Below, piece after piece: positions 1 to 64,000 of a stretch of DNA of 64,000 bases; the first letter of the stretch is position 1; each line of letters begins with the position of its first letter. The notes beneath the pieces are model-generated. The model did no database searches, was not told the origin of the DNA, and worked only from the letters and a program-made list of their open reading frames with translations. The stretch covers positions 11,904,001 to 11,968,000 of the forward strand of contig JBMRGM010000038.1 of NCBI GenBank assembly GCA_052327205.1, given 5' to 3'. Source of the DNA: Somniosus microcephalus (Eukaryota). Position numbers and translations under genes: made by a program.

Positions 1-266
1 CTCCTCCCTCCCGCCCCCCCTCCTCCCCCCTCCCCGTCCTCTCCCCTCCCCCGCCCCTCCCTCCCCCGCCCTCCCCCTCCCCGCTCTCTCCCTCTCTTCC
101 ACCCAGTCGCTCTCTCTCTTCCCCCCAGTCGCTCTCTCTCTTCCCCCCAGTCGCTCTCTTTCTTCCCCCCAGTCGCTCTCTCGCTTCCCCCCAGTCGCTC
201 TCTCTCTCTCTTCCTTCAACAACATGCCCTCGAAAAAGCCTCGGCACCGCCGGGCACTCCTGCTAG
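1..266 (+). mobile_element. 3' end of non-autonomous Helitron (family A)
   Basis: Ends with hairpin CGGC-acc-GCCG then CTAG (263-266) followed by T; inverted copy of the sequence starting at ~1638, including the GA/CT minisatellite. Confidence 0.7.
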
Positions 267-272
267 TCTATA

Positions 273-350
273 TCTATATATATATAAAGCGATTCCTTAT
301 GTTTTGTCTGTCCGGCTATACGCTCGAAAGTTATAGGGCGTACCTACCCA
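273..350 (+). mobile_element. 5' end of a Helitron running into the gap
   Basis: A|TCTATATATATATAAAG start, then tctgtccggctatacgctcgaaagttatagggcgtacc shared with the 42555 element. Confidence 0.65.
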
Positions 351-850
351 NNNNNNNNNNNNNNNNNNNNNNNNNNNNNNNNNNNNNNNNNNNNNNNNNN
401 NNNNNNNNNNNNNNNNNNNNNNNNNNNNNNNNNNNNNNNNNNNNNNNNNNNNNNNNNNNNNNNNNNNNNNNNNNNNNNNNNNNNNNNNNNNNNNNNNNNN
501 NNNNNNNNNNNNNNNNNNNNNNNNNNNNNNNNNNNNNNNNNNNNNNNNNNNNNNNNNNNNNNNNNNNNNNNNNNNNNNNNNNNNNNNNNNNNNNNNNNNN
601 NNNNNNNNNNNNNNNNNNNNNNNNNNNNNNNNNNNNNNNNNNNNNNNNNNNNNNNNNNNNNNNNNNNNNNNNNNNNNNNNNNNNNNNNNNNNNNNNNNNN
701 NNNNNNNNNNNNNNNNNNNNNNNNNNNNNNNNNNNNNNNNNNNNNNNNNNNNNNNNNNNNNNNNNNNNNNNNNNNNNNNNNNNNNNNNNNNNNNNNNNNN
801 NNNNNNNNNNNNNNNNNNNNNNNNNNNNNNNNNNNNNNNNNNNNNNNNNN
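351..850. other. Assembly gap (500 N)
   Basis: Run of N. Confidence 1.
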
Positions 851-899
851 AGACAGACAGATAGACAGACAGACAGATGTATCCGTTTATATATATAGA
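851..899 (-). mobile_element. 5' end of a Helitron (minus strand) running into the gap
   Basis: Reverse complement TCTATATATATAAACGGATACATCTG(TCTG)n, like the start at 42555. Confidence 0.65.
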
Positions 900-1637
900 T
901 AGCTGGGGGAGCCCGGCTTTGCCAGGGCTGTTTTGGGCCGGGCGGTTTAAATCGAGTGCCAGGCTTCGGGCCCTGTGTCTCTGTCCCTGTGTGAATCTGC
1001 TGCCGTGCAACATTTTAAATCGAGTCCCAGGCTTTCGGGCCCTGTCTGTCGGTCCCTTTGTGAATCTGCTGCCGGGCACCATTTGTACCTTTTAATACCT
1101 TCAAAGATGAAATTGAAAGTACTTATAAAACGTTTTTGGTAAATGTTATGTTATTTTTAAAAGAGATACTAACTTTTTCTAATTCCCTGTGTGAATCTGC
1201 TGCCGGGCAACATTTTAAATCGAGTCCCAGGCTTTTGGGCCCTGTCTCTGTGTCCCTCTCTCAATCTGCTGCCGGGCAATATTTCTACCTTTTAATACCT
1301 TGAAAGATGAAAGTGAAAGTACTTATAAAACGTTTTTGGTAAATCTTATGTTATTTTTAAAAGAGATACTAACTTTTTCGTAGCTGGATGAGCAGAGTAG
1401 TTTGAGCTGGAAGTTGTGAAGCAATGGCTGCCCGATACCTGAGTTGAAAAGCATTAGTCCCGCCCACAGAGGCAGCGATTGGCCAACAATCAGGCAACTG
1501 AACTGTAGGATTGGTCAATCGTGATGGCACAGGATTGGTCGAACCTTGACGTCAGTCAATCAATGCTAAATAGCAGATAATGAGTTTAATTTTGAAGATT
1601 TTTTGCATAAGGCTGCGAACAATTTTCGTCCGACCGA
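900..1637 (-). mobile_element. Helitron family B, 3' portion
   Basis: Homologous to 42730-43672, including internal repeats and terminal hairpin GCCCTGGCAAAGCCGGGC; terminus reads CTAT rather than CTAG. Confidence 0.7.
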
Positions 1638-3557
1638 TAGCTGGAGTGCTCGGCGGTGCCGAGACTTTTTCGAGGGCATTTTGTTGTTGGAAGAGAGAGA
1701 GAGAGCGACTGGGGGGGAAGAGAGAGAGCGACTGTGGGGGGGAAGAGAGAGAGCGACTGGGGGGGGGAAAGAGAGACAGTGACTGGGGGGGGAAGAGAGA
1801 GAGCGACTGGGGGGAAGAGAGATAGCGACTGGGGGGGGAAGAGAGAGAGCAACTGGGGGGGAAGAGAGAGCGCGACTGGGGGGAAGAGAGAACGACTGGG
1901 GGGAGAGAGAGCGACTGGGGGGGAAGAGGGAGAGCGACTGGGGGAAGAGAGAGAGCGACTGGGGGAAGAGAGAGAGTGACTGGGGGAAGGGAGAGAGCGA
2001 CTGGGGGGAAGAGAGAAGGGGGGAGAGGGGGGGGAAGGGGGGGAAGGGGAGGGAGGAGGGGGGTAGGAGGGGGAGGGGGGAGGGGGGAAAGGGGAGGGGG
2101 GAAAGGGGAGGGGGGAGGGGGGATGGGGGAGGAGGATGGGGGGGAGGGGGGATGGGGAGGGGGGATGGGGGGGGATGGGGGAGGGGGAGGAGGGGGAGGT
2201 GGGAGGAGAGGGTGGGGAGAGCGGGGAAGGGGGCCGATGGGAGGGGGAGAGGGAGGGGGGAGGGGGGGGAGGTGAGGGAGAGTGTGAGGGGGGAGGTGAG
2301 GGAGAGTGTGAGGGGGGAGGGGGAGAGGGGGAGGGGGAGCGGAGGGGAGGGGGAGAGGAGGGGAGGGGGAGAGGAGGGGGAGGGGGGAGAGAGGAGGGGA
2401 GGGGTGGGGGATGTGGGGGAAGGAGGGGGGAGAAAGTGAGGGGGGAACCAGCAGACCCTTTCCCCTCTGCCGGCGATGGCTCCGCTGAGCTCCGTGCCGC
2501 CCCACGCACTGACATGCCGAGCACAGCACCCCGTTCAGCCTGAGCTCCGCCCCGCCACCCCGAGACCGGGCCTGAGGCGGCTTGAGATGGCCAATTGCGG
2601 CTGTCCGGGCCCGGTTGCCTTGGTAACCCTCCTCCTCTCTCGCCTCACGATATCCGGGACCGGGCCTGGGCCTGAGCGGCTTGAGACCGCCAATTGCGGC
2701 TGGCGAGCCTGGTTGCCGGGGTAACCCTCTCTGCACCCCCTCCCCTCCTGAGACCCGCCCACCCCGAATGAAGCGCGAGGAGCTTGCAGTGAGCCCAGCC
2801 AGCCTTTACCAAGATGGCTGGCCGCTGGTTCGGAATCGGACCCAGCGGGGGCAGTGGGGGGTGAGGGATGGGAGGAGCTTGCCAGAAAACAATTGCCTAG
2901 GGTCCAGCATGGCTGGCAACAGACGCCCAGGCTTCGAGGCCTACCTGCAAAAACGGGGAAAGGTAGGAAAATTAATGAGATTAGTTAAAAGATTTAGCAA
3001 GTAATTAACTTTTTTTAAAAACAATATGTGTTTTAAAAGCAACTTTTTTTTAAAAGACGCAGAAAGCAGGAAAAAGAAATGAAAATTTTGGAATCAAGAT
3101 GGTGGCGACTCACCTTGGTTCAGAACGATAAGGCCCGCCCACACACGCACCAATTGGTCGACCGTCAGGTCACCAAAGCGTAGGATTGGTCATTTGTCCC
3201 GTCACTCGACTCTAGGAGGGTCCGCCCACACGCGCCAGGAACCCGCCCCCACCATGAAGTGGCTGGTCGACCGTCGGGTCGCTCGACCGTACGATTGGTC
3301 GACCTTAATGTCACTCTATGCTAATGAGCGGATAATGAGATGCTAATGAGCGGAATTTTGAACGTTTTTTGGATACCGCGGGCTCAATTTTTGTCTCGCC
3401 AGAATGTAAATACGCTTATGACCGTTCTGGAATCGTAAGCTTTCTTTTGATGTAACGCACGTGTAGTTACACTCCATAACTTTAGAGTGTATAGCCGGAC
3501 AGACACACCGAAGGACAGACAGACAGACAGACAGATGTATCCTTTTATATATATAGA
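1638..3557 (-). mobile_element. Non-autonomous Helitron family A with GA minisatellite, G-rich tract and GC-rich interior
   Basis: 5' A|TCTATATATATAAAAGG plus (TCTG)n at 3557; 3' hairpin CTCGGC-acc-GCCGAG then CTA at 1640-1638. Confidence 0.7.
1690..2445. repeat. ~22-bp GAGAGCGACTGGGGGGAA minisatellite grading into a G-rich low-complexity tract
   Basis: Directly visible tandem units and G runs; source of the spurious Pro/Gly ORFs. Confidence 0.9.
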
Positions 3558-3921
3558 TAGATAGAAGATGTAAACCACATCCAACCCTCTGGATCGGCTC
3601 CAGCTGCTGGTTGCGGGTTCGAGTCCGGTTGTGGTGACAGCGGCTCAGGGTCACTCCGGCTGGTTTTATATCGGGACAGTGTTTCAGGGAGGTGCTGTTC
3701 AGCGGTTGTGCGATAATAATTTTCAGAATGAAGTTTGCTAGATTAAAGAGCTCTTTGTCTGTTACTTTTGATTTACGCTGTGCCCAGTTGTATAAATGAA
3801 CCATTAACAATGTTTAAGAGATGTGCTTTGTTCAATGTTTGTGCAGTAACTCTCTCACCCAGTGTGAGCCTGAAAGACAATTCCCCAGTCTGGGCTCGAA
3901 CCTATCTAAGGAGCACTTTGT

Positions 3922-3982
3922 GGCCGGTTACCTCAGTTGGTGAGAGGGTGGCGCTAATAATGTGAAGGTCATGGGTTTGATC
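3922..3982 (+). pseudogene. tRNA-Ile(AAT) pseudogene, 3' truncated
   Basis: ggccggttacctcagttggtgagag...ctAATaa...aggtcatgggtttgatc matches the vertebrate tRNA-Ile-AAT body. Confidence 0.8.
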
Positions 3983-4134
3983 AGAATATTTTCATCATTT
4001 TACGGTTTTTCATAACATTTGAAAGACAAACTTTAAAAGGGAACAAATCCATACCGAATCTCATAGGGGAATTATTTGGATCAACATCCATTGCACCTTT
4101 CACACCAGGCTGGAGAAACACATTGATTATACTA

Positions 4135-4575
4135 TCATAGATTGATACGGCACAGAAGGAGGCCATTCGGCCCATCAACTCTGCACTGGCACATTGAAAG
4201 AACTCTCCAATTAGTCCCACTCCCCTGCTCTTTCCCCACAGCCTTTCAAATTTCTCCTTTTCAATATTCCCCTTTGGAAAGTTACTGTTGAATCTGCTTC
4301 CACCGCCCATTCAGGCAGCACATTCCCAATCACAACTCGCAGCATAAAAAAATTCTCCTCATCTCCTCTCTGGTTCTTTTGCTGGTTATCTTCAATTGGT
4401 GTCCTTTGGTTACCGACCCTCCTGCCACTGAAAATAGTTTCTCCTTATTGACTATAGCAAAACCACTTGTAATTTTGAAAACCTCTATTAAATTTACTCT
4501 TAGCTTTCTGAGGAAACCAATCCCAGCCTTTCCAGTCTCTCCACATAACTGAAGTCCCTCATCCCTGGGACCACT
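4135..4575 (-). mobile_element. CR1 LINE 3' fragment
   Basis: catag tail and cacagaaggaggccattcggcccatc 3' UTR; degenerate ORF2 C-terminus. Confidence 0.75.
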
Positions 4576-4745
4576 CTCTGAGGCATGAAACCGAGGCTGT
4601 TGCTCTGTGTTTCTCTGCCTCTCTCTCTCTGTCTCTATCTGTCTCTCTCTTTGACTCTTTCTCTCTCTCTATGTCATATCTTCTGACTCTTTCTCACTCT
4701 GTTCACAGCTGGACTATTGCTCTGACAGACTCTGCCTCTGTTAGT

Positions 4746-4816
4746 TCCTCATTAGTATAGTTGTGAGTATCCTCGACTGTCATGTGGGGGACTGGGGTTA
4801 ATTCACCGACGGGGAT
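4746..4816 (+). pseudogene. tRNA-Asp(GTC) pseudogene
   Basis: tcctcattagtatagttgtgagtatcctcgactGTCatgtgggggactgggg...ccgacgggga; T-loop/B box damaged. Confidence 0.8.
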
Positions 4817-5266
4817 GCTTTTAAACATCCCCAATTTTAAACCTTTGGGCAACTCCTTCAAATGCTCCTTGTTGAAGAGAAAAAAAATAACTTAATGAAT
4901 TTTAAAAGATGTAGTAGCATATGAAGAAATGTATAACAACTTTCTGCAACATTTCCTCGTTTGTATAGTTTGCCTCTCCCTTTTGCATGGGGGACGGAGG
5001 AGGGAGAGAGTGATGGAGAAAATGAGATTAACAAGGTTACGCACAAAAAGCTGGGGTTTGGGACTTAGCACGACGACTCTTTCCATGAGACAGCACAGGC
5101 ACGAGGGGCCGAATGGCCTCCCACTGTGCCGCAAGCCTCCATCATTCCATGAAACTCAGATGGATATCTGAGGTATACACACACAAAGAGAGCACCCACA
5201 GATGTCTGTGTCTGTGTGTGTTCGTGCAATTATCTCAAGCACTGCATAACTACTTTCTCTACCAGG

Positions 5267-5291
5267 TCCTCGATAGTATAGCAGTGAGTAT
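5267..5291 (+). pseudogene. tRNA-Asp 5' fragment
   Basis: tcctcgatagtatagcagtgagtat. Confidence 0.5.
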
Positions 5292-5389
5292 TGAATTCCT
5301 TGATGGCTTCTCTCTGTCTGTGTGTCTCTGACTCTCTGTCTCTCTCTCTCTGTCTCTGTGGTCTCTTAGTTCCTCACTCAGTGGCCTAC

Positions 5390-5690
5390 TGAGCAGTAAG
5401 GAATAGGGCACACAGATTTAAATTTTTGGGCAAGAGATACAGGGGGATGTGAGGAAAAACCGTTTTACACAGCGAGTGGTGAGGACTTGGAATTTGCTGC
5501 TGAGGGAAGTGTTGGAAGTGGAGACACTCAATGTTGTCTAGTGGATAGGCACTTGAGGGAAACAAACTTGCAGGACGACGGGGATAGCGCGGGGAAATGG
5601 GACTGACTGGATTGCTCCACAGAGAGCCGGCACAGACTCGATGGGCCGAATGCCCTCCTTCTGTGCCGTGTTACTCTATGATTCTATGAC
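5390..5690 (+). mobile_element. CR1 LINE 3' fragment
   Basis: ORF2 C-terminal remnant (tttacacagcgagtggtg), gatgggccgaa 3' UTR, ctatgattctatga tail. Confidence 0.8.
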
Positions 5691-5749
5691 CTGCATTTGT
5701 AGACCACAGTTCTCTTCTGTGATGTTCTTACTACAGCTCATGGAGCAGA

Positions 5750-5822
5750 GTTTCCATAGTGTAGTGGTTATCATGTCCGCCTAACACGCAAAAGGTCCCC
5801 TGTTAGATATCGGGCAGAAACA
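5750..5822 (+). pseudogene. tRNA-Val(AAC), probably pseudogene
   Basis: 73 nt Val body with ctAACac loop and TTTT after; B box mutated (gttagatat) and stem mismatches. Confidence 0.8.
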
Positions 5823-6364
5823 TTTTATAAAACATTCGCCATTAAAATTGAATTAACATGAAAAAGTTCAATTAATTGTGTGGTTAAATATGAATAAAAT
5901 GATATATCTCATAAAACCCGTGTATTTTCTCTGTGCAACTCTGGACCATCAGCAGCAGCAAAATTGTATTCAACCACAATCTGTAGCCTCCAAGCCTGGC
6001 AGATCCTTCACTCTACCATTACCATCAAACCAGATGTTTAGTGGAGCAGGCCAGGAGCGGCACCAGGTGCACCTAAAAATGAGACCATTCCAAACTGGTG
6101 AAGCTGGATATGGAACCAAGGCGGGCCAATGCAGCTGAGATACAGATTATCCAGGATCTAATTGAATGAAGGAACAGGGCTGAGGGGCTGAATGTCCTCC
6201 TCATGTTCCTATTAGTCTCTCACCATTAAGAAAATGTTACAAAATGTCTTTCTCGCATCCCAGTGGCTGATCGCATACTCACCGACATTGTACCCAGTGC
6301 TACAGTTTATCCCACGATCTTGGAGCCAAAATACATATTTTGAAAACCTGAAGCACTGGCTCTG

Positions 6365-6424
6365 CACGAACCACCATCCTTTCAGTTAACAGCCAAACGC
6401 ACTAGCCGATTGCACCACAAAGAG
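6365..6424 (-). pseudogene. tRNA-Asn(GTT) pseudogene
   Basis: Reverse complement ctctttgtggtgcaatcggctagtgcgtttggctGTTaactgaaaggatggtggttcg; 3' acceptor lost. Confidence 0.8.
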
Positions 6425-7021
6425 ATGCTAAACAAATGATTACAACATACACTGAAGCTGGAGATTACCGAGATAAAACCTCAGGTCACAGAGAGTAAGA
6501 TAAGAACTGTCCAGACTCTGTTTACTTGTCCAAATTAAAGAAATGAAACATTCATTGTCGGAACATGGAAATAGTCACTGAAAGAAAATCCGCTAAACAA
6601 ACTGATTTGAAAACCCGCTTTGGGCCATTAGATCGATTCATCAACCAATGGTGACGGTGAGATATTAACATGGTGTCTGGGTTTCTCACAACTGTTGGAA
6701 TGTTCCCACGGCTTATTTTACTGTTGTATTTGTTCATCAATGTGGAGATCAGATATACACGTGGTCGCTTCACTGGTTGCCCTGGGAACCAGATACACCA
6801 GAGCATAGGCCAATGATGGGACTCTGCCCTTTCTGCTCTATATGGGGGTAAGTAGCAACCGAATGAGAACAAAGAACCTACCACAGGCCTGGAATGGAGC
6901 CTTTCGCCATCCATCTGTGTGGGGCTCAGTACCATTCTGGGTGAGATCAGCAAACTGAGCGCAGTCCGGGAACGGATCCTGATCACACCCTGCTCTGAGT
7001 GGCTCCACTGTATGAGAACAT

Positions 7022-7395
7022 CACCACAGGCCGGGGATGGAGCCTGGGCCCTTCCTACTCTGTGGGGCACAGTAACACACTGCTTGAGATGGAGTAACAC
7101 ACCACAGGCCGGGGATGTAGCCTGGGCCCTTCCTACTCTGTGGGGCTCAGTAACACACTGCTTGAGATCGAGTAACACACCACAGGCCGGGGATGTAGCC
7201 TGGGCCCTTCCTGCTCTGTGGGGCTCAGTAACACACTGCTTGAGATGGAGTAACACACCACAGGCCGGGGTTGGAGCCTGGGCCCTTCCTACTCTGTGGG
7301 GCTCAGTAACACACTGCTTGAGATGGAGTAACACACCACAGGCCGGGATTGGAGCCTGGGCATTCCATGTTCTTTGTGGGGCTCAGTACCACACC
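7022..7395. repeat. 78-bp minisatellite, ~4.7 copies
   Basis: caccacaggccggg recurs at 7022, 7100, 7178, 7256, 7334; degenerate copy near 6880. Confidence 0.95.
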
Positions 7396-7714
7396 GCCTG
7401 CAATAAACTAACAGGCCGAAGACCGAGGAAGGAAACTGATCACATCCTGTAGTGTGCGGCTCAGTACCACACCGGGTGAGATCTGAAAACTCTGCACTCA
7501 TGCGGAGCCCCTGGGACGGAGCTACCATCTGCCTTCCTGCAACAACAGACAGGGAGGCGGGACTGAGGCTGTTGTCTCAATGTTTTAAAGCTGATTTCAC
7601 AGGCGATCCCCAGCTCTTGAATCCCCCAGCAGAGAATTCAAGGAGAGTTTGATTTAACTGAGATTCAACATCAGTGTCTGAAGTAACCAAAGTACTATTA
7701 TACTTTAATTTTTA

Positions 7715-8507
7715 TGTTAGAATATGTATAATGTAGCATCATTGTACAAGGTGGAGGTAATTAGTTAATTCATACCTGAGTTAAACGATATATGGGTCTG
7801 TATATTGCATTTACTAGCTAAGTTTTTAAAACATGATTAAGTGACTTCAAATGCTGAGAAATTAAACTGCAGAGCAACTCGTGGGAAGATTGGCGAGGAT
7901 GTCTACTCGGCCAGGCAAGGCAGCACATATAAAAGATAAGACACCTAAGAATTCATTCATTCATAAACTCACAACAGGTTTCCATTACATCAAAGTACGG
8001 TGGGACTAATCAGAATGTGCTTGCTTTGCAGAAGTAACCCGAGACAAGGTCAGAATCTGTGCTTTGCAGAGATTGAACGAGGACTGTTATCTTAAGAAAA
8101 CATGTAACGAGCAAACCGCCTGGCCAGAGACAAACAGACTGTTGTAAAGCAATAGATTAAAATGAGGCCGCAGTCACAGAAGGCCACAAGACCAACTGAT
8201 AACAGGCCTGTGAATTTGTAGGCGGCAGGAAGGATTAAATGTCACAGTTTATAATTGCCATTTAGCAATTAATCTGTATATGCTGATAAGCTTTGCACCC
8301 GCTCCTAGTGCAGGGGTTAGATTTTTATATAATTGTGAACGTTGCTGGGATATCGGTGGAGTCGGATTCAGACAGCGATCTGAAAGGTTCTCCCCAGGCC
8401 TGTGAGTAAAGACCGTTTAGAACCATAACTCCAATTCTGTCATCTTTTCTGGGGATGGTGTGAGCATCGACCTTGCATATCACTTGGTCCGCAAAACACC
8501 TCCAACA
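7715..8507 (+). mobile_element. ERV 5' LTR
   Basis: TGTTAG...CCAACA termini, TATA (~8325) and AGTAAA (~8405), PBS immediately downstream; left boundary less certain. Confidence 0.7.
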
Positions 8508-8509
8508 AT

Positions 8510-8527
8510 TGGCATAGTTGGCAGGAT
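8510..8527 (+). promoter_or_regulatory. Primer-binding site complementary to tRNA-Ser
   Basis: tggcatagttggcaggat vs tggcgtagtcggcaggat (complement of the vertebrate tRNA-Ser 3' end), 16/18. Confidence 0.85.
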
Positions 8528-8568
8528 CACCAACCCTCTCCGAGTCGCAGTATCATCGGGCTGGGAAG

Positions 8569-9653
8569 TGTCAGGGTTGGGGAGCCACGGGGCCGTATAA
8601 ATACGAGGCCGTGCTCTCTGGGCGAGGTAGGTTCTGGACCCAAGTGCAGAAACCAGACAAGAGACACATATACAATACTTGGTTTGAACTTTACTAGATT
8701 CACACATAACTAGATTAACACAAGGGACACAGCAATATACATAAGAACCAGAGACAAGAGAACTCGAGACAGAAACATTAAAACTAGAGACAAGTTACAA
8801 GACAGCTAGTCAAGATAGGAACTCAGGACAGCTTCCATGAGGAAGTCCACTTGTCTATACTGAGCTTGCGACAAGCTACCACAAGGGGCAACCGGCTTGC
8901 CGAGGCACAACTCCAGACAAGCTACCCCAAGGGTAATCGGCTTATCAATGCAAGGCTCAAGACAAGATCCCAACGGCTCCCACATAGCAACACGCTAGTC
9001 CAAACAGCACCTTACCAAGACAAGCAACTTAACAGAACAACCGACTTAAATACATCTTATATCCAGAGACAAGAACACAGAATTAGATACATCGCTCGAG
9101 AGAACTAGAACACAGACTTAGGTACATAGCTCGAGAGAACTAGAACACAGACTTAGATACATAGCTCGAGAGAACTAGAACACAGACTTAGATACATAGC
9201 TCAAGAGAACTATGGCAGCCAGCTTGTGAAGGCAAGCTGCCATAGAGGAAAGGCTAGTCACACAGAGAACCTAGTCAAGACAAGAAACATTGTCAAGACT
9301 AACTCCTTGGTTCACCCTAGTGAGGACTGAGCCCTGAGTGAAACAACAACAGAACTTATATACCAAGAAAACCAGGTGCCACCCATAAACAGCTAACAGG
9401 CTGATTAAAAACTAACACAGGGTTAGAAACAATTAACACCAGAGACTAAGACAATTAACAAAGGAACAAACAAGTGAAGGTGACTGGAGTGCATAATTAG
9501 TTTAAATAATCAAATTTTAATTTGAGGGGTTAAGGTTTTATTTAAAGGGGTACTGGATTTTAGTTAGTTTATTTTGTTAATTTGTTTAACACAAAGAAGC
9601 AAGTGAAGGTGCCATCTAGAGGTTACAAAAAGGAACTGACTGGCACCCTCACA
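8569..9653 (-). mobile_element. Solo LTR nested in the ERV leader
   Basis: TGTCAGGGT...ACCCTCACA inverted termini, flanks gggaag/gagaag, minus-strand TATA (~9358) and AGTAAA (~8690), internal 35-bp repeats 9070-9210. Confidence 0.6.
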
Positions 9654-9784
9654 GAGAAGGGTGAGTACATTTTACCTTGCCACCCCTCGGTAGAGTTCAG
9701 ATGTGCTGTAAGATTCAGAAAGTCGGTGGAATAAGAACTAAAAGAAACAGACTAGGAGGAACTGGTGCTGTCTCGGGAAAAGGC

Positions 9785-9972
9785 TGGCGGGGGCGGCAAA
9801 ATCCCCTAACCCAGAGGGCAGGAAAATCCTCTTAAGCCGGGAGGCGGCAAAACCTCAGTAAAGGAATGAATCTAAGTTGAGGAGGTGGCAAAATCCTCTA
9901 AATAAGCCGGGAAGGCGGCAAATCCTCTAAGCCGGGGAGGCGGCAAAATCCTCTGAGCCGGGAAGGCGGCAA
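9785..9972 (+). repeat. Degenerate GCCGGGA(A)GGCGGCAAAATCCTCT repeats in the ERV leader
   Basis: About seven ggcggcaa-type units. Confidence 0.8.
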
Positions 9973-11179
9973 GTATTGGATGCCTGGGAGTCACGAGGTG
10001 ATCGACACGGACAAGGGTGGTGGACTATTTCAAACACCTCGCCTGAGACTGAATTAAGAGGATGTCATCCCACATAACGGCCAGGATCAAGTAGGTGTCG
10101 GGAACTATAAACACCACAGGATCATGATCCCATGACGAGTGAGTGTGCGCAAAATAATTGTGTGTGGGTGAATGATAGGGTAACATAAGAACTATTGTGA
10201 AGTAAGTCAGATACTATATAGAATGCCTAAAAAGGATGCAGAGATAAAGGAGGTGGGACCCTCCCCTTGCGAGATCCCAACTCTGTCACTATGTAGTAGA
10301 CAAAGATCAAAAACTTATCAAAACTATGAAAAAGAAAGGGTGGGATCCCGAAGACAGTGCAGTGAGCCAAAGGGCTTGGTGGAGGGGACAAACCAAAGAT
10401 AAAGAGGGAAAAGGGGGAATGGTAATTTTAGCTTGTTACCAGAAATAATGTAAGGAATCGAAACAGAAGGGAGAGATAAAGAAGGAAAAAGATCTAATTT
10501 GCAGGCTAACCAATTTGAAAACTCAGCAAAGGAAGGAAAAAAAAGCAGGTATTTGGAAAGCCAGGAAAAGTTGCTGATTCACCGATTTTAAAAAGGAAAA
10601 TAAATATAAACTTAAAGCTTTACCAACATGGAAGTTATTAACATCTGTACCGAGACAAATAAAACACAAGATTTGCTGAGTGAAAGTAACCTTAAAAATA
10701 TGCTGAAATTTTAGTTTGTGTGAACGTGTGTTAAAGTGTGAAAGATTTCCTGATTATGGAGGTTTAAGAAGTTACTATATTCCTTTGTCTGAAAGTCTGT
10801 CCTTAAAAAAAAAGAAAAATGTCCGTTGTGTGTTTTAGCTCCACCCACTTATCTGCGTTTAAAAAAAGCTTTTAACCCTTTTTATCTTGTCTTGGATTTT
10901 GGAAGTTTTAAGAATGTGTGAATAAGATCGTGCCCCCAGAATTGGAAAAAAAAACTTTGAACTAATTTAAGTTAAGCTAGTGTGAAAAAAATGAGAAGAA
11001 CGAAAAGTTTGTTTAACAAAAGATAAAGTTTCAGTCTAAGACTTAACCTTGGAGTTATGAGGTAAATTAACCTATTAAAACCAGACTTTCATTGTGGCCA
11101 CGGTGAAATTCTGGTTGGTGTAAATTGGTGTAGTTTGAATTGAATAAGTTAACTCCAGTCCGCAAGAAAATCCGATAGT

Positions 11180-13490
11180 GGCAGGTCCCTCTACAATATT
11201 TGATTGCTACGGTACTGGGAGCCCTACAGAATGTGGAACTAAAGTTAAACCCTAGAAAGGTACAGGTAGGGAAGGACGAAGAAATCCACCTAGGATAGAT
11301 AATAACACAAGGGAAGAGACAAATGTCTGAAGTCAGATGGGAGGGGCTCTAGGACCAAGGGGAGCAGCACGCAATCACTGGATGCGTGCTTTGATTTATC
11401 ACAGTCCCGTACTTACAAGCAGCTAGAGATGGCAGCAGGAAGGGACCGCGCCAGAGAGGGGAGGGGGTCAAACAGGTATTAGGGCTATTTAATTATTGCC
11501 GGAACTTTATCCCAGAATATGCAGAAATGGCCCAGCCTATACAGGATTTGATCAAAGGGGGGAAACCATCCCAGCAGCTAGTGGACTGGGGCCCCGACCA
11601 AGAAACAGCTTTTGTAAAGTGAAACAAGCCCTCATAAGTGCTCCTGCCCTTGGATTACCAGACCAGAATAGGCCATTCCACATCTGTAACTACCACAGTA
11701 AGGATCATTACAATGGCAATGGACAGGGTAAAAGGGAAAGTCGGTTAGAAGGAAGCCTATCGGCTCAGGTAGCAGACTTGGTGGCTCTCACCAAAGCCCT
11801 GAGGTTAGCCAAAGGAAAAAGTGTTAACATATACAGATAGTCGGTATGCCTTTGGGGTGGTGCCTGATTACATGGTAGCCTGGAATAGGCGAGGATATAT
11901 CACATCAGGAGGAGGACCCATAAGACACGAGAATATAATCAAGGAATTAGTAGGAGCCTCTCTCCTATCCAAAGAGTGCGCAATAATAAATTAAAGCACA
12001 CAAGAAGATTACTGACCGACACCAACAGGGCAATGCATGTGCAGACGAGGCAGCTAAGCGGGCAGCTGAGATAGGGAATCTGACCAATGAAGCCCAAGTG
12101 TTCGTGTTTAGTTAAAATGTGAAAACACAACTGTCTTTTTCGATTGGGAATGTTTTTTTTAAGTTACGTGAAGTGACGCAATAATGCTTTGCTCCACCTT
12201 CAAAAGCCTGCAAAGGAGTTAACCCTTTCCACTGACAGCTGTTTAAGTTCACCAAGCAATAACTTCAGTATTACTGAATAAAATTTAAAGATATTGGACA
12301 TTATTAAATTTAAGTTTCTTAATGTTAAGTTAATATTTCCCCACTGTGATAGAAGGAACATTATGATTTGATAAGTGGAAGTTATCTTGTAAACTAATTG
12401 CAGCATCATCTCAAATGGCAGGAAGGCTGCTTGGGAGGCTGTCTTGTTACTCAAAGATAAATCTATACAGATAGTTAGAGATATGAGCCAGAACGCCGCA
12501 ACTATGATGGGAATGGAAGGAGAGGATCACTGTTGCTCCAGTGAAGAGGAATTAGAGTATGTAGACAAGATCAGGGAATTATCTTTGACGGAGGCAAACT
12601 TAGAGCTATATGTGGATGGGTCCCGTAAATATGTTAATGGAACACCATGAACCAGTTGGGCTGTGGTGAAGGGAGACGGCACCGTCCAGAGGGAAGAAAG
12701 ATCACCAGGGGATAGTTCAGCACAAGTTGCTGAGCTAACAGCGTTGACAGAGACATTAAAATTGGCAGAAGGAAAACGGGTAAACATTTATACCGATATC
12801 CGCTATGCTTTTGGCATAGTACATGATTATATGGCAGCCTGGAGTAGAAGGGGGTACATCGCCTAGGGGGGCAAACCTATACAGCATGAGCACTTAGTAA
12901 AGAAGTTGGTAGCCGCCTCAGGGTTATCCACTGAAACAGCAGTAGTAAAGGTAAAAGCCCATCAGCGAAGGAATTCCCCCACAGAAAAGGGAAATAGAGC
13001 CACAGATCATGCAGCCAGAAAAGTGGTAGAGAAACAGATTGCAGCGGCAAACAAGAGCAACACAGAACCAGCAACACAGCTAGACAAAGCTGCTATAACT
13101 GCATTGCCAGAGAATATAGACATATCCAAATTACATAAAGAAATATCCCAGGAGGAGAAACAGCTATGGGAGTGAGGGGGCGCAAGAGAAAGGTCGGGGG
13201 GATATGGAGTAAAGAGCAGCAAATATGTGCACCAAGCTGTGTAAAGCAAGAAGTAATGAAAATGTACCATGGTAGACAACACAGAGGTATATCCAATATG
13301 TCAAAGAACCTCCAGCGATGCTGGTGGTGGCTTAGAATGAAACAAGCTATGGACAGATTCTGTAGACATTGCCCCATATGTGCGCAATATAACATAGGGA
13401 AACCCATCAAGGAAAAGTGGGGACATCAGCCGAGACCAAGAGGCCCATGAGAGAAGTTACAGATAGATTTTACTGGACCTCTTCGGGCTA
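11180..13490 (+). pseudogene. pol: Degenerate ERV pol (RT thumb, two RNase H blocks, integrase HHCC and start of core)
   Basis: Motifs GLFNYCRNFIP, KQALISAPALGLPD, LYVDGS, SAQVAEL, VNIYTD-RYAFG, H-x3-H...CRHCPICAQYN, LQIDFTGP; many stops and frameshifts; no 3' LTR. Confidence 0.9.
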
Positions 13491-13565
13491 GTCCCAGCCC
13501 AAGCTCGAACCAAGGAACTTTTACACGTGTAAAGCGAACGTGATAACCACTACACTATGGTAACC
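13491..13565 (-). pseudogene. tRNA-Val(TAC) pseudogene
   Basis: Val body with ttTACac loop, extra bases and mismatched stems. Confidence 0.8.
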
Positions 13566-13638
13566 GCTATGTACATATTATCAACCGAGAGGAACTGACA
13601 CTGTGCTGATTGGTTCACCTTAAGCAGCATCACTCAAT

Positions 13639-14404
13639 GGGCCAGAAATTCGGGTCGGGGGGCTTCCTGGGGGTGCAAGCCCCCGACGTGCACTTACCTT
13701 GCGTGCCAGCCGTTGAGCTGTAGGACCCTGTGGAATTCTGATCCTAGGCCTGCTCCAACAGCCGGCGCGCAGTGCTTGCGTATCCTAGGGGCACAGTTAG
13801 TTGGATGCGGCCCCTGGGATCACGTAGGCCATGGGGAGCCAATCGGAGCAGGGAATGCTCCATTCATAAGATTGACAGGCAGAGCTGTCAAAACTTATAA
13901 ATACTACTGGCCCCTAAACATTACTAAATCTTCAAATACAATTTTTTAAAAATCACATTTTTTCAATAAACTATAAATTACATGAAATAACTATTTTAAA
14001 CAATAATTTAAATTTTTCAAACAATTAATTACATTTTCTAACGGGGCTAAATATTACCTTACCGTTCTTTAAAGTATTTAAAAATAATAAACCTGTGGAA
14101 AAAATGTTTTAATTTTAATTAATTTTCCACTTACCTTGTAAAAAGCGGGCCTTACGCCTGCTTTTTACATGTCTAACTTCTGGACACTTGGCCTCCTGGG
14201 AAAACCTGCAAAGAAAACCGAAGTTTGATGCGCATGCGCAGCCTCTTCCGTGCACGGGTTCGACCTCTGAACCCCTTCTTTCAGGGGAACGGAAGTACCG
14301 GTTTCCCGCGCATGCGCAGTGCATGCATGAAACCGGCACTTCCATTGGGCTTACGGGTGAGTACCCCGTGTGTACTCAGCCGTGGAGACCCGAATTTCTG
14401 GGGC
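13639..14404. mobile_element. PIF/Harbinger-type MITE
   Basis: TIR GGGCCAGAAATTCGGGTC / GACCCGAATTTCTGGGGC and AAT duplication; empty site cactcAATataaa present in other units. Confidence 0.9.
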
Positions 14405-14669
14405 AATATAAACGGTGAACTCCCAAATAACAGGCGCAGTGCAGTCTGGTCAACGTCAAACCCTCCTTTCTTATTCAGCACAGGAAGAAGAGACTTGAAC
14501 GGGAATCAGACGCCACAAACGTTAATAAAGGCACAAATACGAGTAACACATACTTCCAAATCGTTTCACTGAAAAATTATTTCACTTGGTGTAAGTTCAA
14601 TCTGAAAATGAGCACCATGGGCTATTTTTCTCACGATTGATTCTATGCTCTGTGAGTACCAACGAAGAG

Positions 14670-14741
14670 GTTTCCGTAGTGTAGTGGTTATCACGTTTCC
14701 CCTACACAAGCAAGGCTTCTCGTTCGAGCCTGGCGGAAACA
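14670..14741 (+). pseudogene. tRNA-Val (CAC position of unit) pseudogene
   Basis: gtttccgtagtgtagtggttatcacg...gttcgagcctggcggaaaca; anticodon arm disrupted. Confidence 0.8.
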
Positions 14742-15021
14742 TTCCATTTCTCAGGATTTTATTCTGTGCAGTGACCAGTCCTGTTAATTTTAACAAAAGT
14801 TCCCCCATATTTCTGCTTTCATAAGCAATGAACATTTTAAACAAGACTACTAAAATAAGTTGTTTAACATGAGATATGGGTAACAGATCATCACATAGAA
14901 AGGGCAAAATGCGTTATTGAAGTGTGTTGCGCCTTTCTTTCATTCTGTAAATTATGGTAATCGTTTACTTAATGGTGATTGTAAAAAATTCAACTGCATG
15001 TCCAATAGTGGCGACAAAATG

Positions 15022-15105
15022 AGGACTCATTTGTGACTTGAACTGCGGATTTCTCGGAAATTTAAACAACCACCGATGCGAAAATCGGACGCCGAGAACG
15101 CCAGT
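15022..15105 (-). pseudogene. tRNA-Pro(CGG)-like pseudogene with intron-like insert
   Basis: Degenerate homologue of 24897-24976 and 58251-58325. Confidence 0.5.
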
Positions 15106-15785
15106 TCAAACCTAGCCGAGTGAGGAGGTAACCATTGTAAAACCATTTAGTATGTGGCTATTCTAAATGAGCTGTTAGGACGTTAATGTATCCAGGCTGC
15201 AGGAGGCCACCCCAGGCGCAGCAGAGGAGTCTCTGCATTAGTTCTGCGAGGAAACAGTACTTTTCTCTTCTCTCTTCCTCTTCTCTATATCCCTGTGTTT
15301 TGATTTCTATAGTTATTCCCCCTGTCTCAGTTTCCTGAATCATAACACGGTGCTGTCATTTTTGGAGATGCATTTACTTTGATATTTATTGAAAGGACAC
15401 CCAGACGGACTGATTGAAACTGCAATTTGAATCCTGTCGCTGACCCTGTGTTTTCCGCTTAATCTGTGTTGTTCTGCTTCCACATTCTCAATGAGAAAGT
15501 TCAGAGCCTCAATTTTTAAATAAAGGCCCACCTCTTCAAATAGTGACACCGAGCGGGAGATTCCCTAAATCAGCGACACATTTCCCCAAATCCTCCTTAC
15601 AGTACCACAAGCCAAACTGTGTCCTATATGGGAAATATAAATGAGAATTACTTCACTCACTGTGACGCTGCCATTTGAATGGCATAATTCGCCTGATAAT
15701 GCCTATTTTATTTATACTTAAACAAACATGTAAATTATTGCAGTTTTCATATTTACTAATCTTGAATGGAGAAAAGGCATTAAAT

Positions 15786-15850
15786 TGCCTCCACCCACTT
15801 TCGAACCGTTGAGTTTCCGTGTGTTAGCAGAATGCGATAACCACAACACA
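15786..15850 (-). pseudogene. tRNA-Val(AAC) pseudogene, 5' truncated
   Basis: Reverse complement ggttatcgcattctgctAACacacggaaactcaacggttcgaaag. Confidence 0.7.
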
Positions 15851-16334
15851 CCCAACAAAAATCTATCGACACTAGCGGCAATCTTGAGCCTGAAACCAGC
15901 TGCACTCCTGGATCCAGAGAGAAATGGCTTGTTACTGACGGTAAACCTGCAGATTAATGAATTACATTTCTGAACTTCAGGGCTTCAGAGATTCCAGGGT
16001 TTAAAAGGGAACAAAAGATGAAATGGGCCTCACTTTGGATCACCTTACTCTCACTGAAAGGTATCTGATTAGTGAAGTGAAATAAAGAACAATTAAAAAG
16101 CCGCTGTAGCCCTATTAACAGGAGAATAAATTACCCATACATCTCTCTCGTTTCCCAGCTCTAACGAAGGGTAATCGACTTGAAAGGTTCACTGTGTATC
16201 TTTATCCACAGATACTGCCTAAACTCCTGAGAATTTCCCGTTTCTCCTTCAGATATATAGAATTTGCAGTAACTTTCTTCTGTCATTTGGAATGAGCCCG
16301 CTGGTTGTTCATCCACAGCAAGTTTAATCAATAA

Positions 16335-16403
16335 TGTTACCGCCCAGAATCGAACCAGAAACTTTTCGCAAAGCGAACGTGATATCCATTACTCTACAGG
16401 AAC
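16335..16403 (-). pseudogene. tRNA-Val(TAC-position) pseudogene, anticodon loop deleted
   Basis: Val body with shortened anticodon loop. Confidence 0.75.
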
Positions 16404-16758
16404 TACTTTGTGCACCCCTTCAACACAGGGGAACTGATCAGTGAACTCCCTCTGCTGATTGGTTCACCTTAAACAGCATCACTCAATATAAAGGATGAGC
16501 TCACAAAATCAGCCGCAGTGCAGTCTGGTCAACGACAGCCCTCCTTTCTTTATCAACAGAGGAAGAACAGACATGAACCGGAGTCAGACGCCACAAACTT
16601 TAAGTAAAGGCACAAATACGAGTAACACATACTTCCAAATCATTTCACTGAAACATTTTTCACTTGATGTAAAAGCTGACCACGTTGGATCTGAAAATGA
16701 GCACCATGGGATATTTTGTTCACTATTGATTCTATACTCGGTGAGCAGTGAAGCAAAG

Positions 16759-16831
16759 TCTTCTGTAGTGTAACGGTTATCACTTTTGCTTTGCACGCAA
16801 AAAGTCTCAGGTTCGAGCCCGGGTGGAAACA
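16759..16831 (+). pseudogene. tRNA-Val-body pseudogene with TGC anticodon
   Basis: 73 nt; tttgc-ttTGCac-gcaaa arm, intact gttcgagc; acceptor stem mismatched. Confidence 0.75.
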
Positions 16832-17111
16832 TTCCATTTGCCAGGATTTTATGCTGTGCAGTGACCAGTCCTGTTAATTTTAACAAAAGTTTCCCCAGAT
16901 TTCTGGTGTCATAAGCAACGAACATTTTAAATCGGACTCCTAAAATACAATGTGTAAAATGAGATATGGGTAACAGTTCATTACATACAAAGGACAAAAT
17001 GCGTTATTGGAGTCTTTTTCGCCTTTCTGTCATCCTGTAATTTATGGTAACCGGTTATTTAATGGTGATTGTTAAAGATTCAACTGCAGTTCCAATAGTG
17101 GCCGCAAAATT

Positions 17112-17195
17112 AGGGACAGTTTTTGATTTGAACTGCGGACGTCACGGAAATTTAAACAACCACCGAAGAGAAAATTGGACCTCGAGAACGCTGGT
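17112..17195 (-). pseudogene. tRNA-Pro(CGG)-like pseudogene with intron-like insert
   Basis: Homologous position and sequence (ggaaatttaaacaaccaccgaag). Confidence 0.5.
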
Positions 17196-17858
17196 TCAAA
17201 CCTAGCCGTGTGATGAGGTAACTATTGTATAACCATTTTCTGTATGTGGCTATTCTTAATGAGCTGTTAGGTCGTTAATGTATCCGGGCTGCAGGAGGCC
17301 ACCCCAGGCGCAGCAGAGGAGTCAGTATTTTTCCCCTCCTCTGTTCCTCTTGTCTATATCCCTGTGCTTTTATTTTCGTATTTATTCCCCGTGTCTCAAT
17401 TTCTTGAAATATAACATGGTGGGGACATTTTAAGAGACGCGATTTCTATGTTACTTATTGAAAGGAGACGCAGACGGAACGACTGAAACTGCAATTTGAA
17501 TCCGGTCACTGACCCTGTGCTTTTCTATTAATCTGTGTTGTTCTGCTTCCACATTCTCAATGAGAAAGTTCCGAGCCTCAATTTTTAAATAAATTAAGTC
17601 CCACCTCTTCAAGGAGCGACACGCGAGCCGGAGATTCCCTAAATCAGCGCCAACATTCCCCAAATCCTCCTTACAGTACCGCAACCAAAACTGTGTCCTA
17701 TATGGGAAATATCATTGAGAATTACTTCGCTCACTGTAACGCTGCCATTTGAGTGGCATAATTCGCCTGTCAATGCGTATTTTATTTATACTGAACCAAA
17801 AATGCAAATTATTCCAGTTTTCATATTTACTAAACCTGAATGGAGTAAGGCATCAATT

Positions 17859-17931
17859 TGCTTCCACCCACTTTCGAACCGTTGAGTTTTCGTGTGTTGG
17901 CGGAATGCGATAACCACTACACACCGGAAAC
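17859..17931 (-). pseudogene. tRNA-Val(AAC) pseudogene
   Basis: 73 nt, gtttccggtgtgtagtggttatcgc...cAACac...ggttcgaaag; T stem and acceptor mismatched. Confidence 0.75.
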
Positions 17932-18567
17932 TCTCCAGCACTCGGTGCATTGCATTGCATCGACTCAATAGGAACAGGAGGAGGCCATTCAGCCCCTGGA
18001 GCCTGCTCCGTCATCAAATTATATCAGGACTGGTCTGTATCTTCACTCCATTTACCCGCTTTGTTTCCATAACCCTTAATATCCTTAGCCAACAAAATTC
18101 TATCGACAGTAGCGGCAATCTTGAGCCTGAAACCAGCTGCACTCCCGGATCCAGACAGAAAAGGCTTCTTACTGACGGCCACCCTGCAGATGAATGGATT
18201 ACATTTCTGAACTTCAGGGCATCAGAGATTCCAGGGATTAAAAGGGAACAAAAGATGAAATGGGCCTTCGTCTGCGTCAGATTTCTCTCACTCAAAAGTA
18301 TCTGATTAGTGAAGTGAAATAAAGAAAAAATAAAGAATAAGAAAGAAGCCGCTGTTGCCCTATTGACAAGAGAATAATCTCACCATACATCTCTCCCGTT
18401 TCCCAGTTCTAACGATGGGTAATTGACTTGAACGGTTCACTTTCTACCTTTATCCACAGATACTGCCTAACCTCTTGACAATTTCCAGCATTTTTCGTTT
18501 TTTATTTCAGATTTACAGTAATTATCTTTGTCATTTGGAATTTCATCCGCTGCAAGTTTAAACATAA

Positions 18568-18640
18568 TGTTCCCGTCCGGGCTCGAACCGGAGACTTTTC
18601 GCGTGCAAAGCGAATGTGATAACCACTACACTACAGGAAC
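18568..18640 (-). tRNA. Structurally intact Val-body tRNA with TGC anticodon
   Basis: 73 nt; acceptor gttcctg/cgggaac + A73, anticodon arm ttcgc-ttTGCac-gcgaa, T arm tccgg-ttcgagc-ccgga, intact A and B boxes. Confidence 0.85.
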
Positions 18641-18998
18641 CGCTGCATGCCTTATTTTCAGCACAGGGGAACTGACCAGTGAACTCCCTCTGTGCTGATT
18701 GGTTCACTTTAAACAGCATCACTCAATATAAAGGATGAGCTCACAAAATCAGCCGCAGTGCAGTCTGGTCAACGACAGCCCTCCTTTCTTTATCAACAGA
18801 GGAAGAACAGACATGAACGGGAGTCAGACGCCACAACATTTAATTAGAGGCACAAATACGAGTAACACATACTTCCACATCATTTCACTAAAAAATGATT
18901 TCACTTGATGTAAACGTTGACTGCATTGAATCTGAAAATGAGCACCGTTTGATGTTTTGTTCACTACTGATTCTATTATCTGCGAGCAGTGACGCAGA

Positions 18999-19071
18999 GT
19001 TTTTCGTAGTGTAGCGGTTGTCACGTTCACCTCAGACGCGACAAGTACCCGCTTCGACTGCTGGCGGAAAA
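18999..19071 (+). pseudogene. tRNA-Val(CAC-derived, now CAG) pseudogene
   Basis: gtttttcgtagtgtagcggttgtcacgttcacctCAGacgcg; B box damaged. Confidence 0.75.
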
Positions 19072-19347
19072 GTTACATTCGCCAGCAGTTTATGCTATGC
19101 ATTGACCAATCCTGTTAATTCAAAAAAAAGTTGCCCCAGATTTCTGCTTCCATAAGCAATGAATATTTTAAACGAGGCTCCTAAAATACAATGTGCAAAA
19201 TGAAATATGGTTAACAGTTCATTACTTACAAAAGGCAAAATGCGTTATTGAAGTGTGTTTCTCCTTTCTTTCATTCTGTAAATTATGGTAATCGGTTATT
19301 TAATGGTGATTGCAAAAGATTCAACTTCCAATAGTGGCGGCAAAACG

Positions 19348-19430
19348 AGCGCTCGTTTGTGATTTGAACCGCGGACTTCTCGGAAATTTAAACAACCACC
19401 GCAGTGAAAATCGGACCCCGAGAACGCTGG
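19348..19430 (-). pseudogene. tRNA-Pro-like pseudogene with intron-like insert
   Basis: Reverse complement ...ccgagaagtccgcggttcaaatcacaaacgagcgc (Pro T arm and 3' acceptor). Confidence 0.6.
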
Positions 19431-19820
19431 TTCAAACCTAGCTGAGTGATAAGGTAACTATTGTATAACCATTTTCTGTATGTGTCTATTAATCTGTGTT
19501 GTTCTGCTTCCACATTCTCAGTGTGAAAGTTCCGAGCCTCAATATTTAAATAAAATAAGTCCCACCTCTTCAAGGGGCGACATTCAATCCGCAGATTCCC
19601 TAAATCAGCGCCAACTTTCCCCAAATCCTCCTTACAGTACCGCAACCAAAACTGTGTCCTTTATGGGAAATATCATTGAGAATTACTTCACTCACTGTGA
19701 CGCTGCCATTTGAATGGCTTAATTCGCCCGCCAAAGCCTATTTTATTTATACTGAACCAAACATGCAAATTATTCCAGTTTTCATATTTACTAAACTTGA
19801 ATGGAGAAAAGGCATTAAAT

Positions 19821-19893
19821 TGCCTCCACCCACTTTCGAACCGTTAAATGTTCATGTTTTGGCGGAATGCGATAAACAATACCCACCAGAAAC
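19821..19893 (-). pseudogene. tRNA-Val(AAC-position) pseudogene
   Basis: Degenerate homologue of 17859-17931. Confidence 0.65.
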
Positions 19894-19977
19894 TTTCCAG
19901 CACTCGGTGCATTGCATTGCAGCGACTCCATAGGAAAAGGCGGAGGCCATTCAGCCCCTCGAGCCTGTTGCGCCATT

Positions 19978-21950
19978 CATAGAAACATAGAAGATAGGAG
20001 CAGGAGTAGGCCATTCGGCACTTCGAGCCTGCACCACCATTCAATGTGATCATGGCTGATCATCCAATTTATGTACCCGGTCCCTGCTTTCTCCCCATAC
20101 CCCTGGATACCTTTAGCCTTAAGAAATATATCCAACTCCTTCTTGAATATATTTACTGAATTGGCTTCTACTACCTTCTGCGGTCGAGAATTCCACAGGT
20201 TCACCACTCTCTGGGAGAAGAAATTTCTCCTAATTTTTGTCCAAAATGGCCGACAACTTATCCTTCAACTGTGACCCCTGGTTCTGGACTCCCCGACCAT
20301 CGGGAATGTCATTCCTGCATCTAGTCTGTACAGTCCTGTCAGAATTTTATAAGTTTCAATGAGATACCCTCCCATTCTTCTAAACTCCAGCGAGTACAAG
20401 CCTAATCGACCCAATCTCTCCTCATACGTCATTCTTGGTATCAGCCTGGTGAATGTTCACTGAACTCCTTCCATGGCAAGAACATCCTTCCTCAGATAAG
20501 GTGACCAAAAGTGCACACAATACTCAAGATGTGGCCTCACCAAGGCCCTATACAACTGCAGCAAGACATCCTTGTTCTTGTACTCAAACCCTCTCGCTAT
20601 GAAAGCCAACATACCATTTGCCTTCTTAACCACCTGCTGCACCTGCATGCTTACCTTCAGCGACTGGTGCACCAGGACACCCAGGTCTCGTTGCACTTCT
20701 CCTTCTCCCAATCTTTTGCCGTTCATATAATAATCTGCCTTCCTGTTTTTGCCACCAAAATGGATAACCTCGCATTTTTCCACGTTATATTGCATCTGCC
20801 ATGCTTTTGCCCAATCACCCAACCTGTCCAAATCATCCTGGATTTTCTCAGCATCCTCTTCACAGCACACACGCTCACCCAGCTTTGTGTCGTCTGCAAA
20901 TTTGGAGATGTCACATCTAGCTCCCTTATCTAGATCATTAATATATATTGTGAATAGCTTGGGTCCAAGGACCGATCCCTGTGGTACCCCAAAGTCACTG
21001 CCTGCTACTCGGAAAAAGACCCATTTATTCCAACACTTTGCTTTCTGTCTGCCAACCAGTTATCTATCCAAGTCAATACCTTGCCCCCAATCCCATGTGC
21101 CTTAAATTTACACGCTAATCTCTTATGCGGGACCTTATCAAAAGCCTTCTGAAAGTCCAAATACACCACATCCACTCGTTGTCCCTTATCTATTTTACCA
21201 GTTACATCCTCAAAAAATTCCAGCTGATTAGTCAAGCACGATTTACCTTTTGTAAAATCATTTTGACTTTGTCCGATCCCGTCACTGTTTTCCAAGTGCT
21301 CTGTTTTACATCTTTTATAACGGACGGCAGCATTTTCCCCACCACCGATGTCAGGCTTACCGGTCTGTAATTCCCCATTTCCTCTCTACCACCTTTTCAG
21401 AATAGTGGGGTAACATTAGCTACCATTCAAACCATGGGTATTGTTCCAGATTCCATCGAATGTTGGAAGATGTTCAGCAATGCATCTACTATTTCTAGGG
21501 CCACTTCCTTAAGTACCCTAGGATGTAGATTATCAGGCCCTGGGGATTTAACCGCATTCAATCCCATCAATTTCCCTAACACCATTTCCCTACAAATACT
21601 GATTTATTTCAGTTCCTCACTTTCATCAGACCCTATGTTCCCCGACATCTCTGGGAGGTTACTTGTGTCCTCCTTTGTGAAGACAGAACCAAAATATGTA
21701 TATAATTGGTCTGTCATTTCTTTGTTTCCCATTATAAATACCCCTGATACTGACTGCAAAGGTCCCACGCTTGACGTCACCAATCTTTTTCTCTTCACAT
21801 ATCTATAAAAGCTTTTACAGTCACTTTTTATGTTCCCCTCAAGCTCGCTCTCATATTCAATTTTCCCCTTATTAATTAATCCCTTGGTCCTCCTTCGTTG
21901 AATCCTAAACTGCTCCCAATCCTCAGGTTTACTGCTTTTTCTGGCCAATT
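19978..21950 (-). mobile_element. CR1 LINE, 5' truncated, ORF2 (RT) disrupted
   Basis: ORF pieces DVVYLDFQKAFDKVPH and LVRPHLEYCVHFWSP; catagaaacatagaa tail. Confidence 0.95.
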
Positions 21951-22544
21951 TAATTAGATCCGGACTGGTCTCTACCTTCCCTTCATTTACCCACTTTGGT
22001 TCCGTAACTCTTAATACCCCTAGCCAACAAAATTCTATCGACAGTAGCGGCAATTTTGAGCCTGAAACCAGCTGCACCCCCGGATCCAGACAGAAAAGGT
22101 TTCTTACTGACGGCCACCCTTCAGATTAAAGAATTACATTTCTGAATTTCAGGGCGTCAGAGATTCCAGGGTTTAAAAGGGAGCAAAAGGTGAAATGCGC
22201 CTCACTGTGGGTCAGTTTTCTCTCACTCAAAGCTATCTGATTAGTGAAGTGAAATGAAGAAAAATTAAAGAATATGAGAGAAGCCGCTGTAGCCCTATTG
22301 ACAAGAGAATAATCCCACCATACATCTCTCCCGTTTCCCAGTTCTAACGATGGGTAATTGACGTGAAAGATTCACTCTGTCTCTTTATTCACAGATACTG
22401 CCTGACCTCTTGATAATTTCCAGCATTTTCCGTTTTTTATTTCAGACTTAGAGCATTTGCAGTAATTTTATTTTCTCATCTCATTTCATTTTGAATAAAC
22501 CCGCTGGTTTAGTAAGTTTAAACATAATGTTCCCGCCCGGGTTC

Positions 22545-22738
22545 CTTCCCTGTTGCTGGGCCAAAATCCTGGTACTCCCTTCCTAACAGCATTGTGGGTG
22601 CACCTTCACCATATGGACTGCAGAGGTTCAAGAAGGCGGCTCACCGCCATCTTCTCAAGGGCAATTAGGGATGGGAACAAAATGCAGGCCTAGCCAGCGA
22701 CGCCCACATCCCATCAATGAATAATAAAAAAAAAAAAA
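22545..22738 (+). mobile_element. LINE 3' end (CR1/L2-group) with poly(A)
   Basis: ggactgcagaggttcaagaaggcggctcacc...aatgaataataaaaaaaa; inserted in the T loop of a Val gene. Confidence 0.75.
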
Positions 22739-22773
22739 CGCTGGCTGTTCATCCACAGCAAGTTTAAACATAA

Positions 22774-22851
22774 CGTTCCCGCCCGGGTTCGAACTGGGGA
22801 CCTTTAACCAGTGTAAAGTGAATGTGATAACCATTACACTACTGCGGGAAG
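22774..22851 (-). pseudogene. tRNA-Val(TAC) pseudogene
   Basis: Val body with ttTACac, small insertions. Confidence 0.75.
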
Positions 22852-22971
22852 CACGATGTACAACCCTGCTACACAGTGGAACTGACCAGTGAACTCCCTC
22901 TGTGCTGATTGGTTCACTTTAAACAGCATCACTCAATCTAAAGGAGGAGCTCACAAAATCAGCCGCAGTGC

Positions 22972-23527
22972 AGTGGAGAGTATTCCATCACACTCCTGAC
23001 TTGTGCCTTGTAGATGGTGGAAAGGCTTTGGGGAGTCAGGAGGTGAGACATTCGCCGCAGAATTCCCAGCCTCTGGCCTGTTATTGTAGCCACAGTATTT
23101 ATATGGCTGGTCCAGTTCAGTTTCTGATCAATGGTTACCCCCAGGATGTTGATAGTGGGGGATTCAGCGATGGTAATGCCATTGACTGTCAAGGGGAGAT
23201 GGTTAGAGTCTCGCTTGTTGGAGATGGTCATTGCCTAGCACTTGTGTGGTGCGAATGTTACTTGCCACTTGCCAGCCAAGTCTGAATGTTGTCCAGGTCT
23301 TGCTGCATATGGACACAGACTGCGTCAGTATCTGACGAGTCTTGAATGGTGCTGAACAGTGTGCAATCATCAGTGAACATCCCCACTTCTGGCCTTATGA
23401 TGGAGGGAAGGTCATTGATGAAACAGCTGAAGATGGTTGGGCCTAGGACGCTGTCCTGAGGAACTCCTGTAGTGATATCATGTGATTGAGATGAATGACC
23501 TCCAATAACCGCAGCCAACTTCCTTTG
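22972..23527 (-). mobile_element. Internal RT fragment of a CR1/L2-group LINE replacing part of a unit
   Basis: GVPQDSVLGPTIFSCFINDL...MFTDD and YKAQVRSVMEYS; no tail; more than 1 kb of unit sequence missing here. Confidence 0.85.
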
Positions 23528-24149
23528 TGCATCGACTCCATAGGAACAGGAGGAGGCCATTCAGCCCCTCGAGCCTGTTGCGCCATTCAATTAGATCAGG
23601 ACTGGGCTGTATCATCACTTCATTTACCCGCTTTGTTTCCGTAACCCTTAATAACCTTATCCACAAAAATCTATCAACAGTAGCAACAATTGTGAGCCTA
23701 AACGCGCTCCTCTCCCGGATCCAGACAGAAAAGGTTTCTTACTGACGGCCACCCTGCAGATTAATGAATTATATTTCTGAACTACAGGGCATCAGAGATT
23801 CCAGGGTTTAAAAGGGAACACAAGATGAAATGGGCCTCACTGTGGGTCAGTTTTCGCTCACTCAAATGTATCTGATTAGTGAAGTGAAATAAAGAAAAAT
23901 TAAAGAATGAGAGAGAAGCCGCTTAGCCCTATTGACAAGAGAATAATCTCACCATACATCTCTTCCATTCCCAGTTCTAACGATGGTTAATTGACCCGAA
24001 AGGTTCACTCTGTATCGTTATCCAGAGGTACTGCCTGGCCTCTTGATATTTTCCAGCATTTTCTGTTTCTATTTCAGATTTGCAGCAATTTTCTTTTGTC
24101 ATTCGGAACAAACCCGCTGCCTGTTCATCCACAGCAAGTTAAAACATAA

Positions 24150-24212
24150 TGTCCCCGCCCGGGCGCGAACCGGAACTTTTCGCGTATAAAGCGAACGTGA
24201 TAACCACTACAC
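24150..24212 (-). pseudogene. tRNA-Val-body pseudogene with TAT anticodon
   Basis: ttcgc-ttTATac-gcgaa arm; 5' acceptor deleted. Confidence 0.75.
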
Positions 24213-24546
24213 GGGGTAACTGACCAGTGAACACCCTCTGTGCTGATTGGTTCACCTTAAACAGCATCACTCAATATAAAGGATGAGCTTACAAAACCAG
24301 CCGCAGTGCAGTCTGGTCAACGACAGCCCTCCTTTCTTTATCAACAGAGGAAGAACAGACATGAACGGGAGTCAGACGCCACAACATTTAATTAGAGGCA
24401 CAAATACGAGTAACACATACTTCCACATCATTTCACTAAAACATTATTTCACTTGATGTAAACGTTGACTGCATTGTATCTGAAAATGAGCACCGTGTGA
24501 TATTTTGTTCACTGTTGATTCTATTCTCTGCGAGCAGTGACGCAGA

Positions 24547-24619
24547 GTTTTTCGTAGTGTAGCGGTTATCACGTTCACGTCAAAAGCGACAAGTACCCGG
24601 TTCGACTGCTGGCGGAAAA
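24547..24619 (+). pseudogene. tRNA-Val(CAC-derived) pseudogene
   Basis: Val 5' half intact, anticodon arm degenerate. Confidence 0.75.
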
Positions 24620-24896
24620 GTTACATTCGCCAGCAGTTTATGCTGTGCATTGACCAATCCTGTTAATTTAAAAAAAAGTTGCCCCAGATTTCTGCTTTCA
24701 TAAGCAATGAATATTTTAAACCAGGTTCCTGAAATACAATGTGCAAAATGAAATATGGTAAACAGTTCATTACTTACAAAGGGCAAAATGCGTTATTGAA
24801 GTGTGTTTCGCTTTTATTTCATTCTGTAAATTATGGTAATCGGTTATTTAATGGTGATTGCAAAAGATTCAACTTCCAATAGTGGCGGCAAAACGA

Positions 24897-24976
24897 GCGC
24901 TCCTTTGTGATTTGAACCGCGGACTTCTCGGAAATTTAAACAACCACCGAAGCGAAAATCGGACCCCGAGAACGCC
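24897..24976 (-). pseudogene. tRNA-Pro(CGG) pseudogene with intron-like insert
   Basis: Reverse complement gattttcgcttCGG-tggttgtttaaattt-ccgagaagtccgcggttcaaatc. Confidence 0.7.
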
Positions 24977-25744
24977 GGTTCAAACCGAGCCGAGTGAGGA
25001 TCTAACCATTGATAAAAGAATTTGTGTGTGTGGCTATTCTTCATGATCAGAGCACCTGAGATCGAGAAAGTGTCTTTGCCTTTTCGACCTGTCTTCTGAA
25101 GCGCCGCCCGGTCCCACTCCTACAGTTAATGAGCTGTTAGGACGTTAATGTATCCGGGCTGCAGGAGGCCGCCCCAGGCGCAGCAGAGGGGTCCCGGCAT
25201 TAGTTCTGCGTGGAAACAGTATTATCCCCTTCTCGCTTCCTCTTCTCTATATCCATGTGCTTTTATTTCTCTATTTCTACTCCCGTCTCAGTTTCCTGAA
25301 TCATAACATGGTGCGGACATTTTTACAGACGCGCGTTTATATTACTTATTGAAAGGACACACAGTTGGAACGTTTGAAACTGCAATTTGAACCCTGTCGC
25401 TGACTTTGTGTTTTCCTATTAATCTTTATTGTTCTGCTTCCACATTCTCAATGAGAAACTTCTCAGCCTCAATTTTTAAATTAAATATGACCGACCTCTT
25501 TAGTCAGCGACACGCGAGGGGAGATTCCTTAAATCAGCGCCAACTTTCCCCAAATCCTCCTTAATGTCCCGCTATCTGTGTCCTATAAGGGAAATATCAT
25601 TGAGAATTACTTCACTCACTGTAACGCTGCCATTTGAAAGGTATAAATCGCCTGTCAATGCGTCTTTTATTTCTACTGAACCAAACATGCAAATTATTCC
25701 AGTTTTCATATTTACTAAACTTGAATGGAGAAAAGGCATTAAAT

Positions 25745-25817
25745 TGCTTCCACCCACTTTAGAACCGTTGAGCTTTCGTGTGTTAGCGGAATGCGATAAC
25801 CACTGCACACCGGAAAC
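25745..25817 (-). pseudogene. tRNA-Val(AAC) pseudogene
   Basis: 73 nt, ctAACac loop, degenerate T arm. Confidence 0.75.
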
Positions 25818-26454
25818 ACTCCAGCACTCGGGTGCACTGCATCGACTCCATAGGAGCAGGAGGAGGCCATTCAGCCCCTCGAGCCTGTTGCGCCATTCAA
25901 TTAGATCAGGACTGGTCTGTATCATCACTTCATTTACCCGCTTTGTTTCCGTAACCCTTAATACCCTTATAAACAAAAATCTATCGACACTAGCAGCAAT
26001 CTTGAGCCTAAACGCGCTCCTCTCCCGGATCCAGACAGAAAAGGTTTCTTACTGACGGCAACCCTGCAGATTAATGAATTACATTACTGAACTTCAGGGC
26101 ATCAGAGATTCTAGGGATTAAAAGGGAACAAAAGATGAAATGGGCCTCACTGTGGGTCAGTTTTCGCTCACTCAAATGTATCTGATTAGTGAAGTGAAAT
26201 AAAGAAAAATTAAATAATAAGAGAGAAGCCGCTTAGCCCTATTGACAGGAGAATACTCTCACCATACATCTCTCCCGTTCCCAGTTCTAACGCTGGGTAA
26301 TTGACCTGAAAGGTTCACTCTGTATCTTTATCCACAGATACTGCCTGACCTCTTGATGATTTCCAGCATTTTCCGTTTCAGATTTACAGTAATTATCTTT
26401 TGTCATTCGGAACAAACCCGCTGGTTGTTCATCCACAGCGAGTATTAAAAATAA

Positions 26455-26516
26455 TGTTCCCGCCCGGGCACCTTTCGCGTGTAAAGCGAACGTGATAACC
26501 ACTACACTACGGGAAC
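26455..26516 (-). pseudogene. tRNA-Val(TAC) pseudogene, T loop deleted
   Basis: Acceptor, D and anticodon arms intact (ttTACac); gttcgag segment missing. Confidence 0.85.
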
Positions 26517-26873
26517 CGCTGCACACATGCATTCTGCACAGGGGCACTGACCAGTGAACTGCCTCTGTGCTGATTGGTTCACCTTAAGCAGCATCACTCA
26601 ATATGAAGGATGAGCTCACAAAACCAGCCGCAGTGCAGTCTGGTCAACGACAGCCCTCCTTTCTTTATCAACAGAGGAAGAACAGACATGAACGGGAGTC
26701 AGACGCCACAACATTTAATTAGAGGCAGAAATACGAGTAACACATACTTCCAGATCATTTCACTAAAAAATTATTTCACTTGATGTAAACGTTGACTGCA
26801 TTGTATCTGAAAATCAGCACCGTGCGATATTTTGTTCACTATTGATTCTATTCTCTGCGAGCAGTGACGCAGA

Positions 26874-26946
26874 GTTTTTCGTAGTGTAGCGGTTGTCACG
26901 TTCACGTCAGAAGCGACAAGTATCCGGTTCGACTGCTGGTGGAAAG
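26874..26946 (+). pseudogene. tRNA-Val(CAC-derived) pseudogene
   Basis: Homologue of 18999-19071. Confidence 0.75.
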
Positions 26947-27222
26947 GTTACATTCGCCAGCAGTTTATGCTGTGAATTGACCAATCCGGTTAATTAAAAA
27001 AAAAGTTGCCCCAGATTTCTGCTTTCATAAGCAATGATAATTTTAAACGAGGTTCCTAAAATACAATGTGCAAAATGAAATATGGTAAACAGTTCATTAA
27101 TTACAAAGGGCAAAATGCGTTATTGAAGTGTGTTTCGCCTTTCTTTCATTCTGTAAATTATGGTAATCGGTTATTTAATGGTGATTGCAAAAGATTCAAC
27201 TTCCAATAGTGGCGGCAAAACG

Positions 27223-27303
27223 AGCGCTCCTTTGTGATTTGAACCGCGGACTTCTCGGAAATTTAAACAACCACCGAAGTGAAAATCGGACCCCGAGAAC
27301 GCT
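27223..27303 (-). pseudogene. tRNA-Pro(CGG) pseudogene with intron-like insert
   Basis: Homologue of 24897-24976. Confidence 0.65.
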
Positions 27304-28070
27304 GGTTCAAACCTAGCCGAGTGAGGATCTAACCATTGATAAAAGAATTTGTGTGTGTGGCTATTCTTCATGATCAGAGCACCTGAGATCGAGACAGTGT
27401 CTTTGCCTTTTCGACCTGTCTTCTGAAGCGCCGCCCGGTCCCACTCCTACAGTTAATGAGCTGTTAGGACGTTAATGTATCCGGGCTGCAGGAGGCCGCC
27501 CCAGGCGCAGCAGAGGAGTCCCGGCATTAGTTCTGCGTGGAAACAGTATTTTCCCCTTCTCTCTTCCTCTTCTCTATATCCATGTGCTTTTATTTCTCTA
27601 TTTCTACTCCCGTCTCAGTTTCCTGAATCATAACATGGTGTGGACATTTTTACAGCCGCGCTTTTATATTACTTATTGAAAGGACACACAGTTGGAACGA
27701 TTGAAACTGCAATATGAATCCTGTCGCTGAACTTATGTTTTCCTATTAATCTTTATTTTTCTGCTTCCATATTCTCAATGAGAAACTTCTCAGCCTCAAT
27801 TTTTAAATAAAATATGACCGATCTCTTTAGTCATCGACACGCGAGGGGAGATTCCCTAAATCAGTGCTAACTTTGCCCAAATCCTCCTTAAATCCCGCTA
27901 TCTGTGTCCTATATGGGAAATATCATTGAGAATTACTTCACTCCTTGTAACGCTGCCATTTGAAAGGTATAATTCGCCTGTCAATGCGTATTTTACTTAT
28001 ACTGAAACAAGCATGCAAATTATTCTAGTTTTCATATTTACTAAACTTGAATGGAGAAAAGGCATTAAAT

Positions 28071-28143
28071 TGCCTCCACCCACTTTCGAACCGTTGAGTT
28101 TTCGTGTGTTAGCGGAATGCGATAACCACTGCACACCGGAAAC
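28071..28143 (-). pseudogene. tRNA-Val(AAC) pseudogene
   Basis: 73 nt, ctAACac loop, gttcgaa B-box core retained, stems mismatched. Confidence 0.75.
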
Positions 28144-28786
28144 ACGCCAGCACTCGGGTGCATTGCATCGACTCCATAGGAACAGGAGGAGGCCATTCAG
28201 CCCTTCGAGCCTGTTGCGCAAATCAATTAGATCAGGACTGGGCTGTATCATCACTTCATTTACCCGCTTTGTTTCCGGAACCCGTAATACCTTTATCCAC
28301 AAAAATCTATGGACAGTAGCAGCAATCTTGAGCCTAAACGCGCTCCTCTCCCGGATCCAGACGGAAAAGGCTTCTTACTGACGGCCACCCTGCAGATTAA
28401 TGAATTACATTTCTGAACTTCAGGGCATCAGAGATTCCAGGGATTAAAAGGGAACAAAAGATGAAATGAGCCTCACTGTGGGTCCGTTTTCTCTCGCTCA
28501 AATGTATCTGATTAGTGAAGTGAAGTAAAGAAAAATTAAAGAATAAGAGAGAAGCCGCTGTAGCTCTATTGACAAGAGAATAATCTCACCATACATCTCT
28601 CCCGTTCCCAGTTCTAACGATGGTTAATTGACCTGAAAGGTTCACTCTGTATTTTTATCCACAGATGCTGCCTGACCTCTTGATAATTTCCAGCATTTTC
28701 CGTTTCTATTTCAGATTTACAGCAATTTTCTTTTGCCATTCGGAATAAACCCGCTGGCTGTTCAACCACAGCAAGTTTAAACATAA

Positions 28787-28859
28787 TGTTCCCGCCAGGG
28801 CTGCAACCGGGGACTTTTCGCGTGCAAAGCTAGCGTGAAAACCACCACACTACGGGAAC
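28787..28859 (-). pseudogene. tRNA-Val-body pseudogene with TGC anticodon
   Basis: 73 nt, ttTGCac loop; B box damaged (ggttgcagc). Confidence 0.75.
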
Positions 28860-29216
28860 TTCTGTACACATGCCTTCTCCACAGGGGAACTGACCAGTGA
28901 ACTCCCTCTGTGCTGATTGGTTCACCTTAAACAGCATCGCTCAATATAAAGGATGAGCTCACAAAATCAGCCGCAGTGCAGTCTGGTCAACGACATCCCT
29001 ACTTTCTGTATCAACAGAGGAAGAACAGACATGACCGGGAGTCAGACGCCACAACATTTAATTAGAGGCACAAATACGAGTAACACATACTTCCACATCA
29101 TTTCACTAAAAAAATATTTCACTTGATGTAAACGTTGACTGCATTGAATCTGAAAATGAGCACCGTGTGATATTTTGTTCACTATTGATTCTGTTTTCTG
29201 CGAGCAGCGATGCAGA

Positions 29217-29290
29217 GTTTTTCGTAGTGTAGCGGTTGTCACGTCCACCTCAGACGCGACGCAGTACCCGGTTCGACCCCTGGCGGAAAA
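29217..29290 (+). pseudogene. tRNA-Val(CAC-derived, CAG) pseudogene
   Basis: Homologue of 18999-19071. Confidence 0.75.
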
Positions 29291-29439
29291 GTTACATTCG
29301 CCAGTATTTTATGCTGTGCTGTGACCAATCCTGTTAATTTTTTTAACAAGTTGCCCCAAGATTTCTGCTTTCATTAGCAATTCATATTTTAAACGAGGTT
29401 CCTAAAATACAATGTGCAAAAGGAAATATGGTTAACAGT

Positions 29440-32400
29440 TAAGAACATAAGAACATAAGAAATAGGAGCAGGACTAGGCCATACGGCACCTCGGGCCTGA
29501 TCCGCCATTCAATAGGATCATGGCTGATCTGAATCTAGACTCACGTCCACTTCCCTGCCCTCTCCCCGTACCCCCTAATTCCCTTATCTGCTAGGAAAAT
29601 GTCTATCTCCATTTTAAATTTATTTGATGTTGCAGCTTCCACAGCTCTCTGGGGTAGCGGGTTCCATAGATTTACTACCCTCTGAGTGAAGAAGTTTCTC
29701 CTCATCTCAGTTTTGAAAGGGCAGCCCCTTATTCTAAGATTATGCCCCCTAGTTCTAGTCTCACCCAGCAGTGGAAACATCCTCACCACATCCACCCGAT
29801 CAAGCCCCCTCGCAATCTTATATGTTTCGGTAAAATCGCCTTTCATTCTTCTGAACTCCAATGAGTAGAGTCCCAACCTACTCAACGTTTCCTCATACGT
29901 CAACCCCCTCAACTCTGGAATCAACCGAGTGAACCTTCTTTGAACCGCCTCGAGAGCAAGTATATCCTTTCTTAAATATGGAAACCAAAACTGCACGCAG
30001 TATCCCAGGTGTGGCCTCACCAATACCCTGTATAACTGCAGCAAGACTTCCCTGTTTTTATACTCCATCCCCCTTGCAATAAAAGCCAAGATTCCATTGG
30101 CCTTCCTGAATACCTGCTGCACCTGCATACTAACATTTTGTGTTTCGTGCACCAGAACCCCCAGATCCCTTTGTACTGTAGCACTTTGCAGTTTCTCTCC
30201 ATTTAGATAATAACTTGCTCTTTGATTTTTCTGCCAAAGTGCATAACCTCGCACTTTCCAACATTATATTGCATCTGCCAAATCTCTGCCCACTCACTTA
30301 GCCTGTCTATGTCCTTTTGCAGGTTTTTTATGTCCTCCTCACTCAATGCTTTCCCTCCCATCTTTCTATTGTCGGCAAACTTGGATATTTTGCACTTGGT
30401 CCCTTCCTCCAAATCGTTAATATAGATTGTAAAGAGTTGGGGTCCCAGCACTGACCTCTGTGGAACACCACTAGTTACTGATTGCCAGCCCGAGAATGAA
30501 CAATTTATCCCAACTCTTTGTTTTCTGTTAGATAGCCAATCTTCCACCCGTGCCAGTATATTACCCCGAATCCAGTGATTTTTTTTATCTTGATCAGTAA
30601 TCTTTTGTGTGGAACCTTGTCAAATGCCGTTTGGAAGTCCAAATACACTAGATCCACTGGTTCCCCTTTATCTACCCTGTATATTAGATCCTCAAAGAAT
30701 TCGAGCAAATTTGTCAAACCTGACTTCCCCTTCATAAAACTATGCTGACTCTGTCCTATTAAATTATGTTTATCCAAATGCTCTGTTACTGTTTCCTTAA
30801 TAATGGACTCCAACATTTTGCCAAACACAGATGTTAGGCTAACTGGTCTATAGTTTCCAGCTTTTTGTCTACTTCCCTTCTTAAATAAGGGTGTTACATT
30901 AGCAGTTTTCCAATCTGCCGGGACCTTTCCTGAGTCCAGGGAGTTCTGGAAAATGATCACCAATGCATCCAAAATCCCTACCGCCACTTCTCTCAAGACC
31001 CTAGGATGTAGGCTATCAGGTCTGGTGGATTTATCCACCTTAAGTCCCATTATTTTATTGAGTACCATCTCCTTAGTGATTTTAATCGTGTTTAGCTCTC
31101 CCACCCCCCCCCCCCCCCAATTGCCCCCTGTTTGTCCAGTGTTGGGATATTTTTAGTGTCCTCTACTTTAAAGACTGATACAAAATATTTGTTCAGCGAC
31201 TTTGCCATCTCCATGTTCCCCACCACTAGTTTCCCGGTCCCATCCTCTAAGGGACCAACGTTCACTTTAGCCACACTTTTTCTTTTTATATAGCTGTAGA
31301 AACTCTTGCTATCTGTTTTTATATTTTTTGCTAGTTTACTTTCATAATCTATCTTCCCTTTCTTAATTAATCTTTTAGTTATTGTTTGCTGGCTTTTAAA
31401 TGCTTCCCAATCTTATATCCTCCCACTAGATTTGGCTAATTTATATGCCCTTGTTTTCAGTCGAATACTATCCTTTATTACTTTACTAAGCCACGGATGG
31501 CTGTCTTTTCTTTTACTCCCCTTTTTCCTCAGTGGAATATATTTATCTTGAAAGATGTGAAATATCTCCTTCAATGTAGACCACTGCTCTTGTACCATCT
31601 TACACTTTAATCTGTTTTCCCAGTCCACTTTTGTCTATTCTACTCTCATACCTTCACAGTCTCCTTTATTTAAGCTTAGCACGCTGGTTTGAGATCCAAC
31701 TCTCTCACCCTCAAACTGAATTTGGAATGCAACCATATTATGGTCACTCATTCCAAGGGGGTCCTTTACTAGCACATTTGTTATTAATCCTGTCTCATTA
31801 CACAGAACCAGATCTAAGATTGCCTGCTCCCTGGTTGGTTCAGTTACATACTGCTCAAGGAACCCGTCCCTAATACACTCTATGAACTCTTCCTCAATGC
31901 TGCCATGCCCAATTTGATTAGTCCAGTCAATATGAAAGTTAAAATCCCCCATGATTATAGCTGTTCCCTTATTACAAGCCCCAACTATTTCCTGACTTAT
32001 ACTCCGACCAACAGAGTTGCAACTGTTAGGAGGCCTATAGACTACGCCCACTAGTGACTTTTACCCCTTATTATTCCTTATCTCCACCCAAACTGTTTCA
32101 CTATCCTGATCCTTTGACCCAATGTCATTTCTGACTATTGCAGTGATTCCATCCTTGATTAACATGGCAACCCCACCTCCCTTTCCTTCCTGTCTGTCCT
32201 TCCTAATTGTCAAATACCCTTGTATGTTTAGATCCCAGTCATGATTATCTTGCAGCCATGTTTCCGTAATTGCCACCAGATCATACCCATGTGTAGTTAT
32301 TTGCACCGCCAAGTCGTCAATTTTGTTACGAATGCTGAGTGCATTCAGATAAAGAACTTTCAAATATGTTTTCTGACAATTTATTCCTGCTTTTACCACT

Positions 32401-33247
32401 TTTACTACTTTACCTTGTTCATTATGCATTCTGTCCCTTCCTGAAACGCTCTGGTTTTTAATTCCCCCACTGCTACCTTGCTCTATTGCCTTCTCCACTG
32501 TCATTTTTATTTTTCGCGCTCTTAAAACCTCCCCCCAACTAATTAGTTTAAAGCCCTCCCTACAGCCCTAATTATTCGATTCGCCAGGATTCTAGTCCCA
32601 GCACTGGCCAAGTGAAGTCCGTCCCAACGGAACAGCTCTCTCCTGTCCCAGTACTGATGCCAGTGTCCCAGGAAGCAAAACCCATTTCTCCCACACCAGT
32701 CTTTGAGCCACGCTTTTAACTCTCTAATTTTATTTAACCTAGCCAAATTTTCACGTGGCTCAGGTAGTAATCCAGAGATTAATACCTTTGTGGTTCTGCT
32801 TTTTAATTTGGCCCCTAGCTGCTCAAACTCCCTCAGCAGAACCTCCTTCCTTGTCCTATCTATGATGTTGGTACCAACATGGACCAAGACAACTGGATCC
32901 TCCCCCTCCCACTCCAAGTTTCTCTCCAGCCCAGAGGAGACGTCCTTAACCCTGGCACCGGGCAGGCAACACAGCCTTCGGGTCTCTCGCTCTCGGCTGC
33001 AAAGAATTCTATCTATCCCCCTAACGATACTATCCCCTACCACTACAACATTTCTTTTAACTCCCCCCACTTGAGTGGCCCCCCGCTCCACGGTGCTGTG
33101 GCCGGGTTGCTCATCCTCCCCGCAGTCCCTGTTCCCATCCTCACAGGGAGTAAGAGCCTCAAACCTGTTGGACAAGATCAAGGGCTTCGGCTCCTCCAAC
33201 ACTACCTCCTGGATCCCCGTACCTGCCTCACTTCTAGTCAAAAATCA
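29440..33247 (-). mobile_element. CR1 LINE, near full length; ORF1 SGNH-esterase part plus disrupted ORF2 (APE + RT)
   Basis: ORF1 VVVVGDSIVRG...HVGTN...DGLHL (32543-33241); ORF2 YLNA, AITETWL, MGDFN, SDH, LDFQTAFDKVPH, KFAD; aagaacataagaacataag tail. Confidence 0.95.
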
Positions 33248-33408
33248 CATTACTTACAAAGGGCAAAATGCGTTATTGAAGTGTGTTTCGCCTTTCTTTC
33301 ATTCTGTAATTAATGGTAACCGGTTATATAATGGTGTTTGCAAAAGATTCAACTTCAAGTTCAATAGTGGCGGCAAAACGAGCGCTCGTTTGTGATTTGA
33401 ACCGCAGA

Positions 33409-36400
33409 CTTGGCAGGGGGATGGGGTACAGAGTGGAGCTATAGTAGGGGGTGATTGACAGCCAAATACAGAGGGAAAAACAAGTCAGCTGGGAAGGCAA
33501 AGCAAATATGTGAAGGCAAAAGAGAATATGGCAGGGCTGGAAGGCATTTATTTTAATGCAAGGAGTCTTGCAAATAAGGTGGATGAACTGAAGTTGTTGT
33601 TGAACACATGGGAGTACGATATTGTTGCTATCACGGAGACATGGTTGAGGGAGGGTCAGGACTGGCAGCTCAATATTCCGGGGTATAGAATCTTCAGGCG
33701 AGACAGAGGGGGGTGTAAAAGGGGAGGGGGTGTTGCAATATTAATTAAGGAGTCAATTACTGCTGTAAGGAGGGATGATATATTAGCGGGTTCCTCTAAT
33801 GAGGCCATATGGGTAGAACTTAAAAACAAAAAGGGGGCAAACACTTTGCTGGGAGTGTACTATAGGCACCCAAACAGTCAGGGGGAGATAGAGGAACAGA
33901 TATGTAGGCAAATCTCAGAAAAGTGCGAAAATAATAGGGTAATAATAGTGGGGGATTTCAACTTCCCCAATATAAATTGGGATAGTCAGAGTGTGAAAGG
34001 CTTAGAGGGTGCAGAATTCTTAAAGTGCATCCAGGAGAGCTTTTTGAGCCAACATGTAGAAAGTCCTACAAGAGAGGGGGCGGTACTGGACCTAATTCTG
34101 GGGAATGTAGCCGGGCAAGTGGTGGAAGTGTCAGTAGGAGAGCATTTTGGCGACAGTGACCACAATTCGGTGAGATTTAAGGTGGTCATGGAAAAAGACA
34201 AAGACAGCCCGGAAATAAGGGTTCTAAATTGGGGGAAGGCCGATTTTAATATGATAAGGCAGGATCTGGCCAAATTGGACTGGGAGCAGCTACTTATAGG
34301 AAAATCCGCATCAAAACAGTGGGAGACTTTCAGAAGGGAAATAGAGAGAGTACAACGCCAACATGTTCCTGTAAAGGTCAAGGGTGGGACCAACAAGCAA
34401 AGGGAACCTTGGATGACAAGGGATATACAAAAATGCATTAGAAATAAAAGGGGGGCTTTTGGCAGTTACAAAAACTAAAGACGGAAGAAGCCCTAGAGGA
34501 GTATAAAAAATGCAGGGGCATACTTAAAAAAGAAATTAGGAGGGCGAGGAGGGGCCATGAAATAACACTGGCGAGCAAAATAAAGGAAAATCCTAAGATG
34601 TTTTATAAGTATATTAAGGGCAAGAGGATAACCAGGGAAAGGGTAGGGCCCATTAGGGACCAAAGCGGCAATCTGTGTGTAGAGCCAGATGATGTAGGCG
34701 GGGTTTTAAATGAATTTTTTGCATCTGTGTTCACTATGGAGAAAGATGATGCAGACATAGAAATCGGGCAAGGGGGCTGTGACATACTTGAACATATTAG
34801 CATCGAGAGGGAGGAGGTGCTATCGGTTTTAGCAGGCCAAAAAGTGGATAAATCCCCAGGCCCGGACGAGATGTATCCCAGGCTGCTGTGGGAGGCAAAG
34901 GAGGAGATTGCAGGGGCTCTGACACAAATTTTCAGAACCTCTCTGGCCACAGGGGATGTACCAGAGGACTGGAGAACAGCTAACGTAGTACCATTATTCA
35001 AGAAGGGTAGCAGGGATAAACCAGGGAATTACAGGCCAGTGAGCCTAACATCTGTGGTAGGGAAATTATTGGAAAAAATTCTGAGGGACAAAATTAGTCT
35101 CCACTTGGAGAGGCAAGGATTAATCGGGGATAGTCAGCATGGCTTTGTCAAGGGTAAATCATGTCTGACAAATCTGATTGAATTTTTCGAGGGGGTGACT
35201 AGGGGGGTGGATGAGGGAAATGCTGTGGATGTGGTTTACATGGACTTCAGTAAAGCTTTTGACAAAGTCCCGCATAGGAGACTGGTCAAGAAGGTAAGAG
35301 CCCATGGGATCCAGGGTGCCTTGGCGCGTTGGATCCTAAACTGGCTGAGTGGCAGGAGGCAGAGGGTGATGGTCGAAGGTTGCTTTTGTGACTGGAAGCC
35401 TGTGTCCAGTGGGGTACCTCAGGGATCGGTGCTGGGTCTCTTGTTGTTTGTGATCTACATAAATGATTTGGATGAGAATGTAAAAGGTATGATCAGTAAG
35501 TTCGCAGATGACACGAAAATTGGTGGGGTGGTAAATTGTGAGGAGGAAAGCCTCAGGCTACAGGACGATATAAACGGGTTGGTCAGATGGGCGGAAAAGT
35601 GGCAAATGGAATTTAACCCTGAAAAGTGCGAGGTGATGCATTTTGGACGGACAAATAAGGCAAGGGAATACACAATGAGTGGTAGGACCCTAGGAAGTAC
35701 AGAGGGTCAGAGGGACCTTGGTGTACATGTACATAGATCCCTGAAGGCAGCGGAACAGGTAGATAAGGTGGTTAAAAAGGCATATGGGATACTTGCCTTC
35801 ATTAGCCGAGGCATAGAATATAAGAGCAGGGAGGTTATGATGGAGCTGTACAAAACGCTGGTGAGGCCACAGCTGGAGTACTGTGTGCAGTTCTGGTCGC
35901 CTCACTATAGGAAGGATGTGATTGCTTTGGAGAGGGTGCAGAGAAGATTCACCAGGATGTTACCTGGGATGGAGCGCCTCAGCTATGAAGAGAGGCTGGA
36001 CAGGCTGGGGTTGTTTTCCTTGGAGCAGAGAAGGCTGAGGGGGGACCTGATTGAGGTGTACAAAATGATGAGGGGCATAGTTAGGGTAGATAAAGAGGGA
36101 CTTTTCCCCTTAGTAGGGGGGTCAATAACAAGGGGGCATAGATTCAGGGTAAGGGGCAGGAGATTTAGAGGGGATTTGAGGAGGAACTTTTTCACCCAGA
36201 GTGTGGATGGAATGTGGAACTCAATGCCTGAAAGGTTGGTGGAGGCAGGAACCCTCACAACATTCAAGAAGCATTTGGATGAGCACTTGAAATGCCATTG
36301 CATACAAGGTTATGGACCAAATGCTGGAAAATGGGATTAGACTGGACAGGGATGGATGGGCGGCGCAGACACGATGGGCCGAAGGGCCTCTTTCTGTGCT

Positions 36401-36430
36401 GTAAAACTCTATGACTCTATGACTCTATGA
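33409..36430 (+). mobile_element. CR1 LINE, 5' truncated, inserted in a tRNA-Pro-like pseudogene
   Basis: Complete ORF2 span and (gactctat)n tail; Pro-like gene split between ~33381-33410 and 36431-36485. Confidence 0.95.
33510..36340 (+). pseudogene. CR1 ORF2 (APE endonuclease + reverse transcriptase) with one frameshift
   Basis: ORFs 33510-34478 and 34598-36340; 1-nt deletion near 34472 relative to the 45072 copy; FADD motif intact. Confidence 0.9.
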
Positions 36431-37069
36431 CTTCTCGGAAATTTAAACAACCACCGAAGCGAAAATCGGACCCCGAGAACGCTGGTTCAAACCTAGCCGA
36501 GTGAGGATCTAACCATTGATAAAATAATTTGTGTGTGTGGCTATTCTTCATGATTAGAGCATTGAGAGGAGAAAGTGTCCATGTGCTTTTATTTCTCTAT
36601 TTCTACTCCCGTCTCAGTTTCCTGAATCATAACATGGTGCGGACATTTTACAGCCGCGCTTTTAGATTACTTATTGAAAGAACACACAGATGGAACGATT
36701 GAAACTGCAGTTTGAATCCTGTCGCTGACCTTGTGTTTTTCTGTTAATCTTTATTGTTCTGTTTCCCCATTCTCAATGAGAAACTTCTCAGCCTCAATTT
36801 TAAAAAGAAATATGACCGACCTCTTTATTCAGCGACACGCGAGGGGAGATTCCCTAAATCAGCGCCAACTTTCCCCAAATCCTCATTAAAGTCCCGCTAT
36901 CTGTTTCCTATGTGGGATTTATCACTGAGAATTACTTCACTCACTGTGACGCTGCCATTTGAAAGGTATAAGTCGCCTGTCAATGCGTTTTTTATTTATA
37001 CTGAACCAAACATGCGAATTATTCCAGGTTTCATATTTACTGAACTTGAATGGAGAAAAGGCATTAAAT

Positions 37070-37141
37070 TGCCTCCACCCACTTTCGAACCGTTGAGTTT
37101 TCATGTGCTAGCGGATGCGATAACCACTACACATCGGAAAC
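37070..37141 (-). pseudogene. tRNA-Val(AAC-position) pseudogene
   Basis: Homologue of 17859-17931; loop reads ctAGCac. Confidence 0.7.
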
Positions 37142-37814
37142 ACTCCAGCACTCGGTGCGTTGCATTGCTTCGACTCCATAGGAGCAGGAGGAGGCCATTC
37201 AGCCCCTCGAGCCTGTTGCGCCATTCAATTAGATCAGGACTGGGCTGTATCATCACTTCATTTACCCGCTTTGTTTCCGTAACCCTTAATACCCTTATCC
37301 ACAAAAATCTATCGACAGTAGGAGCAATCTTAAGCCTAAACGCGCTCCTCTCCCGGATCCAGACAGAAAAGGTTGCTTACTGACGGCCACCCTGCAGATT
37401 AATGAATTACATTTCTGAACTTCAGGGCATCAGAGTTTCCAGGGATTAAAAGGGAACAAAAGATGAACTTGGCCTCACTGTGGGTCAGTTTTCGCTCACT
37501 CAAATGTATCTGATTAGTGTTTTCGCTCACTCAAATGTATCTGATTAGTGAAGTGAAATAAAGAAATAATTAAAGAGAGAAGCCGCTGTAGCCCTATTGA
37601 AAAGAGAATAATCTCACCATGCATCTCTTCCGCTCCCAGTTCTAACGATGGTTAACTGACCTGAAAGGTTCACTCTGTATTTTTATCCACAGATGCTGCC
37701 TGACCTCTTGATAATTGCCAGCATTTTCCGTTTCTATTTCAGATTTACAGCAATTTTATTTTGTCATTCGGAACAAACCCGCTGGATGTTCATCCAAAGC
37801 AAGTTTAAACATAA

Positions 37815-37887
37815 TGTTCCCGCCCGGGCTAGAACCGGGGAACTTTCACGTGCAAAGCAAACGTGATAACCACTACACTACCGGCAC
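37815..37887 (-). pseudogene. tRNA-Val-body pseudogene with TGC anticodon
   Basis: ttTGCac loop; acceptor stem and B box mutated. Confidence 0.75.
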
Positions 37888-38240
37888 CGCTGTACACATA
37901 CCTTCTACACACGGGAACTGACCAGTGAACTCCCTCTGTGCTGATTGGTTCACCTTAAACAGCATCAATATAAAGGATGAGCTCACAAAATCAGCCGCAG
38001 TGCAGTCTGGTCAACGACAGCCCTCCTTTCATTATCAACAGAGGAAGAACAGACATGCATCGGAGTCAGACGCCACAACATTTAATTAGAGGCACAAATA
38101 CGAGTAACACATACTTCCACATCATTTCACTAAAAAATTATTTCACTAGATGTAAACGTTGACTGCATTGTATCTGAAAATGAGCACCGTGTGATATTTT
38201 GTTCACTATTGATTCTATTCTCTGCGAGCAGTGACGCAGA

Positions 38241-38313
38241 GTTTTTCGTAGTGTAGCGGTTGTCACGTTCACGTCACGAGCGACAAGTACCCGCTTCGAC
38301 TGCTGGCGGAAAA
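38241..38313 (+). pseudogene. tRNA-Val(CAC) pseudogene
   Basis: gtCACga loop; B box damaged. Confidence 0.75.
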
Positions 38314-38590
38314 GTTACATTCGCCAGCAGTTTATTCTGTGCATTGACCAATCCTGTTAATTTTTTAAACAGTTGCCCCAGATTTCTGCTTTCATAAGCA
38401 ATGAATATTTTAAACGAGGTTCCTAAAATACAATGTGCAAAACGAAATATGGTAAACAGTTCATTACTTACAAAGGGCAAAATGCGTTATTGAAGTGTGT
38501 TTCGCCTTTCTTTCACTCTGTAAATTATGGTAATCGGTTATTTAATGGTGATTGCAAAAGATTCAACTTCCAATGGTGCCGGCAAAACGA

Positions 38591-38670
38591 GCGCTCGTTT
38601 GTGATTTGAACCGCGCACTTCTCGGAAATTTAAACAACCACCGAAGCGAAAATCGGACCCCGAGAATGCT
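38591..38670 (-). pseudogene. tRNA-Pro(CGG) pseudogene with intron-like insert
   Basis: Reverse complement ttcgcttCGG-tggttgtttaaattt-ccgag...ggttcaaatcacaaacgagcgc. Confidence 0.7.
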
Positions 38671-39205
38671 GGCTCAAACCTAGCCGAGTGAGGATCTAAC
38701 CATTGATAAAATAATTTGTGTGTGTGGCTATTCTTCATGATCAGAGCATTGAGACGAGAAAGTGTCTTTGCCTTTTCGACCTGTCTTCTGAAGCGCCGCC
38801 CGGTCCCACTCCTACAGTTAATGAGCTGTTAGGACGATAATGTATCCGGGCTACAGGAGGCCACCCCAGGCGCAGCAGAGGAGTCCCGGCATTAGTTCTG
38901 CGTGGAAACAGTATTTTCCCCTTCTCTCTTCTTCTTCTCTATATCCATGTGCTTTTATTCCTCTATTTCTACCCCGTCTCAGTTTCCTGCATCATAACAT
39001 GGTGGGGATATTTTAGAGATGCGCTTTTTTTATTATTTAATGAAAGGACACCCAGACGGAGCGATTGAAACTGCAATTTGAATCCTGTCGCTGGCCTTGT
39101 GTTTTCCTGTTAATCTGTGTTGTTCTGCTTCCACATTCTCAATGAAAAATTTCCCAGCCTCAATTTTTAAATAAAATAAGACCCACATCTTATGTTAGCA
39201 ACAAG

Positions 39206-39547
39206 CACAGAATCACAACAATGCAGATAGAGGCCATTTCGGCCCATCGAGCCTGCACCGACACATATCCCACCCGATCCCCGTAACCCCTACACCAACA
39301 CCAACACTCCAACACATATCCCCATAACGTATTTAATCCCCGTAACACTAAGGGTCAATTTATCATAGCCAATCAACCTAACCCACACATCTTTGGACTG
39401 TGGGAGGAAACCGGAGCACCCGGAGGAAACCCACGCAAACACGGGGAGAATGTGCAAACTCCACACAGACAGTCGGGCGAGGTTGGATTCGAACCCGGGT
39501 CCTTGGCACTGTGATGCAACAGTGCTAACCACTATGCCACCGTGCTG
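39206..39547 (-). mobile_element. tRNA-derived V-SINE (HE1-like) with CR1-derived tail
   Basis: gcacggtggcatagtggttagcactg head, V-domain tgtgtggagtttgcacattctccccgtg...ggtttcctcc, gatgggccgaaatggcctct tail. Confidence 0.9.
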
Positions 39548-39791
39548 CGGTGGCATAGCGAGGGGAGATTCCCTAAATCACGCCAACATTCCCCAAAACC
39601 TCCTTACAGTACCGCAACCAAAGCTGTGTCCTTTATGGGAAATATCATTGAGAATTACTTCACTCACTCTGACGCTGCCATTTGAAAGGTATAATTCGCC
39701 TGTCAATGCATATTTTATTTATACTGAACCAAACATGCAAATGATTCCAGTTTCATATTTACTAAACTTGAATGGAGAAAAGGCATTAATT

Positions 39792-39865
39792 TGCCTCTAC
39801 CCACTTTCGAACCATTGAGGTTTCGTGTGTTAGCGGAATGCGATAACCACTACAACACCGGAAAC
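39792..39865 (-). pseudogene. tRNA-Val(AAC) pseudogene
   Basis: Homologue of 17859-17931. Confidence 0.75.
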
Positions 39866-40498
39866 TCTCCGGCACTCGGGTGCACTGCAGCGACTCCATA
39901 GGAACAGGAGGAGGCCATTCAGCCCCTCGAGCCTGTTGCGCCATTCAATTAGATCAGGGTTGACCTGTATCTTCACTCCATCTACCCGTTTTATTTCCAT
40001 AACCCTTAATACCCTTACCCAACAAAAATCTATCGAAAGTGGCGACAATCTTGAGCCTGAAACCAGCTGCACTCCCGGATCCAGACAGAAAAGTCTTCTT
40101 ACAGACAGCGACCTGCAGATTAATGAATTACATTTCTGAACTTCAGGGCATCAGAGATTCCAGGGATTAAAAGGGAAAAAAGATGAAATGGGCCTCACTG
40201 TGGATCAGTTTGCTTTCACTCAAAGGTATCTGATTAGTGAAGTGAAATAAAGAACAATTAAAAAGCCTCTTTAGCCCAATTGACAGGAGAATAAACTCGC
40301 CGTACATTTCTCTCGTTTCCCACTTCAAACGAAGGGTAATCGAACTGAAACGAACACTCCCTTTTTTTATCCACAGATACTGCCTGACCTTTTGAGAATT
40401 TCAAGCATTTTCCATTTCTATTTCACATTTACAGCAGTTTTCTTTTTACATTTGGAATAAAACCGCTGGATGTTCTTCCACAGCAAATTTAATCATAA

Positions 40499-40572
40499 TG
40501 CTCCCAGGCCGGACTCCAGCCGGGGACCTTTCACGTGTAAAGCGAACGTGATAACCACTACACTACGCGAAC
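40499..40572 (-). pseudogene. tRNA-Val(TAC) pseudogene
   Basis: ttTACac loop; T loop and 3' acceptor degenerate. Confidence 0.75.
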
Positions 40573-40932
40573 CGCTGTATGCAGATCGTTAAGAAAGGGG
40601 AACTGAGCAGTGAACTCCCTCTGTACTGATTGGTTCACCTTAAACAGCATCACTCAATATAAAGGATGAGCTCACAAATATCAGGCGCAGTGCAGTCTGG
40701 TCAACGTCGGCCCCTCCTTTCTTATTCAACAGAGGAAGAAGAGACATGAACGGGAGTCAGACGCCACAAACTTTAATTAAAGGCACTAATACGAGTTACA
40801 CATACTTCCAAATCTTTGCACAGAAAAATTATTTCACTTGATGTAAAAGCTGACTGCGTTGAATCTGAAAATGAGCACCGTGGGAAATGTTGTTCACTAC
40901 TGATTCTATTCTCTTTAGCTAATGCAGCAGAG

Positions 40933-41005
40933 GTTTTTGTAGTGTAGCGGTTGTCACGTTCGGCTCACAGGCGAAAAGTCTTCGGTTCAACCTCGAGCAG
41001 CAACA
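40933..41005 (+). pseudogene. tRNA-Val(CAC) pseudogene
   Basis: ctCACag loop; 3' half degenerate. Confidence 0.7.
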
Positions 41006-41284
41006 TTGCATTTACCAGGATTTTATTTTGTGCCGTGACCAATCCCGTTAATTTTAACAAAAGTTGCCCCAAATTTCTGTTTTAATAATCAATGAACATT
41101 TTAAACCAGACTCCTAAAATACATTGTGTAAAATGAGATATGGGTAACAGTTCATTATTATAAAGGAAAACATTGCGTTATTGAAGTGTGTTTCGTCTTT
41201 CTTTCATTCTGTAAATTATGGTAATCGGTTAGTTAATAGCGATTGCAAAAGGTTCAACTGCAAGTTAAAATGACGTGCAAAAGG

Positions 41285-41365
41285 AGCGCACGTTTGGGAT
41301 TTGAAAATCGGAATTCTCGGAAATCTAAACAACTACCGAAGCGAAAATCGGACCCCGAGAGCGCC
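41285..41365 (-). pseudogene. tRNA-Pro(CGG) pseudogene with intron-like insert
   Basis: Reverse complement ttcgcttCGG-tagttgtttagattt-ccgag. Confidence 0.6.
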
Positions 41366-42137
41366 GGTTGAAACCTGGCCGAGTGAGGAGCTCTCCATTG
41401 TAAAACCATTTTGTGTGTGTGGCTATTCTTGATGACCAGAGCACTTGAGACCGAGACAGTGTCTTTGCCTTTTTGATCTGTCTTCTGAAGCGCCGCCTGG
41501 TCCCACTCCTACAGTTAATGAGCTGCAAGGGCGTTAATGTATCCGGGCTGCAGAAGTCCACCCCAGGCGCAGCAGAGGAGTCCCGGCATTAGTTCTGCGT
41601 GGAAACAGTTTTTTCCCCTTCTCCCTTCCTCTTCTCTATATCCATGTGCTTTTATTTCTCTATTTCTACCCCCATCTCTTGAATCATACCATGGTGGGTC
41701 ATTTTTAGAGACGCGCTTTTTTATTACTTATTGACAGGACACCCAGACGGACCGATTGAAACTGCAGTTTGAATCCTGTCGCTGACCCTGTGTTTTCCTA
41801 TTAATCTGTGTTGTTCTGCTTCCACATTCTCAATGAGAAAGTTCTCTGCCTCAATTTTTGAATAAAATAAGGCCCACCTCTCATGTTAGCGACATGCGAG
41901 GGGAGATTCCCTAAATCAACGCCAACTTTCCCCAAATCCTCCTTACAGGACCGCAACCAAAACTGTGTCCTATATGGGAAATATCATTGAGAATTACTTC
42001 CCTGACTGTAACGTTGCCATTTGAATGGCATAATTCGCCTGTCAATGCCTATTTTATTCATACTGAAACAAACATGCAAATTATTCCAGTTTTCATATTT
42101 ACTAAACTTGAATGGAGAAAAGGCATGAAATTGGCTT

Positions 42138-43925
42138 TATAGCGAAATACTGCGGATGCTGGAAATCCGAACTAACAACAGAAAACGCTGGAAAAAATCC
42201 GCAGGCCAGGCAGCATCCGTGGAGAAAGAGGCAGAGTCGAAGAACTTTCATCAGAACAGGATAAAAGCAAGGAATTGAATAGATTTTAAAGCAAGTTTAG
42301 GGGCTGGGAAAAGAACAAAAGGGAAGGTCAGTGATAGGATAGAAAGCAGGAGAGATTAAGAGATATTGAGAGACATTAAGAGATATTCAAGGAAAGAGGA
42401 GGTGGTAATGGGTGAGGTTAAGGAATAAAGGATGGCTTTAGTTGAAGTGTGAATTGCGCTGGAAGAATGATGGACAGCTGCCATTTGGGGGGAAAGAATA
42501 AAAGGGCAAACAAAGAGTGTAGATTAAAAGAATATATATATATGTATATATGTATCTATATATATAAACGGATCGATCTGTCTGTCTGTCTGTCTATCTG
42601 TCTGTCTGTCTGTCCTCCAGTGTGCGTCTGTCCGGCTATGCGCTCGAAAGTTATAGGGCGTACCTGCGCGCGCGTTACCTCCAAAGAAAGCTTACGGTTC
42701 CGGGACGGTCGTAAGCGTATTTACTTTTCAGTCGGACGAAAATTGTTTGCGCCTTATGCAAAAAACCTTCAAAATTAAACTCATTATCTGCTACTTAGCA
42801 TTGATTGACTGACGTCAAGGTTCGACCAATCCTGTGCCGTCATGATTGACCAATCTTACAGTTCGATTGCCTGATGGTTGGCCAATCGCTGCGTCTGTGG
42901 GCGGGACTAATGCTTTTCAACTCAGGCATCGGGCAGCCATTGCTTCACTACTTCCAGCTCAAACTACTCTACTCATCCAGCTTCGAAAAAGTTAGTCTCT
43001 CTTTTTAAAATAACATAAGATTTACCAAAAACGTTTTATAAGTACTTTCACTTTCATCTTTCAAGGTATTAAAAGGTAGAAATGTTGCCCAGCAGCAGAT
43101 TCACACAGGGAGAGAGAGACAGGGCCCGAAAGCCTGGGAGTCAATTTAAAAGGTTGCCCGGCAGCACATTCAAATAACATAAGATTTACCAAAAACATTT
43201 TATAAGTACTTTCACTTTCATCTTTTAAGGTATTAAAAGGCAGAAATGTTGCCTGGCAGCAGATTGAGAGAGGGACACAGAGACAGGGCCCAAAAGCCTG
43301 GGACTCGATTTAAAATGTTGCCCGGCAGCAGATTCACAGAGGGACACAGAGAGGCCCCAATGCCCCCAGCTCAAAATCTGCTCATCCAGCTTCGAAAAAG
43401 TTAGTATCTCTTTTAAAAATAACATAAGATTTACCAAAAACGTTTTATAAGTACTTTCACTTTCATCTTTGAAGGTATTAAAAGGTAGAAATGTTGCCCG
43501 GCAGCAGATTGAGAGAGGGACACAGAGACAGGGCCCAAAAGCCTGGGACTCGATTTAAAATGTTGCCCGGCACCAGATTCACAGAGGGACACAGAGAGGC
43601 CCCAAAGCCTGGCACTCGATTTAAGCCGCCCGGCCCAAAACAGCCCTGGCAAAGCCGGGCTCCACCAGCTAGTATATATATATATATGTGATAGGGGCCG
43701 AGGTTATGATCCGAAATTGTTGAACATTATGTTGAGTCTAAAAGGCTGTAAAGTGCCTAATCGAAAGTTGAGCTGCTGTTCCTCGAGCATACGATGAGCT
43801 TCCATGGAACAATGCAACAGGTCGAGGACGGTGAGGTCTGAGTGGGAGTGGAGCGGTGAATTAAAGTGACAGGCCACCGGGAGCTCGGGGTCACCCTGAC
43901 GGACTGAACAGAGGTGCTCCGCATA
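42138..43925 (-). mobile_element. Penelope-like element 3' fragment, split by a Helitron
   Basis: Minus-strand frame at 43700-43925 reads EHLCSVRQGDPELPVACHFNS...HSDL...LEEQQLNFRLGTLQP (GIY-YIG C-terminus); 3' UTR tgcggatgctggaaat...gcagcatc; degenerate ~14-bp duplication gcatgaaattggct/gcataaaattacct. Confidence 0.75.
42555..43672 (+). mobile_element. Complete non-autonomous Helitron (family B)
   Basis: A|TC start with (TCTG)n, hairpin GCCCTGGC-aaa-GCCGGGC at 43643-43660, CTAG|T end, no TSD, inserted in a (TA)n tract. Confidence 0.85.
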
Positions 43926-43929
43926 AAAT

Positions 43930-44002
43930 TACCTCTACCCACTTTGAAAAGGTTGATTTTTCGTGTGTTACCTGAATGCGATATCCACTACACACCGGAA
44001 AC
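43930..44002 (-). pseudogene. tRNA-Val(AAC) pseudogene
   Basis: Degenerate homologue, gtAACac loop. Confidence 0.65.
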
Positions 44003-44262
44003 CCTCCAGCACTGCATTGCAGCGACTCCATAGGAACAGGAGGAGGCCATTCAGCCCCTCGAGCCTGTTGCGCCATTCAATTAGATCAGGGTTGATCTGT
44101 ATCTTCACTCCATTTACCTGCTTTGTTTCCGTAACCCTTAATACCTTTACCCAACAAAAATCTATCGACAGGAGCAGCAAACTTGATCCTGAAACCAGCT
44201 GCACTCCCGGATCCAGACAGAAAAGGCTCTTTACTGACGGCCACCCTGGAGATTAATGGATT

Positions 44263-47200
44263 ACAAGTCGGACGGGTTGCACCTGAACCAGAGCGGGACA
44301 AATATCCTTGCGGGGAGGTTTGCTAGCACTGTTGGGGGGGGTTTAAACTAACTTGGCAGGGGGATGGGATACAGAGGGGAGCTGAAATAGGGGGTGATGT
44401 GCTGCCAATTATACAGAAAAAACAAGTCAGCTTGGTAGACAGGGCAAATATATAAGGGCAAGGCTGGATGGCATCTATTTTAATGCAAGGAGTCTTGCAA
44501 ATAAGGTGGATGAACTGAAAGTGTTGAGAAACACATGGGAGTATGATATTGTTGCTATCACGGAGACATGGTTGAGGGAGGGGCAAGACTGGCAGCTCAA
44601 TATTCTGGGGTACAGAATCTTCAGGTGAGACAGAGGGGGAGGTATAAGAGGAGGGGGTGTCGCAATATTAATTAAGGAGTCAGCACGGTGGCATAGTGGT
44701 TAGCACTGTTGCCTCACAGCGCCAGGGACCCGGGTTCAAATCCGGCCTCGGGTGACTCTCTGTGTGGAGTTTGCACATTCTCCCCGTGTTTGCGTGGGTT
44801 TCCTCCGGGTGCTCCGGTTTCCTCCCACAGTCCAAAGATGTGCGGGTTAGGTTGATTGGCTATGATAAATTGACCCTTAGTGTTAGGGGGATTAAATAGG
44901 TGGGGTTACGTGTTGGTGTAGGGGTTACGGGGATCGGGTGGGATATGTGTCGGTGCAGGCTCGATGGGCCGAAATGGCCTCTATCTGCACTGTGGGGATT
45001 CTGTGATTCTGTGAATTACTGCAGTAAGGAGGGATGATATATTAGCAGGTTCCTCTAATGAGGCCATATGGGTGCAACTTAAAAACAAAAAGGGGGCAAG
45101 CACTTTGCTGGGAGTGTACTATAGGCCTCCAAACAGTCAGGGGGAGATAGAGGAACAGATATGTTGGCAAATCTCAGAGAAATGTGCAAATAATAGGGTA
45201 ATAACAATGGGGGATTTCAACTTCCCCAATATTAACTGGGATAGTCAGAGTGTGAAAGGCTCAGAGGGAGCAGAATTCTTAAAGTGCATCCAGGAGATCT
45301 TTTTGAGCCAGCATGTAGAAAGTCCTACAAGAGAGGGGGCGGTACTGGACCTAATTCTAGGGAATGTGGCCGGCCTAATGGAAAAAGTGCTAGTAGGTGA
45401 GCACTTTGGTGACAGTGACCATAATATGGTGAGATTTAAGGTGGTCATGGAAAAGGACAGGGATGGGCCGGAAATAAATGTTCTAAATTGGGGGAAGGCC
45501 GATTTTAATAGGATAAGGCAGGATCTAGCCAAAATGGACTGGGATCAGCTACTTGTAGGAAAATCCGCATCGGAGCAATGGGAGGCTTTCAGAAGGGAGA
45601 TTGAGATCATACAATGGCAACATGTTCCCGTAAAGGTCAAGGGTGGTTCCAAAAACCACAGGGAACCTTGGATGTCAGGGGATATACGAGAATGGATTAG
45701 GAATAAAAGGAGGGCTTTTGGCAGATACAAAAGGCTAAAGACGGAGGAAGCCCTAGAGGAGTACAAAAAGTGCAGGGGGATACTTAAAAAAGAAGTTAGG
45801 AGATCAAGGAGGGGCCATGAAATAACACTGGCGAGCAAAATAAAGGAAAATCCTAAGATGTTTTATAAGTATATTAAGGGTAAGAGGATAACTAGGGAAA
45901 AAATAGGGCCCATTAGGGTCAAAAGTGGCAATCTGTGTGTGGAGCCGGAAGATGTAGGAGGGGTTCTAAATGAATTTTTTGCATCTGTTTTCACTATGGA
46001 GAAGGACGATGTAGACATAGAAATAGGGCGGGGGGACTGTGATATGCGCGAACATATTAACATTGAGAGGGAGGAGGTATTGGCGGTTTTAGCTGGCCTA
46101 AAAATGGATAAATCCCCAGGCCCGGATGAAATGTATCCCAGGCTGCTGTGTGAGGCAAAGGAAGAGATTGCGGGGGCTCTAACACATATATTCAGGACCT
46201 CTCTGGCCACAGGGGATGTGCCAGAGGACTGGAGAACCGTTAATGTAGTACCATTATTCAAGAAGGGAAGTAGGAAAAACCGGGGAGCTACAGGCCAGTG
46301 AGCCTAACATCAGTGGTAGGAAAATTATTGGAAAAAATTCTGACAGACAAAATTTGTCTCCACTTGGAGAGGCAAGGATTAATCAGGGATAGTCAACATG
46401 GCTTTGTCAAGGGAAGATCATGTCTGACTAATTTGATTGAATTTTTTGAGGGGGTGACTAGGTGTGTGGATGAGGGTAACGCAGTGGATGTGGTATACAT
46501 GGATTTCAGTAAGGCCTTCGATAAAGTCCCGCACAGGAGACTGGTCAAGAAGGTAAGAGTCCATGCAATCCAGGGTGCCTTGGCACATTGGATACAAAAC
46601 TGGCTTAGTGGCAGAAGGCAGAGGGCGATGGTCGAAGGTTGTTTTTGTGACTGGAAGCTTGTGGACAGTGTGGCACCACAGGGATCGGTGCTGGGTCCCT
46701 TGCTGTTTGCGGTCTACATTAATGACTTGGATATGAATGTAAAAGGTATGATCAGTAAGTTCGCGGATGATACAAAAATTGGTAGGGTGGTAAATAGCGA
46801 GGAGGGTAGCCTCAGTCTGCAGGATGATATAGATGGGTTGGTCAGATGGACGGAACAGTGGCAAATGGAATTTAACACGGAAAAGTGCGAGGTGATGCAC
46901 TTTGGGGGGACTAACAAGGCAAGGGAATACACAATGAATGGTAAGACCCTAGGCAAGACGGAGGGTTAGAGGGATCTGGGTGTGCAAGTACACAGATCCC
47001 TGAAGGCGGCGGAACAGGTGGATAAGGTGGTAAAAAAGGCATATGGGATACTTGCCTTCATTAGCCGAGGCATTGAATATAAGAGCAAGGAGGTTATGAT
47101 GGAGCTGTATAAAACACTGGTTAGGCCACAGCTGGAATACTGTGTGCAGTTCTGGTCGCCACACTACAGGAAGGATGTGATCGCGTTGGAGAGGGTGCAG

Positions 47201-47671
47201 AGGTGGTTCGCCAGGATGTTACCAGGGCTGGAGCGCTTCAGCTCTGAAGAGAGACTGGGCAGATTGGGTTTGTTTTCCTTGGAGCAGAGGAGGCTGAGGG
47301 GGGACATGATTGAGGTGTACAAAATTATGAGGGGCATAGATAGGATGGATGCTGAGGAGCTTTTTCCCTTAGTAGAGGGGTCAATAACTAGGGGGCATAG
47401 ATTCAAGGTAAAGGGCGGGAGGTTTAAAGGGGATTTGAGAAAGAACTTTTTCACCCAGAGGGTGGTTGGAGTCTGGAACTCACTGCCTGAAAGGGGTGTG
47501 GAGGCAGGAACCCTCACAACATTTAAGAAGCATTTGGATGAGCACTTGAAATGCCATAGCATACAAGGCTACGGACCAAATGCTGGAATATGGGATTAGA
47601 TTAGACAGGGCTTGATGGCCGGCGTGGACACAATGGGCCGAAGGGCCTCTATCTGTGCTGTATAACTCTAT
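44263..47671 (+). mobile_element. CR1 LINE (end of ORF1 plus disrupted ORF2) with nested SINE; tail interrupted by MITEs
   Basis: ORF2 pieces 45072-46301, 46298-46969, 46982-47599, close paralogue of the 33510 copy; array sequence resumes at ~49756. Confidence 0.95.
44682..45013 (+). mobile_element. V-SINE (HE1-like) nested in CR1 ORF2
   Basis: Same family as 39206-39547; splits aaggagtc|aattactgc, which is intact in the 33510 copy; gattctgt tail. Confidence 0.95.
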
Positions 47672-48353
47672 GGCCTAGAAATTCAGTGCCCTTAGCGCCG
47701 ATTTTGCGGCGCTAGAGGGCCTAGCGCTGCAATTGGCGCCGGCGCCGAAATTGCCTGGGGCCCTTCCGCCACGGTAGACCGGTAGCGCTGCGCCAGCACC
47801 GATGACGTCATTGGTGTGCGCAGCGTCCCGGTTGCCATGCCGACGGGCCCCAGCACCGAAATTCAGTTGCGGCCGCCTCGCCCGTGGCAGCCGCAACTAA
47901 GACTCTGGCAACAGAGTCTTACATGACTTTGCGCCGGCGCATTAAAGGCCCCGCGGCGGCCGGCCGCTTTCCCGCCGGCCGCCTGGCCGCAGCTCCCTCC
48001 CCGGACTTCCCCCCCCCCCCGGAACAGAAGCAAGCCCGGCACTTGTCCGAGGTGCCGGGCTCATTTTTAAAAAGATTTTCGCGGGCCGCGGCCGGGTGCA
48101 GGCAGCTCCTCCTTAAGGGAAGGAGGAGGCCTGCACTTCCCGAACCTGCCGCACCGCAGCAGGCGCCGCAGCGCCGGAATAGCGCCGAAATTCAGTGCGT
48201 TGCGCCAGTTTTCAGGCGCAAACAGCTCTCAGCAGCGCCGGCAGCCGTTTGGGCGCAGAACTATTGAATTTTGGGCCCGGCCAGCGCGACTTAGCTCCGG
48301 CACTAACTTCCGGCGCTAAAGCCCTGGCTGCGCCAAAACACAATTTCTAGGCC
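47672..48353 (-). mobile_element. Harbinger MITE 1
   Basis: TIR GGCCTAGAAATT / AATTTCTAGGCC; flanks TAT/TTT; inverted near-copy of MITE 3. Confidence 0.9.
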
Positions 48354-48364
48354 TTTGACTCTAT

Positions 48365-49062
48365 GGCCTAGAAATTGAGTTGGCGCCACGCCAGGGCTTT
48401 AGCGCCGGAAATTTAGCGCCGGCGCTAAGTCCCCCTGCGCGCGCCAAAAATTCAGTAGCGCCGCGGCCAGACGGCTGCCGGCGCTACTGGAGGGTGTCAG
48501 CGCCTCGCAATGGGCGCTGACTGCCGCATTGCGGCACTAATCCGCCGCTGCGGCACCCGATGCGGTGCGGCAGGCTGGGGAAGTGCAGGCCTCCTCCTTC
48601 CGTTAAGGAGGAGCTGCCTGCACCCGACCGCTGGCCGTTGATCTGTGGAGAAAAATGAGCCCGGCACCTCGGAGAAGTGCCGGGCTCGCGGCCCACACGC
48701 ATCTGTGCCGCGGGGGGGTGTTGGAGGAGTCCGGGGAGGGAGGTGCAGGCAGGCGGCCGCCGGGAAAGCGGCCGGCCGCCACGCGACCTTAATGCGCCGG
48801 TGCTAAGACCCGTAGCGAACTTTTGAAAAATCGTTGGTTGCGGCTGCCACGGGTGAGGCGGCCGCAACTCAATTTCGGCATTCGGGCACGTTGCCACGGC
48901 AACCGGGACGCTGCGCACACCGATGACGTCATCGGTGCCGGTGCAGCGCAACCGGCTAACGCCAATGGCAGCGCCCAAGTGAATTTCTCAATCGGCTGTA
49001 CTTGCGGCGCTAGGCCCTCTAGCGCCTCAAAATGGGCGCTAACGCCACTCAATTTCTAGGCC
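48365..49062 (+). mobile_element. Harbinger MITE 2 (diverged subfamily)
   Basis: TIR GGCCTAGAAATTGAGT / ACTCAATTTCTAGGCC; TAT duplication. Confidence 0.9.
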
Positions 49063-49065
49063 TAT

Positions 49066-49747
49066 GGCCTAGAAATTGAGTTTTGGCGCTGCCAGGGCTT
49101 TAGCGCCGGAAGTTAGTGCCGGAGCTAAGTCGCGCTGGTCGGGCCCAAAATTCACTGGTTCTGCGCCCAAACGGCTGCCGGCGCTGCTGAAAGCTGTTAG
49201 CGCCTGAAAACTGACGCTATGCACTGAATTTCGGCGCTATTCCGGCGCTGCGGCGCCCGCTGCGGTGCGGCAGGTTCGGGAAGTGCAGGCCTCCTCCTTC
49301 CCTTAAGGAGGAGCTGCCTGCACCCGGCCGCGGCCCGCGATAATCTTATTAAAAATGAGCCCGGCACCTCGGACAAGTGCCAGGCTTGCTTCTGTTCCGG
49401 GGGGGGGGGGAAGTCCGGGGAGGGAGCTGCGGCCAGGCGGGCGGCGGGAAAGCGGCCGGCCGCCGCGGGGCCTTTAATGCGCCGGCGCAAACTTGTGCAA
49501 GGCACCTCTGCCAGAACGTTGCTTGCGGCTGCCACGGGCGAGGCGGCCGCAAGTCAATTTCGGCGCTGGGGCCTGTCACCACAGCAACCGGGACGCTGCG
49601 CACACCGATGACGTCATCGGTGCCGGCGCAGCGCTACCGGTCTACCGCGGCGGAAGGGCCCCAGGCAATTTAGGTGCCGGCGCCAATTGCAGCGCTAGGC
49701 CCTCTAGCGCCGCAAAATCGGCGCTAAGTGCACTGAATTTCTAGGCC
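49066..49747 (+). mobile_element. Harbinger MITE 3
   Basis: Same TIR core; TAT on both sides. Confidence 0.9.
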
Positions 49748-50467
49748 TATGGCTCTACATTTCTGAACTTTAGGGCTTCAGAGATTCCAGGGATTAAAAG
49801 CGTTCAAAAGATGAAATGGACCTCACTGTGGATCAGTTTTCTCTCACTCAAAGGTATCTGATTAGTGAAGTGAAATATAGAACAATTAAAGAATAAAGGA
49901 GAAGCCGCTGTAGCCCTTTTGACAGGAGAATAAACTCGCCATACATCTCTCACATTTCCCAGTTATAACGCAGTGTAATCGACTTGAAAGCTTCACTCTT
50001 TTTTTATCCACAGATACTGCCTGACCTCTTGAGAATTTCCAGCATTTTCCGTTTCTATTTCACATTTACAAAATTTACTTTTGTCACAGCAAGCTTAAAC
50101 ATAATGGCCTAGAAATTCAGTATAGCCACTTTTGGGGTAGTAAAGTCGGGCGGCCGCTAAAGTTTGCGCCCGCCGGAAAGTGGAGGGCAGTTCACCGAAA
50201 TTCAGTAGCTTTGGCCAAGGTGTTTGCTCGAGCGCTAAAACTGGCGATGCACGGCTATCCTTAGGTACTAAGCCGGCGGTGCAGACTGATACAGCCGAGG
50301 CCGGGCGCAGCGCAGGTGCAGTCATGTTTTGATTGACAGCAGACACCCTGGCGCCGGCCAGCTCTTAAAGGGGGAAGGGTCGACTTGGTCTGCTGCCACG
50401 CCCTGGATCCTGCAGCCCTCCAGCTAGGCCTGAACACTGCTGCTGGAGAGAAATAGTGCCAGGAAGG

Positions 50468-52702
50468 ATGGAGAGGGCCCGTGAGCGAGCGCAGCGCTTC
50501 TCTGGCCATGATTTAAAGGTGCTGGTTAGGGCTTTGGAGAAGAGAAGCCATATCTTGCTCCCGGACAGTGGCAAGAAGCCTCCCAACAGGGTGTACAGGA
50601 GAGCCTGGAGGGAAATCGCCCAGAAGGTCACAGCCACCTGCGATGTCCCCCGGACTGTTGTCCAATGCCGGAAGAAGTTTAACGACCTCACTCGGATTGT
50701 CAGGGTGAGTACCCTTTCCAGTGTCCTCCTCATCCTTGCATGTGCACCTCACATTATGGGCAAAGGGACCTCAAAGGCCTAATGGCCAGCCCTCATCCAG
50801 CAGCTATGGCACTGGCATGAACATCATTTGCACTTTCTGCACTTTACACACTGGCCAAGCTACTCGACCATGGGAGGCAGTGCACACAACAACAGGGCAC
50901 CACACTGGCCAAGCTATTCGACCATGGGAGGCAGTGCACACAACAACAGGGCACCACACTGGCCAAGCTATTCGACCATGGGAGGCAGTGCACACAACAA
51001 CAGGGCACCACACTGTACTTAGAAGCCGTCCTTTCTCTTGCAGGCCAAGCTGGCCCAGAATCTGAAGAGCTGGACTGACACCGGGGGAGGCCGTACCCAG
51101 TTCCAGGAGCTCAGTGACCTGGAGGAGCACGTGGGTCGACTCATGGGTTCCCGGGTGATTGGCCCCATTGCAATTGGAGATGCCGACCCTGTGCTGGGCC
51201 CCAATGGTAAGAACAGGACCTTTTGGACCTCTCTCGTTCCCCTTGCGCTTCAGATCAACATCTTTTGCCACTGTCCGATCAATGCGCAGAATGCCACCAC
51301 TCATGCCTCCCTCGCTGATGCCCTGTCCTCACTCTAAAGCTACTCTTGTGCCTTCCTGCTTTCAGCTGGTGAGGAGGCGGTCCCTGAAGCTGCGAGTGTC
51401 AGTCCCTCGGAAGAGGAGGACGAGGAGGAGCAAGAGGAAGGCGGCGCATCGGGGGAACCCTCATCCGCGCCAGGGGATGGCAATGGAGGGGACACATCTT
51501 TCCTGGAGGAGAGCCAGGGGGAAGTGTTGCAGGGGAGTGTAGCTCCTGTGCCCAGTGGCGTCCAGCCACGCGGGAAGGGTCAGGCAGCACGGCTGCCTTC
51601 TCCCCAGAGGGGGGAAGGGTTGCAGGGGAGTGTAGCTCCTGTGCCCAGTGGCGTCCAGCCACGCGGGAAGGGTCGGGCAGCACGGCTGCCTTCGCCCCAG
51701 AGGGGGTAAGTGTTGCAGGGGAGTGTAGCTCTTGGGCCCAGTGGCGTGCAGCCATGCGGGAAGGGTCAGGCAGCTCGGCGGCCTTCTCCCCAGAGGGAGA
51801 GTCCTGCCTCCAGTCCGGAGACGGTCCTCGCCCAGGAGGTGTGCCTCCTTGATCAAATGTCCGCGGACTCGGATCGTCGGCACACCGAGTTCATGGGGGT
51901 TGTGGCACGGTTGCCTGAGGCCATCGAGTCCCTGGCTCATAGTGTGTCCGATTTCGGGGCCTCACAGGCCAGGGGTTTCGAACAACTCATGGCAGCACAG
52001 GCCAGGGGTCTGGAACAATTCGGGGCATCACAGGACGCGATTCGGAAACAATTCGGGGCATCACAGGACGCGATTCGGGCCGAATTCGGGGCATCACAGG
52101 ACGCGAGTCGGGCCGAATTCAGGGCAGCACAGGACGCGAGTCGGGACGACTTCAGGGCAGCACAGGCAGCAAGTGGACAGTTGATCAGTGGTGCCGTGCA
52201 GTCAGTGGCTGGTCTGATGCGGGCACAGACCAGGGCAGTACGGGCACTCACTGCTGCCACATTCGCTGTGTCACACAGGCATCACCAGGGCTCCCGCCGC
52301 GCTGCTGCAGCACAGCGGTCTGGCCTTCACCAGATTGCTGCGCTTGCTGCAGTGCCAGCCCGGCCGAGTGCCAGTGTCTCTGGCGAGCAGCGAGCGCCTG
52401 GCATCAGCCAGCTTGCCCCCATTGCTGCAGCCACCACTGCCACTCCCCCAGCAAAGCTGCGACGAGCTGCTGGAGAGACTGCTGCTGCCCAGCCACAGCT
52501 GCAGCAGTCAGCAGCCGGCCCCTCAAGGGCCAGAGCTCGTCTAGGCCGACCCCCAAGGGCATCTGCCGTCACGCAATGTGCCCCTCAGGAGCCTTCCCCC
52601 AGCCTTGCAACACCCACAGGGCCCAGGTTGAGGCGGAGCAGCAGGTCAGCCAGGGGCCGGAAAAGGCTGGACAAGGACTCGCCCTCTCGGCACACAAAGT
52701 AG
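50468..52702 (+). pseudogene. Harbinger Myb/SANT-like DNA-binding protein gene, 3 exons (50468-50704, 51044-51206, 51366-52702), premature TAA at 51707
   Basis: RFS..DL..LV...W.EIA..V......RT..QCRKKFNDL motif; GT-AG introns with consistent phases; TGGG motif in exon 2. Confidence 0.85.
50847..51015. repeat. 54-bp tandem repeat x3 in intron 1 of the Myb gene
   Basis: acactggccaagcta...acaacagggcacc repeated. Confidence 0.95.
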
Positions 52703-52908
52703 AGTGTGTTGGCAAATGTTTTTTTATATGGGGGTGGTTGTGCTGTCTATGGGGGGGGTTCTTTTGGTAAGGCCGAGGATGAAGGCCATTTGGATGGACA
52801 AGTTTTGTTATTCCTCCCCAGGTTGTGGGAGTGAGATATGTATTTGAGTGTTTTTTGGGGGTGTTGTCTGTTTTTGGGTTTCATGTGGGAAGGGCCCTGA
52901 GTTTGTTC

Positions 52909-52928
52909 AATAAAGCTTTTTCTTTATT
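52909..52928. terminator. Adjacent poly(A) signals for the two convergent Harbinger genes
   Basis: AATAAA (+) 52909-52914 and TTTATT (AATAAA on -) 52923-52928. Confidence 0.65.
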
Positions 52929-53041
52929 CAGCTTGTCCATGTGTGATGTTTCAAGTGTTTGTTGCGTTAACCGGCTGAGGGCTTGCGGAGCGGTTGCATT
53001 CATGTGCCTTCATTGCCACAAGCCATTCCCTGACAGGGGGC

Positions 53042-54193
53042 CTAGAAGTGTCGTTGAATAAGCCGCCGACGGACGGCCCTTGGACCTTGTGGCTCCCTCC
53101 TGGGCTGGTACTCCTCCTCCTCCTCCTCCTCCTCGTCATGGTCCTCCTGCTCGTCCTCCTGAGGTGGTGGTCCAACGTGAGGTGGCAGTGCCTGAGTCCT
53201 GCGGATAGCCAGGTTGTGCAGCATGCAGCAAACGACGATGAACTAGGAGACTCTATCCGGCGAATACTGCAGAGACCCGCCGGAGCAATCCAGGCAGCGG
53301 AACCATTGCTTGAGGACACCAATCGTTTGCTCTATGATGTTCCTTGTGGCTTGATGGCTTTCGTTGTATGCCTCCTCAGCAGGGGTCCTGGGCGCGCGGA
53401 GCGGGGTCATGAGCCATGTACACAAAGGATAGCCTTTGTCCCCGATAAGCCATCCTGTTGGGGGAGGCTGTGCCTGGAACATGTCAGCCACAGTAGTCTG
53501 GCGCAGGATAAATGCATCGTGGCTGCTGCCTGGGAAGCGGGCATTGACAGCTAGGATGCGCTGCCTGTGGTCACACACCAGCTCTACATTGAGGGAATGG
53601 TAGCCCTTCCGGTTGCGGTAATCCTCGGCATTGTGGATAGGTGCCCGCAAAGCCACATGCATGCAGGCAATGGCGCCCTGCACCATGGGGAAGCCCGCTG
53701 TTCTCGCAAATCCGACTGCACGCTGCTCCTGCCTCTCTAGGGTCATGGGGAAGGAGATGAATTGGTGTCTCCTTGTGAAAAGGGCATCGGTGACCTGCCG
53801 GATGCAGCGATGCACGGCGAACTGGGATATGTTCGCTATGTCCCCAGCAGCGGCTTGGAAGGTGCAGCTTGCATAGAAGTTCAGAGCCACCGTGACCTTC
53901 ACTTCCACCGACAGAGACGTTCAGCACATCAGCTGTGGACGCAGATCTCTGTGAAGCAGCTGGCAGATCTCTGCAACCACCTCCCTTCTGAAGCGCAGCC
54001 TCTTAAAACACTGCGCGGCAGTCATGGTGAGATAGGACACCTGCTGGCGGTATTCCCTGAGTGGGTAAGGCCTACGTTGCCGACGCCTGATGGCCCCTCT
54101 GCGGCTAGGCATGGCTGCCCCTCTCACACAGTGTCTGCGAGCCCTTCGCACATAATGCTGGAACTGAGGGTTGGAACCCCATGCAGCCCCCAT
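53042..54193 (-). pseudogene. Harbinger DDE transposase (HARBI1-family) with two in-frame stops
   Basis: GFPMVQGAIACMH, NRKGYHSLN, PGSSHDAFIL, LIGDKGYP, YNESH..TRNIIEQTIGVLKQ, CCMLHN; stops at 53921 and 53243 in one frame; first catalytic D appears as A. Confidence 0.9.
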
Positions 54194-54695
54194 AATATAC
54201 TTGCAAACAGTGAAATCGCAATGAGTCAAATTTCCAAGCTCTGGCCAGAAGCCAAAAATACCTCTCCTATGTTGGCCCAAATCAGTAAGGTCTCTTCCTT
54301 GGTCTCTGTCCAGAAATCCATAGCACTAAAGTCATTGCAGCAAAATGGCAGCCCTTTATAGTTCAGTCTAAGTGCCCTTTAATTAGCGCTCCCCGAGGCC
54401 CGCAGGGCCCCTGCTGCGTTCCACTTCACAGTTCTTAACAGCACCATGCCCACATTGGGCGGGCGCGACTGAAGTTCCAGTTTGGGGCGCACAAAGGGCG
54501 TTGCACAACGAAATGACGTCATAAGTTGCGCGCGCAGCTGAGCGCGCGCAAACACTTTGCGCCGGCGCTCAATGTCTACTGAAGTTGGGCGTAGGCGCAG
54601 ATCATTCTGCGCCCGGGCGCTAAGTGCCTAGCGCTCGAAATCTACTCCTCCTATGGCGCTAACGGCTGGCGAACGCAACTGAATTTCTAGGCCAA

Positions 54696-54762
54696 TGCCC
54701 CCGCCCGAACCGGCGATATTTCGCGTATAAAGCGAACGTGATAATGACTACACTACGGGAAC
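54696..54762 (-). pseudogene. tRNA-Val-body pseudogene with TAT anticodon
   Basis: ttcgc-ttTATac-gcgaa; T arm partly deleted; Harbinger inserted at its 3' end. Confidence 0.75.
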
Positions 54763-55120
54763 CGCTGTATGCATGCTTTTAACAGAAGGGAACTGACCAG
54801 TGAACTCCCTCTGTGCTGATTGGTTCACCTTAAACAGCATCACTCAATGTAAAGGATGAGCTCACAAATAGGCACAGTGCAGTCTGGTCAATGTCAAGCC
54901 CCTCCTTTCTTATTCAACAGAGGAAGAAGAGACATGAACGGGAATCAGACGCCACAAACTTTAATTAAAGGGACAAATACGAGTAACACATACTTCCAAA
55001 TCGTTTCACTGAAAAATGATTTCACTTGATGTAAAAGCTGGCTGTGTCGAATCTGAAAATGAGCACTGTGAGGTATTTTGTTCACAACTGGTTCTATTCT
55101 CTGTGAGCAGTGAAGCAGAG

Positions 55121-55166
55121 GTTTCCGTAGAGTAGCGGTTATCAGGTTCACTTCACACGCGAAAGG
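55121..55166 (+). pseudogene. tRNA-Val(CAC) 5' half
   Basis: gtttccgtagagtagcggttatcaggttcacttCACacgcgaaagg followed by a deletion. Confidence 0.75.
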
Positions 55167-55252
55167 ACAAAATGCGTTATTGAAGTGTGTTTCGCCTTTC
55201 TTTCATTCTGTAAATTATGGTCATCGGCTATTCTTTGGTGATTGCAAAAGAA

Positions 55253-55298
55253 GCCTTCTAATTCGGAGTGAGACGCGCTACCGTTGTGCCATGAGGTC
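55253..55298 (-). pseudogene. tRNA-Trp pseudogene, 3' truncated
   Basis: Reverse complement gacctcatggcacaacggtagcgcgtctcactccgaattagaaggct matches the tRNA-Trp-CCA body. Confidence 0.75.
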
Positions 55299-55354
55299 TA
55301 GACAGCTTTCTACCCATATTCAGGTTGATATATATATACAAATATGGTAGCTGG

Positions 55355-55404
55355 TCCCTGGTGGTCGACTGGATTTCGCCCGGTTTCGATTCTCAATCAA
55401 GGAA
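55355..55404 (+). pseudogene. tRNA-Glu pseudogene with internal deletion
   Basis: tccctggtggtc...ggatt...gcccggtttcgattctc...tcaaggaa. Confidence 0.7.
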
Positions 55405-56263
55405 TTCCTTTTGACAAAAGATTTGGGAACAGTTCATTGCATAAAAAGTAATTCAAGTTTGTGAGACGATTATTAATTGCTTTAATCGCCATTAATAAAC
55501 ACATTACATTCTGTTACAGATTTAGCTTACAGACTCTCTTTGAGGGACACTTGTTCCCGGTTTAATTTTACAAACTGAGTGAGATCGCTGATGGCGGGGA
55601 GACACGTGGAGCTTCTGCGATCCCTCTGTGAAGTTGTGGAAGTGAACGCGATGGGCGTGTGTGCGGGAGAATCAGTGACATTATTTTAAAGAGTAGCGGA
55701 GGAGAAGCATTTAGAGCATTCAGTGTGGGACAGAAGTCAAGCAACACATTGCCGATCACCATAGAGGGAGGTCTCTGAGTCAGTTTCCCTTCTGCTAATA
55801 ATATAGAGCCAGCGGGTTCCTCAGTGTAGCAGTTATCACGTTCGAGCCCGGGTGCAAACATAAGTTGTTAAACTTGCTGCGGCGAACAACCAGAGGCGAG
55901 TTTAATCTCCTCGAAAAATGCAGCACCGGCTTCTCCTTTATTCTTTAATTGCTCTTTATTTCACTTCACTGAATAGTTACCTTTGAGTGAGAGAAAACTG
56001 ATCCACAGTGAGGCCAAATTCATCTTTTCTTCCCTTTAAAACACTGGAATCTCCGAATCCCTGAAGTTCACAATGTAAGTCATTAATCTGCAGGGTGGCC
56101 ATCATTAAGAAGACTTTTCTGTCTGGATCCGGGAGTGCAGCTGGTTTCACACTCAGGATTACAGCTACTGTCGTTCGAGTTTTATTGGGTAAGTGTATTA
56201 AGGGTTAAGGAAGCAAAGCTGGTACATGGAGTGAAGATACAGACCAGACTGCTTGACTGGTGG

Positions 56264-57376
56264 AACTGTCTCGAGGGGCTGAACAGCCTCCTCCTGTTCC
56301 TATGTAACAGGCTCAATGGGCTGAACAGCCTCCTCCTGTTCCTATTTAACAGGCTCAAAGGGGCTGAACAGCCTCCTCCTGTTCCTATGTAACAGGCTCA
56401 AGGGGCTGAACAGCCTCCTCCTGTTCCTATGTAACAGGTTCGAGGGGCTGAACAGCCTCCTCCTGTTCCTATGTAACAGGCTCAATGGGCTGAACAGCCT
56501 CCTCCTGTTCCTATGTAACAGGTTCGAGGGGCTGAACAGCCTCCTCCTGTTCCTATTTAACAGGCTCGAGGGGCTGAACAGCCTCCTCCTGTTCCTATGT
56601 AACAGGTTCGAGGGGCTGAACAGCCTCCTCCTGTTCCTATTTAACAGGCTCGAGGGGCTGAACAGCCTCCTCCTGTTCCTATGTAACAGTCTCGAGGGGC
56701 TGAACAGCCTCCTCCTGTTCCTATGTAACAGGCTCGAGGGGCTGAACAGCCTCCTCCTGTTCCTATGTAACAGGCTCAAGGGGCTGAACAGCCTCCTCCT
56801 GTTCCTATGTAACAGGCTCGAGGGGCTGAACAGCCTCCTCCTGTTCCTATGTAACAGGCTCGAGGGGCTGAACAGCCTCCTCCTGTTCCTATGTAACAGG
56901 CTCGAGGGGCTGAACAGCCTCCTCCTGTTCCTATGTAACAGGCTCGAGGGGCTGAACAGCCTCCTCCTGTTCCTATGTAACAGGCTCGAGGGGCTGAACA
57001 GCCTCCTCCTGTTCCTATGTAACAGGCTCGAGGGGCTGAACAGCCTCCTCCTGTTCCTATGTAACAGGCTCGAGGGGCTGAACAGCCTCCTCCTGTTCCT
57101 ATGTAACAGGCTCGAGGGGCTGAACAGCCTCCTCCTGTTCCTATGTAACAGGCTCGAGGGGCTGAACAGCCTCCTCCTGTTCCTATGTAACAGGCTCGAG
57201 GGGCTGAACAGCCTCCTCCTGTTCCTATGTAACAGGCTCGAGGGGCTGAACAACCTCCTCCTGTTCCTATGTAACAGGCTCGAGGGGCTGAACAGCCTCC
57301 TCCTGTTCCTATGTAACAGGCTCGAGGGGCTGAACAGCCTCCTCCTGTTCCTATGTAACAGGCTCGAGGGGCTGAA
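56264..57376. repeat. 42-bp minisatellite, ~26 copies, derived from a CR1 3' end
   Basis: AACAGGCTCGAGGGGCTGAACAGCCTCCTCCTGTTCCTATGT; single copy at the homologous position of the direct units. Confidence 0.97.
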
Positions 57377-58250
57377 TGCCCTCCCCCTTTTCCTATTGAG
57401 TTGCTACAATGCAATGCACCCGAGTGCTGGAGGGTTTCCGATGTGTAGCGGGGAGACACACGAAAACTCAACGGTTCGAAAGTGGGGAAAGGCAATTTAA
57501 TGCCTTTACTGCATTCAAATTTAGTTCATATGAAAACTGGAATAATTTACTTGTTTTTAAGCATAAATAAAAGACGCATTGTGAGTGAATTATGATATTT
57601 AAATGGTAGCGTTACAGCGAGTGAAGTAATTCTCAATGATATTCCCCATATAATTTGGGTTGCGATACTGTAAGGAGGAATTGGGGAAATTTGGCGCTGA
57701 TTTAGGGAATGACCCTCTCGCGTGTCGCTACTTGAGGAGGTGGGCCTTATTTTATTTAAAAATTAAGATTCGGAACTTTGTGACTGAGAATGTGGAAGCA
57801 GAACAACACAGATTAATAGAAAAACACAGGGCCAGCGATAGGATTCATATTACAGTTTCAATCGCTCCGTCTGGGTGTCCTTTCAATAAGTAATAAAAAA
57901 ACGCGTCTGTAAAAATGTCCCCCATCATGTTATGATGCAGGAAACTGAGACAGGGGAAACAAATTAACAGGGATATAGACAAGAGGATGAGAGAAGGGGA
58001 AAGATCCCGTTTCCACACAGAACTAATGCCGAGACTCCTCTGCTGCGCCTGGGGCGGCCTCCTGCAGCCCCGATACATTAACGTCCTAACAGCTCATTAA
58101 CTGTAGGAGTGGGACCGGGCGGTGCTTCAGCAGACAGGTCGAAAAGGCAAAGACACTGATTTGGTCTCAAATGCTCTGCCCATCAAGAATAGCCACACAA
58201 TAGATGGTTTTACAATGGTAATCTCTTATCTCGACTAATACCAGCCAATC

Positions 58251-58325
58251 CGCTCGTTGGTCTAGGGGTATGATTCTCGTTTCGGGGTTATTGGTTGAAA
58301 TTTGCGAGAGATCCTGGAGGAGCCC
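58251..58325 (+). pseudogene. tRNA-Pro(CGG) with 16-nt canonical-position intron (58287-58302); T loop deleted
   Basis: cgctcgttggtctaggggtatgattctcgt-ttCGGg-[gttattggttgaaatt]-t-gcgagag...gagccc followed by TTTT. Confidence 0.85.
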
Positions 58326-59443
58326 TAATTTTGCCCGTGGATTTTGAAATGAAGTTGAAACTGTTGCAAAGAAATAACTTCATTAATACGCGCTTTTCAC
58401 GAATTCAGGGCATCCCAAAGCGCTTTACAACCATTGACGTAACTTTGAAGTGTGGTAATGTGAACAAAGATTTGCCCAAATCGCCACCACCTGAATCTGA
58501 ACTCTTTGGGAAGGTGTTCAGTGCAAAGAATCAGACACCTCAATGACTTGGACTTTCTTTGAATGAGCTCTGCCTCTAACTGCACTCGAGCTTAAAACAA
58601 CACCTGGGCCTCCATCTCAGGGGAGCAGAGTGTGGTCGCTGTGCAGCAGTTAGCGAGTTGGTGACGAGCTTGGGGTCGAGCCGCGTCGCATTCGAGCTAT
58701 GAAATTTCACCAAAGGCCAGAGAAAAGATATGCTGAATGTAACTGTCCCTGTGAGCGATGAATTTAAGGGAACACTTAAAAACGTGCAGTGCACTAAAAG
58801 GGTTCCCAACATTAAATGTCAGAGTTATTAAGCATGCAATAAATAGTAATATCATTAACAACAGCACTTAGACAAACCCTTGCGAATTTTAGCCGGAGAA
58901 TTCAAATACGTTATAATTCCAAGTTCGATATACAATTTCGTCAAACTTTTATCGGATTCTAAAGTGTCTGCTCCAAACGTCACTTTGATATCTTATCCTC
59001 ACCTCTTCTACGGGATCATTTGCACGTTTAGTAGTGTTACCTAACACAACTGCACAACTTCTGATGGAAGGTCATCGAACCTCGGTTTCTCTCTCCACAA
59101 ATGCTGCCTGAACTGCTGAGTGTTACCAGCATTTTCTCTTCTTATTACCCGACCTTGTTACCAGAGTATCACTCCCCTTATCTCCTTCCTTACATGTTGC
59201 CTTGTCAGAAAAACAGACTCCTTTCGCACAACGGGATTTTCTGGTCCAAGCATTAATTGGAACAATAAATTCTTAAGGATAATAACAAATTGCAACATCT
59301 CAAACGGATGTAGCGTCTCAAACTAATACAACACCTCAAACTTACACAGTACCTGAAACTAATAAATGCCTAGAACTAATTCAGCACCTCAAACGAATAC
59401 AGCCCCTCAAAAAATTGCAGCTGCTCATACTAAGTCATCACCT

Positions 59444-62400
59444 CATAGTGTCATAGATTTATACAGCACAGAAAGAGGCCCTTGGGCACATCGTGGCCGT
59501 GCAGGCCATCATGCCCTCTCTATTCTAATCCCATTTTCCAGCACTTGGTCCGTTGCCTTGTATGCTATGGGGTTTCAAGTGCTCATCTAAATGCTTCTTG
59601 AATGCTGTGAGGGCTCTTGCCTCTACCACCCTTTGAGCCAGTGATTTCCAGATTCCAACCACCCTCTGGGTGAAAAAGTTTTTCCCCAGATCCCCTCTAA
59701 ACCTCCTGCCACTTACCTTGAAACTATGCCCTCTGGGTATTGACGCCTCAACTAAGGGGAAAAGTTCCTTTCTGTCTACCTATGCTCCTCATAATTTTGT
59801 ACACATCAATCAAGTCCCCACCCAACCTTCTCTGCTCTAATGAAAACAACCCCAGCCTGTCCAGTCTCTCTTTATAGCTGGAACGCTCCAGTCCAGGTAA
59901 TATCCTGGTGAAACTCCTCTGCACCCTCTCAAATGCAATCACATCCTTCCTATGGTATGGCGACCAGAACTGCACACAGTATTCCATTTGTGGTCTAACT
60001 AACGTTTTGTACAGCTCCATCACAACGTCGCTGCTCTTATATATATTGCGTCGGCTAATGAAGGCAATTATCCCATAAGCCTTTTTAACCACCTTATCTA
60101 CCTGTCCTGCTGCCTTCAGGGATCTATGCACATGCACACCAAGGTCCCTCTGATCCTCTGTCCTTGATAGGGTCCTACCATTCATTGTGTATTCCCTTGC
60201 TGTGTTACTCTTCACAAAATGCATCACCTCACAATTTTCAGGGTTAAATTCCGTTTGACACTGTTCTGCCCATCTGACCAACCTATCTATATCGTCCTGT
60301 AGCCTGAGGCTTCCCTCCTCACTATTGACCACTCCAACAATTTTCGTGTCATCTGCGAACTTACTGATCATACCTCCTACATTCGTATCTAAATCATTAC
60401 TGTACACTACAAACAGCATAGGACCCAGCACCGATCCCGGCAGTTCACCACTGGAGACAGGCTTCCAGTCATGAAAGCAACCTTCGGCCATCACCCTCTG
60501 CCTCCTGTCACGAAGCCAATTTTGGATCCAATGTGCCAAATTTCCCTGGATCCCATGGGCTCTTATCGTCTTGATCAGTCTCCCATGCGGGACTTTGTCA
60601 AAAGCCTTACTGAAATACATGTAGTCTACATCAACTGCTCTACCCTCATCCACAAAACTAGTCACCCCCTCGAAAAATTCCATCAAATTGGTTAGACATG
60701 ATCTCCCCTTGACAATGCCATGCTGACTATCCTTGATTAATCATTGCCTCTCCAATTGGAGAGTAATTCTGTCCCTCAGAATTGTTTCCCATAATTTCCC
60801 AACCACTGATGTTAGGTTCACTGGCCTGTAATTCCCTTGTTTATCCCTACTACACTTCTTGAATAATGGTACTACGGTGTTTGTCCTCCAGTCGTCTGGC
60901 AGCTCCCCTGTGGCCAGAGAGGATCTGAAAATTTGTGTCAGAGGCCCTGCTATAATCTCCCTCGCTTCACAGAGCAGCCTGCGATACATCTCGTCTGGGC
61001 CTGAGGATTTATCCAATTTGAAGCCCGTTAAAACCGCTAGTGCCTCCTTCCTCTCAACACTAATTTGTTCAAGTATATCACAATCTCCCTGCCTGATTTC
61101 TCTGCCTACATCAACCTTCTCCATAGTGAACACAGATGCAAAATATTCATTTAAAACCTCAACTACGTCTTCCAGCTCTACACACAGCTTGCCACTTTGG
61201 TCCCTAATGTGCCCTATTCTTTCCCTGTTTATCCACTTGCCCTTAATATATTTATAACGCACCTTGGGATTTTCCTTAATTTTGCCCGCCAGTGTATTGT
61301 CATGCCCCCTCTTCGCTCTCCTAATGACTTTTTTAAATAACCCCCTGCAAATTCTATACTCCTCTAGGGCTTCCACTGTCTTTAGTCCTTTATATCTGCC
61401 AAAGCCTCCCTTTTTTTCCTAATCCATTCTTGTATATCCCTTGACATCCAGGGTTCCCTGGAATTTTTGGTCCCACTTTTGACCTTTATGGGAACATGTT
61501 GGCGTTGTACTCTCCCTAATCCCTATCGGAATGGATCCCACTGCTCTGATGTGGATTTTCCTGGAAATAGCTGAAGCCAGTCCACTATGGCCAGATCCTG
61601 CCTTATCATATTAAAATCGGCCTTCCCACAGGTTAGAACCTTTATTTCCGGTCCACCTGTGTCCTTTTCCATGATTACCTTAAATCTCACCGAATAATGG
61701 TCACTGTCAGCAAAATGCTCTCCTAATGCCACTTCTACCAATTGCCCGGTTACTTTCCCTAGAATTAGGTCCAGTACCGCCCCTTCTCTTGTAGGGCTTT
61801 CTAAATGCTGGCTCAACAAGCTCTCCTGGATGCACTTTAAGTATTATGCACCCTCTAAAGCTTTCACACTATGACCATCGCAGTTAATATTGGGGAAGTT
61901 GAAATCCCCTACTATTATTTCACTATTATTTCTACACTTCTCTGAGATTTACCTACATATCTGTTCTACGATCTCCCCATGACTGTTTGAGGGCCTGTAG
62001 TAGACTCCGAGAAAAGTGCTTGCCCCCTTTTCGTTTTTAAGTTCTACCCATATGGCTTCATTAGAGGAACCTGCTAAGATATCATCCCTCCTAACAGCAG
62101 TAATTGCCTCCTTGATGAATATTGTGACAACCCCTCCTCTTTTACACCCCCTCTGTCTCGCCTGAAGATTCTATACCATGGAATATTGAGCTGCCAGTCC
62201 TGTCCCTCCCTCAACCATGTCTCTGTGATAGCAACAATATCCTACTCCCATGTGTTCATCAATACCTTCAATTCATCTGCCTTTCTCGTAAGAATCCTTG
62301 CATTAAAATAAATGCCATCCAGCCTTGCCATACACCCTGCTGCCATTATCTATTTGTGCTGCCATCCAGACTGACTTGTTTTGTCCTCTATATTTGGCTG

Positions 62401-63620
62401 TGCATTACCGTCTGCTGCAGCTCCACTCTGTATCCCACCCCCCTGCCAAGTTAGTTTAACCCCCCTGCAACAGCACTAGCAAGCTTCCCCACAAGGATGT
62501 TTGTCTGTTCCGGTTCAAGTGCAACCCGTCCGACTTGTACAGGTCCCACCTTCCCCAGAAGCAGGCCCACTGATCCAGGAAACTAAAGCACTCCCTCCTG
62601 CACCAAAACTTTAGCCACGCATTCATTTGCTCTATTCTCCAATTCATATATTCTCTAACACGTGGCACCGGGAGTAATCCAGACATTACTACCTTTGAGG
62701 TCCTGCTTTTTAATCTGCTACCTAGCTCCCTAAATTCTTGTTGCAGGACCTCATCCGTCTTTCTACCTATGTCACTGGTACCAATGTGAACCACGACCTC
62801 TGAATGTTCGCCCTCCCCCTTCAGAATGCCCTGCAGCCGTTCAGTGACATCCTTGACCCTAACACCAGGGAGGCAACATACCATCCTGGAGTCACGACTG
62901 CGACCACAGAAACACCTGTCTGCACCCCCCACTATCCTACCACTATTGCACTTCCACTCTTACTCCTCCCCCCCTTGTGCAGCTGAGCCACCCACAGTGC
63001 CGTGAACTTGGCTCTGGCTGCACTCCCCAGAGAAACCGTCACATTCACCGTTTCCCAACACAGAAAAATGGTTGTTGAATGAGATGCACTCTGGGACTTT
63101 CCTGACAAATTGCCTGCCCCGCTTCTTCTGACTGGTGGTCACCCATTCCCTCTCTGACAGCACTTTCTTAAGCTGCGGGTGACCACGCCTAAAAACGTGC
63201 TATCCACATAATTCTCAGTCTCGCGGATACACAGCAGTGCCTCCAGCTGACACTCGAGCTCCGAAAACCGGATCTCAATTTGGCCAAACCGTTGGCACTT
63301 ATTGCACACGTGGTCTTCCTGACTGAAAGAAGCATCTAGGAATTCCCACATGCTGCAGGCCATGCAACTCACGGGACTAAGGTGCCCTGGCATACTTATA
63401 AATAAAAAACTCATACCTGAAATTTAAGCTCTCGGATTGTTGCTCTCCCGAAAAGCATTAACTATGAACTACCTTAAAAGAAATTAACATAGAATTGAAA
63501 AAAAAGCACTCACCTACTACTCATCAATCAGATTCTTCCCCTGCGCCAGCGTGACTTTCTTTACTCTGACGTCACTCTCGAATTCTGCCGCCGCTCCTGC
63601 TGCTCGACTGGGCCTGAAAA
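59444..63620 (-). mobile_element. CR1 LINE, near full length, degenerate (ORF1 zinc finger + esterase, ORF2 APE + RT)
   Basis: CMACSMWE...HVCNKC (63139-63414), CLPG...HIGTSD...DGLHL (62456-62932), KFADD (59748-60686), catag tail. Confidence 0.95.
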
Positions 63621-63689
63621 TCACCGACCTAAATTTTGTCCCCCAGCCGCTGCTCCCTGGCAGGTCCGCTGCTCCCGCTTCTGCCCAAG

Positions 63690-63965
63690 AAGAAGCAGAA
63701 CTCGACATTTCTGGCAAAAGCTGGTTGCAAACTCTTCAGCCTTAGCATTTGCACTCACACGCTGCCCTCCGCCACCATTGGGGATGGGGACACAGTAACC
63801 AGACATTGCTCTAAAGTCTGTCTCACTGTTTCCCCATTGTCATGCACAGAAGTGCCTGATGACCCCATTTTGATGCTTGGTCTCCTTAGGCACCTTGGAA
63901 TTCTGGAGAACATGCTTCGTAGTTTGCAGAAACGCCGCTTAAATCTGCTGTTGTGAACCGAGGCA
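63690..63965 (-). mobile_element. Degenerate LINE ORF2 fragment
   Basis: Minus-strand SANAKAEEFATSFCQKCRV resembles the CR1/L2-group inter-domain region. Confidence 0.5.
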
Positions 63966-64000
63966 GCACTTTAGGATCCTTTAATAATCTCTCACAAATG

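Follow-up and report, generated by a model that had tools for sequence, protein, structure and literature searches.

The 64,000-nt stretch of Somniosus microcephalus DNA analysed here (the window) contains a decayed tandem array with units of 2.1-2.7 kb, interrupted by LINEs. Each array unit comprises a minus-strand Val-type remnant, a plus-strand Val-type remnant and a minus-strand Pro remnant. Eight Pro copies lie in the direct orientation; together with a single inverted copy (n = 9), all carry a CGG anticodon (9/9). The features are listed below by position in the window.

13491-55251: the decayed tandem array, LINE-interrupted
15023-15107, minus strand: direct Pro(CGG) pseudogene with a 13-nt insert; register of the 5' end uncertain
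17113-17197, minus strand: direct Pro(CGG) pseudogene with a 13-nt insert
19349-19433, minus strand: direct Pro(CGG) pseudogene with a 13-nt insert
24897-24981, minus strand: direct Pro(CGG) pseudogene; position 37 and the insert at 24933-24946
27224-27308, minus strand: direct Pro(CGG) pseudogene with a 13-nt insert
33382-36488, minus strand: direct Pro(CGG) copy split by a LINE at the variable loop; 5' part and insert at 36429-36488, 3' part at 33382-33411
38591-38675, minus strand: direct Pro(CGG) pseudogene with a 13-nt insert
41286-41370, minus strand: direct Pro(CGG) pseudogene, insert with two substitutions
57357-58237, plus strand: upstream flank of the inverted copy, a 0.9-kb fragment of an inverted unit (79-86% identity to the unit flanks)
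58251-58286, plus strand: 5' exon (positions 1-37) of the best preserved of the tRNA-Pro(CGG) pseudogenes, whose orientation is opposite to that of the array
58283-58285, plus strand: CGG anticodon of the inverted copy
58287-58302, plus strand: 16-nt insert at 37/38, a putative intron; its excision restores the anticodon stem
58303-58325, plus strand: 3' exon without T arm and B box (about 13 nt deleted)
58329-58332, plus strand: T4 run, a likely RNA polymerase III terminator, starting 4 nt downstream of the inverted copy

Read directly from the window, 58251-58325 (+) is a tRNA-Pro(CGG) pseudogene whose 5' exon (36 nt) and 3' part (23 nt) enclose a 16-nt insert. The acceptor stem retains 5/7 pairs, the D stem 3/4 and the anticodon stem 5/5 (one of them G.U). 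The loop reads U32, U33, the CGG anticodon, G37 and U38, and U8, A14, G18, G19, A21 and U33 are all retained. Every excision length from 0 to 30 nt was tried in the loop region, and 16 nt was the sole length that gave a 5/5 stem with a 7-nt loop. At this length three of the eight cut positions (after 36, 37 or 38) keep CGG, and the choice of 37/38 among them follows from a loop sequence that we take to be that of tRNA-Pro (G37, U38). The Pro identity of the body of the copies beyond the CGG anticodon is likewise presumed. The preliminary description of this locus had placed a 16-nt insert at 37/38 of a CGG-bearing body that had lost its T loop. All three points were confirmed: the stem-restoring excision is unique, with 37/38 depending on the presumed Pro loop, the anticodon is present, and part of the T arm is missing.

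The direct copies carry a related insert of another length. The distance from the anticodon to position 38 is 14 nt in 8/8 direct copies (T37 plus 13 nt) versus 17 nt (1 plus 16) in the inverted copy. Seven of the eight direct inserts are identical; we did not take this identity as a sign of selection, since there are too few independent lineages. The inverted and direct forms share a core and an identical 3' end, but their alignment needs two small indels. Thus, the two forms are homologous, not identical. The insert had been described as the same in the direct units; a related insert does occur in the copies at 24897, 38591 and 41286 and in five more, but it is 3 nt shorter and follows T37. 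A loop insert was found in 9/9 Pro copies versus 0/15 aligned Val-type copies, the 15 being all but a few of the Val remnants.

The bodies of the direct copies are badly decayed. T stems hold 0-1/5 pairs (seven direct copies), D stems 1-2/4, and acceptor stems 1-4/7, the last on an uncertain 5' register. In the direct copies that are uninterrupted, positions 54-58 always read TTCAA (7/7), and six of the seven keep G53. Direct copies such as those at 24897 and 38591 had been said to keep the T loop, which holds for the loop bases but not for the stem beneath them. Most direct copies retain a B box, and a T4 run also follows them. Intact A-box residues were found in the inverted copy only and the B box in direct copies only, and no single copy among the nine Pro copies combines A box, B box and terminator. 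An intact mature tRNA body for TSEN is absent in 9/9 copies, in which the T arm is lost, the T stem is broken or a LINE splits the gene. The statement that no copy in the window is intact therefore holds, all nine Pro copies being dead.

At none of the nine copies was a Pro gene called correctly, either by Rfam or by ARAGORN with introns allowed, and for 24860-25020 Rfam detected no tRNA up to a threshold of E 10. Lowering the thresholds of ARAGORN with introns produced mainly noise (239-2906 calls from 20 shuffles). Folding of whole copies was no better than that of shuffles (z from +0.68 to -1.76). The 5' part of the direct copies contains a 6-9 nt reverse complement of their own 3' exon (matched in 7-198 of 2000 shuffles), and at 24895-24985 (-) and in other direct Pro copies the 5' part folds with the copy's own 3' exon into a long hairpin. 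Possibly, a template-switch event replaced the 5' strand of the acceptor stem in the direct Pro copies.

Several other elements were recorded in the window. Among the Val-type bodies, a UGC (Ala) anticodon occurs at 18568-18640 (-), 16758-16831 (+), 28787-28859 (-) and 37815-37887 (-), the body assignment being made by alignment to copies with a Val anticodon. The UGC copy at 18568 scores 63.7 bits with a full cloverleaf; it may have undergone an anticodon shift and, if expressed, would misread Ala codons. The Val copy at 26455-26516 (-) has lost T-arm sequence much as the inverted Pro copy has, which suggests recurrent deletion between the two T-stem strands. A lone Val(AAC) remnant lies outside the array at 5750-5822 (+). 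At 56270-57396, on the edge of the inverted fragment, a 42-nt unit is repeated about 27 times at 96% identity. This repeat shares homology with a short part of the array unit, and we take it to resemble a LINE 3' tail. A long inverted repeat occupies 47672-49747 (682-nt arms, 94% complementary, with a GC-rich core and an inner 228-nt inverted pair), and a 500-N assembly gap at 351-850 lies between C-rich and G-rich low-complexity repeats.

The LINE within the Pro variable loop, at about 33412-36428, is near full-length (endonuclease and reverse transcriptase) and has a target-site duplication of 5 nt. Two related LINE copies, at about 45014-47672 and 59432-62451, are 84-85% identical. Among the 120 matches listed, the reverse transcriptase of the window LINE showed 70% identity to Scyliorhinus and Hemiscyllium proteins, 61-66% to Hypanus, 56% to one Mobula entry and 44-58% to bird and turtle entries. 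By these identities, the host of the window LINE is likely an elasmobranch. Some unnamed or bacterial-labelled proteins reached 71-73% identity to the window LINE protein (P0027 and P0059, 71-72%); the bacterial-labelled ones likely represent host contamination of those assemblies. Pattern scans gave no match in metagenome contigs, viral contigs or prokaryote genomes, an uninformative result given how little vertebrate DNA these collections contain. A fraction of 0.55-0.62 of 212 words sampled from the region was present in three of the nine sequencing runs listed; these three belong to one study with two organism labels and may include the source sample. None of the nine was an RNA run containing the region's words.

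We examined the complementarity between the insert and the anticodon loop. A is found at the third-last insert position (-3) in 9/9 inserts and U32 in 7/9 copies. U32 can pair with the third-last base of the insert, as had been proposed, but such a pair was also available in 2510/5000 shuffled inserts, which makes it a coin toss. In addition, folding of the isolated arm preferred the fourth-last base (pair probability 0.77, versus 0.01 for the third-last). This fold predicts a helix between positions 32-36 and -4 to -8 (probability about 0.77-0.80), with a bulge of 4 nt rather than 3 nt. Of the shuffled inserts, 172/5000 gave a full 5/5 helix with an offset of -3 or -4, and the stability of the arm was ordinary (3111/5000 shuffles equally stable). 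In the direct copy at 24946, 4/5 pairs form in the canonical register. The two pairings given in the preliminary description, the U32/third-last pair and the complementarity of the insert to the anticodon loop (the predicted 5-bp helix), belong to different registers. We regard the pairing, which is itself predicted, as modest evidence for an intron.

The order of events was assessed from the flanks and from the broken positions of the bodies. First, the upstream flanks radiate in a nearly star-like manner: the inverted flank is 14-19% from the direct ones, and the direct flanks are 4.5-19% apart from each other. Private flank sites in 650 ungapped columns of six copies numbered 41 in the inverted copy, 38 in the copy at 41335 and 28 in the copy at 15072. 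Since the flanks radiate star-like and both lineages carry the insert, the insert is older than the radiation of the array. Second, the positions broken in direct copies (14, 21, 39 and 65) show the invariant or pairing state in the inverted copy. Conversely, the positions broken in the inverted copy are intact in direct copies (C31 in 5/5 compared, C67 in 4/7, and the T loop). G67 is common to the inverted copy and 2/7 direct copies, and by sequence comparison no body-breaking substitution is clearly common to both lineages. Because each lineage is intact where the other is broken, the gene from which both descend was likely near-canonical in its body and had the insert by then. It is this ancestral state that speaks most strongly against an insertion into a gene long dead. 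The nine insert-bearing copies count as one evolutionary event and not as nine observations.

At 8/47 body positions versus 41/650 flank positions, the inverted copy is unlike every one of the five direct copies compared (Fisher p = 0.013, post hoc). We considered whether an intact gene had converted the inverted copy and set this aside as unneeded; its lesions, about five in 59 nt, fit neutral decay.

The amplified set of Pro(CGG) pseudogenes with a common insert at the canonical intron site is real and beyond chance. Given that the insert predates the spread of the copies and that the lineages have no clearly common body-breaking substitution, we lean towards an ancestor that was an intact, RNA polymerase III-transcribed tRNA-Pro(CGG) gene with an intron at 37/38. 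The ancestral cluster would have been Val-Val-Pro(CGG), transcribed by RNA polymerase III, of which an A box persists in one lineage, a B box in the other and a T4 run after both. TSEN has been reported to pick its sites by a ruler that measures from the mature body, with relaxed sequence needs (PMC10485636). Given this ruler and these relaxed needs, such an insert would likely have been cut; TSEN would have removed it by measuring from the mature body, and RTCB would have joined the exons. The intron may, like that of Pro(CGG) in fission yeast, direct m5C34. The unit would then have been amplified in tandem and one unit inverted, after which the copies would have decayed separately. Working genes, if any remain, would lie outside this window. 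The nine copies themselves are not members of an active TSEN-intron class, because none has an intact body. The proposed spliced tRNA-Pro(CGG) lineage thus remains the likeliest reading, with an insert that predates the radiation, but it is tempered by weak pairing, by a likeness of the insert to the T loop and by evidence that comes from pseudogenes only.

The T-loop likeness bears directly on how the insert arose. A 9-mer of the inverted insert matches the T loop (positions 52-60 of the direct copies) at 8/9 bases, a match found post hoc and reached in 8/5000 shuffles. The direct copies have CGG followed by T at two sites, the anticodon and the point where the 5' strand of the T stem ends. 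Because this repeat is present at both sites, template slippage could place T-loop sequence at 37/38. The argument from the position of the insert alone is weakened, since slippage could also explain 37/38. The 5' reverse complements in direct copies, and the loss of T-arm sequence from the inverted Pro copy and from Val copy 26455, indicate that slippage was active in these genes. These observations are in line with the alternative that slippage copied the T loop into 37/38 of one gene as a one-off event, which was then amplified with no spliced family behind it; the gene would have been disabled, or the insertion merely tolerated, before the unit was amplified. The lack of any intact copy among the nine is in keeping with this alternative. 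However, the match spans just 9 of the 16 nt, and such an insertion must have been nearly the first lesion, before almost any common decay. Moreover, 37/38 is the one place that the TSEN ruler would likely rescue, so a slippage origin and intron function are compatible. We consider a one-off insertion possible but doubtful. Under the preferred reading of a spliced ancestor, the T-loop likeness offers a candidate mechanism of intron birth.

It is improbable that a real intron was imported from a Tyr, Ile, Leu or Arg family into a Pro pseudogene by recombination or gene conversion. In its favour, fish genomes carry many tRNA gene copies in clusters. Intergenic conversion among tRNA genes has also been documented (PMC4090602). 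However, the two exons form a single paired body on either side of the insert, and import would therefore need two crossovers at the edges of the loop. No donor was found in the window, where the best other match was 11/16 within about 300 nt. Finally, the units could be a tRNA-derived repeat (a SINE head or satellite) spread from an insert-bearing master copy with no link to splicing, as the retention of the B box despite the loss of stems in the direct copies might indicate, but we consider this very improbable given that kilobase flanks and adjacent Val genes accompany the copies in tandem units, that both tRNA ends and the T4 run are kept, and that there is no SINE body or tail.

A spliced tRNA-Pro(CGG) would be unusual among vertebrates. 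Human tRNA introns occur in Tyr-GUA, Ile-UAU, Arg-UCU and Leu-CAA (PMC10275265). The preliminary description had placed the proposed intron outside the usual set, and this is backed by PMC12530127, which assigns animal introns to Tyr, Ile, Leu and Arg and describes introns as all but missing from the remaining metazoan tRNAs in GtRNAdb. The same source mentions stray single intron-bearing genes in otherwise intronless nematode families, namely tG(GCC), tV(CAC) and tL(CAG) of Pristionchus. In a survey of 576 genomes, two panels that pool eukaryotes place CGG 9th and 14th among 45 anticodons along their axes (PMC12168002). The elephant shark is included in GtRNAdb data (PMC8450103), and a search of the elephant shark genome supplement (PMC3964593) found no tRNA terms. 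A search of titles and abstract openings, which took in few subscription papers and had GtRNAdb and RefSeq outside its scope, returned no report of a vertebrate tRNA-Pro intron. Older database releases may contain a low-scoring human Pro-AGG gene with an intron.

From the remnants in this window, a new vertebrate tRNA intron class is a plausible candidate, known here from pseudogenes alone. We would suggest only tentatively that sharks and rays have a fifth vertebrate tRNA intron class, made up of functional spliced Pro(CGG) genes elsewhere in the genome, in which a recent intron copied from the T loop is kept through TSEN and possibly through m5C34. If true, an intron in vertebrate Pro(CGG) would represent a gain that can be dated, within a lineage that evolves slowly, and it would provide a natural case for whether introns persist for methylation of the wobble base. 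The T-loop likeness would be a concrete route for the birth of eukaryotic tRNA introns, whose origin is treated as open in PMC4090602. If intact genes exist, automatic annotations may already include them unremarked, and the class would be less novel.

The Pro insert was compared with known tRNA introns. Like the canonical TSEN introns at 37/38, it follows position 37, is short and is partially complementary to the anticodon loop; its -3 base could pair with position 32, a pair available to half of the shuffled inserts as well. At 13 and 16 nt, both forms fall inside the range of 6-133 nt given for eukaryotic tRNA introns (PMC4090602). Among TSEN substrates, the proximal anticodon-intron pair alone seems conserved (PMC10485636). 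The Pro copies differ from the four human families in their isoacceptor, in being pseudogenes only and in a predicted helix whose register is off by one. In S. pombe, tRNA-Pro(CGG) undergoes intron-dependent, Trm4a-dependent m5C34 methylation (PMC6380293), a result repeated in PMC11408192. Here the isoacceptor with an intron and the C34 at the wobble position are the same, but the S. pombe gene is fungal and functional; a vertebrate Pro(CGG) intron likely had an independent origin. The stray Pristionchus genes (PMC12530127) resemble the present case in that a non-standard animal isoacceptor has a predicted intron at 37/38, but differ from it in that nine copies with two insert variants belong here to one amplified unit. 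Intron gain has also been described in yeasts, as in tRNA-Ala(UGC) of Lachancea thermotolerans (PMC4090602). Both cases appear to be recent gains in a family that is intronless in relatives, whereas the yeast genes are predicted to be intact and the copies described here are remnants with a candidate source of the insert, the T loop.
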